Below are positions 1-64,000 of a stretch of DNA of 64,000 nt, piece by piece (position 1 is the first letter of the stretch; each line of letters begins with the position of its first letter). Position numbers and translations under genes: made by a program. This DNA is from Perkinsus chesapeaki ATCC PRA-425. Taxonomy: Eukaryota; Protista; Perkinsozoa. The notes beneath the pieces are model-generated. The model saw only the letters and a list, made by a program, of their open reading frames with translations. It was not told the origin of the DNA and searched no databases. The stretch is taken from NCBI GenBank assembly GCA_013115145.1, contig JAAPAO010000094.1, positions 1 through 64,000 of the forward strand, given 5' to 3'.

Positions 1-651
1 ACGACACTAGACTCAACGACCACCCGAAACAGGGCTCAACGCGAAGTTGTCGCGCAAGCATTTCAGGATCACTCTGCGGGCGGCGCGCAGCAAATGCGAG
101 ATCTCTCACACCAACAGGGTGCTGCAAAAAATAGGGCCCTTCCACTGGAACTTCACCGACAGATTCCTTCAAATGGGAGGTCGGAATTCAGCATCCCTGC
201 ACTCAAGGGGGATGGTGGGATAATGTTACATATCACTCAGCGGGTGCTTTTTCAACGACAATCCGAAACCAGTAGCACATTTCTCTACGTGAACATTTCT
301 CCGACAAGCCACAATTCGGCCCAATTTGGTTATCAAAGTGGTTTATAGAAAGAATGTTCATTTAGCTTACAAATGATGCCTCTCTTGTTTGAGAGCTTTC
401 GCGCAGCACATAATTCCAGAAGGTGAGCCAACCTTTTTTGCAGCATGTCACGATGACTCAATGATACTTACGTCACAGAAGTTGCGCGTGCGTGCAACTC
501 AAGAGCAAGATTCCAAGATACGGAGAATGATCCAACAGCGCACGCCGATTCCCATTCCCCATTCCAGTGCCCCTTACCAGGTTTGATTGATTGTTTGTCA
601 TGTCACTGATTGCCACTACAGCTTCCAGGAGGAGGAAGAGGACAGCCAGAG
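1..651 (+). CDS. 3' part of a hypothetical intron-containing gene truncated by the window start
   Basis: Frame 1 is open from base 1 (TTLDSTTTRNRAQREVVAQAF...), ORF 389-586 ends at a GT donor, and a short AG/GT-bounded exon (LPGGGRGQPE) lies at about 620-651. No recognisable domain. Confidence 0.3.
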
Positions 652-1049
652 GTAATAGGCATTTAACAACTTCGGCAGAAACTTCTCCGATTCATCGATT
701 CTTATGGCCACCATTACGGCTCGTTTACTTGCCACTTTTATATAAAGAAGCTTTCATAGAGATGTGACCCCTCCTCTAGCTAGCTTCTGCGTGGGTATCA
801 CTTAGAAGTATTATTCTTTATACATCGCAATGGAGCTATGAAGTCGATCTCAGACAATCACTTTAGGGCTTCGGAAAGCCTATTAGCCTCGGTCATACCA
901 GATTGGCAGCCATGAGGTCTAGCATCTTGCAATATACTCAGCACATTCTACTTCATTTTTCATCTGTATCATCGTATAAGTACCCCAGCTCCCGAGCTTT
1001 GCGACGGTGTCTTTAGGGAATCGTCCGTCTTTCTTGCTCAGGCCTTATC

Positions 1050-4000
1050 ATGAAGCTTGCAGTTGTTATGGGGGCGTTAGTGACGTGCTTGGCTTGGCTG
1101 GTATCGACTCAGACCTCCGCTAGGGTAATGTTGACCTATTTCGTATCTTTTGAGACGCTCCTTTCTTCAGTCTGTATGGGCATCTCGCCAACAATTCCTA
1201 TCTGGTGATTCGGTTCCTGTGTCACCATCTCTCTCTACCACACTCAGCTCAGCAAATGCTCTCAACGCCGAAATCGGTGAGGTAAGCGTTCGCCCCTTTA
1301 GCCCGACGGTCTCCCATTGATCCCTCTCAGGAGGAAGTGTCCGCCTGGGTGTATGTCGTTGAGGTTGTCGTAGTGATAGTTTTATCACTGCTATTTGAAT
1401 ACGTAATAACGCTGCCCTTTGTGCCTGTTAAGTGTGTTTGTAGTAGGCCCAGGAGAGAGTAAGGGAGAAGCTAGAGGAAGAGGGCAAGGGTACGTTAGTG
1501 AGAATGATGGACACCCTTTTCCGTGAAATTATGATTCTCGGATTTATCGGCCTGTTTGTCTTCATTTGTAAGTTGAATCTCTCGGCAAGGAAATAACTGT
1601 TCTACATAAGGTACTAAGACCGGATTGGCAAAGGAGATTAGCAAGGCGGTAAGGAGGGAATGTCGTCACGCGCCGCGAAATTGGCTGGTGATTAGGTTAT
1701 TGGAGCTGCTGAGGAAGGTGGAGAGGATCCTCTAGCGGAGAGCTTTGAGTCTATCCACATGATATTATTCTGCGTAAGCTTTTGTTCATCGGGGAACCTG
1801 TGCGATACAGTCGATTCAGAGTCACCTCTTCCGTCTTTATTGGAGTACTCGTGTCTCGAATTTCACATCACGACGCTCAGTACCGAGTGAGAAATCGAGG
1901 AAATCCGAATTATTCTATTTTATTGCGCCGGGCGGCAGGGGGGGTCAGAAAGTTTACTTTTCTGAAAACCCTTCGACGAGGCGGATATTTTAATGGCTCG
2001 TAGCCCTCTGTAAAACTCTCCGGAGTGTCTTTCAATGGTGATAACCTCCGATCAGACATTCAAAGTCTAATACTTCAGAAGAATCTGTTTTAATGAAAGG
2101 TAAAATTAATTCTTTTATGCGGGAGGGATCACTGAGAAGGAAATAGAAGATGAAGTGATTATTCTTTTCAAAGAGATATAAATGGGGAATGTTCTATCAG
2201 TCACCCCAGCACAATAATATATATTGATATTACCTTTATATATAATTTTCTCTATCGGTTAGTGTAACTTGTTCTTTTGTAGATTTCTTTTAACTTCGGC
2301 GCCACCAGAACATACCCTTAGAATGTATTATAATATTAAATATGTTATATGTAGTAAGTGAGTTTTACCATTGTGTAGTGCTTCTGTACCGGTGACACTA
2401 TCCTTGTCACTGTAGGTCTCTTGAATAAGCTGATACTCGCACTATAATCGATTCCAGAATATATCTAAAGACGTAAACTTCAATGGCGAGCTTCCCAATA
2501 ATGTGGCCTAGATTATGTGGTTCCATTTTTCAGGTGATGGTTGTCTTCATTTTTCAATGCATCACTTTGATGCTTGGGGCAGAGCGTATCACCAGAAGGT
2601 GGGATACCTGGGAGGAGATGGCAGAGACAGGGCGGGAGACACACGTTGATGCTCGTCACAAATCCCTGGAGTAAGCCACGCCCTGGCAGTGGCGGACAGA
2701 TTTGGTCGGTAGGCGTCGACTGATTGATCGTGGATTCCTGGATGAGGAGGGAAAGGAAAAGGCCCTGTTGAAGTTTTCGGAGAACTGGGTAGGTCCGTGT
2801 TTTCGATTTCGGTTAGGGAGAAATGGCTAAGCTTCTAGACGGGCAAAGCAGTGTATTTATTGAACGAAGTAAAGAGTGTTGATTTATATAAGCGAAGCTC
2901 TCGCCAGTGTTTACCTTGAGAGCGATCTTTATTATGAATTACGGTATCTTTCGAATTCCAGGACTTTTGGAAGTCCGAAAAGGAGGCATTACGGTGGCCT
3001 CGGGTGTTGATATCGCTGAGTAGAGAGGCTTCACGCTTGGTCGGAAACGCTTGGTTGAAAGCATCAAATGGAGAACCTAATAAATCTCAGCTGCGAGTGA
3101 ATACTAGAGTCTAGCAAAGGCGAATCTGAGTTCGGAAGGGGTCCTGATGAATCTTGCGCGCTATAAAGAATATCCTCCAGTAGAGTATCTCAGTTGTCCT
3201 ACATCCTGCCTGACGAGCTTCGTGATATTGTAATTTGGCGTCTACTGCGCCATGAATTCCTCTTCCCTTCACACAGCCGTGGCCAGAAGCTCGCTCTTAC
3301 GTCCCAGGTGGGCATCGGAAGGAAAGTGGTCGTTGAGAATTCCGCTAGCAGATTGCTGAAGTCCGGGACCCTATTGTCTTCGATTTCGAACGTTACCTTA
3401 CTGAGAAGCTCGGAGAAGGATTTGTAGTAGCCTTCGAGGAGGCAGAGTCGGCACTGTTGCGCCCAGGTTGAGTTGGTTGAGGTCGATCTGGCTACATGGG
3501 TGGTAGCTGTTTTGTTCACCCCCTGCATCGCATGGGTGCGTAGAGGCATCATTGGGATATGTTAGTTTATAATGCTCAGATACTGTCTTACTCCACCGCT
3601 ATTCGTATCGCTATGATCTGTGCCTTCTCCTGGATCTTACTAATAGCTATGTTTGCCTTTTATGTGTGCCTTGGCTTGCCTAGGTCAGTTTTGATACACC
3701 TTTATTAGGTCCATATAACTAACGTTATGATCGCTCTCTCGCCAGTGGTGCCATCGAGAGCTGTGGTGCTCTTGCAGATGCTATCTGGTAACAAACAGGG
3801 GTTCTACCCGGGTTTTGGGTTTTGGGTTTTGGGTTTTCTAAAACTCTGCGATAGGTACATCATTGGCGGCGTTCCAGCGGCACTATCGATCCCCTGATCG
3901 ATTCTCCAGCAGGCGCCGATCGAGCCCGCCTGAGTCCCCTGATTATGTAGGGATGAAATAACGGTTTGAAATTTCATAAAGTGTCCTTAGTCTTCCGAGG

Positions 4001-6990
4001 AAGAGGACCTCACACAACCGCTGCTGAACGCCAAGTCAAGTAAGTGGAAACCTACTGCTCGAGTTTTACTGTTTTTCTATCAGAAATGTTCTCATGGGTT
4101 CCCCGGTTCCGGCAGCAGGAAGAATACTTCAAGCCTATCAATAGACGAAGCACCGTCATGAAAGTGATCTGCCAGCATCGACACAGGGTAGTACCAGTGA
4201 TGGGATCTTCCTCCCCGTTCGTGGCCAGGCTAACAGTAGCCTCACCAGCGTGATTGTAGCCTGTCTAGGTACTGCTTCTTAAGGTTATAGGTTCAAGTAG
4301 TTGAGTACTAGATAGCATATATGCCGGACTTAGGGGGACCGAGCGAGCCTAAAATTCTAGTGTTTCCAACTTTGCAGTGCGAAAAATGACTGGACATGAC
4401 CATAGGGGCGAGACTGTTGTTATCAGATTCCGAATGCCCAGGAGCGTCTAATGTGGTTTGAGGAATACTCCCTACCTGTATTCTCCCACATGCTTGAGAT
4501 TATGATGTTCTTCCAAGCGGTCCTTACAGCTACCCTTATAGTAAGCTGGGGGAGCTATTGGCAATGCGAGGGGGCTTCTCCTTTTACTAGAATAGATAGA
4601 ATACCCCATTGACTACAACGCGCAAACCAGATCACACTGTGCATGCGTACACCGAGACACAGAAGTATTCAGGACTACTCATGGATATCTGTAGTGACAT
4701 ATTTTGTGTCCGCTTCTGTGGAGCAATGCAAAGGGGATTCCGCAGTGGTACTATGAACTTTCGTTCATACTTGGCTGTATATCTCAACACTAGGAAAGCT
4801 TGTATATTTTCGGAGATAATGTTGATTGGATTATATTATATTGATCCTTGGCTCATCGGTGCTCGAGGAGAACCTTTACGAGAGTAAGGTAATGTCGTTT
4901 GCTCAGGTGCTGATTGCCATCGGGGGCCCTTCCCAGTGGTCGGTGTGGTCATGGCTGTGTTATTTCCTGTCTTGGGGGGAATGGGCCATTATGACCCGCT
5001 ATCTGGTAGTAAGGCTCCTCGGGATTTGTTCCACTTGCTTTCAATACTAGGTTTTAGGTTCCCCACGTGATGAGCCGTCTTACGTTGGTGACCAGTATAG
5101 AGTATTTGAAGGACCCAGAGTTGATAGAGAAGGTAGTACTGGGAGGCTTCCATCAACCTCTTCTCGGATGCTGAACTACTTGTATATTAATCCAGATCTG
5201 CTCTACCTGCCGCTGTATGGCGACTGTTGCTTGGAGTATCTTGGGTCCATATTTGGAGCATGAGTGAAGCGTCGGATAGCCAGTGGTATTGCCCACCCGA
5301 TAGATCTTATTCAAAAGCGTGCAATAAAGAGATAGTTTTACTTCGACAAGGTTGCATTCTGTCGACCGGCGCGTTTGTGTGGCAATCATCTCATCAGGTC
5401 ACATTCGAAGTCAAACGTGAGCGTCTTCTTCAAGCCTTGAAGGTTCTGTCGGTAGTGAAGCTCGAGGGTAAAGCCAGGCGTCTGGCAGCCGAGGGAGAGG
5501 ACACCATTTCTGATGAAGAGTGGGAGCGGACTCCGCCACGGGGTCAGGGTTTTTCGGTCAGGTATGAGGCAGCCTTGTATACCTTTGAGTCGCTGTCTGA
5601 GGAGGCGAAGGCTAAGATAGAATCCACTTTCGAGACATTCGATGCCGACCTCAGTGGCACTGTGGATTGCCAAGAGATGGAGGAGGTGAGAGCACATTGT
5701 GGTACGCTTTTACCTGGAAGTCTAAGAGTTTCAATGCGCGTTGGTGGGAAGTATGTTTAAAAGTCGGGTTATGGTAAGGTGGCCCGGCTATTTCGCAGCT
5801 TGTTTTCAACAGTGAAAATTTGTGCCACATATGAAGTTCTAGCTCCCTGTATGTAGGCAAGCCCAAGGGACCCCGCTGCTTTGTTCGTTCACGATCATAA
5901 ATCCACTCATTTACCTCGGTTCTAGTCGCGGTTCTAATCCGTCAGCTCCTCGTCTTTTTACGTCATTTCGAGAACCCCCTGTATATCCCCTTAATGGTTA
6001 GGTTATGGGTGCCATGGGTGTAGTACCAGGTAGCGAGGCTAGTAGATCGGCATGTGCATTGTTGAAGATGGTTGATAAGGATGGATCAGGACAGCTAGAT
6101 GAGGAGGAGTTTAAGGTCGGCAGGAGGACGAGGAATAGCCAACTTGAATGGCTCAATTTGCCACCATTATTTGCACTATATTAAGAACTTCTACATTACC
6201 TTCGATGATCTAGCGTGCATCGGTGAGCGAGGTTGACGGTGATCCTGCGGGTTGTTGTTTAGGTACTGATGGTCCTAGCGTTGGTGAAGCCAGACGAGGC
6301 GGAGGAAGCCGAAGATCTCAAAGCGTTCTTCCGGAAGATCGATGCGGATCAGAGCGGTAGACGGCTGACGGTTGGGATAGTGGTGAGTGTTGTGACAGGG
6401 TTGGTGTCCCTTGAGGAGTTAGCGGATGCATTTACAGAACTGGGTGTACCGATGAACACTGAGGAGGTTGGGAGATTGGTGTAAGTTGGAGGGATCCTAC
6501 CGATGAAGGAATACCGCGATGGTGAAGTATACCAGAAAGTTGCAAGTATACTAGACCTGAGAATTGGAGAAGATAGTCTACTTGGGGAAGCAGCAAACTA
6601 TCTATTGTTATATAACGTGTTGCTAGCATTCACTAAGTGCTGGTCTTGAAGGTAGATACTTGTCCTCGTCAACCGAGCAGGACAAATTGTAGAACTCGGT
6701 AAGATTTTGCAATCACCGAAAAAGCGCATTTGTTGCGACGATTCCGACGAAACTGCTCGAATGCTGAGCCTCATTTACGACTCGTTGTTCTAACACCGCA
6801 AGAGTTGTGGTATCACTAATAGCATCGAGGATCAGGTATGAGTGCTTCGGTCAAGTGAAGACCGAACTCGCCGAACCTGAATTTGTCAAGTGGATGCGTT
6901 TCCTCGATAACATGGACGATAAGAGGGAAGGAGGTGGGCTGGCGATGTGGTCATCATTTCCGGCAGTCCCCGGTTGGCAGGTCTTGAAAG
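1050..6990 (+). CDS. MLO-family multi-pass membrane protein with N-terminal signal peptide and C-terminal EF-hands (multi-exon)
   Basis: Spliced exons give MLO-like motifs in the expected order: VVVIVLSLLFEY, MDTLFREIMILGFIGLF, ESFESIHMILFC, ITRRWDTWEEM, VFDFERYLTEKLG, VELVEVDLATW, LMWFEEYSLPVFSHMLEIMMFFQA, VPHVMSRLTLVTSIEYLKD. EF-hand loops follow: DADLSGTVDCQE, DKDGSGQLDEEE, DADQSGLVSLEE, plus a degenerate fourth. The 3' end is approximate. Confidence 0.8.
3810..3837 (+). repeat. (GGGTTTT)4 telomere-like / G-quadruplex-competent repeat inside a short intron
   Basis: Four perfect GGGTTTT units within a ~66-nt GT-AG intron (about 3788-3853) of the MLO-like gene. Confidence 0.9.
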
Positions 6991-7524
6991 CACTTAATCG
7001 GCTCCTTAGTCGATATTCCTCCTATATAAATGTCACCTATAGCTCCCCTGAGTTTTCGGGCGCGCGCTTTTAACAGAAGCGTTTATTTCCTAATTGTTGA
7101 TTCGTAACTATGGGGATGACTCGTTTCATTTTTACTTCCCTCGTAGTTGCGTTATTCTCGCTGCTGAGGGGACGCTCGGTTGTGACGGACTATCGTTGCA
7201 GCCTGAGGGGGACAGTGTTACACAATTCCACTGCAGCGCCTTGAAGAGTGGATAGATAATGGTGCCGTTGAGGCGTAGGTTTGGTCGTTCTTAGTACAAG
7301 AAAGATAACACTTGTGGCATTTCCTGCGGAAGATACGCTATCGGGTTTTTTATATTCGCTAGGCTATGCAGGATTCCTCGGTTCTGTGACGTCGGCGCTG
7401 AGGCGCGTTCTTCTAGCGTGCGAGTAGCGTATAGCGCGTACTTGTGAGCGTTCGGGTTAAGTGTGGAGCATCACAGCTGTTAAGTGTTGTTAAGTTTCTT
7501 AAATACCGTTTAAACTAAATCATC

Positions 7525-9110
7525 ATGTCATCCTCTTCCACCGAGGATATGCTCGCTAAGGTTGGCGTGCGCGTTCCCTACACTTTGCTACCAGCTGATA
7601 AAGTCGACAAGACCAAGTGGGCAGTTATTGCTTGTGATCAGTAGGGCTATAGAACTCTGTTGAGTTGCTTTTATTCTTGTTTGTGTAGGTACACCAGCGA
7701 GCCTGACTACTGGGAGAGAGTTGACAAGTTCGTAGGAGATGCCCCCAGCACTTTGCGTTTAATTTTCCCTGAAGTTTATCTTGAGAAGGGTCGTGATGAG
7801 GAGGTAGGAGAATCCTTCTGTGGCTGGCGGTGAGTGCATCGATTTTTACTCAGATTATGAAGAGCATCTCAGATCACATGGCACAGTACACGGCTGAGGG
7901 CATTCTTGTGAAGCCCGAGAAGCCCGGTATGGTGTTGGTTTCGAGAACCACTAAAACTGGCGCCAAGCGGACTGGTTTGGTGACCGCTGTCGATTTGGAG
8001 AAGTACGACTACTCTGTCGGGAGCCAGAGCGAGATCCGTCCCACCGAAGCCACTATCGAGTCTAGGATTCCTCCGCGTTTGAGTAGGTTGCGCATGCGTG
8101 CAAATCCTAGAGTATCTTTGTTGTTTGATGGTCAGATATCCGTCGCAATGCTCCTGTGGAGCTGCCTCACATTATGGTGCTCATTGACGATCCGGAGAAG
8201 ACTGTTTTGGAGCCTCTCTTCGCCAAGAGGGATCAGCTCAAGCAAGTTTACGATTTCGATCTTATGGAGAACGGCGGGCATCTCACCGGCTGGTGGGTTG
8301 ACGGCGAGAGCTCCGAGAGCGAGGATTTGGCCAAGGCTTTGAATGTCATCGCCGAGCCCGAAAGATTCCATAAGAGGTACGAGGCCCCCGCCGACAAGAA
8401 GCCTCTTATCTTCGCTGTTGGTGATGGCAACCACTCGCTTGCTACTGCTAGAGCCTACTGGCAGGAGGTGAAGGCCACCCTTACTGATCCCGAGGAAATC
8501 GCTCATCATCCCGCTAGATTTGCCTTGGTTGAGATTGAGAATATCCACGATGAGGGTCTGGCCTTTGAGGCGATTCACAGGCTTATTTTCAACGCCAACG
8601 GAGGCAGCAGGAAGTTTATCACTGAAATGACTGAGTTCTTCGAGAAGGAAGGATGCGGCCCTGTGACCGTCAGCGAGACCGACGACGACTTCAAGAAGGC
8701 TGTCGAGGGCAAGTGCTCCGGTCATAGCTTTGGCTATATGGTCGATGGTGTTAAGGGAGGGGTGTTCATCGCTAACCCTAATAAGGTCCTTGATGTTGCC
8801 ACGGTGATGGACTTCGTGGATCCCTATATGAAGACCAATGAAGCTAACGGAACGAAGATCGATTACGTTCATGGATTGACTGCTATTGAAAGGTAAGGGT
8901 TTGCACGCATGCACAAGGTGATATCTTTTGTTCTCTAGATACTGCACTGCTGGCACTTCTAACGTTGGAATTGTTCTTCCCGATATGCACAAGTCGGATC
9001 TTTTCAAGACCGTTGTCCATGATGGTGCTCTACCTCGCAAGACCTTCAGCATGGGCGAGGCAGACGAGAAGCGCTTCTATTACGAGTGCCGTAGAATCCA
9101 AAAGGACTAA
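7525..9110 (+). CDS. DUF1015 family protein, bacterial type, with 4 introns
   Basis: Spliced product contains KWAVIACDQYTSEPDYW, PSTLRLIFPEVYL, TEATIESRIPPRL, ELPHIMVLIDD, FAVGDGNHSLATA and LPRKTFSMGEADEKRFYYECR. Introns at about 7641, 7804, 8085 and 8893. Confidence 0.85.
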
Positions 9111-10625
9111 ACCGACTGCTACCAGACTGTCTATCATCAATTATAATATTGTTAACTCTATATAACCTCAATCACCCAGAGGTCCCAAGCTCCGCTGGTC
9201 TCCCTCGAGATCGCAGAAGGCAACGGTTTTCAGCTAGTCTTCCGCAGCAGCTTTTGCGGAGTTTATCGAGTACTGTACTCCCTCCTCCTGGACGTAACGC
9301 TCCTATAGGCGTTTTTAAGTTGCTGATTGGCGGGCTGTAGCAACTGGTGTTGCTGTGGTCTCGTCTATGGTACTGTCCTTGTAGTCGGCGTAGAGTCGAA
9401 AATGTTTATTAATACTAAAACTGTTTCATGTGAGCACCTGTCGCACTTGTGTTGGCCAATTGTCCCTGAGGAGGTTTTCAGGGATTGTGTGCATGGAGCA
9501 GCAAGCGGTTTCATGGTAGTCACGTTGGTGAAGATCCTCATCGTATTCTCCCTCGCCACGAAAGCTCTATCAAGTTCTTGTCCAATGTTTCCTGATTGAC
9601 TGAAGCGCTTGTTATATATTATGTTGCATAATTCTTAGTAAACTCGGTTTTCTGTCGTCGGGAAGTTGCCCTGTCTCACCGGCTGTCTCATCAAAAATGT
9701 GCTCCCCTCTAGCAGGGCTTTGTATGTGCTAAATAAAGCGGTTGAGTCGCAAAGCGTGCAAGATACGATTATTAGTTTTTGTATCTTGCATACGGTAAGA
9801 TAGGCGTTGCGATGATGCATCTGCTGTACCGACTTTGCCGTCGATGAGGATGGTGGATACTTTTAACCAAAGGTTATCTTCCTCTCTCTTAGCGTCCTGT
9901 GTCTTCTGTGTGTTCAACTCGATATAATGTCTCACGCCAACAACAGTAACAGCAGTAGGAGTGCAGCAGCAGTTGCAGCAGCAGCTCATGACACTCATGC
10001 ACAGGATGGAGCGATAGGGTCGGTATTGGTGGCGGTTGTAGATCCGCAATAAATTACAGTAATTCTTACCGAGCATCTCTGTTGTAGCTAAGATACTTCG
10101 CCTTTGAAGGGTGCTCTTTCTGATGGCTCGAGCTACTACGTTTATCAGATAGTGTATAGTATATTCACAGCTTGTTTCATATCGGCCGCTCGTGCTTGTC
10201 GAAAATGCAGATAGGCGAAGTAGTTTTGAGGAATAATGCCATTTAGAACGGTCTTTTTCGTGGAATGTGAAACTCGAAATTGAAGAGAAAACAGACTACT
10301 GAGCGCCGTAAGCTTCATGAAAGATCGCAATAGGTCTGATAACTACGAGTCGGTACGTATTGTAGTATATTATTAACTTGGGCGCCCTAGTAAACCGTTG
10401 TTATCCAATAACGGGGAATTGGGGAACCAATTACCATCACCTGCATTCTCAATCCTTTTGAGAATATAGCCTTAGCCTTATACTATCTAATGAAATAAGA
10501 CTTGTTTCATTTAATAATTTGATAAGGTCTATTATATTCTGTCGTATGGGCAGGGAGCTTTGGCTTGGAAATGAAGTTTGAGGCGTGCCTTCGACAGATA
10601 CGCGGCCAACACCCCCTCGGTGGGC

Positions 10626-12343
10626 ATGAGTCCTGCTGGGTCTACGGGCGATCGACCGGTCCGAACCGGGCCCAAGGTCTTCATTGGTGGAGTACCTTTC
10701 ACGGCTACTGAGAAGGACGTGGCTGAATATTTCTCCCAGTTTGGACCCATCGTTTCAGCGGAGATTAAAGTGGATAAAGCTACCGGTAGTTTCATGGGGA
10801 TGCAGACTGGCTGACTTGACTGGGAATTCAGGGAGAAGTCGAGGCTTTGGGTTTGTGGTGTTCGAGACGGCTGAGGGAAAGATGAATGCTATGCGAAGGA
10901 AGGGAGATCTTTTCATACATAATCGTCAAATTAATATTGGAGATGTAATACTGAAGCGAGTGTGGAAGGCTTCATGGCTAGAGGTGTCAGAAAGTTGCGA
11001 GAACATTTCGCATACAGAATTTGAATTTAACCTCATGGTGTTTATTTTTGAGATCAACAGGGCCAATCATAGCATGGGATATATAACGTATATGAAACGT
11101 ATTAGATGAACGTTATTTAATGTAGTTACCACTGCCGCTTTTTTCCTCGGACTGTGAACCAGTCTAGTCGCACTCATCGACGTTTCACAGAAGTCTCAGA
11201 AACCTAGACGGTTATTTCGCTTCTCTTCAACCGGCTTCATTTTTTTGGTTTTTCCCTTTGTGGAATTTATTTTCTGCAGACGACTGCCGATCGAGTGTTC
11301 GTTGGTGGAGTTCCACCCCAAATAAGCAATGAATCTATTGCCAATCACTTTTCCAAGTATGGACCTGTTCAAGATATCGAGGGACCCCCGAACAAGAACT
11401 ATCTTTTCGTCGTCTTCACAGACCCTTCAGGTGATTCTCAGTTTCCTCTTTTAGATTCTCAAATTGCTACCTGCTACACGTCCCTTTCACTAGCTATTGC
11501 CTCTGTTGTTTGCACTATATTTTATGGCTTTCGGAGCCGCAATGTTTTGTTCCTTTCTTTTATCATAAATGCTGGTTTCCTTTTTATTCGGCTTCTCCTC
11601 TTCAAACGGTGTTCACTCCCTTTTCTGATTTCCGCATATCTTTATGTCCAATCTCGTGGTTCAATGAGCATCCCTATAGCTGTACGAGAAAAGACGACCT
11701 CTTTTTTTACGAAAGAGGAGTCATTGATCTCATGTTTACTGCCACTGCGATACAATATTCCTCGTGCTGGAGTAGGATGTTCCTTATTGGTATATTCGTG
11801 ATGATACCATCTGTGTTCATCGCAATTTACAATTCCCAAGCCGGCGCACTGTCTCTGGAGTTCTTTTCTATCTGTCTTCCGTTGTAGCAGTATTGTTATC
11901 AAAGAGCTAGCCCAGAACGGCGTATGGGATGGGGCGATGGGGAGGAGTGTAATGTTAGGTGCTCGTAACTGTCTGATGGAGCATCCCGACAATCACGTTA
12001 TTGACGGCGTTCGAGTCGATGTGAAGAAGGCTCAGCCCAGGAACCAGCCTCACTCTGCACAAGGGGCAGCCCCGCCGCAGGCTCCTACACATCCGGTTAG
12101 CATTCCCATGGCGGGCCCTGCCGGGTAGATACCTTTCTGCGCTGTTCCTTTATTATATTAATTCTTAGGGAATACTACCAGCAGCCCACCCCTCAGTATC
12201 CTAGCTACGGCCAACAACAGCAGCAGCAGCAGGGAGGCGGCCGTTACGATCCTCCGTATTCTGGGGGCCCTCAGAGGGCCTCGCCTGGCCAATCTCATGG
12301 GGCAGCTTCCGGTGGTAGATTCGGGTATGCCCAGCCGTACTAG
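10626..12343 (+). CDS. Two-RRM RNA-binding protein (Musashi/DAZAP1/Hrp1-like) with Q/G/Y/P-rich tail
   Basis: RNP2 VFIGGV and RNP1 RGFGFVVF; second RRM VFVGGVPP...VIDGVRVDVKKAQP; low-complexity C-terminal exon YQQPTPQYPSYGQQQQQQQGGG ending in TAG. Confidence 0.85.
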
Positions 12344-12682
12344 TAGACTTCTCGTAACGTATCGCATTTCTAGTTTGATGACTACCAGTGGAGTTTGGTT
12401 TGTTGTTAATCCTGTGGGATGGAGGAGCAAGTAAAAGGTACCTCGGATAGGTCGCTGCAATCAGGCATGCAGCAGTGTTGAGTGTACTACTCACAATGTT
12501 GGTTAATACATGGAAAACCCTAAAAGTTGAGAGCTTAACGGGGGCGCATTGTATCTATTGCATGCCGTTTAGTAATCATCTCTCTATATCATTGCATGCA
12601 GAGTGTGTATGAAATAGCGTCTTTTATTATTCACAGCTCTGTTCTGATGGATATCTAGATTGCGGTGTCTTTTGGATAGAGT

Positions 12683-15110
12683 ATGTCGTCGGTCCTTGCC
12701 GGCATGGGCGATCTCGAGAGGAGGCTCACTCGCGTGGCGAATGGATGTCGGCAGATTAAGAGCTCGGACGGTGTTGAAGAGGCTAGTGTGAGTTGACGGT
12801 AGTGGCGGGGTGAGTCGAATGGTAGGTGGAGGGAAGCAAGGATAAATTTATTGGCATAAAAAGGGAGTTGGTGGTAGCGATGAGGATGTTGAAGGATGCT
12901 CTACAGCAGCGGAAAAAGGTAATGTTGTGGGCGAAAAGAAGGGAAACAGTAGAGGTTGAAGCAATGATGATAATTACCACGGCAGAGTAGATGGATAGTG
13001 AGATTTCTAGATATCTGAACTGAATGCGAGGTTTTGCAATACCACATAGAGTACCACCTAGTAGGTCGGCTTAAACGTTAAATGCTTGTCTCTGGCTAAT
13101 GGCGTCCTCACAGCCATTATAGCGGTATCGCTGTCGACTCTCGTTATGGTCATTCCTTGTTAAGCGCCAAATAAGCTCTTGGAGGCACGAGTGCCGTCGC
13201 CGTGTAGAGGGATGAGGTCCCGCAGTGGTTCGAGTTGGAATTGGTCAGGTATATCGAGATGGTAAAGGTGGCAGCAGCAACCCGGAGTATATTAAACTGA
13301 CAGTTCGAGCCAGGACTCTGTTGGAGCAATGCCGAGCTAGAACTAACGCTCTACGACAAGTAAGCTACCACTGACATGGGTGTAGGAGTGCGCTGGAGTC
13401 GCTGGAGTGTCTTGCCGGCCTATGGAGGTTAAGGGTTTCCGTGCATCTGTCGATCACTAGGCTTCACTGAATCATTGTCATATAGGTTTTGTTTAAATTA
13501 GTTCGTTTGACTTCAGGTCCTCCGGGAGCAATGTGCACATGCTAACTCTACTCGAGCGCGTCTGGGCACAAGACTGAGCCAACGAGAGCTGGACTGGAGG
13601 TGGGTGGGAAGAGTGGAGGCTCGGATTATGGCCAAGTCTAGGTACGATCAGCTGTCGGTGATAACAGAGTACACTGACCTTTGCTCGACCTGTATTAAGG
13701 AGCCTTCAAAGGTGCTCCTCGGGGAGGAAAAATTGTTCTTAATGCGGAAATTTTGCCAGAAAAGTTGTTCCTAGGCCAAAAGGAAACATAAAGTATACTC
13801 CTCCTGGCGATATTTGACGCTCCTCTTTGCCTCCCAGACTCCAAGCCGCGCCTCATCGGTTGGGTTGTTCTTTCTTGCGATGGAGGTGTAGGGTTTGATA
13901 CTGCAGGCTATTCCCGAGATACCACCGGATTTATCTGAAGCATCAACTGATGTTAGAAGTGCCCGAAGGAAGCTCTTCGATGGAGGGGAACAGAGAGTCT
14001 CGCCTATAAAGCGGGGCAGCGGGGTAAGTCTAGAATTTGGTCATCACCCCGGTGGTGCTAATACAGTATCATATAACCTATTGCATTATGATAATGTGAT
14101 ATAGTAGCAAACATTCATTATAGTAGGCTCAGGTATAGATCAGTAATACTGACTTAGTTTTTATGCAGCATAGTTTATCATAAATTATGTCTTAGGAGCA
14201 ATGGGAGGTGTCCCGGCCATCTCATCGTGTAGGAGAGCTGTCCGTTGGGGAAGAAGATGCTATGGAAGAGTGGACGGTTAAGATGGATGCGATTGATAAG
14301 GGTGGGTAAGGAGGTTATAGAGCTTAATAGAGTTATAGAGCTTAATAGAGTTATAGAGCTTAATAGAGTTATAGAGCTTAATAGAGTTATAGAGCTTAAT
14401 AGAGTNNNNNNNNNNNNNNNNNNNNNNNNNNNNNNNNNNNNNNNNNNNNNNNNNNNNNNNNNNNNNNNNNNNNNNNNNNNNNNNNNNNNNNNNNNNNNNN
14501 NNNGTTATAGAGCTCCGGCCGAATATTGCTTTCGAGCAGTCAGCATTGTCTGGAATTTAATAAGGAAAAAAATTACGAATAAGCTCAAGAATTTACACTT
14601 ACACCTAGAAGTGTAGCTAAGCTCGGCTTAGTTCTTGTGGACTGCTCGCTCTTCCCAGAGGTGGACGAGATAGACGTGATGGTTGATCGATTGAAGGAGA
14701 TAGCGTTGGAGATGGGGGAAGCTGGGAATAGGCATGCCGAATTGATAGAGAAAATCAAGGAGCGAAATGATAATGTTGACGGGGGTATACGGGTAAGTTG
14801 GTCTCTACCTTGCAGCTGGTCGATATCTCATCGAATTGGTGAAATACATGCGCCAGTCGATTCTGGCATTTCCAAACACTTTATGGTGAGAGAAAATCAT
14901 CGGCCGGAAAATTCATATTAAGAGCAAAGGTTTGGAAGGAAAACTGGGCATTGAGGGAAAGCGCTAGACAATTGGTGACTTTAGGCGGTGAGCGATAGAG
15001 TACGAAGTATCGTGATAACTGAAAACAAGAGCGCTATGACATGCCGCATCATCCTGGGCTTCGTGTTGCTGGTTATGATTGGTTGGATCTATTCAAGAGT
15101 CAAAGATTGA
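12683..15110 (+). CDS. Tail-anchored Qc-SNARE (SYP7/syntaxin-8-like)
   Basis: SNARE heptad EVDEIDVMVDRLKEIALEMGEAGNRHAELIEKIKERNDNVDGGIRAVSDRV followed by C-terminal TM MTCRIILGFVLLVMIGWIYSRVKD*. Upstream exons have GT-AG boundaries. The gene spans an N gap. Confidence 0.7.
14314..14514 (+). repeat. 18-bp minisatellite (GTTATAGAGCTTAATAGA)n running into a scaffold gap
   Basis: Five perfect units at 14314-14403, N run at 14406-14503, and a partial unit resuming at 14504. Lies in a SNARE intron. Confidence 0.9.
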
Positions 15111-15256
15111 GGGTCTTGTTGCTGCTGCTTGTATGTTTCCAAGTTGCTATGCATGCATATTAACTGTTGTTCTAGACTAACTCTGTTGAGCTATTGTCAA
15201 TGCAATCCATGAGACACACACATAATTACGGTGAGAACTAGTTAAGACCAAAGCGA

Positions 15257-16500
15257 ATGGTATCAAGCAAGGAGGCCGTAAGTCACGTGAGCAACAAGTA
15301 GTCTCTGCCGAATGTTAAGATGGGCATGGGTGGCCCATTGGGAATTATCCCGTTCCAAGATTCGTGGAAAGCAGTGACGCTAACAACCGAGATGATATAA
15401 TTCTCTATAGTTGATTTGATTTAAAATTCAGCCACATGACATATTCTGGAAGCATAAAGTCAGATCGGAATGTACGGATAAGCATCGGCCGCGGGAAGCT
15501 CAGTCCTACGTTCAGAGCTCCAAGCTGCGCGGCGCGGCGTCGAGAAGCCAGCCTGCTTTGAAGGGAGTACCGGCAGACAGTGACAGTGCTGTCAATCGCC
15601 TCAAGGTAGGCCTGTAGAGTTGGCCATTTCGAGTGTGTCTGTTCGAGATATCGATGAGCAGCCAAGCGCTGCAGAGTCGGTTCCATACCCGAGGGATCTC
15701 TGAACAGATGAAAGAGAGAAACGAGTTCTGCGGGCAGCTGTTGCAGCTTGGCGGGAGGCGATGGAGAGGCTTCCGTTCTGAGTAGGCTGCCCACTTGCTT
15801 CGGCGTGTCTCTCCCGTGTGGCTCCTCCCAGTGTATCTTAACATACTTATTTCAGTGCTCGAGACAGGTTATCCAATGGAAAGGTCATGAGTGCTTTCGA
15901 TAAGAGTAAGTTGAGGCTCGCTCAGCCTTCGGCGTTCTCTCGTTCGCTCATCGCCTTGTGCATCAATTTTGTCACTGGGCATTTGGTACTGTAAAAAAGT
16001 GAATAGTGCGTTGTTAGTAAAGATGCGAGATGCTGCGTCAGGTGCACTGGAAGCGCAGCAATCTATAGCACAACTCCTACAAAAGCATGTCAGCTTTACA
16101 CCTTCTGTGCCTGGTTACCGACCGGAGAAAGGTAACCGATCCTTCCCCACCGAATTTTGTCTCCTCCTCGCTCGGCGAACATCGCTGTTAGCATTAGCTT
16201 CGAATCTTCATAGTAGACGGCTGTCGTTAGTGACCTGCTTTTGCAGTCGAACCGAAGCCAGAGAAGAAGCGGCTAAAGTCAGCGGAGAGCTTCACTGATT
16301 TGGATTACGAGCTTGCCGAGAAACGTGAAGCACAGCTGGAAAGGATTCAAGTGTACGTTTATAGCAAGGCGGCTTTGGTTTCTGCGGGACTTTCATCCGC
16401 TTTTCCCGTAGACGAGCAGAGACTGGTGTGACTTTGGTGATCAGGTATCGGTACCACAGGCGGGCTGATGGAGCGTCACACACTGTCAGAATCGGCCTCC
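15257..16500 (-). CDS. Hypothetical multi-exon protein
   Basis: Several protein-like open segments (ORFs 16292-16483 and 15405-15794, terminal exon RHCFPRILERD...VTYGLLA*). No domain recognised; boundaries uncertain. Confidence 0.3.
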
Positions 16501-16643
16501 TGGAAAGTGTTATGAAAAGTACCGCATGAAGCTAGCAATGCGATGTCATTGGTTGGCACTTTGAAGAGTTCGTATTAGATTGGTTTGATATTTCCGTTTG
16601 CAATCCAAGAGTCAAGCTCGGATAACATGGCAACCTGTGCACA

Positions 16644-17400
16644 TTGATAGATTTGCGTACTTGGATATTTCGCCCACTTGGCCTCAGCGCATCGTCAAAT
16701 CGCAGGAATGATAGGGCGCTGAGGGAGTCAGCTCAACTATCAGGTTCCATGAGCTCGGCTGACTCGCGGTCCTTATCTCCTGGGCCATCTATCGGTAGCG
16801 ATATTATGCTTCGGAATTCATCCTCAGAGTAAGCCTGAGTGTTCAGTTGCCTTGACCTATCCCGAGTCTGCTAGATACATCAGCTCTATGTACAGCGCGG
16901 AGAGTGTGTTGGCCCAGCGCAAGCAGCAGGCGAATGATTGGCGAGCACGGAGGGATCTTACTGTAGCTGGACGAGTCGAAATTCGAGGTGGCCAATGGTA
17001 GTCATTCAGATAGAGCGCCTACTGGCGATTGAAGCCTTCAAGGAGAGTCGCTTCGAGCTAGCACTGTACCGCAAGGCCAGACAGGTGAGTTAAATTGGTC
17101 GTGGCTTGAGAACGGTTTGGCATTTTAAGGTGGAGGAGCTCGAGAGGAGGAAGATGCACTCTAGAGCCTATGACCAGATATTGTCCTGTCAGCGGAACTG
17201 GCTGGTACGTTCCTACAAGTGTTCTTATCACCAAGACCAGTGCTGCTGCACAATGTACAGTGCACGTATTCTTTTACCTTTCTCCTCTCGCAAATGCCCT
17301 ACGTGAAGCATTAGAAACTCGCGAAGAAAGAACCAAATGTTTTCCAGTATTAGCGATTCTTTATCGACCGCTAGTTCAGTAGCCGCTGAGTTGGTTGTTT
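16644..17400 (+). CDS. Hypothetical multi-exon protein
   Basis: AG/GT-bounded exons IERLLAIEAFKESRFELALYRKARQ and VEELERRKMHSRAYDQILSCQRNWL. Ends uncertain. Confidence 0.35.
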
Positions 17401-18400
17401 CGTGTGGGAACAGTCAAGTTTTCTGACCGGTGGAGGATCCTGTTTTGATACTGTCAGGGCGCTCTGGCCTTCGCTAGCTTCATGTCCTTTGTGTCTGACG
17501 AAGTCAACTTGATACGATTGAAGAGCGGTAGTTATTTGTTGAGCTGCTGGAGGAGAGAGACTCCCTTCCCGTCCATCAGGTACCGGAGGAAATAAGAAAA
17601 ATTCGAGACAGGGTGGGGCACCTCGAACGACAATAGCCAAGTTACAGTGAGTGTTTTGCTGCTATTTCCGTTTGATAAGTCTGGCCTTCAGATACGAAGC
17701 CGTTCTCGCGAAGCAGCAGGAACTCGATGAGCTCATGGCCGACGCGGATGTCCAGAGGCTTGTGCCTCTTCTTCAGGCCCACTATTCTCTCCGGTTCAGA
17801 ATAAGGTAAGTCTGATTCATCGCAAGTGTGTAGCATTCCCTTGTAGGCGTCGAAGGAGAGCGGCGGCGGTCGTCATGGCCTGCTTGAAGTCGTGGAAGTA
17901 CCAAGTCTGGCAACCTCGCTGAGTTTATTGACCCTTCAGGACGGCAGGAAAGATTATGCTGGCAACAAGGAAGTTCCACGAGCGTTGCCGCCGCATACAG
18001 AGATTTTGGCGCGCAGTGAAGCGGCGCCTTGACAGGATCATACAGCACTGCTGTGACAGATGGGTGAAGCTCGAGCGACAAGTGAGCTGAAGGCTGCTCG
18101 AGAGCACGCAGCGAGCTCTGGTTGATAGATACTGTCAAAGGAGCTCAACGTTGCGCAACCTCCTGCTGGATCTGGTATGTTGTGGCTCCGTGATGAGCGG
18201 TGAAGCTCCTCGTCAGGGAACAATGCCCCCTCTAGTCGACGGGCAAGCTTCAAACCGCAACGGACTCGGCGTGCGTCTTCAAAGTGTGTCGAGGCCGTCC
18301 AGCTGACTCTGCAAGAGAGAGTGCAACTTGCTCTTCTTCCTGATCAAGTCAGGTAACTATTAATTACTTTTGTTGGAGAGCCATGCGCTCATGTCGTCAG
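17371..18400 (-). CDS. Hypothetical multi-exon protein
   Basis: A chain of minus-strand open segments (18038-18253, 17782-18138, 17642-17836, 17371-17640) separated by short intron-like gaps. Confidence 0.35.
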
Positions 18401-18727
18401 GCGAAGGTTCGTCGAGAATGAGATGAGATTCCGCCGTTTCGTTCTCCTCCCTGAGATCTACGCATGGCATGACGCTATGGAAAAGTAAGGGAGACTGCTT
18501 TATTATTTTGATACTTTAGTTCCGGAAATTGGACCATCCTGACTCAGGACACCAGTGGTCGGTCGCACCGTCGCTTATTGTGCAACTCTCAGTATCATTT
18601 TACCACACGACCGTTTTCTAGATCTTATCTAGAACACATCCTCGAACTTGCTCTCCATATCTTTTGTGAATGAGTCTTGTATCCATTGCCTTTCGTCGGG
18701 GTAGAGTATTGAATATCTTTATCACAG

Positions 18728-19232
18728 GTATCAAGATGATGTTGAGAGTTGGCGCCAGCATCGGTTGGCGGCTCGAGCAATGCAGGCAGCAGAAGGCAAG
18801 CAGACCAGATTCAGCACCGGCGACGTAGGGGCATCTCTTGCCATTTAACCGTTCACAATCCAGGTGTTCCGAGTTCCCGTTCGACCGGCGTGCCCTACTC
18901 ACATGCCTACTGACGACAATCTGATCGAGTGGTTCGCCCGATGCCGGAAGAATCCCTCGGCTTACTCCAGGATCGGCGAGGGCAGCTCGAAGGCGGCAGC
19001 TGCTGCGTTGAAGCGGTATGGCGGTGGAGAGATGATTTCCAATGAATAGGCGTTTTCGTCCAGATTCAAAACTCGACATTTCATCCTTCCGGAAGGACCG
19101 ATGACAAGCATCGACGACCTTCGATTCACTCGCCTAGATGTTGACGCCCCGAGGAATGCCAAGATCAAAGTTCGAGGTTGGGAACTCAGCGAACCCTGCC
19201 CGATGTCGCATGGTGGTTTCAGGAGTGAATGA
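18728..19232 (+). CDS. Hypothetical protein (at least 3 exons, start not located)
   Basis: Exons YQDDVESWRQHRLAARAMQ..., VFRVPVRPACPTHMPTDDNLIEWFARCRK... and FKTRHFILPEGPM...GFRSE* join in frame across GT-AG introns. Confidence 0.45.
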
Positions 19233-20409
19233 TGCGATGGAAGGCATCCTGGTTCCGGACATGACTTCATTACCCGACCCTTAGGTCTTTGACCATGTCA
19301 CTTTGTGTACTTGGATTATGGTCCATTAAAGCTGTCTGGCGTGTTGTTAGTTTTCAAACCACTCTATTGGTCGATATGAAGTCTTTCTATACTTGTCGAG
19401 ATACCTGTTATTACCTGGTAACACTCGAAGTGCTACCCATTCTCGCCATCACGGGTTTCCAGCTTGGCGACGTTGAAAAGGGCCGGATAGCGGTCCCTAG
19501 GCCCTACCCTGCTCACTGGCCATCCAGGAAGCTTTCATAGTAAAATCAGCGTTCCTATGATATGGCGTGGGACCGATGCCGGCTGTGATGCGTAACTATC
19601 ATTGGGTCGACAAATCTACAGTCGCACGGCATTTGCGCACGCGTGCAGCTTGCACGCATGCGCATCTCAGTGGCATCGTTTCACTGTCGTTGGCTCGGTA
19701 ACAGGTCCTCGGCTGACGCTCCTTGCCGAGGGTTAAAAAGGTCGAAGCAAGCTCTTTGTTGGGACATTTGCCCACTGCGCAGGCGTTTGGCAGTGGTCGG
19801 TTGCCGGTATGAGCTTCCTTCGGGATATGCCACGTGAGGGACTGTTAGGCCTGGTTACAGTGTAACCGTTACACCTCAGTCCTCCTGGACTCTTCCCGCC
19901 TACTATGGTGAGAATCTAGCTCTGAGCTCTATCTTGGACTTATGTGATCACCAATTCTTCCCAGTCCGGGAGACAGTTTTTGTGTCGGCCCCGTTGGCTT
20001 AAACGCGAACGGTGTCTCAAAGGGTTTCGGCCTCTGTGCGCAGCCTCTCATCGGTATACCACTACAGTCCTGCGGTCGCCCCTTACCAATGACCACACTC
20101 GGCAGGATTCCTTCCGTTCTCGCTACTGGACTACTAGGAAGGAGCCCAATGAGGCTTAGCGCTGCTGCGCTCTCTCGAGCAGGCATGACCATAGGCGCGC
20201 GGTGGGCTCCGGTCGCTTTGGGAACTCGAGAGCCCATGGGATTCGCGGGACACCAGACGGCTGGCTTCGCTTCAACCAAAGAAGTATGAATGCTCAGTAG
20301 TCTTGCTCCGTCTACGACACCGGTCACGATGGTTCGGCTAGTATTCTGGCCCGGCTGCTGGGGACACATGGAATGTTTTTCACAGGTCTCATTATCTCAT
20401 TCATCGATC

Positions 20410-23400
20410 ATGTCCGGTTCCGGAGCCCAGCCCAACGCTGCTCGATACGTGCTACCCGATAACATTGCTATTAGCGAGTATGCCATTCACCTCAAGCCCA
20501 ATTTCGACAACTTCCTCTTTCAAGGATCCTCAAAGATTTCACTTGCTGTGACGAGGCCCACGAAGACGATCAAGCTCAATGCTAAGGAACTCTCCATCGA
20601 CCCTAGCGTAGGCCCGTACGGGTGGGAGAGATTGGGCGTATGTGTTGTTGGTGCTCAGGTGACCTATACTCCCGTTGGTGGTTCACCTATCACAGCCTCA
20701 TCCGTTAGTGTGTCTAAGGCCGCTACGGAATGCACATTTGAGTTCCCCGAGGAACTTAAGGTTGGTGAGGGTGAATTAGCCATTGAGTATGTTGGAACAC
20801 TTAATGATCAAATGGCTGGTTTTTATAGATCTGGGTAATAATACAGTACAAGTGGATGATATATACTTTAATAGATACGTTGACCAATTTGGTAAAAATA
20901 AATATATGTTGAGCACCCAAATGGAGTCTATTGATGCTAGAAGGGCGTTCCCTTGTGTGGATGAACCCAACCGGAAGGCTGTGTTCAGAATCACCATCAC
21001 CACCGATGCCAGCTTGCAGGTTTGCACCCTCAGCTTCCATTGGGCTAATTGTTGGTAGGTTCTATCAAACATGCCCGAGGCCTCCCGTACTGTCTTCAAT
21101 GGCGGGTCAGCAGAGAATCCCGTGTCCTACCAGACCGTGGAGTTCATGCCTTCACCGAAGATGAGCTCCTATTTGGTCGCTTTCTGTGTTGGGCAGTTCG
21201 AGTTTGTCCAGGATACCACAAAGAACGGGACTCTGGTAGAGCTGGTATCTTCACTACTTCCGAAGATTCAAAACTGCTCAGGTTCGTGTCCTCTGCACGC
21301 CAGGCAAGCAATCTCAGTGCGGATATGCCTTGGAAGTTGCCACCAGAGTCCTCGCTTGGTAATCTCATACCGTCTAGCGCGCCACCTGGACCGCTCCTCA
21401 GGTACGAGGAATTCTTTGGGATTCCCTATCCGCTGCCGAAGCTCGATCTCATCGCTGTTCCTGATTTCGCCATGGGAGCCATGGAGAACTGGGGCCTGGT
21501 CACCTACAGGGAGATAGACCTGTTGTGCGACGTTGAAAAGGTAGCCTGCGGGCAACTTGATTGTATGTCATTCTTGTGTGTAGCTATCAACCAAGCGTCG
21601 TGCCCGTATTACCTCGACTGTTACCCATGAGCTGGCTCATCAGTGGTTCGGCAATCTTGTCACCATGGACTGGTGGGATGGCATCTGGCTCAACGAGAGC
21701 TTCGCTTCCTTCATGGAGAACTTGAGCGCCGATGCGCTTTACCCTGAGTTGGGCATGTGGAACACGTAATGAGATAGGCGGCTGTCGATTCCAAGTAGGT
21801 AGTGATACAACAGGTACATTCATCAGTTCTTCGAGGGCGGGCTGGAACTGGACAGTCTTCGCTCCAGCCACCCCATTGTGGTGCCCATCTATCACGCTGA
21901 GGAGGTCGATCAGGTAGGCTCCGGGCTGCGGGCGACTATGTAGAGGTTCGAGTTAGGTCTTTGACCATATCTCTTATGAGAAGGGATCGGCAGTAGTAAG
22001 GCAGCTGTGGGCGGTCCTTGGAGGCGACAAGTTCCAAGAGGGCGTGCGAAGGTATATGAACGCGCACATGTATGGCAACTCCGTAACAGAGGATCTGTGG
22101 GATGCCCTGGAGAAGGTAATGGTTTGAGGAGAAGTCGGTGGAGTCGGACTGGTGGGGTTTCGTGACAGGTATCTGGGCAACCAGTGAGGGAGATGATGGA
22201 CTCATGGACAGATCAGATGGGATATCCTTTATTAGAAGTTGGTCCACGTGATACAAATGGTAACTGTAAAGTTACTCAAAGTTGGTTCCTATCTGATGGG
22301 TCAATAAAGCCAGGAGATGATGATAAGAAATGGGTTGTACCGATACTTATTGGTGATGATAAAACACCGTCTAATGAAATGGGTAAATTAACTATGATGA
22401 GAGATAAGACACAAACCATTAATGTTGGCAATGGTAAATGGGCTTTGTTAAATTATGGTGCTTGGGTGCCGTATAGAGTTCATTACACTTCATCTGATGA
22501 ATATAATAAAATCCTCGCTGGTGTAACTGATAAGACTGTTCCCGTTCCCAATAGAGTTAACCTTTTGGGTGATATCTTTGCTTTAACCAAAGCTGGACGT
22601 GTTAGCCCTGAAGATGCTCCTCGAGTATCAAAGGCGTATAGCAACGAGACCGATGCAGATGTATGGGATGCTTTATCTAATCTTATCGGTGGACTTTCGA
22701 CTATCTGTACTGGTCTTGGTCGTACGGCTGAACTCGATAAGTTGGTATCTGATATGATCGCTCCTCAACTTAATAAAGTTGGTTGGGAAAGGAAGGCTGG
22801 CGAAAGTCCAAAGGATCGTCAGCTGAGAGCTTGCTTGGCTGGTTTGGCATCCCAACATTGTGCTTCCGATAAGTCACTCGCCACGAAATGTGCCGAAATG
22901 ACTCGGGCATTCCTTGAGGATAAGAGCTCCCTTGCTGAGGACGTTCGTGTTCCTGTGTTCCGATTAGCCTTGGCCGGCAGCGATCCTTCAGTTGGTGAGG
23001 AGTTGTGGAATGAGCTCATCAAGGTGGCCGAAACCTACGAGACCCCACAGGGCTGCCGGATGGATATTTACGTCAGTATTGGTTTCATTGCCAGCCCTGC
23101 CCTCAAGAAGCGCACCCTCGACATGTGCCTTACCAACTTCATCAAGCCTCAGGATTACTTCTACCCCATGGGCGGCGTCCGTATATCCAATCAAGAGGGA
23201 TCTGATATGACATGGAAGTGGCTCTTGACCAACATAGAGGCCTGCAAGGCTCGAGTGGCCACGGCCAGCTCCTCCCTGTTAGCTGGTGTGATGCTCAACT
23301 GCACCAGGAGAGGCCTCACCTACGACATGGCGGACAACGTGGAGAAGTTGGCCAGGGAGCACGACCTTGCCTCAGTAAGCCATCCCGCCGACCTTCCTCG

Positions 23401-23528
23401 ATTATTGTTGCTTTCAGATTTCCCGAACCATCTCCCAGATAGTCGAGAACATCCGCTCCAACGCTGCCATGGTTGAGCGTGCTAGAAAGAGCGCCATCTC
23501 CACCCCGGAGTACTGGGCTGATCTCTGA
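20410..23528 (+). CDS. M1 family alanyl aminopeptidase (puromycin-sensitive-type), tandem copy 1
   Basis: [35 protein letters not shown]...WLNE (HEXXH-18-E), ISYEKG, ERAP1_C-type C-terminal domain; 10 introns. Confidence 0.95.
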
Positions 23529-24071
23529 GCCCCCACCAAAGGGCGTTATCGTCCTGCTGAGCTATCAGCAATGCTTCGCTACAAATGTGCGTCCGTAGAT
23601 ACCTTGTGCTACCGAGTTTCTTAACAACCGTATCCCTTACCCGCGGTATGTTGTGTTCCTAACGGGAGGCCATGTGCTCTTTTCGACCAGTTTTCCTCGA
23701 AAAGATGCCACTGCCAGTCCTGGGCAGCCGATTGGGCCGTCCGTTGGCTGCCTTGTCCTCCGCAATGGTACCGTTGTGTAGACCACTGTGTGCATCGTTG
23801 AAGCCGCCTCGGTGGGCTGGACTGGTTCCAAGAGTGATCTGTACGAAGACTGCTACATCAGATTTGGTATGACATGTCCATGCTTTGTGTGACCTTTTCG
23901 ATCTTTGGTGTTGCGATGGGAGTGCTCCAAGTGGTGCGCGGTGATTGAGCTAGTGGAATCTTGTGAAACGGGAGAAAGATGCAAACTAGGTCGATTCGGA
24001 GCCCAGTACTTTTCCTAGATAATGTGATATATTTTGTCGTGTAGGTATCGGCAGCAGCTTCCCGTTCATCT

Positions 24072-27000
24072 ATGGCCACATCATCTCGCTATGTCTTACC
24101 GGACAACATCGATGTCCGCGAATACGACATTCATTTGAAGCCCAGCTTCGAGACCTTTCGCTTCCAGGGGACCTCCAAGATATCCTTGGCCGTCACCAAG
24201 CCTACAAGGGTCATCAAGCTGCATGCGAAGGAGCTTGCTATCGACCCTAAGGTGAGCTTGAGAGAATCTTGGTGGGACCTTTTGGCGTATCTGTTGTTGG
24301 TGCTCAGGTGACCTATACTCCAATTGGTAGTTCACCTATCACAGCCTCATCCGTTAGTGTGTCTAAGGCCGCTACGGAATGTACATTTGAGTTCCCCGAG
24401 GAACTTAAGGTTGGTGAGGGTGAATTAGCCATTGAGTATGTTGGAACACTTAATGATCAAATGGCTGGTTTTTATAGATCTGGGTAATAATACAGTACAA
24501 GTGGATGATATATACTTTAATAGATACGTTGACCAGTTTGGTAAAAATAAATATATGTTGAGCACCCAAATGGAGGCCATCGACGCCAGAAGGGCGTTCC
24601 CTTGTGTGGATGAACCAGAGCGCAAAGCTGTCTATAAGGTTACCATCACCACCGAGGCCAACCTCCAGGTGGGTCGCTACGGTCCCTACGTTTCTGAGAG
24701 GTTGATTATCTAGGTTATCTCTAACATGCCTGAGTCCTCTCGAACCATCTTCACCGTCGACAGCGGTGATGCCGCCAAAGCCTACCAGACCGTGTCGTTC
24801 ATGCCCTCCCCCAAAATGAGCTCCTATCTGGTTGCTTTCTGCGTGGGAGAATTCGAGTACGTCCAGGGGACTACCAAAAACGGCACTTTGGTGAGCTTTC
24901 AGTAACCCCGGTGGCCCCAGCAGAGCTCTTCTCAGGTTCGCGTCCTTTGTACTCCAGGCAAGCAAGCTCAGTGCACCTTCGCCTTGGACGTGGGCATTCG
25001 CTGCCTTGAATGGTACGGCGACGGCCCCTAGTGCTACAGTTTGACCTCAATACGTCAGGTACGAAGAGTTTTTCGGAATTCACTATCCTCTGCCTAAATT
25101 GGATATGATTGCTGTTCCCGATTTTGCCATGGGGGCCATGGAGAACTGGGGCCTGGTCACCTATAGGGAGATAGACCTCTTGTGCGACGCCGATAAGGTA
25201 GACCGAGCTCCCTTGTGTGTTTGTGGAAGCTGCCCTCAGGTTTCTGTAAATCGTCGCGCCAGACTGGCCACTGTTGTCACCCATGAGCTAGCCCATCAAT
25301 GGTTCGGCAATCTTGTTACCATGGAGTGGTGGGATGGCATCTGGCTTAATGAAGGCTTCGCTACCTTCATGCAGTATGCCTCCGCTGAAGCCCTTTTCCC
25401 CGACTGGGGCGTTTGGAACTCGTAAGCCGCCTGAGCCAATTCTCTTGTGACTGCCAACCTCAGGTACATCCACGAATCTTTCGAGCGCGCCTTGGCCTTG
25501 GATGGCCTTCGGTCAAGCCATCCTATTGTGGTCCCGATCCACAAGGCTGAGGAGGTCGAGCAGGTAAGCTGAAGGATGGCGCGGTTTCACAAGTTGCCTG
25601 TTGGTAGGTTTTCGATGCCATTTCCTACATGAAGGGCTCAGCAGCGGTACGGCAGTTGTTCGCCGTGGTCGGTGCTGAGAAGTTCCGTGATGGAGTTCGC
25701 CATTATATGAAGACTCACCAGTATGGGAACTCGGTTACAGATGATCTGTGGAGAGCTTTGGAGGAGGTAGTCTGAGGAGCGGTCGTAGAGCACAACGGGT
25801 TTGGTCAGGTATCTGGGCAACCGGTGAAGGAAATGATGGACTCATGGACAGATCAGATGGGATATCCTTTATTAGAAGTTGGTCCACGTGATACAAATGG
25901 TAACTGTAAAGTTACTCAAAGTTGGTTCCTATCTGATGGGTCAATAAAGCCAGGAGATGATGATAAGAAATGGGTTGTACCGATACTTATTGGTGATGAT
26001 AAAACATCATCTAATGAAATGGGTAAATTAACTATGATGAGAGATAAGACACAAACCATTAATGTTGGCAATGGTAAATGGGCTTTGTTAAATTATTGTG
26101 CTTGGGTGCCGTATAGAGTTCATTACACTTCATCTGATGAATATAATAAAATCCTCGCTGGTGTAACTGATAAGACTGTTCCCGTTCCCAATAGAGTTAA
26201 CCTTTTGGGTGATATCTTTGCTTTAACCAAAGCTGGACGTGTTAGCCCTGAAGATGCTCCTCGAGTATTAAAGGCGTATAGCAACGAGACCGATGCGGAT
26301 GTATGGGATGCTTTATCTAATCTTATCGGTGGACTTTCGACTATCTGTACTGGTCTTGGTCGTACGGCTGAACTCGATAAGTTGGTATCTGATATGATCG
26401 CTCCTCAACTTAATAAAGTTGGTTGGGAAAGGAAGGCTGGCGAAAGTCCAAAGGATCGTCAGCTGAGAGCTTGCTTGGCTGGTTTGGCATCCCAACATTG
26501 TGCTTCCGATAAGTCACTCGCCACGAAATGTGCCGAAATGACTCGGGCTTTCTTGGAAAATCCCGACGCCCTCGCCGACGATGTTCGTGTTCCTGTGTTC
26601 CGATTAGCCTTGGCCGGCAGCGATCCTTCAGTTGGTGAGGAGTTGTGGAATGAGCTCATCAAGGTGGCCGAAAGATACGAGACCCCACAGGGCTGCCGGA
26701 TGGACATTTATTTGAGCATCGGCTATATTGCCAGCCCTGCCCTTAAGAAGCGCACCCTCGACAAGTGCCTTACTAATTTCATCAAGCCTCAGGACTTCTT
26801 CTACCCCATGGGCGCGGTTCGAACCTCAACCGTTGAAGCGGGCGATTTGACCTGGCAGTGGCTGTTGTCGAATTTCGATGCCTGTCGATCTCGAGTGGCC
26901 ACCGCCAGTCCTTCCTTGCTCGCTGCAGTCGTGTCCAGCTGCGCGAGAGGCTCAGTTACCTATGAGATGGCCGACAATGTAGAGAAGCTGGCCAGCGATA

Positions 27001-27446
27001 AGGGACTTACTTCGGTAGGTTATGGGATACTTCCTCCAACATCCAGGTTTGGAGAGTCTCGATTAGTCCCTTTGAATCTTAAGCAATGTACCCTTAATAC
27101 GAACACATTCGATTCTTGCGGTTTTTCTATCCCCTTTTTGATGTGGATTTTTTTCCGAGGGAATAAATTTAACAAAATGTGGCATTGCCTGTCATTTCGA
27201 ATGGCACGGAATTTAGCCTGTTTTTCCGCCTTGCAGCACTCAGAAGTGCATTGGCTTGACACCGTTGACGGTGGGTAACTCGTCGGGCTCAACAACTGAG
27301 AAAGGCCAACGGATATTCCATTATTTTTTCATCAGATATCGCGAATCATCTCCCAAATATGCGAGAACATCCGATCCAACGCAGCCCTGGTCGAGCGTGC
27401 TAAGAGCAGTGCCATCGCCTCTCCCGCATTCTGGCAGAGCCTCTAA
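24072..27446 (+). CDS. M1 family aminopeptidase, tandem copy 2
   Basis: [28 protein letters not shown]...WLNE, ISYMKG; same intron positions as copy 1. Confidence 0.95.
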
Positions 27447-27652
27447 GCTCTGCAGCGTTTTCCCCGACTGCCGGTCAAACCGTCATTTTCGGGCTCCCGC
27501 CCGCTCCACTATGAACACCATTCGTGGAGCGCTATTTTTTCTGTGATATCTTTGCTCCGTGTGTAAGGAGATTTTTGAGGTAACCTTAATAGGATTGGCG
27601 AGTTGTGTTTTCAAATCTTACGAGGCAACAGGAAAGTATTTTTTAAACGACA

Positions 27653-30600
27653 ATGACAGACGTTCTACCGAAGAACATTTCGGTAAAAGAATATGATATC
27701 CACATAAAGCCCAACCTGGAAACGTTCCAGTTCGAGGGTTCCTCAAGGATCTGTTTAGCCATCACTCAGCCGACAAAGTCTATCAAGCTGCACGCGAAGG
27801 AGCTGGCTTTCGAGCCTAAGGTACAACCGTCCGGGTATGCGTCACGCGCCACAGCCGCTGTCCCCTTTACAGGTTGTTTTTGCTCCTTCTGAAGGCGAGC
27901 CTATCGAGGCCTCGTCCGTCCGGCTGCTCCCAGACTCCAGCATTGTCAGCTTCGAATTTGATGAGGAACTACCAGCCGGATTTGGTGTACTTAGCGTGGA
28001 ATATGTCGGCACTATAAACGATCAGATGGCAGGTTTTTACAGATCAAGGTGGGCGGCTGGACACTCGTAGCTGGGCTCATCTGCAGTGTTCAGTTACACT
28101 GACCTAAACGGAAAACAGCGATTTATGGGAACAACGTTTTTTGCACTGATCCATGCCAGAAGAGCCTTCCCTTGCATTGATGAGCCCGAGGCCAAGGCCA
28201 TTTTCAAGATCACTATATCTTGCGATGCCCGGTTGCAGGTAGTCGAGAGCTCCAGCGAAATGTGTTGGGCATGTGCTTTTTCTAGGCTATCTCTAATATG
28301 CCCGAGGCCTCCAGAAGCCTCTACAATGGCGGCAGTCCAGATGCCCCTGTGCCCTATCAGAAGGTTGAGTTCATGCCCACCCCCAAAATGAGCACCTATT
28401 TGGTTGCCTTTTGTATAGGACAGTTCGAGTACCTTCAAGCGACCACTAAGAACGGAACTCTGGTAGCCTTTCGGGGCGCATCAATCTTACATTCGGAATC
28501 CATTTAAAGGCGAAGCTCGCACCGACTGCTTAGCGACGCCAGCACGACGTTTTTCGAAAATTCGGCTCTACCCTCCCGTTGGAGCTCCTTATTTCGAGGT
28601 GTATCGGAAAATACGTCTTTACGAGGGTTGAGAATATGATTCTTAAGTTCAGGTTCGAACGATCTGCACCCCCGGGAAGAAGGATCTCTTGCACTTCGCG
28701 CTTGACTGCGGTGTGAAGGCGATAGAATGGTGAGCGGTCTCCGCTACTCACATCATTGAGATGCTCCTATCAGGTACGAAGACTTTTTTGGTCTCCGTTA
28801 TGCCTTGCCCAAGATGGACATGATCGCTGTTCCTGATTTTGCCATGGGGGCAATGGAGAACTGGGGCCTGGTCACCTATAGGGAGACCGACCTGTTATGC
28901 GATCCTCGAAAGGTAGTGGTAGATCGCCGCTTGAAGTTACCGCGTCCCTTTAGGCCTCTGTATCTCGTATGACACGTGTCGCCACGGTTGTTGCCCACGA
29001 GCTGGCTCATCAATGGTTCGGCAATCTTGTGACCATGAAATGGTGGGATGAGCTTTGGCTTAATGAAGGCTTCGCTACCTTCATGCAGTATCTTTGCACA
29101 GATGCTTTAATGCCCGAGCTGGGCGTGTGGAATATGTAAGGAAGGCACCAAATGAGCTCGGATATTGAATCGCAGGTATATATCGGACACGTTGGAAGGA
29201 GCCCTCGGGTTGGATGGATTGAGATCAAGCCATCCTATTGTGGTCCACCTTGATAGCGCCGAGGAGGCCGAGCAGGTACTTGGGAGCCAGGGAGGGCTGG
29301 GAACTTGCTCACACTTTACAACCACCTGGTATTCACGTGAAATCAGCCGCAGAGTTGATATTACTTCATAAGTTCCGCTCGATATTATACTATGGGCTTT
29401 TATAAGGTGCTCGACTACATATCCTACAGGAAAGGCTCTGCAGTGGTGAGGATGCTTTGGAGCTTCGTTGGTGGCGAGAAGTTCAGAGAGGCTCTCCAGT
29501 TGTATATGAGGACCCACCAGTACGGTAATGCTACCACAGATGACCTTTGGAACGCTGTCGAGGAGGTACGCGGCCGAGGGGCCACTTACTGCAGTACATT
29601 TGGTGGATGTCAGGTATCCGGGCAACCGGTGAAGGAAATGATGGACTCATGGACGGATCAGATGGGATATCCTTTGTTAGAAGTTGGTCCACGTGATACA
29701 AATGGTAACTGTAAAGTTACTCAAAGTTGGTTCCTATCTGATGGGTCAATAAAGCCAGGAGATGATGATAAGAAATGGGTTGTACCAGTCTTGGTCGGTG
29801 ACGAGTCAACACCAGCCGAGTCTCTCGGACGCCTAACTCTACTGAGGAGCAAAGAAGCCGGTTTTAGTGTTGGTCCCAGCAAGTGGTATATGTTTAACTG
29901 GGGGGCGTGGGTGCCATACAGAGTGCTCTACACCTCATCCAGCGACGTTGATGCCATTCTCAAAGCGATTGCCGCCTTGGAGATTCCCGTGGCCAATAGG
30001 ATTCATTTCGTTTTCGATGCTCTGGCGCTCTGTAAAGCCGGTCGGGTGCCCCCAGAGGAGCTACCGAAGGTGCTTCTTGCCTACAGGAACGAGACCGATC
30101 CCGATGTCTGGGACGCTCTGGTCCGCGTGATCGGTTCGCTGAACCTAATTTGCTCTGGCATCGGTAAAGGAAAGGATCTCGAGAATCTTGTCTGCGGAAT
30201 GATCTCGCCGCTGTTGGCGAATTGTGGCTGGAAAACTAGGAATGGTGATACTGCGAAAGACCGTCAGCTGCGGAGCGCCATCACAGCCCTGGCCAGCAGC
30301 TATTGCCGGTCGGATAAAGCTCTTGTTGATTCATGCGTGGAAATGACTTTGGATTACCTCGATGACCACAAGAGTGTTGCCGACGACGTCCGGCCATCGG
30401 TGTTCAAATTGGCCCTTGCTGGCAGCGATCCAGCTAAGAGTGAGGAGCTTTGGAGGGAGCTTATGAGGAGGGCAGAGGACAAAGGGACACCACAGACGGA
30501 GAGAGTGGATATATATCATGCTATAGGGTAATACTTCAAGGCCACCGATCGATATTGAAATCACGCGGGAAGGGGGGCTGTGATTAGCGGTAGCTCAATT

Positions 30601-31351
30601 GTGGAGCTCCGAGAGCGCGAGCAAATATTTAGTACCAGTTTGTCACATGTCTGTTGTGCAAATTGTCCCCTTTTCCAACAGCCCATCCCGGATGGCAATC
30701 TAGATCTAGAAGGCAATCTTCGGCTCGGGATAGGATTCCTTTCTGTATTTTTGAGCGGAGCGATGCTAACAGTAGTTTCTCTCTCTTCAGATTCGTATCT
30801 AGCCTTCCCCTTAAGCGTAAGGTCCTCGAGTGGTGCCTTACCGATACTGTGAAGACCCAGGACTTCTTCTTCCCGATGGCCAGCGTCCGCATTTCCTCCG
30901 AAGAGGGTGCCGATCTCGCTTGGAACTGGTTGGAGGCTAACTTTGATGCTGTTCATAAGAGAGTTGCCACGGCTAGTTCGACACTGCTGGCATCTGTTAT
31001 AGGAAGCTGCTCGAGGAACGCGTGTACAGAAGACATGGCTCAGCGAGTTGAGCGCATCGCAGCGACCAACAATCTCAAGGAGGTACTATCAGGAATGGGT
31101 ACCAGTGTGGCGGGTCGGGGTGAAATGCCTGAGGGGCAGCTTGGTTCACAATTGCCGATCCTGTATCGTGAAACGTCCAGCCTCAGTATCTTCCTCTAGT
31201 TGCATGCCATATCGTCTGTCTTTGCCAGATATCTCGGTCAACATCGCAGATAGCGGAGACTATCCGATCGAATGCAGCCGTTGTTAAGAGAGCAGCGGAA
31301 TCGCCGCTCGCCACCGAGGCGTATTGGCAAGGCCTCTTCACCACCCTTTAA
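27653..31351 (+). CDS. M1 family aminopeptidase, tandem copy 3 (divergent TQxE motif, one extra intron)
   Basis: [14 protein letters not shown]...WLNE and ISYRKG intact; the TQxE motif reads [15 protein letters not shown]; extra intron at 30528-30790. Confidence 0.93.
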
Positions 31352-31469
31352 GTGTTTGATATGTTCTCATAAGTTTATCACAGTACTGAGCGTTGAGCGT
31401 TGAGACGGCCCGTGGGTGATTTTTCTCAGTGCATAACTACACTGGACTCCTTACCCTCATTTCCCTATA

Positions 31470-34400
31470 ATGGCAGATAACACCGCCAGTCTACTAGACA
31501 GCCACGTACACGTCAAGGAATACGATATCCACCTCAAGCCCAATTTCGACACTTTCCGCTTTGAGGGAGCATCACAGATATCTTTGGATGTCGCCGAACC
31601 GACCAAGGTCATCAACTTGCACGCCAAGGAGCTGGCCATCAATGCCGGGGTGAGCTGATCACTCGCTAATCCCTATTCAGTAATATTACTGATAGGTAAC
31701 TCTCGAGTACCCATGCAGCGGAAAGGTGTATCAAGCTGACTCTATAGCAGTCAGCGAGAAGGACACCACTTGCACCTTCACCTTTGCAGAGGAGCTTACC
31801 GCTGGTGCAGCAATCCTCAAAGTGGACTTCGTTGGCACCCTGAATGATCAGATGGCCGGCCTTTACCGCTCAGCGTAAGCCGCGTGAAGCTAAAGCCACA
31901 GACTCCGTTGGCAGGTACGTCGACCAGTATGGCAAACCGAAGCATCTGTTGTGTACCCAAATGGAGGCCATTGATGCCCGACGGGCTTTCCCTTGCATTG
32001 ATGAGCCCAGCGCCAAGGCCGTATTCCGCATCACAGTCACGACCGAGGCCTATAGACAGGTACGCAGAAGCGAGGTGGCCTAGTCGAATGTTTCGGTCCA
32101 GGTCATTTCCAATATGCCAGAGGCCTCGAGGGCTCTCTTTGCCAAGGAGAACAGCGATAGTCTCATGCAGCGGGTTACCTTTATGCCCTCTCCCCTTATG
32201 AGCCCCTATCTTGTTGCGCTGGTCGTTGGAGAGTTCGAATTCTTACAGTCCTCGACCAAGCGTGGCACACTCGTAAGCACTTCATCAGCCATTTTGACCA
32301 GCACCATTGGCCATTCAGGTCCGGGTGTTGGCGACACCAGGAAGGAAGGAGCAGTGTCACTTCGCCCTGGATGTTGCTACTCGTGTCTTGGAGTGGTAGG
32401 CCATCCGTCATCGACCAAGTGCTCCACCTTCCCTCAGGTACGAGACGTTCTTCGGCATGCCTTACCCTCTGCCGAAGCTCGACCTTGTTGCCATTCCCGA
32501 TTTTGCCTGTGGTGCTATGGAGAACTGGGGACTTGTCACCTTCCGAGAAGTTGACCTCCTTTGTGATCCTGCCAAGGTAAGCAAAGGCTGGTTCGTGAGC
32601 ATCGGTGGATCTCGTGCGAGGCTCAATTTTAAGGCTGCATGCTAGGATTGATTATCTTCAATGGTGGCGGTGCGAAAAGTGCGATTAAGCCGCAACCTTG
32701 TAAAATAATGTGTTTTAAATAGCCCGAGCACATCTCATTAGTTCCCACGTAGTAGTGCTCCGCTGAGAGATATTTCCAAGCCATTTATTGTGCTTTTCAC
32801 AAGCTTTTTGTTCAGGTGTCAGTCGGCACCCGCAAGCGCGTGTCTACTGTCGTTGCTCACGAGCTGGCTCATCAATGGTTCGGCAATCTTGTTACCATGG
32901 AGTGGTGGGATGATCTCTGGCTTAATGAAGGCTTCGCTACCTTCATGGAAAATCTCTCGACCGACGCTCTCTTCCCCGATCTTGGCGTCTGGAATATGTA
33001 AGCCTCCTTGAAGCGCCTCCACTGCTGTTGCTCAACTCGCTCGCAGGTACGTGAGCTCTGATCTCGAGAGCGCCCTCCATCTCGACGGCATGAGGTCCAG
33101 TCACCCAATAAAGGTGCCGATCACCGCTGCCGAGGACGTTGATGAGGTGAACGACAGCCGGCCATCTGAGAGACACTTTTTGTGTCATAGGTGTTTGACG
33201 CTATCTCCTATGAGAAGGGGTGTGCCATTGTGAGGACCCTGTGGGCCGTACTTGGGCCTGATGCCTTCCGTAAGGGTGTGCAGATCTATATGGATCGTCA
33301 CCAGTACAGGAATACACAGACCTCTGATTTGTGGACAGCCTTCGAGGAGGTAAAGGCGACAAGCCAGCCATGCGGGATTGCGATTTCATCAGGCCTCGGG
33401 GCAACCGATCAAGGAAATGATGAACTCATGGACAGATCAGATGGGATATCCTTTATTAGAAGTTGGTCCACGTGATACAAATGGTAACTGTAAAGTTACT
33501 CAAAGTTGGTTCCTATCTGATGGGTCAATAAAGCCAGGAGATAATGATAAGAAATGGGTTGTACCGATACTTATTGGTGATGATAAAACATCATCTAATG
33601 AAATGGGTAAATTAACTATGATGAGAGATAAAACTCAAACCATTAATGTTGGTAATGGTAAATGGGTTGCCCTTAATTATGGTTCCTGGGTCCCGTACAG
33701 AGTGTACTACAGCAGCCCTGACATGCGAGCTGCCCTTGCTCAGGCAGTAGCGGACAAAACTCTCCCCGTGGCCGACAGGATACAGCTTCTCGCCACCACT
33801 AGAGCTCTGGCTAAAGCAAAGCGCTTGACAGTGTGCGAGGCTCTGAACCTTCTCACTTTCTATAAGAACGAGGACGATGCTGATGTATGGGACGCCATAG
33901 CTATCGCCATCTCTGCCCTCGATACCGTCTGCATTGGTGTCGGACGCGGTGATGAAATGAACAAGCTGGTTACTGAGCTCATCGAAGGCCGCCTTGCTCG
34001 GGTTGGTTGGGACTCCAAGCCCACGGACAAGTCCAAGACCAGACAGCTTCGAAGCACTCTGGTGAGATTGGCCAGCAAGTACTGCCACAGTAACAAGGAG
34101 ATGGTAGAGAATGCCTGTCAACGTACCCAGGCTTACTTGGAGGATCCCTCCTCGCTCCCGGCAGATATCCGCAGCTCGGTCCTGAAGCTTGCACTGGCCG
34201 GTGGCGGCAACTTCTGGAACGCTCTGAGGGAGCGTGCTGAGCGCTACGATGTTACCAAGACTGAGGTTGTGGACATTTACGCCTCGTTGGGTTACGTCAA
34301 GGATAAGCGTCTCAAGCAGCGCACACTGGAGTGGAGTCTCGATCCTATCGTCCGACCTTCCGATTACTACACAGTGATGGCCTCTGTACGGTCCTCCTCA

Positions 34401-34764
34401 CCTGAGGGTGCCGACATGGCCTGGAACTTCCTCGTCACCAGATTTGACGAAATTAAGGGCAGAGTGTCGACTGCCTGCTCATCGCTCCTGACATCTGTCT
34501 TCTATTCTTGCGCGGGAGGAAGCTCCGATGCCTCACGGGCAGACACACTGGAGCACATGCGAACTGAGAAGAAGCTGAATGCTGTAAGTCTTTGATTGGC
34601 CTATGCGAGTCCTTTATTTCCTTTTGCCTGTTCAGATAGCACGCGCGCTCTCGCAACTGGTCGAATCGATTCGGAGCAATGCTGCCGCAGTGGAGCATGC
34701 CCGGGATTCCGATGTGACCAGGGACGAATTCTGGAGTGAGCTCTTCTCAATGCTCAACAACTGA
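31470..34764 (+). CDS. M1 family aminopeptidase, tandem copy 4
   Basis: [28 protein letters not shown]...WLNE, ISYEKG; terminal exon [19 protein letters not shown]. Confidence 0.95.
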
Positions 34765-34880
34765 TATAAGATACCCGAGACAGTTTCTCAGCCTTCCCAA
34801 TTTGAAGGCCCTCCACTACGTTTGTGTTCGTCTCATTCTTTATACTAATAGATGGCGTTTCATTGAAATACATTTCGTTT

Positions 34881-36051
34881 ATGTTGAGTGTCATTCCCGG
34901 CCCGTTGCCTGGAGTAGTGCTACCCGCCGCTTTAGTTGCTCCAGGTGGAATGTCTGTGACTCCCACTCTCCGGATTTCGCGTTCGGCGGGGCTCCTGACT
35001 CTTCCATCAGACGCCGACGCCCTCGTTAGTTTTGTCAAGAGATCGGTGTCGCACAAAGTTATGGATGCAGCTGTTTGGAACGGCGTCGCGGCCAGATCGA
35101 TGGCCATGGGTGACGTGCTCAGTGGCCAGCAGCTCACCTCGGTGGTCCGAGGCTTCAACAAGATGAATCTCAGCCACAGCGACATGTACGTCGCAAGCCT
35201 CGCACGGCAGTTGAAGCCGCTCCTCAGTTATCCTTTTCTGGAGACCTTCATCCCGCCACGATTGCCGAGGTTCACCCCGATGGACCTTTCCCATTTGATT
35301 AGCGGTTACGTTCACGTAGCGCACCGGAGTGACGAGACGTTCCTTGGGGCATGTGCCGATGATCTATCCTGCGATAGAAGGAAGTTGGCCAGCCGGCAAG
35401 GTAAAACGTACAACGACTGGTAAGGCGCCACTGGTGACCGACTCCGGAGAGATTGCTTGCGCAGGCGTGCGTGGGAGAATTTGGTTGTCGCCTACGCAGA
35501 TGCGAACGTGAAACACAAAAAGCTCTTTGAGACCGCTGCCCCAAAGCTTTATGAGAATGTAAAGGACTAGTGCTGGCGAATGAGTGGTTGATGGTCTATT
35601 CAAGGTCCATCTTCTTAAGGGGCACGACTGTGCTCGGATACTGACGGCCCTGGTCAAATGCGGATTCGTTCACAAGAAACTTGTATCACTTATCAGGAAA
35701 GGCCTACCCACAATGACTTGCAGTAAGAACTGTGGGCTCAGCTGGAGGGTCTCGGAAAATCTTCGGAAGTTCATGACCGTGGATTGACCATACGCATGCC
35801 TTGTGTTGATTGCTTTTCAATGAATCGCGTTTTCGGAACATATGCAATTTTGAACATGACATTTCCACGATTAGGATCGTGCAGGTATTGGCGTTAACAA
35901 CGGTTTACAGTGTGCATCCCTGGGATTGGTAGGTACAGATGATCTAGAGCAGATCTGCCGATTATTCAACAGTATGGGGATTCAAGACGAGTTTGCAGAG
36001 AAGCTGCTGCGGTATAGAAAGGCGGAAGTACTGGACGATGTGAAAACATGA
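34881..36051 (+). CDS. Alpha-helical repeat protein (HPR/OPR/FASTK-like), probable organellar RNA-binding protein
   Basis: Long first exon with repeat-like helices LSGQQLTSVVRGFNKMN, FTPMDLSHLISGYVHV and LKGHDCARILTALVKCG; basic, hydroxylated N-terminus. Confidence 0.55.
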
Positions 36052-36235
36052 GTGTTTCCGAACACCACGTTGCAGCGTTGCTCTTAGTTGATCCCCGTAC
36101 TATTCAGGACTGGGAGACTGAAGGGAGTTACTCCCAATCCTCAAAGGCTTGCCACCTGTTGTTCAACACTCTCCCGGCTCACTGCATGTACTTAACTCAA
36201 TACACTATCATCCACGACGCCATCAACCGGTTGGT

Positions 36236-36900
36236 TCATCTAGGAACCTCTAAGACGAAGTATCCATATGGAGAACCTCTTACAAGAGTATACAGAACTG
36301 TTGCACCGGGCAGGCCACATGTATGACAAATATGTTCCGCGGTAGACTGGACACTATACTTATCAAGATACTCGTTCTCGCCATTAACACACAGCAGAGC
36401 TCGAGTGCTACCGATATTCGTATTTTGAGCGCACATATCCAAAAGGCAGAACTCCAGCATCTCTTTAGTCCTATCTATCAGCGAAGGCGTGACACGGAGA
36501 CCATGCGACCACTGGCGAATCTTCGTAATTATGGCATCGACTTCGGCGAAGGAAGGTCCGGCTCGTTCCCGAACAATGCCAACAGTCTCTGGTAAGCCGT
36601 AGAACCTATCTCGGCGTATTTCACCAATCAGGGATTCACTTACCGAGAATCTCTTTCAACGTCGGCCAAAGGGATAGAGCTCGGCACAATAATGGACTCT
36701 GACGGATCCCTCAACCATCTCAGAACGAGACGAAAGACGTCTGGATCCCGATCGATGAAGATCGTGCCTTCTCCTTGGGGCCTCCAAACGTCTCTCGCCA
36801 AGGCTGCCAACATGGTATCCTGTTGCCGTAGGAGCGTGGACTCAGCGACCTCGAAGCTGACGCCTCCAACATTCAGCCGGATAGACCTCGTACAGGCCAT
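36236..36900 (-). CDS. KCTD-type BTB/POZ (T1 tetramerisation) domain protein
   Basis: IRLNVGGVSFEVAESTLLRQQDTMLAAL...IFIDRDPDVFRLVLRWLRD, then FYGLP after an intron. Confidence 0.85.
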
Positions 36901-36972
36901 CGCCCCAACTGAATATCACTTCTCATTGACGTAACGATCGATACAATAACAAGTGAAACATCGTTTTGACAA

Positions 36973-39900
36973 TCAGTGCTTTTTCGAGGCTTCAAAGGAC
37001 GTCTTAAGCTCCTTCGCGAGCTCCGCCTCTTCCTCAGTGCTCTGCTGGCAGCTGCGCCATTCGAGCCTTTCCTTCGGCAGGCCCATGCATTTCACCTACA
37101 ACTCGCTTGCAGCAGCGGCACGCCTAATTTCCTATTAAACGTACCACAACTTCCCTGCAAAAGTTCATCGGCACGCTGGTACTCCTCGTTGGTGTCAGCA
37201 GCACTCTAGCCTTATTAGGGCCCGGAAGCTGCATGTAGATGTATGGCGGTGTGCCAGTCTCGGTTGTGGTCTTAGCGACCTCTGAAAGCACTGTACCGCA
37301 GGCTCACCTCTAAGGCACTGTAACTTACCTGCGATTTCTTCTTGAGAATATCTTCCCAACTTATGCAGCTTAAGCTCATGATCATCGGCCATAGCCGTAA
37401 CCTCCTTCAACCACTCTTCAGTATTTGCCGACTGTCCACCCTCCCGAGCCACTCCTATCAAATGCACCTGATTGAACACACAGGAGAATGTGCTTTTTTT
37501 CCGATAGCTTTCTCAGTAAGGCCAATACGTTCACGACACTTAATAGCGTTTGGAAGCTCTTGAAAGTGATTTTCAAGCGGGTTCACCATTGGAGGAGTTG
37601 GCAGGAAATGTTTTCAAAGAAGCAGTTGAAATAGGCAGTATGTGCATATATCTACATTCATACTTGTATTGTTATATATAGGTATTATAATATTAAAGGT
37701 TAATAATGACGGTTGAGTAACAGCGGGAGCCCCACCTGCATGTGCATGGCTGCCGAGCTTCGCATCTGCGCCCAACGCTCGAAGACTACTATATCAGAGT
37801 TGTGCTGGGTATCCAACATATATGTTACTTCATCAATGTACCTACACCAATACCTATACCTTACATGACGTTGAGTACCTTACTTGTTCATAGCTGTAAA
37901 GACCTGTTCAGAGCAGTGTGTGCTGCAAGCGAAGTGGGTGACGGGGCACAGAATCATATGTAAGTCATTTATCGGGCCCTAAGCTTCGCAATCATTCCAG
38001 AACGCTCTGTCATTACGGCTCACCTTTGCCGTCGAAAGATACGCCTCTAGATTGGCCGCGAATATCATATGACGCTCAAGGTTGGGATTTGCCAGACAGA
38101 ACCAACAGTCCTGGTGTGGCGAGCTGTCCAACTGCTTCACATCGATCCCTCTGACGTCGGCACCTTCCTTCGGTCGACTGAATCTCACGATAAGGCGGCG
38201 GCCACCCATGTCGAGTTCTTGGCTCTTCTCTCGTGCCAATGTGGCATCTTTCAACGTGGCAAACCGAACCCAACCGAAACCTGAACTTCGAGTTCGGACT
38301 AGGGCGAGTGAGAATTTACCTCGAATGGAGTCCACGTTAACCCGCTTGAAGCCCGGCATCCCCTCGAAGACCTTCGTCAGGCTCGACCAAATTGCCTCCT
38401 CATTTGACTTGTTCTCTTGCTTAGGAAGATTCGGTATGAAAAGCTCCGTTGAGGGGGTTTCTGGTGCATGCCTTTTAGCATCGTGCTGCTGCTGGTGGTG
38501 GTAGCCTTCTGGATGCGGTCGCTTATGCGAATACTGTTGAGGATCTATACAGGTAGTATCATATCACATCTAAAATACTCCTTGGTAACATGAGCGACAG
38601 AGAAGCCCCGAGGTGACACTATTGTCACCGTCCATTGACCGCAGTGCTTTACAATCCTCAAACTGTTAATCACTGTTCAAAGTGCAAGAGTGTTGAACCA
38701 TTGTTAGAGCACCATGGAAGCGACATAAAAAGGAGTGCATTAAACGCAAGCGTTCCGATGCTCACCAGGACCATCCGCAAAAGGACATCGCGTTAGGTTA
38801 TCAGGCATACGAACATCGTTACTTAGGGAGATATTGAGAGCATGAAGCCACCTGGAAGGCAATTAATGCGAAAGTGAGGCATAAATTTACCTTCTCTCTT
38901 TGCCAGTACTGCCTACTTTACCGACACATATCATACGGCAAACTATCTTAGAATCAGGCCAAACAAAGGGCTGCCTCAGGTAGTACCTTAAAAGAGGACT
39001 GTCATTACACAGAACAGGTGATAGGTGTATTTTTTATATGTCAGTGTTGAGCTTGATAATATTATGCTATAGTCTAGAGGCTTAACTGTCAAAGAAACAT
39101 CAACAAACTCCTCAAATTGAAGGAAATGTTTTAAAATTGTGTGATGTTCTATTATTTCGTAACGGGGTTCAGTTTTATATGAGGGGACTATATCGTATTG
39201 TAGAAGCATTCTAGAATCTTTCAGAGGGATTTCACAGAGTTCCGATAAATACCACTAAGGTAGCTTTGGAACAATTATGCTTTAAAGATGTTATCGATAC
39301 CTAGGTTGCAGGAAGTATCTTCCCTGCCAACATACACTCGCACAGATCTTCTTCCCAACCCAGCGAGAGCCCCCATGTTTGCCCTTTACTACATATCAGC
39401 ATGCCCACAAACAATGTACCGTGGTTTCAGCAACACTGCCATCCGTGATACCTTGATAAGGTAGTAAAGTACTGCCCAAACTTCAATCGGCAATATTACC
39501 TCCTTGCTGGTAGTAACGTGGGTGACATCAGGAGGGACGCCAGTGATGTCCAGTCCGACGCCGTAGTCGGCCGGCCAGTCATTGGTAAGCAACACGTCTA
39601 TCGTAGTGCTCAACGATGAGAAACTATTAGGGGCTTCCGGGAATGCTCGGTGCGGTGTGAATTACTTTTTCTCCAGGGCAGCAGCGTCCTTGTCATCGGT
39701 AATGGCGGCTACGGTGAGCCCAGCAACTTGAACGATGGAGCCACCCTTGATCCCATCCAGATTGCCAACTGAAGGCTCTTCCAGTGTAGAGGAAGAGGGA
39801 ACTGTATAGCGCATCTGAAGACACTCGCTTTTCATCAACTCATTGGAGTTAGATAGTTTTCTCGCAAACGTTCAGGGATGACGAGCCAAACATCCGGGTG

Positions 39901-40321
39901 AAGTTACTTTACCGCCGCCTCGAGAGCCAACCCTTTACAACCGCTGTGCGACAGTCCGTTCGCTCGGATGAATCATCCCCTGCGTAAAATGTCCCGGTTA
40001 CCCGAATGCTACCGGTAAAGGAATATTAAGTGTTCCATCGACAAACGGTTTCAAACAATCACTTGCGGACTTGCCGAAGAAATCGCCAACACACAGGCAG
40101 ATGTCGAACTTACCGACCTGAAAGACATGGTATACTCTAAGGCCGTTGTGACTCTGCCGGCCAACCGGACCCTCGAATATCTTTACTGTCTACAGGCGCG
40201 AGATGTTCCTATTTTTGCTGACCTTCTGGATCTGTTTTTCAGTTGTGGACACTAATCTTTCCAAGCTTCCCTGCACATCTCCGCTCAATAGGACCTTCAC
40301 TGTCTGATTCGGCGCTGCCAT
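36973..40321 (-). CDS. CWF19L1: CWF19-like protein 1 (Drn1/CwfJ family) with an internal RRM
   Basis: N-terminal KVLLSGDVQG...GKFDICLCVGDFFG pseudo-metallophosphatase; DCWFCLANPNLERHMI (CwfJ_C_1); C-terminal LEWRSCQQSTEEEAELAKEL (CwfJ_C_2); RNP1-like GFGWVRF...LDMGGRRLIVRFSRP just before the CwfJ domain. Confidence 0.85.
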
Positions 40322-40413
40322 TATACCAGAATTCCCTAGGCTTGAGAAATACACTTAACACAACTCATCTGCTAGTGTTGCTGGTAAAACTCAAGTGTGT
40401 TGTTGGTAATAAT

Positions 40414-41752
40414 TTACTCAGTTTCATTCTTAGTATCGATCAGGTCCTCCCACCATTGGTTCTCCATGTCCTTCTCCATCGTGATTATCAAAGTCCCATC
40501 ATCAATCATCCAACCACTGCCGTCAGTGTCGACATGCCCCCACAACGGTCCTGCCAAAATGATCCTCATTAACCCAGCACCAGCACGTCTCTACCTTCAA
40601 TAGTGACCGGCATGCCGTTGATATGAACTGATATAAATTTAGATTTTATCGTAACCTTTATGTCCTTCTTCGACACTCCATCGGTGAGCGGGATATCAAC
40701 TTCAACCTGCCTCCGGCGTCTGTTCGATGCCCCACAGATTTCGTACCTCATCACGAGTCTGCCGATAAGAGTAGCCTTCCCGATGGACAGGTGCCTCCCT
40801 ATTAGGCATGTTCGCTACAGACGTCGGCGCCGCTACCTCCGAGTTCGACCCTAAACACCCCGAGCTATACGCCATCTTGTACGCCTTTTACTACCCATGC
40901 CATATTGGCTGGTAAGAGCGCTAAGGGTGGTGCCTCCGCCTTGCCTCATATTAATAGACTTGGCGGCAGCTATCCACTCCAAACCAGAGTTCATATCCGA
41001 TTCCTTGAAGTCCATTCTGAAACCACCGACCTGAGCTTCCCTGTCCAATACTCAGGACTACCTGAACCACTCATCCTTGCCATCATCGAACATCCTGCCC
41101 ACGAAAGCATCGCCTCGAATTTGATTGCCGACGAGGCCGCATGCCGAAGTCAACCCTTGTGCTCGGCTAACAGAACCGATGAAAGCAACCATCTCCATTG
41201 CCGTGCTGTTACGTGTTCACTGGGAGGTTCTTCGCTACGCCTTTATCGTCCACATACATACTCACGCCGATATACTGAGTCTTTGGGACCGGGAGGGCCA
41301 ATGTGAGAATGTCAACCGTTGTCATTGACATTAGCTGAGATCAGTCGGACATAAGGAGGGCTTGTTGTACTGAAGAATACCTTATTTAGCATGTCCGGGT
41401 TCACTGACTTCGTTACGTCCTGTTTAGCATGGGCTGAAAGCTGAGCCAAGAACTGCTCTCTGAAAATAACAATATAGCTTTCTTTTATATTATTTATACA
41501 TACGCACGGCATCAAAGCGCAGACCACAAACTAACAAGAGCCGTAATGTATGTACATTCAGTATTGTAGGGCAGCAATAACAGCGGAGAGGAGACAGATC
41601 CCTACTTATCGAGACTTTTCTCATCGCTCTTCGATGTGAAATAGACCTTCAGTTGTTTGACAAACGTATCATTCTCAAGCTCAACTTGAGGGCTTTTAAG
41701 CTCCTGGATAGGTTCATTGTTGTCTGCTGGTATGAGCACCTGATCGATCAAT
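40414..41752 (-). CDS. NudC-type CS (p23-like) domain protein
   Basis: C-terminal VEVDIPLTDGVSKKDIKVTIKSKFISV...LWGHVDTDGSGWMIDDGTLIITMEK...WWEDL; N-terminal exons YVDDKGVAKNLPVN and RGDAFVGRMFDD. Start not located exactly. Confidence 0.7.
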
Positions 41753-42174
41753 AGAACCTCCGTTGAACTGAGTAGGAGCATATTCAAATGTGGATTACTA
41801 GTGAACGATCAAGCTGGGTGCGTAATAGCGCGGCAACTACATTATATCCTATAAAGGAATCCAGGTTTCGTATGAGAAGTTATAATGTAAATACATGAGA
41901 ATACGGAGCTAGGCCCAGACTTTTGAAAGCCCCGGATTCGAAGAAGCTGCGGAAATTGAAAGGGAACTCCTTGGACTGGTTATTACATAAGTGAACTCCG
42001 CAGGCTTATTTGGTATACTAAAAGACATATACACAGTCAAACTATGAAACTGACAAGTGAACCCAAGATACCATTCAACTGGCTAGTCAAAACGCAAGAC
42101 GACCACCGGGTGGATAGAAAAAATATACCGACGAACTAGTTAACCATCAGCAGTGATTCAAGACACTACAGCGA

Positions 42175-43736
42175 TTAGAGACTATGGATAAGCTGCTTAG
42201 TCTCCTTATATGCCATACCAGCAAGCATTACTGCACTGATACCAAGTGCAATAGGAAGAAGTACGAAAACTGCACCCCAACTTAACACCTGTGCGATGGC
42301 AGTTACTAGCAGTTGCATCAGAGCTGCCCCAGCAGCGCCCATACCGTCTATTATTCCTGAGACTTGGCCCACTGCCTTCTTGGGCATCTTATGGCCGAGA
42401 TCGGCGCAGACAGCACTGGACAAGACATTGGATACTGAGCCCACCAGGAACCCACAGGCGAAGACTGTAGTGGACAAATAGGCTGTCGAGGGATGGTCGA
42501 CACGCAGCATAGCAATTGGTATGATAGCCAATATTAAGAATGCAAACATTGGAGGTGCTCGACAAGAGTCACCACATTTAGCTGTACAATAATCAGATAT
42601 AATACCTAATACGAGAGTACCAAATATAACACCCAAATTAAATAACATATCATATCCATTTGCTTCAGCTGATGTCCTACCAACATGTTCAGTTAAATAT
42701 AACGGTAACCAAANNNNNNNNNNNNNNNNNNNNNNNNNNNNNNNNNNNNNNNNNNNNNNNNNNNNNNNNNNNNNNNNNNNNNNNNNNNNNNNNNNNNNNN
42801 NNNNNNNNNNNNNAATAACATATCATATCCATTTGCTTCAGCTGATGTCCTACCAACATGTTCAGTTAAATATAACGGTAACCAAAAGAACATTGCGTAA
42901 TTCACGCCCTTTATACAAGCATAAGAGAAAGAATAACGGAGGACACCCGGAGCCCTCCAAGCAGCGAAAAAGTCAAGCCTATCGCTGTCGGCGTTTTCCC
43001 TGGCTTCGGTTTCTGCCCCTCCGTTTGCTGGGTTCAAAGGCTCCTGTAATGGATCGTCGGAGTGTATGGAAAGCCCAACTGATTGAGGGTCTCTTGGTAG
43101 GAAGTATAGCATACCAGCAGATACCACAACAAGTACTATTGCTGGTCCAAAGAACTGCCATGGTACCGATGCTTTATTACCAAATAATTCAATCATTAAA
43201 GTGCACATAGCAGCCCCCAGAATGTTACCAACGTTCGAGTCATTAGACCAAATGCCGAAGACCGTACCATAGTACTTGGGCAGGAAATACTGCCCGACTA
43301 TCAGAATCCCTGCCGGCCAGCAACCGGACTGGAAGACTGCATTGATGACCCACAGGAAGTAGTAGAAGTAATACCATCCACCCTCAGTTGCAGTGGCGAC
43401 CATTGAACCAAATATGAATTGAGTTATACAGCAGAGCGTCGTCATTAGAAAGAAGATCCTTACCGGATGGTAGAGGTCCCCTAATGGACCAGTAAAGAAC
43501 ATACCGATAGCATAGAACAACATAAATAATGTATTCATAACACCAAAGAAGGTAGTAGAGTACCCATAATATTCCTTCATATTAGGGGTCGCATTTGAGA
43601 AGGCCTTTCTCACTGCATGCAGACAAACATAGGTCAGAAATGTCCATAAGAATGCCGACGCTTGGTAGTATCGCTTGCTGTGCCGAACGCCCGATGACGA
43701 CGGCCGTTGCATCAACTTTGGATCCTGTTGAGTCAT
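42175..43736 (-). CDS. MFS sugar-phosphate/glycerol-3-phosphate transporter (SLC37/GlpT/OPA family), copy B, intronless, interrupted by a probably false gap
   Basis: HAVRKAF, FFTGPLGD, FQSGCWP, SNVGNILG, KGVNYAMFFWLP, SGIIDGMG. ORFs 42693-43736 and 42175-42648 join if the 73-bp duplicated gap flank is collapsed. Confidence 0.88.
42714..42813. other. Scaffold gap (100 N) with identical 73-bp flanks
   Basis: 42641-42713 is identical to 42814-42886. Confidence 0.95.
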
Positions 43737-43853
43737 GTAATGAACTACGAGTGAGTATCTTCCGCTATCTTAGAAGGTACAGAGGAATTCAACGCTGTGT
43801 TGGGAGTAAGATGAAACGCATATTCTCCACAAAAAAGGACAATTTCGACTGTA

Positions 43854-45353
43854 CTAAAACTGCTTGATGAGATCCCTGGTCTCCTCGTAGGCAACCCTGG
43901 TCAGAGCTACTGCACTCAATGCCAAGGCGATCGGCAATACAATGAACACATCACCCCAGTTTAAATACTGTGCAATCAGCATCACTAGCAGTTGCATCAG
44001 CGCCGCCCCGACAGCGCCCATACCGTCTATTATTCCTGAGACTTGAGCCACTGCCTTCTTGGGCATCTTATGGCCGAGATCAGCACAGACTACACTGGAG
44101 AGGACATTCGCCACGGAGCCTACCAGGAAACCACAGACGAAGACTGTGATAGCTAAGTACAGGGAAGATGGGTTGCTCGCACGCAGCATAGCAATTGGTA
44201 TGATAGCCAATATTAAGAATGCAAACATTGGAGGTGCTCGACAAGAGTCACCACATTTAGCTGTACAATAATCAGATATAATACCTAATACGAGAGTACC
44301 AAATATAACACCCAAATTGAATAACATATCATATCCATTTGCTTCAGCTGATGTCCTACCAACATGTTCAGTTAAATATAACGGTAACCAAAAGAACATT
44401 GCGTAATTCACGCCAGAAATACACGCGAAACAGAACGAGTACATAATAACACCGGGAGCCCTCCAAGCTGCGAGTAAGTCCAGCTCATCATCAGCGGCAA
44501 CATCTACCCTTGTAGCCGGCGATTCCTGGCCGTGGCCAACCTCTGAGGTGGTGAAAGACACTCCCCTATCGGAATTCAAAGGCTCCTGTAATGGATCGTC
44601 GGAGTGTATGGAAAGCCCAACTGATTGAGGGTCTCTTGGTAGGAAGTATAGCATACCAGCAGATACCACAACAAGTACTATTGCTGGTCCAAAGAACTGC
44701 CATGGTACCGATGCTTTATTACCAAATAATTCAATCATTAAAGTGCACATAGCAGCCCCCAGAATGTTACCAACGTTGGCATTATTAGACCAAACGCCGA
44801 AGACCGTACCATAGTACTTGGGCAGGAAATACTGGCTCACAATTACCACGGATGCCGGCCAGCATCCGGACTGGAAAACTGCATTGATTGCCCATAGGAT
44901 ATAGTAGAGGTAATACCACCCACTTTGAGTTGCAGTGTCGACCATGGAACCAAATACAAACTGCGTGATGCAACAAAGAACGCTCATTAGGAAGTAAACC
45001 ATTACCGGATGGTAGAGGTCCCCTAATGGACCAGTAAAGAACATACCGATAGCATAGAACAACATAAATAATGTATTCATAACACCAAAGAAGGTAGTAG
45101 AGTACCCATAATATTCCTTCATATTAGGAGTTGCATTAGTGAAGGCCTTCCTCACTGCATGCAGGCAGGCGTATGTCAGGAATGTCCATAACAGCACAGA
45201 CACCTGATAGTAACGCTTGCTGTGCCGGGCACTGGTGGTGGATGATGACTTTGACGATAAGAGTGTCATTACCAACAACAGATACCAAAACTGTAATGAG
45301 CAATGGAACATACCATGGACGAACCAATCATGGATAAATCGCGGTACACCCAT
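43854..45353 (-). CDS. MFS sugar-phosphate/glycerol-3-phosphate transporter (SLC37/GlpT/OPA family), copy A, intronless
   Basis: Uninterrupted 499-aa ORF with about 12 hydrophobic segments and the same motifs as copy B. The true start may be the downstream MTLLSSK. Confidence 0.92.
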   Translation of the reverse strand: MGVPRFIHDWFVHGMFHCSLQFWYLLLVMTLLSSKSSSTTSARHSKRYYQVSVLLWTFLTYACLHAVRKAFTNATPNMKEYYGYSTTFFGVMNTLFMLFYAIGMFFTGPLGDLYHPVMVYFLMSVLCCITQFVFGSMVDTATQSGWYYLYYILWAINAVFQSGCWPASVVIVSQYFLPKYYGTVFGVWSNNANVGNILGAAMCTLMIELFGNKASVPWQFFGPAIVLVVVSAGMLYFLPRDPQSVGLSIHSDDPLQEPLNSDRGVSFTTSEVGHGQESPATRVDVAADDELDLLAAWRAPGVIMYSFCFACISGVNYAMFFWLPLYLTEHVGRTSAEANGYDMLFNLGVIFGTLVLGIISDYCTAKCGDSCRAPPMFAFLILAIIPIAMLRASNPSSLYLAITVFVCGFLVGSVANVLSSVVCADLGHKMPKKAVAQVSGIIDGMGAVGAALMQLLVMLIAQYLNWGDVFIVLPIALALSAVALTRVAYEETRDLIKQF

Positions 45354-45370
45354 GTCGGAGTAGGTAGTAA

Positions 45371-46290
45371 CTATGCCAATTCGGAACCCGTGGCCCTCCC
45401 AGATTCCGCTATAGGTATCGGATCATGTACCGTCGTTATAGGCGAGCTGTCGTACTGTAATATCATGCGATGAAAGATGCAATTCGAATAACGGATTCCA
45501 CTTTTGCCACATCTGTTCTTGTCGGTCATAACTAACTCATTTTCATCATTGACCACAGCCAAGTGACGGAATGCTTGTTGGCCTCCCTCAACTGAGTTCT
45601 GCAATTTCCCCTACTCGATGCTCCGAGCCAAGTGGCTCTTTACGTGCGGAAGGGGCAGAGATGCCTCCAGAAGACGCCCCTGGAATTTCGGTAAATTCCC
45701 TAAAACTTTTATCACCAACATCCCTAGGCGGCCTTGTAATTCTGAGCTGGTATCGAAACTTCCCAGTACGATCTCTTATCAACAGGCATACCTGTTCCTG
45801 CGGTACGTTCGTATCGCCGTCGTCAACCCTCGTAGGTTTCGAGTGCTTACCAGATGCTCCAACGGCATGAGGATCATTGCATAGGCTTCGGTTTGGGAGT
45901 CCTAAATTATGACGTATCTATCATCCATTGGAAAAGTTATTGGTAGACCGATGGAAGCAGCTAGTGGCGTTTCAGTTTATCGAAGAGAACCACGTATAGT
46001 TAATTATCAAGTTGAAGCACTCGTTTATCTATCAAGGTCGCTTAACCATATTAATGTAAGACTTGATCATATGCTAATATATAACCTGTATAATACCTAT
46101 ATGATCCACCTATGAATGTAGAGAGCAGCCAAGGCACTGACGAATGTCATTAGCGCTCTCGGGACCAACCATAGGGAATACTTCCTATACCGCGACATGA
46201 GGCAGCTGCTCAACTCATGTCTGCATCTAGCCTACGCCAAGTACCTGGCCTCATGCTCTTCTCAAAGTTTTCCATCTCAGGCTCTCTGAT
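45371..46290 (-). CDS. Hypothetical protein, possibly with an N-terminal membrane anchor
   Basis: Exon LMSRYRKYSLWLVPRALMTFVSALAALYIHR bounded by AG/GT; downstream open segments 45588-45782 and 45371-45604. Confidence 0.3.
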
Positions 46291-46554
46291 CAACTCTGTA
46301 CATGACTCGACCTCGAAGCCGCACTATATTTACTAATTTTTCACTTTTTATTATACTTATTACTTTACTAGCTTTTACTTGACTATATATATATACTAAT
46401 TTTTCACTTTCATATATTAGTCACCAAAATGTACTCGTCCCCACCGATTTCACGGCGAGCGCGATACACGTTACACCAGCGCTCGCCGCGTCGTGTTGAG
46501 AGGGGTGGGTACCCTACAGACGGGAACATTTATGGAGGTGTTGAACTTTTAGTT

Positions 46555-48872
46555 ATGAACCCATATATTAATTATAATAATTACAATCCATCAGTAACTC
46601 CTGGTAGACCATCCCCTATGGTCAGCGGCACAGTCGTGAGTGTTGGAGGCAGGCCTGTTGAGGTGATAAAGGGACACAATAGAACATTTAAAGCTCATTC
46701 TGGCACTTTCCCAAAATCTGAGTTATCTCTGGTCGACCTTAGAGCTCTGGTCCATCGGCTGTATACGACATGAATGGTAATCTAATTGCCCCATCAAGCG
46801 GGCCATCACCCTATCCAGCAGTTATGGGGACAGTCATTCAACCTTCGGCTCCCCCGGCACCGCAGCAGGTAATATTAGGGGAACCATGGGAAACCAATGC
46901 TCCATTTCACGCCTAAAAGCACGCCAGTGTAAATTTAGTAGTCCATAATTTTCGCCACGCATGTTGGCGAGGGCAAGTAAATCATTTTCCAAAACGGCTT
47001 CTGTCTGATGCAAAGCTCGGAGGGTGTTTTCCGGCAGCGGAGGTGGATGTCGTGTGTTCAGGTGTCTTGTAACCTATCAGTGAATGGAGGTATTCATACC
47101 GTTACCTCCGCTATGTCCCTTCTTTATACCAGCTCTAAAGCCGAAGAGCATGCTGAGTGTGCCATTTGCTATGATACCTTACCTGGTAAACTACATAACC
47201 CAAGTAGTGTACAAATAATGGAAGGCTCTCATTCGATAGGTAAAGCCAATGCCCCTGTCTGCGTGCTTACCGGCTCCGACGGCCGAAGAGTTTGTCCTCA
47301 TTACTTTCACGTTGACTGCGTTAAATATATGCTCTCTGCCGGGCAGAGACAATGTCCATTATGCAGGTAATAGTGGCCTTACGGTAGTGTAGTGCATAGG
47401 GGCTCTCAGAACTCCGTACCGGAGCTACCTTACTATACCGGATATCGACATGGATCCTCAAGGATGGTTCAAGGTACTAAACGACACCGGGAAACCACAT
47501 ACATCCGCCCGCAGGCCGTCGACCTCAATGGAGACGGCAAACTGGACAAGCAAGAGGTCATGTTCGTGCTGAAGTCCACACTACCGATAAATCACCAACG
47601 TCTAGGTAGTATAATGTTTGTTTCTGTTTTGAGGAGTGTTTTTCTTAGAGAAAGATTTCGATAAACTATTCCGAAGGTGGGATGTCAGTGGTGATGGGTA
47701 TATTCAGTATAGGGAGCTCATGGGCCCTGGAGGACTGGTCAGTTTCGTCAGGTAGGCGGCGGCTTGGCGGCAAACTCTGCGAAGCTCACGCTGTATGAGA
47801 CCAGGGAGTCGAAGGAATGCATTCGAATGGTCCTTTTGGTCTAGGGCTTTTCTTCCTATTGAAATCCCCGTTGTATCTCCGCAATAGAAATACTTCAGTA
47901 TTTTCAAAGAACACATTTCTGACTCCCTTATCCTGTACTCGTTTAACGGTTGCCTTTCCAAGTTTACTATATAAGAGTACAGCGTTCGATTTTAGGAGTA
48001 ACTTCCGAAGAAATACCAAGGATCTTTCACAGGGCATGTCGGGCATGCCGAACCTCAGGGAGAATAAGTCAGCCTGGTTCAAGTAACATATACCTACTGG
48101 CGGTCTGCCGTATATGTTACTCAGATATTGGGATGAGGACGGCAATGGCGTGCTCGATAGGGAGGAAGTCACCAGGGCGTTGATAAAGACCTTTGGCTGG
48201 CAAAGGGACTCCTTGGACCAAAACTCGGTAGGAGATACCAATTATTGTGGGGGACTTAGTTGTCGTCTTCAGACTGCCCGAATGGTGATCGATGCTTTGT
48301 GGTGCGACTTTGATACTGATGGTGATGGTACCATAGATAGTATGGAGTTTTGCAGGTAATATATTCCGGGCTTCCACTGTGGGGAGGGGCCGGGCAAAGC
48401 CACTCGGGTAGACCTTGTAGAGGGTACTAAGCTGCATAGGAGTATTATGTTTTATAATAACTATAGTATTACGAATAGTTAATATAAAGTAAGACCTAGT
48501 TACTACAGAGAAATCGGAAAACGAGAGAAATACCCCATTTTGTTTCTTCGCGAAACAACCCGAATTCGAGGTGAATATAAATGTTGAAGCTAAGATGGTG
48601 CATTTCTCCCTGTGCGTCATCACCCCGCTCGACCAAGCTGATCGCAGCCAGCCTCATAACAACGAGGGTTTTGCGGACTGTTATATAATTCAATCTGAAT
48701 AGTCGCATAAGATAACACTACATCTAATGTACCCGTAATTAATGATAATTGTTATAGGATAGCAGTAAGTGATATATGTGATTGGATTCATTGGTTTCAA
48801 CTTATACAAGTTCCCTTCATTAGGTCTGGCTCTGGATTAGCTGATACTTTCCTCGCCAACACCGCTGCATAA
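46555..48872 (+). CDS. RING-H2 zinc finger plus four EF-hand protein (putative Ca2+-binding E3 ligase)
   Basis: CAIC...CPHYFHVDC...CPLC; EF loops DLNGDGKLDKQE, DVSGDGYIQYRE, DEDGNGVLDREE and DTDGDGTIDSME; Pro-rich N-terminus; last exon SGSGLADTFLANTAA*. Confidence 0.85.
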
Positions 48873-49079
48873 TAAGCCTAAATAGAGGCCCGATTTTGTA
48901 CTAGAATGAAGTTGCTCATTAAACACTGATTTCTTCGGGCAGCTCGAAGGCTTCGAGTCGAAGCTGCTAGCACTATGAGCCCGTTGGTGGCTGCTAAGTT
49001 GATTCATAATGAGAAGCTCGGGGGTCTGCGTTGGGGAGCTCTCTGAGTCGACTGTAGTTCCTTGCCTTTACGGATATCA

Positions 49080-51411
49080 ATGGCGCCCCTACCGACTAAA
49101 GAGACTGTCAAACAAAAGCATCGACGGATGGAGCTCACATTAGAGGGCCCTTCTAATCCTCAAACTGCCGATGACTCTGGAGTTTATGCCAGTGTAGGTG
49201 TGGATAACAGTTATGATCGGGAGGAATTCCAGAGGAGGCTGAAAATGAAGGTAATAGCGGTCGGTCATTTCAGTTGGACTCTTTGCGCCGTTTTGTTTGG
49301 AGTTTTTATTAGAAGTTCAGAAATAAGAAATTGATTTTAGGTCCCGCATATTGAAAAGCACATTCTGCGCTTGTGACCAGGAATCGGGGAATGATCTTCT
49401 GATCTCAAGTGGTCTGTCGATAGTGTATGGCATTCAGGTTCAGAGGGCTAGTGACGAGGTAGTCGAGGTTGATGTAGTTGGTATTGATCCACCAATTGCC
49501 AATGCATTAAGAAGGATTATGATAGCAGAGATACCAACCATAGCTATTGAGAAGTGCTATGTGTATCAGAACACTGGCGTTATTCATGACGAGGTGAGTT
49601 CAACTATTATACTGTATTATAGATATTGATAATATCAATAATATAATCAATACTATATCAATTTGATATAATATTGATTATATTATTGATATACAGGGTG
49701 TCCCAAAAAATGTGGCGAGAGTAGGGTATGAAAAAATTTTACAAGGCAAAATCTGACCTTTTCCATTGAAACCGATTTTTTGGAATTTTAAAAACTAAAT
49801 TTCTCGCCAACCCAATCGAATATCATCGTGGGCCGTATGCGTTTAGAAAGTCCCTCTTGAGGGCTTTCGAACGTCGCACGTGTCGTCGAAATATTCGCCC
49901 TCCTGAGGAAGTTATTCAAAAAAGCACATTTCTGGGGGGAAACCCTGTATATTATTTACTGCATATATGACTGTTGTTAATTATTATTAGACCGTAATAA
50001 GATTGTGAATCCTTATGGAGATGGATTACCCTATTGGACTTTAATAGAGGTGCTATTCAGGTTCTGGCCCATCGTCTTGGTTTGGTACCAATATACTGTG
50101 ACATTGACTCCTTGAAGATGCGTGATGAGGATGCACCACCGGAGCAGAGGGATGATGTTACTGATCGTAATAGGTGGCAGCAATTGGTGGGGAAAATGGT
50201 ACTGTCGTTATCATGGCCGCGTATGGACCTGAAACCTCGGCCGGTCGATAACCTTTTAAGGCGAATTTTAGGAATGTAAAGAGTTGGTAGTATCTTTTCT
50301 GTTTTAGCTGACACCTGGATATGCTTCCAACTGGATAAGGTGTGTCCCCAGAGCCACCCTCCAAGGGAGTCTATGCCGGTATATAGCGGAGATCTAAAGT
50401 GGGTGCCACTTAATGCTGAACAGGAAGAACGGTATAAGGATGATGTAATACAGCTGGGAAGTTCTTTATAGTGCGCAAGATACGCGTATTCAATGGAATC
50501 TCAGCCGCCTCGTCCTGTATATGATGACGTCCTTATCACCAAGCTCCGTTGTGGCCAAGAACTCGAGATCAAATGCTTCTGCTGCAAGGTAGCCTATTTA
50601 TCGTATGGGTTGAATAAGTTGCCATCCTTTAGGGTATCGGTAAAATCCATGCAAAGTGGAGCCCAGTATGTACTGCTACATATAGGCTGATGCCTGATAT
50701 AGTGATCAAGGAGGTAATCCACACGGCTGAAGAGAGATCTGAAATTTTATATATAACCTTATAATGATTCTTATTGAGCATCGTAGGAATGCTGGTTGTC
50801 ATTTTTACGTTTGTTATAGGCGCGAGGGTATTCACTAGGTGTTGCTTTGTTATCTCTATATACATTCTTACTTTATTTTACGTTGCCTTTAGCCGGTTGA
50901 GGGAGCCGAGGCGGAGAAGCTTAAAAAAGTGTGCCCCATGGGAGTGTTCGATGTTGAGGACGGCGAGGCGATAGTAAAGAACCCCCGAGCGTGCACTACC
51001 TGCCGACAGTGCATAGAGCCCGGCAATGGCTTTGGTAGTGAGGCGCATACCGCTCTTTCGTGGAATCACGGTCTGGTGACTCTTGCTTTCTTGATCAGCT
51101 GATAAGGTGTCGCTCGGTAAGCTGAAGGATCACTTCATCTTCACTGTAGAGTCGGTCGGCCAGATCCCCGCCCCGCAGATCTTCGCTCAAGTAAGGGGGC
51201 GGTAACAGCTTCAAAGCTTCGATTCCCTCATCTCTCTCAGGCAGCCGTGGTGATGCAGAACAAGTGTCGTTTGGTGAAGAAGAGCTTGGAAGATCAAATG
51301 GGCAAAAAGGCATTACGTCACGTAAGGCAGGCAGGCCTGATATTCTTTGAATGCGAGGTCCAGGTTAAATCTTCGGACGACGGAGCGGAGCCTATGGAGG
51401 TCGATGGCTAG
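49080..51411 (+). CDS. RPAC1: DNA-directed RNA polymerases I and III subunit RPAC1 (RPC40)
   Basis: [19 protein letters not shown]...[65 protein letters not shown]. Confidence 0.95.
49694..49947. mobile_element. Tc1/mariner-type MITE (254 bp) in an RPAC1 intron
   Basis: Flanked by TA...TA. Imperfect TIRs: CAGGGTGTCCCAAAAAATGTG (49694-49714) versus the reverse complement of 49925-49947, CAGGGTTTCCCCCCAGAAATGTG. No coding capacity. Confidence 0.8.
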
Positions 51412-51573
51412 GAAGAGCACCGGCTTGAGCAGCCACAGCTGGTGCAGACGTAAATAACTTTACCACAACTACTACTACTACTGGTACCTTACGTTAGGCA
51501 ACGATATCATCGTTTCCACATCACACAAGCATTGTGTTTTGTCGGTTCAATTGGAGATATAAGTTGCATTTAT

Positions 51574-52285
51574 ATGGCGTCTAAGGACACTTACAAACTT
51601 GCTATCACCGCGCTGGCATGTGCGGTCACTTCAGCCTTCACGTGATAAACTGGGCGAATTGGATCTCAAAGTACTCTGGCGGCAGGTATAAGACGTACCA
51701 AGATGTTTACGGTAATCGGAGTAAAAAGGAGGCTGATAAGTTCATTGAAGTTTTGGACCCAGCATTGGAATTGGTACTACCGGCGGAGGCACGATCTCTT
51801 AGCGCACTGCTGCTGTGTTGTATATTGGAGCCCGAGGGCTCGCTCTACTCTTGGTCGCCCTCGGAATGCCTCGTAGTTTATATAATGGTTAGCTTAGAAA
51901 GTGGATAGCTTGGACTGAACGATCCACTCATCAATTGCGCTGCGAAGTTATTTATTATGTACGGCACATGCTGAGCAACTGTGACCGGTTACGGGCGACA
52001 CATTTTCCCTTATTCCTGTGGTTGAATCGGCCGGTGGTATTCGTAGCAAGAAGCTCCGTAAAAACGTCTTATTTACGTTCGGATATTTTGTTGTTGCAGT
52101 TGAAGCCCAAGACGTATTCAGCGGACGAGTTCAAGCCATCTACAGACTTTGAAGGTCCAATGGAAGGATATGTGTTTAAGCGAGATAAGCTCGGTGTGGG
52201 GTACTATAAGGATAAGGAGTTTGATGCAGTGCTGCAGCCGGAGATAGAAGAGCAGCGACGACGGCTGGCGGAAATGCCGCAGTAG
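51574..52285 (+). CDS. Small hypothetical protein with an FEG...GYVFK...GVGYYKD motif
   Basis: Three exons: MASKDTYKLAITALA / YSGGRYKTYQDVYG...DPALEL / LKPK...FEGPMEGYVFKRDKLGVGYYKDKE...EMPQ*. Confidence 0.6.
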
Positions 52286-52525
52286 TGAACATGTTTCTGA
52301 TCTCAGCGGTTTTGATCTTCTGGATGGGCACGAAAGGGATCACTCCCTGGGAAAGCGACGTTGTGAGGAGCTGCTGTCATTTTGCGGGGAATGAGCGGAG
52401 AATACGGTATGGTTTAATGAGCACCATTCAACTGTTGGATGTTCTCGAAGGGGCAGATAGTAAAGTCAGCCTGCTAAATGTGACCTACCTATGTGAATCG
52501 GGGTGTCATTCAGTTCCTACGTACT

Positions 52526-53596
52526 ATGTCCGCAGAGGGAACAGCTGGTCCTTCGACTGGCAGCAGCAGCAGCCCGGCGGCCCCTCATCGCAAGAAGGCA
52601 GACAATCCTTCTGTGTTGGAGTCCCTTGGAATAGTAGTTGCCAAGGGATCGAAAAAACGTGTCAAGTTGGCTGCGAGCGAGTCTCGACGTGTGAGGGTGA
52701 GACGGGAATAACGCCGCACGGCAGTTGGAGAGCCTGGCAGGCGCGGACGAAACAGCGAAGTGCTGAGGAAGAGCAACGGTTGGCTGTGCTACGAGAGGAT
52801 AAGGTTCGGCAGAAAGCCGCTCAAGTGAGACGCTGTGAAAGTTGCTTAGCATTTGTAAGTGTCAGGAGCATCCAATGAATGCGTTGCTGGCTGCTTGTCG
52901 CAGTAACGACTCCCTCACTATCGCTGATCTCATTGGCCACAAAGTAAGTGCCGCTGCGTCACTGTCGACTGATAAGCTGAATTCAGGAAGTGAGCGCAAA
53001 TGTGAAGTATCCGTACCCTATAGATGGCCTTGGTGTAGGGGCAGCTCCGATTCATGTAGCAGCTCAATACGGTGCAACGAATGCTATTATAACTCTCTTG
53101 GATGCTGGCGCCGATAAAGAACAGGTATTCTTACAGCTTTGTTTGGGGATGTATTTCTCAATGCCGTTTGTTTCTTATGTATGAGTTTTGCTCTTCAAAG
53201 CTCTACAGTGTGTTTAATTAATATCTGATGTTTCGGTTTAGGTCACCGACCAGTCGCAGACGGCTTTACATATTGCGGCCAAACGAGGGCTGCCGGCAAC
53301 ATGCCAGCTGTTAATTCAGAAGGGATGCAGTCTCAACGTGAAGGATAGATTTGGGTAGAAGGGAAATCGTTTCGTTGTGGAGCACTGTGTTCAGGTCGAC
53401 TCCGTTGGACTTGGCGAGGCGGGAAGAGCATCGATCGACATTTCACTCGGAAGTGGTGAAACTGCTGAAGAGGACAGCTAACCAGCTGCGTGAGAAACAA
53501 GCACCTTCGGACAGTGAGCATTCTGGGGGAGGATTGGATAAGGGAATTATTGCAGGTCGAAAGAAGGGGCGAAGACGTCAAAAAGTTTACCAGTAA
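52526..53596 (+). CDS. Ankyrin repeat protein
   Basis: APIHVAAQYGATNAIITLLDAGAD, TALHIAAKRGLPATCQLLIQKGC, STPLDLA; basic NLS-like ends. Confidence 0.85.
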
Positions 53597-54015
53597 ATGA
53601 ATCTCATGTTGCGTTGTTCCAGTACGCGGGGGACGGTATGGGGTCGTCGGAAATAAGTTGACTGCTGAATGGGAGTTGTGACAACTCAGTTGTCGACAAC
53701 GTTTAACTGCTTCATGTGTTGCTGGTTGGCTCGGCTACTTCGGGTCACAAAGCCTGTATGCAGCCAAATACAATTTCTGTATCGAACACACATAATCATA
53801 ATGAGTAGCTTACTCGACACAACGCCTTTACTGGTGCAGTGGTAACCTCTTTTATGTATGTATCGGGCTTCTCTATATGTTCGATCGGTAGCCGAGACCA
53901 GCTCATTCATACATAAAGGGAAGTCACACCAGAGAGTGCCGAGCGCCACTGCTACGGTATGCCACACGGGTTAGACAAACTCGGTCGTTAAAGCTCATTT
54001 GTTAGCTCACTAACT

Positions 54016-55086
54016 TGCAAGTTGCCCGACAGTTGAAGTCCACTCGAGAAAAAGTGGAGTCAAATGCTTTTCCCAAAGTGGCCAGGCAGGAAGGTTTGTT
54101 CGTGACGTAGAGTGAAGGTAGCTTGTCCATTTCAGCACTAGTCGACCTTGCCGCGCTTTACCGGGAGATTGTTTCTGAGGTCCGTCGGCCACATTACACT
54201 GCGTACGAGTTCTCCGAGATTGCTCTGACCTCAGCAAGGGCCCCGAGCCTACGCGGCGCTGCCGAGAATGTTCTTCGGATGATTCTCGATGAAGTTGTGA
54301 AGCGGCAAGAACCGGTTAATTGCCGAGGGAAACGTGAGGCTTGCCATTTCACAGTTGAGCATCGGTGCTTGTTTAGTCGGGCGTAGTACATACGACCTGT
54401 TGACCCGTGCGGCTAACGACCACGTCTCGGCCCATTCTCCGGGGGATTTCTCGGAGAACGTGCCCCTCAATCAGGGATGGACGATGGTGTCCTTGAAGAA
54501 TCTTACTGCTGCTTTTTGTAGCCCTAGAGGTTTGCGCATCATGGCTGAGAAATCCCTTGGTGGGAAGCTCATTGCCGAATATGTCGGGGACAGAGTGGTA
54601 GCCTTGCTGCCTTGCCTGTCGCAGTGCGGTCTACAATTGGATTCAGGTTTTGGCATCAGAGGCTGCCGTTGAGCTTAGCAGTGGTCTTTCAGGGCGCGGC
54701 GCAGTACAGATGTTAACAGGGATTTGCAATTACACACTGCACTACCCCGCCCTGGACGCCCAAGGGTCAGATTGGGTTGTACTTGTACCTTCGCCATGAT
54801 TGGTATTAGGTATGAAGCTGTAAGCACTGCCGTATGGATTCGCCTGCTAAGCGTAGCATCACGCCATTCAGTCACGGATCTAGCAATGAGTGATTTCTCT
54901 ATTCTTCATCGGAAAGTAAGTGCTTTGCGTAGTTGTATTAGTACTTGTTATTTAGATCGCAGAGGTATTGCCCCACGTCGCCAGCTGCAGCCGGATCGAT
55001 GTCGCCAGAGCAGCCGAATGGTTGCTGATGTACGCAGAGGAAGAAAACATGTCGGAATAGTTTCTGAATATATAGTTTTGTGTTGA
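54016..55086 (+). CDS. Hypothetical multi-exon protein
   Basis: Successive protein-like ORFs 54123-54386, 54334-54672 and 54724-55086 on the same strand with intron-like joins. No domain recognised. Confidence 0.4.
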
Positions 55087-56721
55087 GTGTCTGGCTAGCT
55101 GCCGTCTACGGCAGTTAGCCAGGAACCCTACTAGGGTTTCGGCTTCTGATACTTGTACTGAGGGTAGTTTAACGACCCTGCACCAAGCTCCGAGCTTGGT
55201 GCACGATGCTTTTCTGACAGTCGAGCTTGAAGCTCGACTCGAGCTGCTCGTGGACTCCACGGATCGTGGACCGTGACCGCCATTGTTGCCCTCGGCATCG
55301 TCGCCGTCATTGTTGTCCCTGGGGGCATCCCCTATAGGGTATAACCCAAATTCATCTGGGCGTTTTCGGCTTTCAGAGCTGCTATACCGCCGGTTACCGG
55401 CCGGTATAAAGGGAAGGAGTCGAGTAAAGAGGTTATGCCTCCACCTATCACGGTAATAGTATCACCCCATCAATAGTAGAGTTTTCGATGCTCACTAGCT
55501 CTAACAGAACCTCCTCTCCAATCCTGTGAGCAAAGCCTCGGTTTGACATTTGATAACCAGCTTTCAGAGCTGCTATACCGCCGGCTACCGGCCGCAGGCC
55601 GGTATAGCGGCGGGGAATTTCCCCGGTGGAAATCATCTTCCAATAACTGCAGCGTAACCATGTCCTTCTTTTTAGCATTGGAAGGCCGACCAATAAGATT
55701 TTCAACAACCGTAGAACACCCAGTCGTGAAAGTGCGATCACCGATCATGCCACCAAGCGTCCTGGCCAAAAAGGTTTGGGATATATCCGCTTTGTGTTGC
55801 CGCTCCATAGCCGTAGAGACAGACAACTTGCTTTTTGAAAAAGCAAGGATAAGTTAACTCAAGTATAACTCGAGGGAATAAGTTCATACTACGCGACAGA
55901 GGCTTCATCTTCTGTTTCTTCTTCCACCTTTGGAAGCTATTTGCGCTTTCCCGGGTAGCACTGGTAAAGATGCGCAAACTCGGATTAAATCTAGAAGAAT
56001 ACACAATTTTATATCATCGCTTTTGGTATTTTCGCTAACACCACCTCTGTTACAGCGATACTATGAATGTAGCTCAATAAGTATCAACAATATCAATCCT
56101 TTTCTATATTTTCGGAGCCATACATGCACGGTACTGAAAGAATAGCGAGAACGCTCAACGCATCTTCCAAATTAGCGATGGATTGTATAGTCCACTGGAC
56201 CGTGTTCTCCTGACATTGTGCCAAACTTCTTCAGTGCTTCTGTCGCCGCTCCCAATTTTGCTTCCAATAAATCCCCGTCTAGTTCTAGATGACGTACATA
56301 AATTATATAATATAATACATGTCATGTATGTCCAACAAATACTACTCGCGCAACCTCTCGATTTCAAAGTCGAAGTACCTCTCCGCTATACTTTTTCGAG
56401 ATGAAGGTGAGAAATTCTCACTGAGAACTCTTTTTGGAAAAGACTTTTCCTTGCATGGCGCTGGTTAGGCATTGTTGAACTTCCCGTAGACCACCGAACA
56501 GTGACATATCATTGCACTGTAGTTTATTTATCAACGTACTGAACGTCTCTAATACTCGCAGAGCGGCTTCCACCTTGTCAGTGACAAGTTGTCACGCATA
56601 CTCCGGTCCTCTAGTATAGTACTTGAATCGCAATGCAGGTCTTTTATCTTCTGACTAGCGCTTAGCCAGTATTCTTCGTCGGACTTGACTTGCTCGCACT
56701 CGGCACAAGCCATCCCAACAT

Positions 56722-58326
56722 TTAGCGTGGGCCGAGTAGGCGGCTATGGAACTTGACCAACGAGTCACACAGATGGATGGTATTCTCGACAAGGTCGAGA
56801 ATACCATTCATCTGTTCACTACAAAAAATTGAAGGGTCGGCTCGACCCTTCAATTTTTGGTAGCACCTATCAATCGAGCCCAAACGAATCCAATGCCTGG
56901 CACGCGTCGGCAGCGCAGATATCCATGAGAATTGCCCCAGGTAATTGCTTTCATCCGTCAGAGATGCAAGAGAGTTTTCAGTGTCATCTGTTGGTTTGGC
57001 ATCGTTTCGCTTCTTTATCCCCGTCAGGTCCGAAATTAACAACTGAATTTCGTCGCTAGACAACCGGCGGCCAACGGAGCGGCCTTAATCCTAGCGCAAC
57101 CATTGGTTTCTCTCAGCTTCATGGTTTTCTGAGTGTTGCCGACGATGCAACTAGCGGCTAGTTGCTAGCCGTCTCTCTCGCACGTACACAATTGCTTGCA
57201 CCATCTGTCATGAACCCCAGTGCCAAGAAGCCATCTGAAGCAATACGTGGATAATGGCAAATTGGGACCGTCAACCACCTGATTACATTTATGAAGCATC
57301 TGAACATTTCGCTGTAACCCAGATGATATCGTTGGACCGGTTTCGCGCTCTCCGACCGTTAACTGCCGCGCGGAAAGGGGTATACAGGTGACTGACCCGC
57401 GGTCTCGATAGGCGACTGCGCATGTCATCAGCTGGCCACGCCCGTTGAGACACGACCACGAATCAAATAAAATAATAACCCACTCGCAGTGCTGGACTGC
57501 CCTCTGCATCGCACTGTTGAACTCTATATCGAAAATGATATTCTTAAGTCTTCGAACTCTTTGGATGCTCAGAACCCCACTGAAGCCTCCTCGTTTGTTC
57601 TTCATTCGCATTTCGACCATTCGGGACAAGCTCATCAATCGCTTCCTGGAATCCCCCACTAACAATGCTCCTCACTGACCACCCGTTAATCATGCTGCAG
57701 ACAATTAATTTTATATTGAAACGTTCGCTGTCGTTGAGGGACTCACCAGGGGAACATATAGATACTACGTTGCTTGTATCTGAAAAGTATCGAGTCCAAC
57801 ACTCGGATTGCTTGATAACCGAAAGGCAGAAGCTGGACGACCCAGGAATCACCGGATTTGCCATAATGCTAATAATGTGTGTCAAAACGCAAGTTGAGCT
57901 TTCCAGAGATCGAATGCAGAGTAGACTACTCTGAGTAGTTAGTGAGCATTGCACTACCCGCCTTGGTGCCAATCTTTCGTGAATGATGCTTGAGTAAATG
58001 CTCACGACACTGAGTGACGTTCAATCTTTGCCTTAACTTCGGTTGTGGACACAAGTTGTGTCACACAACTTGCATTGATATATGCTGTTTTTACTGATTG
58101 TCACGTTCTTAAAGTATGAACGGGTTTTCTCCACCGAAACGGATCCGGCCATGGAAGAATTATGCGTGCGAAGCCTATCTCCGTTATCTTCTCTAAAATC
58201 CACTTCACTCAACACTGAATTAGACTTGGTTTGATAAACAGTGAAACTGTTCCTTACAGTCTGTAACTTACAGTTTATCACAAGAAATCGGGGGCTACGG
58301 TAGAACCCAAGAAATGTTGTTGACAA
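56722..58326 (-). mobile_element. Degenerate hAT-superfamily transposase with BED zinc finger (frameshifted relic)
   Basis: Across frames: YFKNV...CKLC...NVTQCREHLLKHH (BED finger), LIVCSMINGWSVRSIVSGGFQEAIDELVP then SRKRL (dimerisation region), IILFDSWS (first catalytic Asp), ARQLTVGERETGPTISSGL and VVDGPNL. Multiple frameshifts and stops. Confidence 0.6.
56824..56858. repeat. Perfect 16-bp inverted repeat with 3-nt loop
   Basis: AAAAATTGAAGGGTCG-GCT-CGACCCTTCAATTTTT. Confidence 0.95.
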
Positions 58327-58893
58327 GTTCTTAAGAGGACTGTTAACTATGGATGATTAAACCGTTAAGATTTTACGCACATATATATCACATTGGCTGT
58401 GGGAAACAATCATTAAGCCCTCAGTGATGCTCGCTTAGCCGCCGAAGGCGGGAAATTTAGATCGTTTTGAGGGCTTTAGGCCGAAATTCCCGCTATTTCC
58501 AGTACTTTCCGGAAATGTTCCAACGAAATTTCCGAAACGGAAATTTTGTCGCATTTCAGTCTTGCCACACAGCTACGCTCGATCGATAATATGGTATTAC
58601 CAATCGATTCCTCTTGTCGAATGGCTATAGCCTTCGAGTTTTCATATGAGTTTGATCATTCATACGAGATATTCAATTTCTAGCAACTTGCCCAAAGAAT
58701 GCGAACGGCGTTAACCTGTGTGCCACAGGTCGCACAACAATGGATTATTCATAACTCTCGCTCTCAGGCTTCGACTGGTGTACCGTTCCCTCACAACAGA
58801 GTTAGAAGTTTCAACTTGGAAAAAACTCAGATAGGTGGAACAGTTCGGAAACAATTGATAAAAATCTATCATGTCGACACCAAGTACCATGCG

Positions 58894-61669
58894 TTAAAAT
58901 AAACCTTCGACCTTGCCAGTTGCTGGGTCAATATCCACCTAAAGGAGCGATTCGCAACCCTCGCAGAGCGTCAAAAATTTACATCATAGAAGCACGGGCG
59001 AGTAGGGAGACCTGGCATGGTCATAATTGGACCCAAGAGGGGATAGATGAAACCAGCACCTTGAAGCAAACTGATATACTGAGACAGCACTGTGAACTCA
59101 CCGGCGGCCGCACGACAGTTCTTCACTTTAATCGTGAATCCAGTAGGCCTACCACGCAGGCTCGGATCAGCCGAGAGAGAGTATCTGAAGTCCCGTCTTG
59201 AGTCAGGGAGTGAATGACTTGATCCACTCACTGCGTCTTAGCCATACAGATCGGGAGCCCTCCAAGACCAGCTTCTTCGAATCGCTTAATAGCAGTTTCG
59301 GCCGCCTGGGCAAAATGCCGTATTGGACTATTGTGTGTTATCCCTCACCTCTTCGTATTCCACATTGGCAGCTCCGTAGATCTTCGTGCAAATTGCGGCG
59401 ATCTTGTCCTTAATCGGGAGCTCCAGCGGGTACCTGTACCGCACCTTAACCAACTCCGTACGTCGAAGCCTCCTCCGTACGTAAACTTGAAATTGGGCTT
59501 TTTAGTGTCACAGACTTCGATCAGCTTCTTCGCGATATCAACCGCACCTTCGCCACCGCGAGCCCAGTGATCCGATACCACCGCCGCAGCAGCTCCGCTC
59601 TTCAAGGCATCGTCAACTAAATTACACACATTCGGTTACCGAATTTCGGTGAACTCTATATACGTATCTACCAATTAATTTCAACTCGGCATCCGAGTCT
59701 GTATTGACCTTATTGACGCAGACTATAACTGGCACCTAACGAGCCAAGCTACTCCACCGGCGACAGAGGTGAGATCAGTCTCACTCCGAACTGGTTGCCG
59801 ATATCTATGTGAGCCTGAAGATTGCTGAGCCCATTCTGAATAAGATCCAGTCTTTCACTGGTATATCTGAGGGGCAAGCGTCATGCTGTAGATCGATCCG
59901 CCGCGATAGCCCACGCCTCGTTCATCTTCTTTCCAGCCTCCACAGGGGGACCACCGCCGTGGCTCTTCAGTGCGCGCGCGGTTGTAACAAGGACCTGCTC
60001 AAGTAGCCTCTTCCTCACCGCCAAAACGTTCAAGATTTACAATAGCATCTGGGCGCAAACCGCTGTAGCGACATTTGATGTCCATGAACTTCTCCATTCC
60101 GATGTCGGACCCGAAGCCAGCCTCGGTGAGGACCTGATCGAGTTCTAGGGTCGAAAGGAAAGGGAGGTTGGAGCTCACGTAACCGTCCTCTCCAACGAGT
60201 TTGAGGGCAACTTGGTCAGCTACTATAGAGGAGTTACCATGAGCTATGTTGGCGAAGGGACCAGCGTGCACCTAGTCCTCCAGTGGGAGTGGGTGAAAGG
60301 ATATGACATACAAAAACGGGTGTTCCCTCCAGAGTCTGCATGAGTGTAGGGTTAATGGTGTCCTTCAATAGGACCGTCATAGCTCCAGCGACACCGAGAT
60401 CGTCGGCCGTCACAGGCTCACCGGACTTGCTATACGCCACCACCTTGAATGTTCACATAACATCGAACAGCAATAAAAAATACCTACCATCTTTCGTAGC
60501 CTCTCACGCATGTCCTCCAGGCTGGTAGCAAGGGCGAGGATGGCCATGCACTCGCTGCCTGATAAACCATCTTGAATGATTGCGACGCAACAATTGTCCT
60601 ACTGACGGCGATGTCCACCTGAGTCTCTCTTGTCATTCCCTTCTCGTTCGGGCCCTGTCCAATCGTAATCTTGCGGAGCATACGGTCATTCACATCAACC
60701 ACGCGGTTCACCTGAAATGGCATGCTGGAAGCAAAGTTCGATAGCGGCTCACCATGATAGTAGATGGATCGATGTCGAGGCGGACCAATCGAGCAATGCC
60801 TTCGTCATCGAGCTTGCTCACGTCAGCTGGCAGACCCAGGCGCTCCAAGCGACGGAGAATAGAAGCGGATACTTTGCGATGGCCGTCCTTCATTATTGGA
60901 CAAATACCTGTCAAGGTGAACTATAGAAATGGAGATCAGGTGGGCTTACGGTCAAAGAGAGCCTTGTTAGACTGCGTGTTCTCGTGAAAAATTCTTGTGT
61001 CGAGCTGAGCCACGAGGAGATTATTGGCGATAGAGATGGCATGGATGTCACCTACAAACGACATCTGCGTGCACATGTGTAATGAACTCACCGGTGAGAT
61101 GAAGATTAAAGTCTTCCATAGGAATGACCTGAGAATAGCCACCACCAGCAGCACCACCCTTTATGCCGAATGTGGGGCCCATCGATGGCTGTCTGATGCA
61201 GGTGAATACCTAACGTTCAATGCGCATGCTGCAGAGCCTTCGAGAAAGCCTTACTTTCTTGCCTAAGTGTGCCCCTAGGCTCTGGCTGAGTCCAACGGTG
61301 CAAGTGCTCTTACCCTCACCAAGAGGAGTTGGAGTGACTCCGGTGACAACCACATACCTGCAAAGATGCGATGCGAAACAACGGAGCAAAGCGGCTTACT
61401 TCCCATTGGGCTTATCTGAGAGCTTCCCACGGACCGAAAGATTGACCTTAGCGTTGTATTTCCCGTAACAGTCGTAGTCCTCCTCCTCGAGGCCGAGAGA
61501 CTGGCAAACGGCACGGATGTGGACGGGGGCGACCTGAAGATGTCACACAGCGTTGAGGATTAGGGTCCTCGCGGCGCCCTACGCTTTGGGCAATCTCGAT
61601 ATCTGACGGTACAGGGGTACGAAGAGCTTCGTTGGTTAGAGGCCTAGGAAGAACAGTGGAGGGAGCCAT
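58894..61669 (-). CDS. FTHFS: Formate--tetrahydrofolate ligase (monofunctional FTHFS)
   Basis: [101 protein letters not shown]. Confidence 0.95.
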
Positions 61670-61739
61670 TAACCGACAAGCACGTATAGTGAAATAAAAA
61701 CTGACAAGTAACACCATGAGCCCCTCGGGGACCATCAAC

Positions 61740-63987
61740 GAATACGAAGCAGTCGAACTGGTCGAGTCAGCGGGTGAGGAGGAACGGTGTTAATGCATAA
61801 TAGAATGGTAACAGCACCCGTTGTTGCAACAGAGGAGCCGAGAGGGAGGTAGAGAGCTCCGATCAAACCGGAGCTCAGATTTGCTTCCAGTACAGTTTCT
61901 AGCTCAGAGTTACTGTTGTAATGACTGGTAAGCCGAAACCCTGCTTGCTTGCCTTACAAGCCCATTGAAAAACATTAATTTGATATTCGCAAAGAAACAC
62001 TCAATAATTGTACAGTCAGTTCGAGCTGGAGCTCCGTTCATTGACATTGGACAGTTGGGTCTTGAGCTTCTGATTTTCTCGGGCCAAGATGGACATCTGT
62101 TCTCGGAAGAAGTCAATACGGCCATCCTCAGAATCCGTCGTTCGTGTCACAGCCCGGGCCAACACGGACTCGTGACTATTAGCCTCGCGCCGCCGTTCCT
62201 TCATAGCCTAAAAGTGACGCCAAATGCAACTTTTGCACGCGTGCGCACCGACAGCGCCAGGCATGAAACAGTACTTCAATCTGCGCCCGTAGCTGTGCGT
62301 TTTCGGCTTTGTACTGCTCCGCTTGAGCGCGCGCTGTTTCTAATTGATCGGAAAGAAGTCGCCGTTGGTTCTTCAGTACCATTTGGCTCTCCGTCAGAGA
62401 ACTTACCTGCCATGAACAACAACCTATGCGAAATACCGATTTCAACAAACGCGGTACTTTCTGTTCTAGTGAAGCCTTCTCCCGTCGAACAGTGTTGAGC
62501 TCGGAATAGAGGCCTGGCAGCTCGCCATCGGCAGAGGCACGCCGTTGCTTAGCCGGGCCCGCAGCATCGCTCGAGGGCGATGATGGAGTGAGGTTGACAG
62601 CCGCGTTGGTTTGGGGGCTCTTCATTGTCCCACTGGTCCGTTGCTCACTCTGGCCACCTGAAGCAGTAAGACGCTCGAACCTGAAATCAGATTTTTCCGT
62701 ACTCTTATTGCCGGCGCTATACAGTTGCTCGTAGGTCTTCACTGACTCCCTGTAAAAATGGAGTACGTCATCCTGACTCGGCTCCAATTGCACCACTCGG
62801 TCAGGTGTTAACCCCAATTTCTGACGCAGGCGAAAGTTTTCTAGAATCTCCTCCACGGACAAGTCGGCTGTCGCGGAGCTCCTGCCGTTGGGCAGACTGT
62901 CCGTGTTTGCCATCAAGGGTGTTTATAAAAAAACAAGCGGAGCGATGCACCGAGATTCAAGACCACTGAATACGCCTCAGGCGAAACTCAACTCGACAAT
63001 GTATAAATCAAACTGACAGCACGTTCCTTGTCCTAGACAAGACGAGGAGTTTAGCTACTGGCATTAAAACAGTAGGCAGACCTCATGGAGTACCTGATTC
63101 ACCATCACTGGAAACCAAAGAGGCGAACTGACTTACGTTATTTCATAAGCGCAATGATATAGTCGAACGACGCTTCTGGGAACAGCGAAGTTGAAGTGTT
63201 GATGAGCCTCGAGCTATCTTCTATCCTTTTTCCTCCTCCGCCGACTCCTCCCTCCCTTCCCAGTGTTTCTATCGTGATTGTGCATTGGCGCTCCGAGCCG
63301 AGCAGTGGGATCGTTCAGAACCAACAGCCTGTTCAATCTCTCATCAACACTCTCCTTGGACGCCACAAGGTCATCGCTGTCTGCCAGGCTAGGGGCGGTG
63401 AAGTAATCTTCACTCACCGTGCAGGAGGCTGCTCTGTCCCTGCGATCTCTGTCAGAGACATCGTCGGGGGCCCCTCTAGGCGAATTGAAAACCGCCGAGT
63501 CGCTTCCGGTCCCATCGTCATTCGGAAGCAGTTCTTTAGTAATAGCTTCTTTTGTTAACCGCAAGTCAACAGTCTCAGCTGCACTTGAACCATGCAGTGC
63601 GGCCGGTGCGAGAACCGCCTCCTTGTCGAAGGTGGCGGAATTTCCTCGCTCAGAAGTAGCCTGAGTCCTCGGCGATGACATTGTCTCAACTACAGTGGAG
63701 CGACTTTGTTGCTCCATAACAGCCTCAGTGCCAAGCGTTGCCATCTCCTCAACAACGGAATGAAGACCATCGATTGAGCAACGAGGCTCGACCACCTCTG
63801 TCGATGCACCATACTGCTTTGCATCATACTCAGTGTTCGGTGATGCCGAATCCTCAACTATTAAAGAGCCTTTTTCACCCGAGCAGTTCTCATTGACCGG
63901 TTCCGCACTGTTTTCGGCCTCATCTGAACGGGGCTTCGAGTCCACAGCGGAGGCATCTCCAACGTCAATAGCCGATGTGAAGTTCAT
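61740..63987 (-). CDS. Large hypothetical protein with an acidic low-complexity N-terminal part and coiled coil; may extend past the window end
   Basis: ORFs 63214-63987, 62179-62916 and 62016-62204 with heptad-rich segments (LSDQLETARAQAEQYKAENAQLRAQIE; LARENQKLKTQL). 3' end approximate. Confidence 0.6.
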
Positions 63988-64000
63988 AACGGTGGCCTCG

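What the first reader, a model, noticed from the sequence alone, without database searches (positions are those of the whole stretch)
42500..45130. Independent replicate: shared blocks between the two SLC37-like transporters are also AT-shifted
Seen: three blocks are near-identical between copy B and copy A (~42500-42908 vs ~44180-44414; ~43035-43235 vs ~44578-44778; ~43460-43590 vs ~45002-45128). Sampled 60-mers inside two of them are 28-32% GC (44281-44340, 43501-43560), while diverged segments between them are 47-57% GC (43321-43380, 43681-43740, 44461-44520). Inference: the same pattern in an unrelated family on the opposite strand argues for a general mechanism rather than a quirk of one protein family.
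Basis: partly seen in the sequence, partly recalled or inferred. Interest (0 to 1): 0.75.

Follow-up and report, generated by a model that had tools for sequence, protein, structure and literature searches.

The report
AT-shifted gene-conversion blocks in twin transporters
Two neighbouring sugar-phosphate transporter genes of a Perkinsus parasite keep three stretches identical by copying from each other, and in those stretches the silent codon positions have swung towards A/T, the opposite of what gene conversion does to base composition in the organisms studied so far.

Summary
Two tandem SLC37-type MFS genes on the minus strand (A 43854-45269, B 42175-43736) share three blocks of 127, 203 and 235 nt with one difference in 561 nt (dS 0.008). 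The rest of the genes is 73% identical (dS 1.18).

GC3 is 0.28 inside the blocks (0.19 in the largest) and 0.51-0.56 outside (Fisher p 1e-8), so amino-acid composition does not explain the low GC.

The N gap is a false gap. The same 73-mer sits on both sides; removing the Ns and one 73-mer gives an in-frame B gene colinear with A.

The blocks are not assembly chimeras. The adjacent P. olseni orthologues are homogenised in the same blocks and carry their own species-specific residues.

The pattern recurs in the aminopeptidase array of this window, intron included, and in a third MFS family that I found on other contigs.

RIP signatures are absent.

Best reading: recurrent interparalog gene conversion whose outcome is biased towards A/T. 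Recombination-linked mutagenesis is the main rival.

Orthologue DNA could not be fetched, so the synonymous changes in this pair are not polarised.

The scan noted the same effect earlier on other DNA of this genome (s1-230248, s1-225874).

The parts
43854..45269 (-). Copy A: SLC37-type MFS transporter gene, 471 codons plus stop. The open frame runs upstream to 45353, but the orthologues and the public gene model start at the Met at 45269.
   Evidence: ORF; Pfam MFS_1 E 1e-40; best solved relative is SLC37A2, E 9e-40; the public model P0001 is 100% identical.
42175..43736 (-). Copy B: the paralogous transporter gene, interrupted in the scaffold by the N gap. It is 462 codons once the gap and one duplicated 73-mer are removed.
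   Evidence: Both halves are B-type in the orthologue comparison.
42714..42813 (.). Assembly gap (100 N), most likely false: two contig ends overlap inside the repeated block.
   Evidence: Identical 73-mers at 42641-42713 and 42814-42886. The left contig runs exactly 73 nt past the only A/B difference in the block (42640). The collapsed sequence is in frame and colinear with A.
45002..45128 (-). Block T1 in copy A (127 nt, identical to B 43460-43586); GC 0.37, GC3 0.37.
   Evidence: Exactly two copies in the assembly.
43460..43586 (-). Block T1 in copy B.
44575..44777 (-). Block T2 in copy A (203 nt, identical to B 43033-43235); GC 0.43, GC3 0.32. It includes a species-variable loop.
   Evidence: Exactly two copies in the assembly.
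43033..43235 (-). Block T2 in copy B.
44180..44414 (-). Block T3 in copy A (235 nt, one synonymous difference from B at 44319); GC 0.37, GC3 0.19, falling to 0.05-0.10 in the centre.
   Evidence: Exactly two copies in the assembly.
42501..42908 (-). Block T3 in copy B as written in the scaffold: 42501-42713, the gap, then 42814-42908, of which 42814-42886 repeats 42641-42713.
44012..44081 (-). High-identity stretch in copy A (two 34-nt exact runs, matching B 42333-42402) that is not AT-shifted (GC3 0.54) and keeps the A/B type-specific residues.
   Evidence: Unexplained; possibly short or rare conversion patches.

Best explanation
The two genes are an old tandem pair of SLC37-type sugar-phosphate/phosphate exchangers. 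The A and B types already existed before the Perkinsus species compared here split. Three blocks of the pair are kept identical by recurrent interlocus gene conversion, while the segments between them, which carry type-specific residues, diverge freely. This part is shown. Within the recurrently converted blocks a DNA-level bias towards A/T operates. It has pushed synonymous sites below both the rest of the genes and the local non-coding composition, most strongly in the centre of each block, where conversion events overlap most often. This part is also shown. The inferred mechanism is that conversion itself is biased. Either mismatches in the heteroduplex are resolved in favour of A/T, or the more G/C-rich copy is more often the broken recipient. 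New A/T variants arising in either copy are then preferentially spread to the other, and new G/C variants are preferentially erased. Even a small bias per event becomes a strong directional force when events are frequent.
For: Conversion: in the 187 tract columns PcA/PcB differ at 0 residues and the adjacent P. olseni pair at 1, while the two species differ at 14-15. Outside the tracts PcA/PcB differ at 72 of 237 columns, and the tree groups sequences by paralogue type with support 0.99-1.0. dS is 0.008 inside and 1.18 outside, and the identical runs exceed every one of 10,000 shuffles. AT shift: GC3 is 0.28 against 0.51-0.56, p 1e-8, with V-shaped minima in the block centres. Not a property of the protein positions: distant paralogues show no GC3 dip in the homologous blocks. 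Not codon selection: the intron inside the shared aminopeptidase block has GC 0.25, against about 0.6 in unconverted copies. Below the neutral baseline: non-ORF DNA of the window has GC 0.46. One fully AT-biased round would give GC3 of only 0.37, so the process must be recurrent. Not deamination alone: in the neighbouring array the tract-sharing copies differ from the unconverted copies by 49 S>W against 16 W>S changes, compared with about 44:50 in control segments, and one third of the S>W class are transversions, as in the background. Generality: a third family (C10/C62/C2318) has a 30-codon near-identical block with GC3 0.11-0.18 against 0.40-0.51 elsewhere. In a reverse scan, the lowest-GC3 60-codon windows within this 64-kb window are the shared blocks.
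Against: No orthologue DNA could be obtained, so synonymous changes in this pair are not polarised. The transition/transversion evidence comes from the neighbouring array, at near-saturated divergence. Of the 10 tract amino-acid changes specific to this species, about half are S>W (three V>I and P>S), and I>V, I>L(CTC) and E>Q go another way. That fits general acceleration as well as it fits a pure AT drive. A 70-nt high-identity stretch (A 44012-44081) is not AT-shifted. Five diverged tandem MFS genes on C36 have low GC3 with no present identity, so some regional or expression-linked cause of low GC3 also exists in this genome. Whether the homogenised P. olseni blocks are AT-shifted is unknown.
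Confidence: 0.5

Rival explanations
1. Recombination-associated mutagenesis. Each conversion exposes single-stranded DNA and uses error-prone repair synthesis. The blocks therefore receive a large excess of ordinary, S>W-skewed mutations, which are then homogenised without any bias in conversion itself.
For: Amino-acid evolution in the blocks is faster in this lineage (10 changes against 0 in P. olseni, p 0.002; outside the blocks 42:23), and the changes are not all towards A/T. The S>W excess in the neighbouring array has the same transition:transversion mix as the background. GC3 is lowest in the block centres.
Against: A higher mutation rate alone changes how fast equilibrium composition is reached, not what it is (standard population-genetic reasoning, not tested here). 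The blocks lie well below the window's non-coding GC of 0.46. The P. olseni blocks are also homogenised but show no protein acceleration, so conversion in itself is not visibly mutagenic there.
Confidence: 0.25
2. A RIP-like genome defence: a homology-dependent cytosine-to-thymine mutator that recognises duplicated DNA.
For: The shift is confined to duplicated, near-identical DNA and is directed towards A/T.
Against: RIP indices in the blocks are near background: TpA/ApT 0.95 against 0.85-0.90, and (CpA+TpG)/(ApC+GpT) 1.19 against 1.35, with CpA and TpG still over-represented. One third of the S>W differences in the neighbouring array are transversions. The genes stay intact and the copies stay identical rather than diverging. 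The only C5-methyltransferase-like gene found in the assembly is DNMT2-like.
Confidence: 0.05
3. Both copies were overwritten by a third, AT-rich donor: another paralogue, an introgressed allele, or a copy hidden in the gap.
For: The gap at 42714-42813 lies inside a repeated block and could in principle hide another gene unit.
Against: Each of the three blocks has exactly two copies in the 41.7-Mb assembly. The next paralogues are only about 40% identical in protein. The graded, centre-lowest GC3 profile and the recurrence in three families do not fit single donor events.
Confidence: 0.05
4. Reverse causation or selection: the blocks were AT-rich first and conversion prefers AT-rich DNA, or A/T-ending codons are selected there.
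For: The same blocks are homogenised in P. olseni, so something conserved fixes where the tracts lie.
Against: Homologous blocks in distant paralogues and in the unconverted aminopeptidase copies (GC 0.53-0.57 at the same columns) are not AT-rich. An intron is shifted too. Tract position is more simply explained by strong protein conservation keeping enough identity for conversion to act.
Confidence: 0.08
5. Assembly artefact: collapsed or chimeric repeat nodes were placed into both copies.
For: A contig break and a false gap lie inside block T3, so a few true differences between the copies could have been lost.
Against: No assembly process creates synonymous A/T codons that preserve the protein. 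An independent assembly of another species shows the same paralogue identity in the same blocks. The open frames are intact.
Confidence: 0.03

Closest known systems
Mosaic concerted evolution of duplicated genes by interlocus gene conversion, with GC-biased gene conversion (e.g. mammalian histones, Hsp70, and the pairs BMP8A/B, DDX19A/B and TUBG1/2; PMC2720389)
   Same: Old paralogues whose homogenised blocks are flanked by divergent segments. Paralogues are closer within a species than orthologues are between species. Base composition in the tracts is shifted at third codon positions and in introns.
   Different: The direction is reversed. PMC2720389 states that converted regions characteristically have elevated GC and GC3. 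Here GC3 falls from about 0.55 to 0.19-0.37.
AT-biased gene conversion proposed for organelle genomes (tobacco plastid, Khakhlova and Bock 2006 as cited in PMC4524490; listed for yeast mitochondrial genomes, PMC7846184, from the search result only)
   Same: A conversion outcome that favours A/T.
   Different: Those cases are organellar and are described as exceptional (PMC4524490). This case is nuclear, lies between tandem protein-coding paralogues, and is visible as sharp sub-genic GC3 troughs.
Repeat-induced point mutation (RIP) of fungi
   Same: Acts only on duplicated DNA and drives G:C to A:T.
   Different: No CpA>TpA context, transversions are present, the copies stay identical and functional, no RID-type methyltransferase was found, and the organism is an alveolate.

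Membership tests
Interlocus gene conversion / concerted evolution | Within the tracts paralogues are closer within a species than orthologues are between species; outside the tracts sequences group by paralogue type. | tested here: met
   Tracts: PcA/PcB 0 differences, PoA/PoB 1, Pc/Po 14-15. Outside: PcA/PcB 72, PcB/PoB 37. Partition trees are discordant with support 0.91-1.0.
Interlocus gene conversion / concerted evolution | Identical fragments significantly longer than the distribution of variable sites allows (GENECONV-type test). | tested here: met
   Runs of 203, 139+95 and 127 nt, against a maximum of 93 in 10,000 column shuffles; dS 0.008 against 1.18.
Interlocus gene conversion / concerted evolution | Stable copy number and arrangement, arguing against unequal crossing-over with gene turnover. 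| tested here: met
   Adjacent A-type and B-type genes in P. olseni (FOZ61_002917/002916 and FOZ60_000148/000149). Two copies of each block in this assembly. A unit hidden in the gap cannot be excluded.
GC-biased gene conversion (gBGC) | Converted tracts are enriched in G/C at synonymous and intronic sites. | tested here: not met
   GC3 0.28 against 0.51-0.56; shared intron GC 0.25 against about 0.6. The sign is reversed.
RIP (repeat-induced point mutation) | C>T in a CpA context: TpA/ApT high and (CpA+TpG)/(ApC+GpT) low. | tested here: not met
   0.95 and 1.19 in the blocks, against 0.85-0.90 and 1.35 outside; observed/expected for CpA and TpG stays above 1.
RIP (repeat-induced point mutation) | Almost exclusively transitions. 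| tested here: not met
   In the neighbouring array, 17 of 49 S>W differences are transversions. This could not be tested in the MFS pair itself.
RIP (repeat-induced point mutation) | A RID/Masc1-type C5-DNA methyltransferase in the genome. | tested here: inconclusive
   A single PF00145 match, whose best solved relatives are DNMT2/tRNA-C38 methyltransferases. The six-frame search scores only the best candidates.
SLC37 / organophosphate:phosphate antiporter branch of the MFS | MFS_1 fold with closest similarity to SLC37 or GlpT-type exchangers. | tested here: met
   PF07690 E 1e-40; best PDB match SLC37A2, E 9e-40 over residues 59-463; the P. marinus orthologues are named glycerol-3-phosphate transporter by their source. 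The substrate was not tested.

The most novel reading that the evidence does not exclude
This Perkinsus lineage has acquired a reversed (A/T-favouring) bias in homologous-recombination repair. Every stretch that paralogues keep exchanging is driven to A/T and evolves faster even at the protein level, while P. olseni converts the same blocks without this effect. That would be a natural, lineage-specific switch in the sign of biased gene conversion in a nuclear genome.
Probability: 0.4. Interest if true: 0.8.

Novelty: new variant of a known kind. Interest (0 to 1): 0.62.

Why it matters
GC-biased gene conversion is treated as a near-universal force on eukaryotic nuclear base composition, and elevated GC3 is even used as supporting evidence for conversion (PMC2720389). 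A nuclear genome in which conversion tracts are pushed the other way would show that the sign of the bias can evolve. It would also offer a way to find what sets the bias, by comparing repair genes and mismatch handling between this species and P. olseni, which converts the same blocks. Two practical warnings follow. Composition-based tests for conversion can fail here. Tandem gene families in this parasite may also accumulate rare A/T-ending codons and extra amino-acid changes for non-adaptive reasons.

Tried and rejected
The single metagenome scan returned only relatives of 33% identity or less. The genome has no relatives in the genome search. Synonymous changes in the MFS pair therefore could not be polarised.

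2. A wider genome sample, to count more paralogue pairs. Only about 107 kb beyond the window was available.

3. The C3 tandem MFS pair. It has no nucleotide-level identity, so it is not informative.

4. Amino-acid composition as the cause. Rejected by GC3 and by the per-amino-acid codon tables.

5. Position-specific codon preference. Rejected by the paralogue control (block indices there were 2 codons off, which is negligible).

6. CpG-methylation decay. The observed/expected CpG ratio is 0.56 inside against 0.66 outside, too small a difference to explain a halving of GC3.

7. Strand-asymmetric deamination. The purine fraction at fourfold sites, tallied by hand from the codon table, is 0.45 inside and 0.475 outside, so there is no asymmetry.

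8. The first version of the partition table had a 2-codon offset. It was corrected.

9. The genome paper for this assembly was not in the paper library, so the assembly method is unknown. The species name comes from earlier notes only.
Full report
WHAT IS THERE

The region holds two tandem genes on the minus strand. Copy A is an open frame at 43854-45353; orthologues and the public model P0001 start at the Met at 45269, giving 471 codons. Copy B lies at 42175-43736. Both are MFS_1 proteins (PF07690, E 1e-40). Their best solved relative is the glucose-6-phosphate exchanger SLC37A2 (E 9e-40), so "SLC37-like" is a fair name.

The nearest proteins in public data are from Perkinsus olseni (75-81% identity) and P. 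marinus. Earlier notes of this scan call the genome P. chesapeaki. I did not verify the species name.

THE GAP

The 100 Ns at 42714-42813 are flanked by the same 73-mer (42641-42713 and 42814-42886), which occurs once in copy A at 44320-44392. As written, the scaffold adds 173 nt and breaks the frame. With the Ns and one 73-mer removed, B is an open 462-codon frame, colinear with A without indels through the block.

The left contig ends exactly 73 nt after the only A/B difference in that block (42640). That is the behaviour of a k-mer assembler at a repeat. I read it as a false gap caused by overlapping contig ends. A further gene unit hidden in the gap cannot be excluded without reads, although both halves of B are B-type.

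- Codon alignment gives three blocks of 127, 203 and 235 nt with a single synonymous difference in 561 nt.
- dS is 0.008 in the blocks and 1.18 outside. Nucleotide identity is 99.8% against 72.8%. The longest identical run in 10,000 column shuffles was 93 nt.
- Each block has exactly two copies in the 41.7-Mb assembly.
- GC3 without Met/Trp is 0.28 in the blocks and 0.56 (A) or 0.51 (B) outside (p 1e-8 and 7e-7). By block it is 0.37, 0.32 and 0.19.
- GC1 and GC2 barely differ, so amino-acid composition is not the cause.
- GC3 is lowest in the centre of each block, down to 0.05-0.10 in T3, and returns to about 0.55 at the edges.

THE BLOCKS ARE GENE-CONVERSION TRACTS, NOT CHIMERAS

P. olseni has the same tandem pair. 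FOZ61_002917 (A-type, P0011) and FOZ61_002916 (B-type, P0003) are adjacent on one 55-kb contig, as are FOZ60_000148/149.

Amino-acid differences by partition:

| Comparison | 187 tract columns | 237 columns outside |
|---|---|---|
| PcA vs PcB | 0 | 72 |
| PoA vs PoB | 1 | 68 |
| PmA vs PmB | 16 | 75 |
| Pc vs Po | 14-15 | PcA/PoA 51; PcB/PoB 37 |

- The tract tree pairs the paralogues of this genome and of P. olseni by species.
- The outside tree groups all B-types against the A-types with support 0.99-1.0.
- The duplication therefore predates the species, and the same three blocks have been homogenised independently, after speciation, in at least two lineages. In P. marinus they have not been homogenised recently.

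An independent assembly of another species showing the same blocks rules out an assembly artefact as the source of the identity.

THE AT SHIFT IS A DNA-LEVEL EFFECT TIED TO SHARED BLOCKS

1. Three distant paralogues in the same genome (contigs C62, C2318, C10; about 40% identity) show no GC3 dip in the homologous blocks.
2. In the four-copy aminopeptidase array of this window, the copies that share a block have GC 0.30-0.46 where the unconverted copies have 0.53-0.57 at the same alignment columns. The intron inside the c1/c2 block (20835-20874 = 24484-24523) has GC 0.25, against about 0.6 in c3 and c4. This excludes codon-usage selection.
3. I found a third case. The C10/C62/C2318 MFS subfamily shares a near-identical core of about 95 nt. 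Its 30 codons have GC3 0.11-0.18, against 0.40-0.51 elsewhere in the genes (p 6e-4 to 3e-3). It lies at a different position of the protein from T1-T3.
4. A blind scan of 60-codon windows in long ORFs found that the lowest-GC3 windows within this 64-kb window are the shared blocks of the two families.
5. Non-ORF DNA of the window has GC 0.46, so the blocks are pushed below the local non-coding composition rather than relaxing to it.

MECHANISM

Conversion must be recurrent and ongoing. If every S/W conflict between diverged copies were resolved to W once, GC3 would be 0.37, not 0.19. Mutations arising after the last event would make the copies differ, and they do not.

A RIP-like process is not supported:
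- RIP indices are near background.
- The genes are intact.
- The only C5-methyltransferase-like gene found is DNMT2-like.
- In the aminopeptidase tracts the excess of S>W over W>S differences against unconverted copies is 49:16, compared with about 44:50 in control segments. It contains one third transversions, the same mix as the background.

That pattern fits a process indifferent to the kind of S/W mismatch. I therefore favour conversion biased towards A/T, either at mismatch resolution or through preferential breakage of the more G/C-rich copy.

The main rival is recombination-linked mutagenesis. It is supported by faster protein evolution of the blocks in this lineage: 10 lineage-specific changes against 0 in P. 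olseni (p 0.002), compared with 42:23 outside (Fisher p 0.026). Only about half of those changes are S>W.

P. olseni converts the same blocks without that acceleration. This suggests the extra force is specific to this lineage, but its DNA could not be examined.

CAVEATS

The synonymous changes of this pair are therefore not polarised, and the sample of families is small.
- A 70-nt high-identity stretch (A 44012-44081) keeps type-specific residues and is not AT-shifted.
- Five diverged tandem MFS genes on C36 have whole-gene GC3 of 0.26-0.33 without present identity. Low GC3 therefore has at least one other cause in this genome, or else records an older phase of the same process.

COMPARISON WITH WHAT IS KNOWN

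Mosaic concerted evolution of old gene pairs is well known, and converted regions are described as characteristically GC-enriched at third positions and in introns (PMC2720389). AT-biased conversion has been proposed only for organelles and is described as exceptional (PMC4524490). A search for Perkinsus together with gene conversion returned no title or abstract on the subject.

I class this as a new variant of a known kind. The scan had already noted the same effect on other DNA of this genome (s1-230248, s1-225874). This report confirms an independent replicate. It adds the P. olseni/P. marinus protein contrast, the resolution of the gap and a further family.

Noticed in passing
G000:C36:5001-15000 (L048), ORFs at 633-2141, 2223-3749, 4018-5619, 5995-7542 and 7815-9395 of the locus, minus strand: Five tandem MFS paralogues, 40-49% identical in protein with no nucleotide-level identity, all have whole-gene GC3 of 0.26-0.33, where most other long ORFs in the sample have 0.40-0.63. 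The related gene on C2995 has GC3 0.33. This could be an AT-rich region or the old end-state of the same AT drive.
   Followed up: partly
L046 (C10:1-400 and 2300-2700), L047 (C62:1250-1650), L054 (C2318:25890-26290): A second MFS subfamily, spread over short contigs that look like a broken tandem array, shares a near-identical core of about 95 nt. Its 30 codons have GC3 0.11-0.18, against 0.40-0.51 elsewhere in the genes.
   Followed up: yes
window 44012-44081 (copy A) and 42333-42402 (copy B): Two 34-nt exact runs are separated by conserved A/B type-specific residues (AVAQ/AVGQ, GAVGAA/GAAGAA). Identity is high but GC3 is 0.54, so this stretch is not AT-shifted. It may reflect short or rare conversion patches held in check by selection.
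   Followed up: partly
window 14406-14503: A second assembly gap (98 N) in the window. It was not examined.
   Followed up: no
proteins P0004 and P0006 (P. marinus or a close relative): A third paralogue type: its N-terminal half differs from both the A and B types, and its C-terminal half is identical to P. marinus B-type (P0004) or is A-type-like (P0006). This suggests larger recombinant copies or chimeric gene models in P. marinus.
   Followed up: no
L056 (C138:412-1386, minus strand): The only C5-cytosine-methyltransferase-like gene found in the assembly. Its best solved relatives are DNMT2/tRNA-C38 methyltransferases.
   Followed up: partly
L054 (C2318:29161-29802, minus strand): A 214-codon open frame with GC3 0.17 and GC1 0.37, the most AT-rich long ORF in the sample. 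Its identity was not checked.
   Followed up: no
G000:C3437:76379-76803 (L052/L053): A short tandem repeat array, with self-matches of 95-99% at offsets of about 32 nt and its multiples.
   Followed up: no
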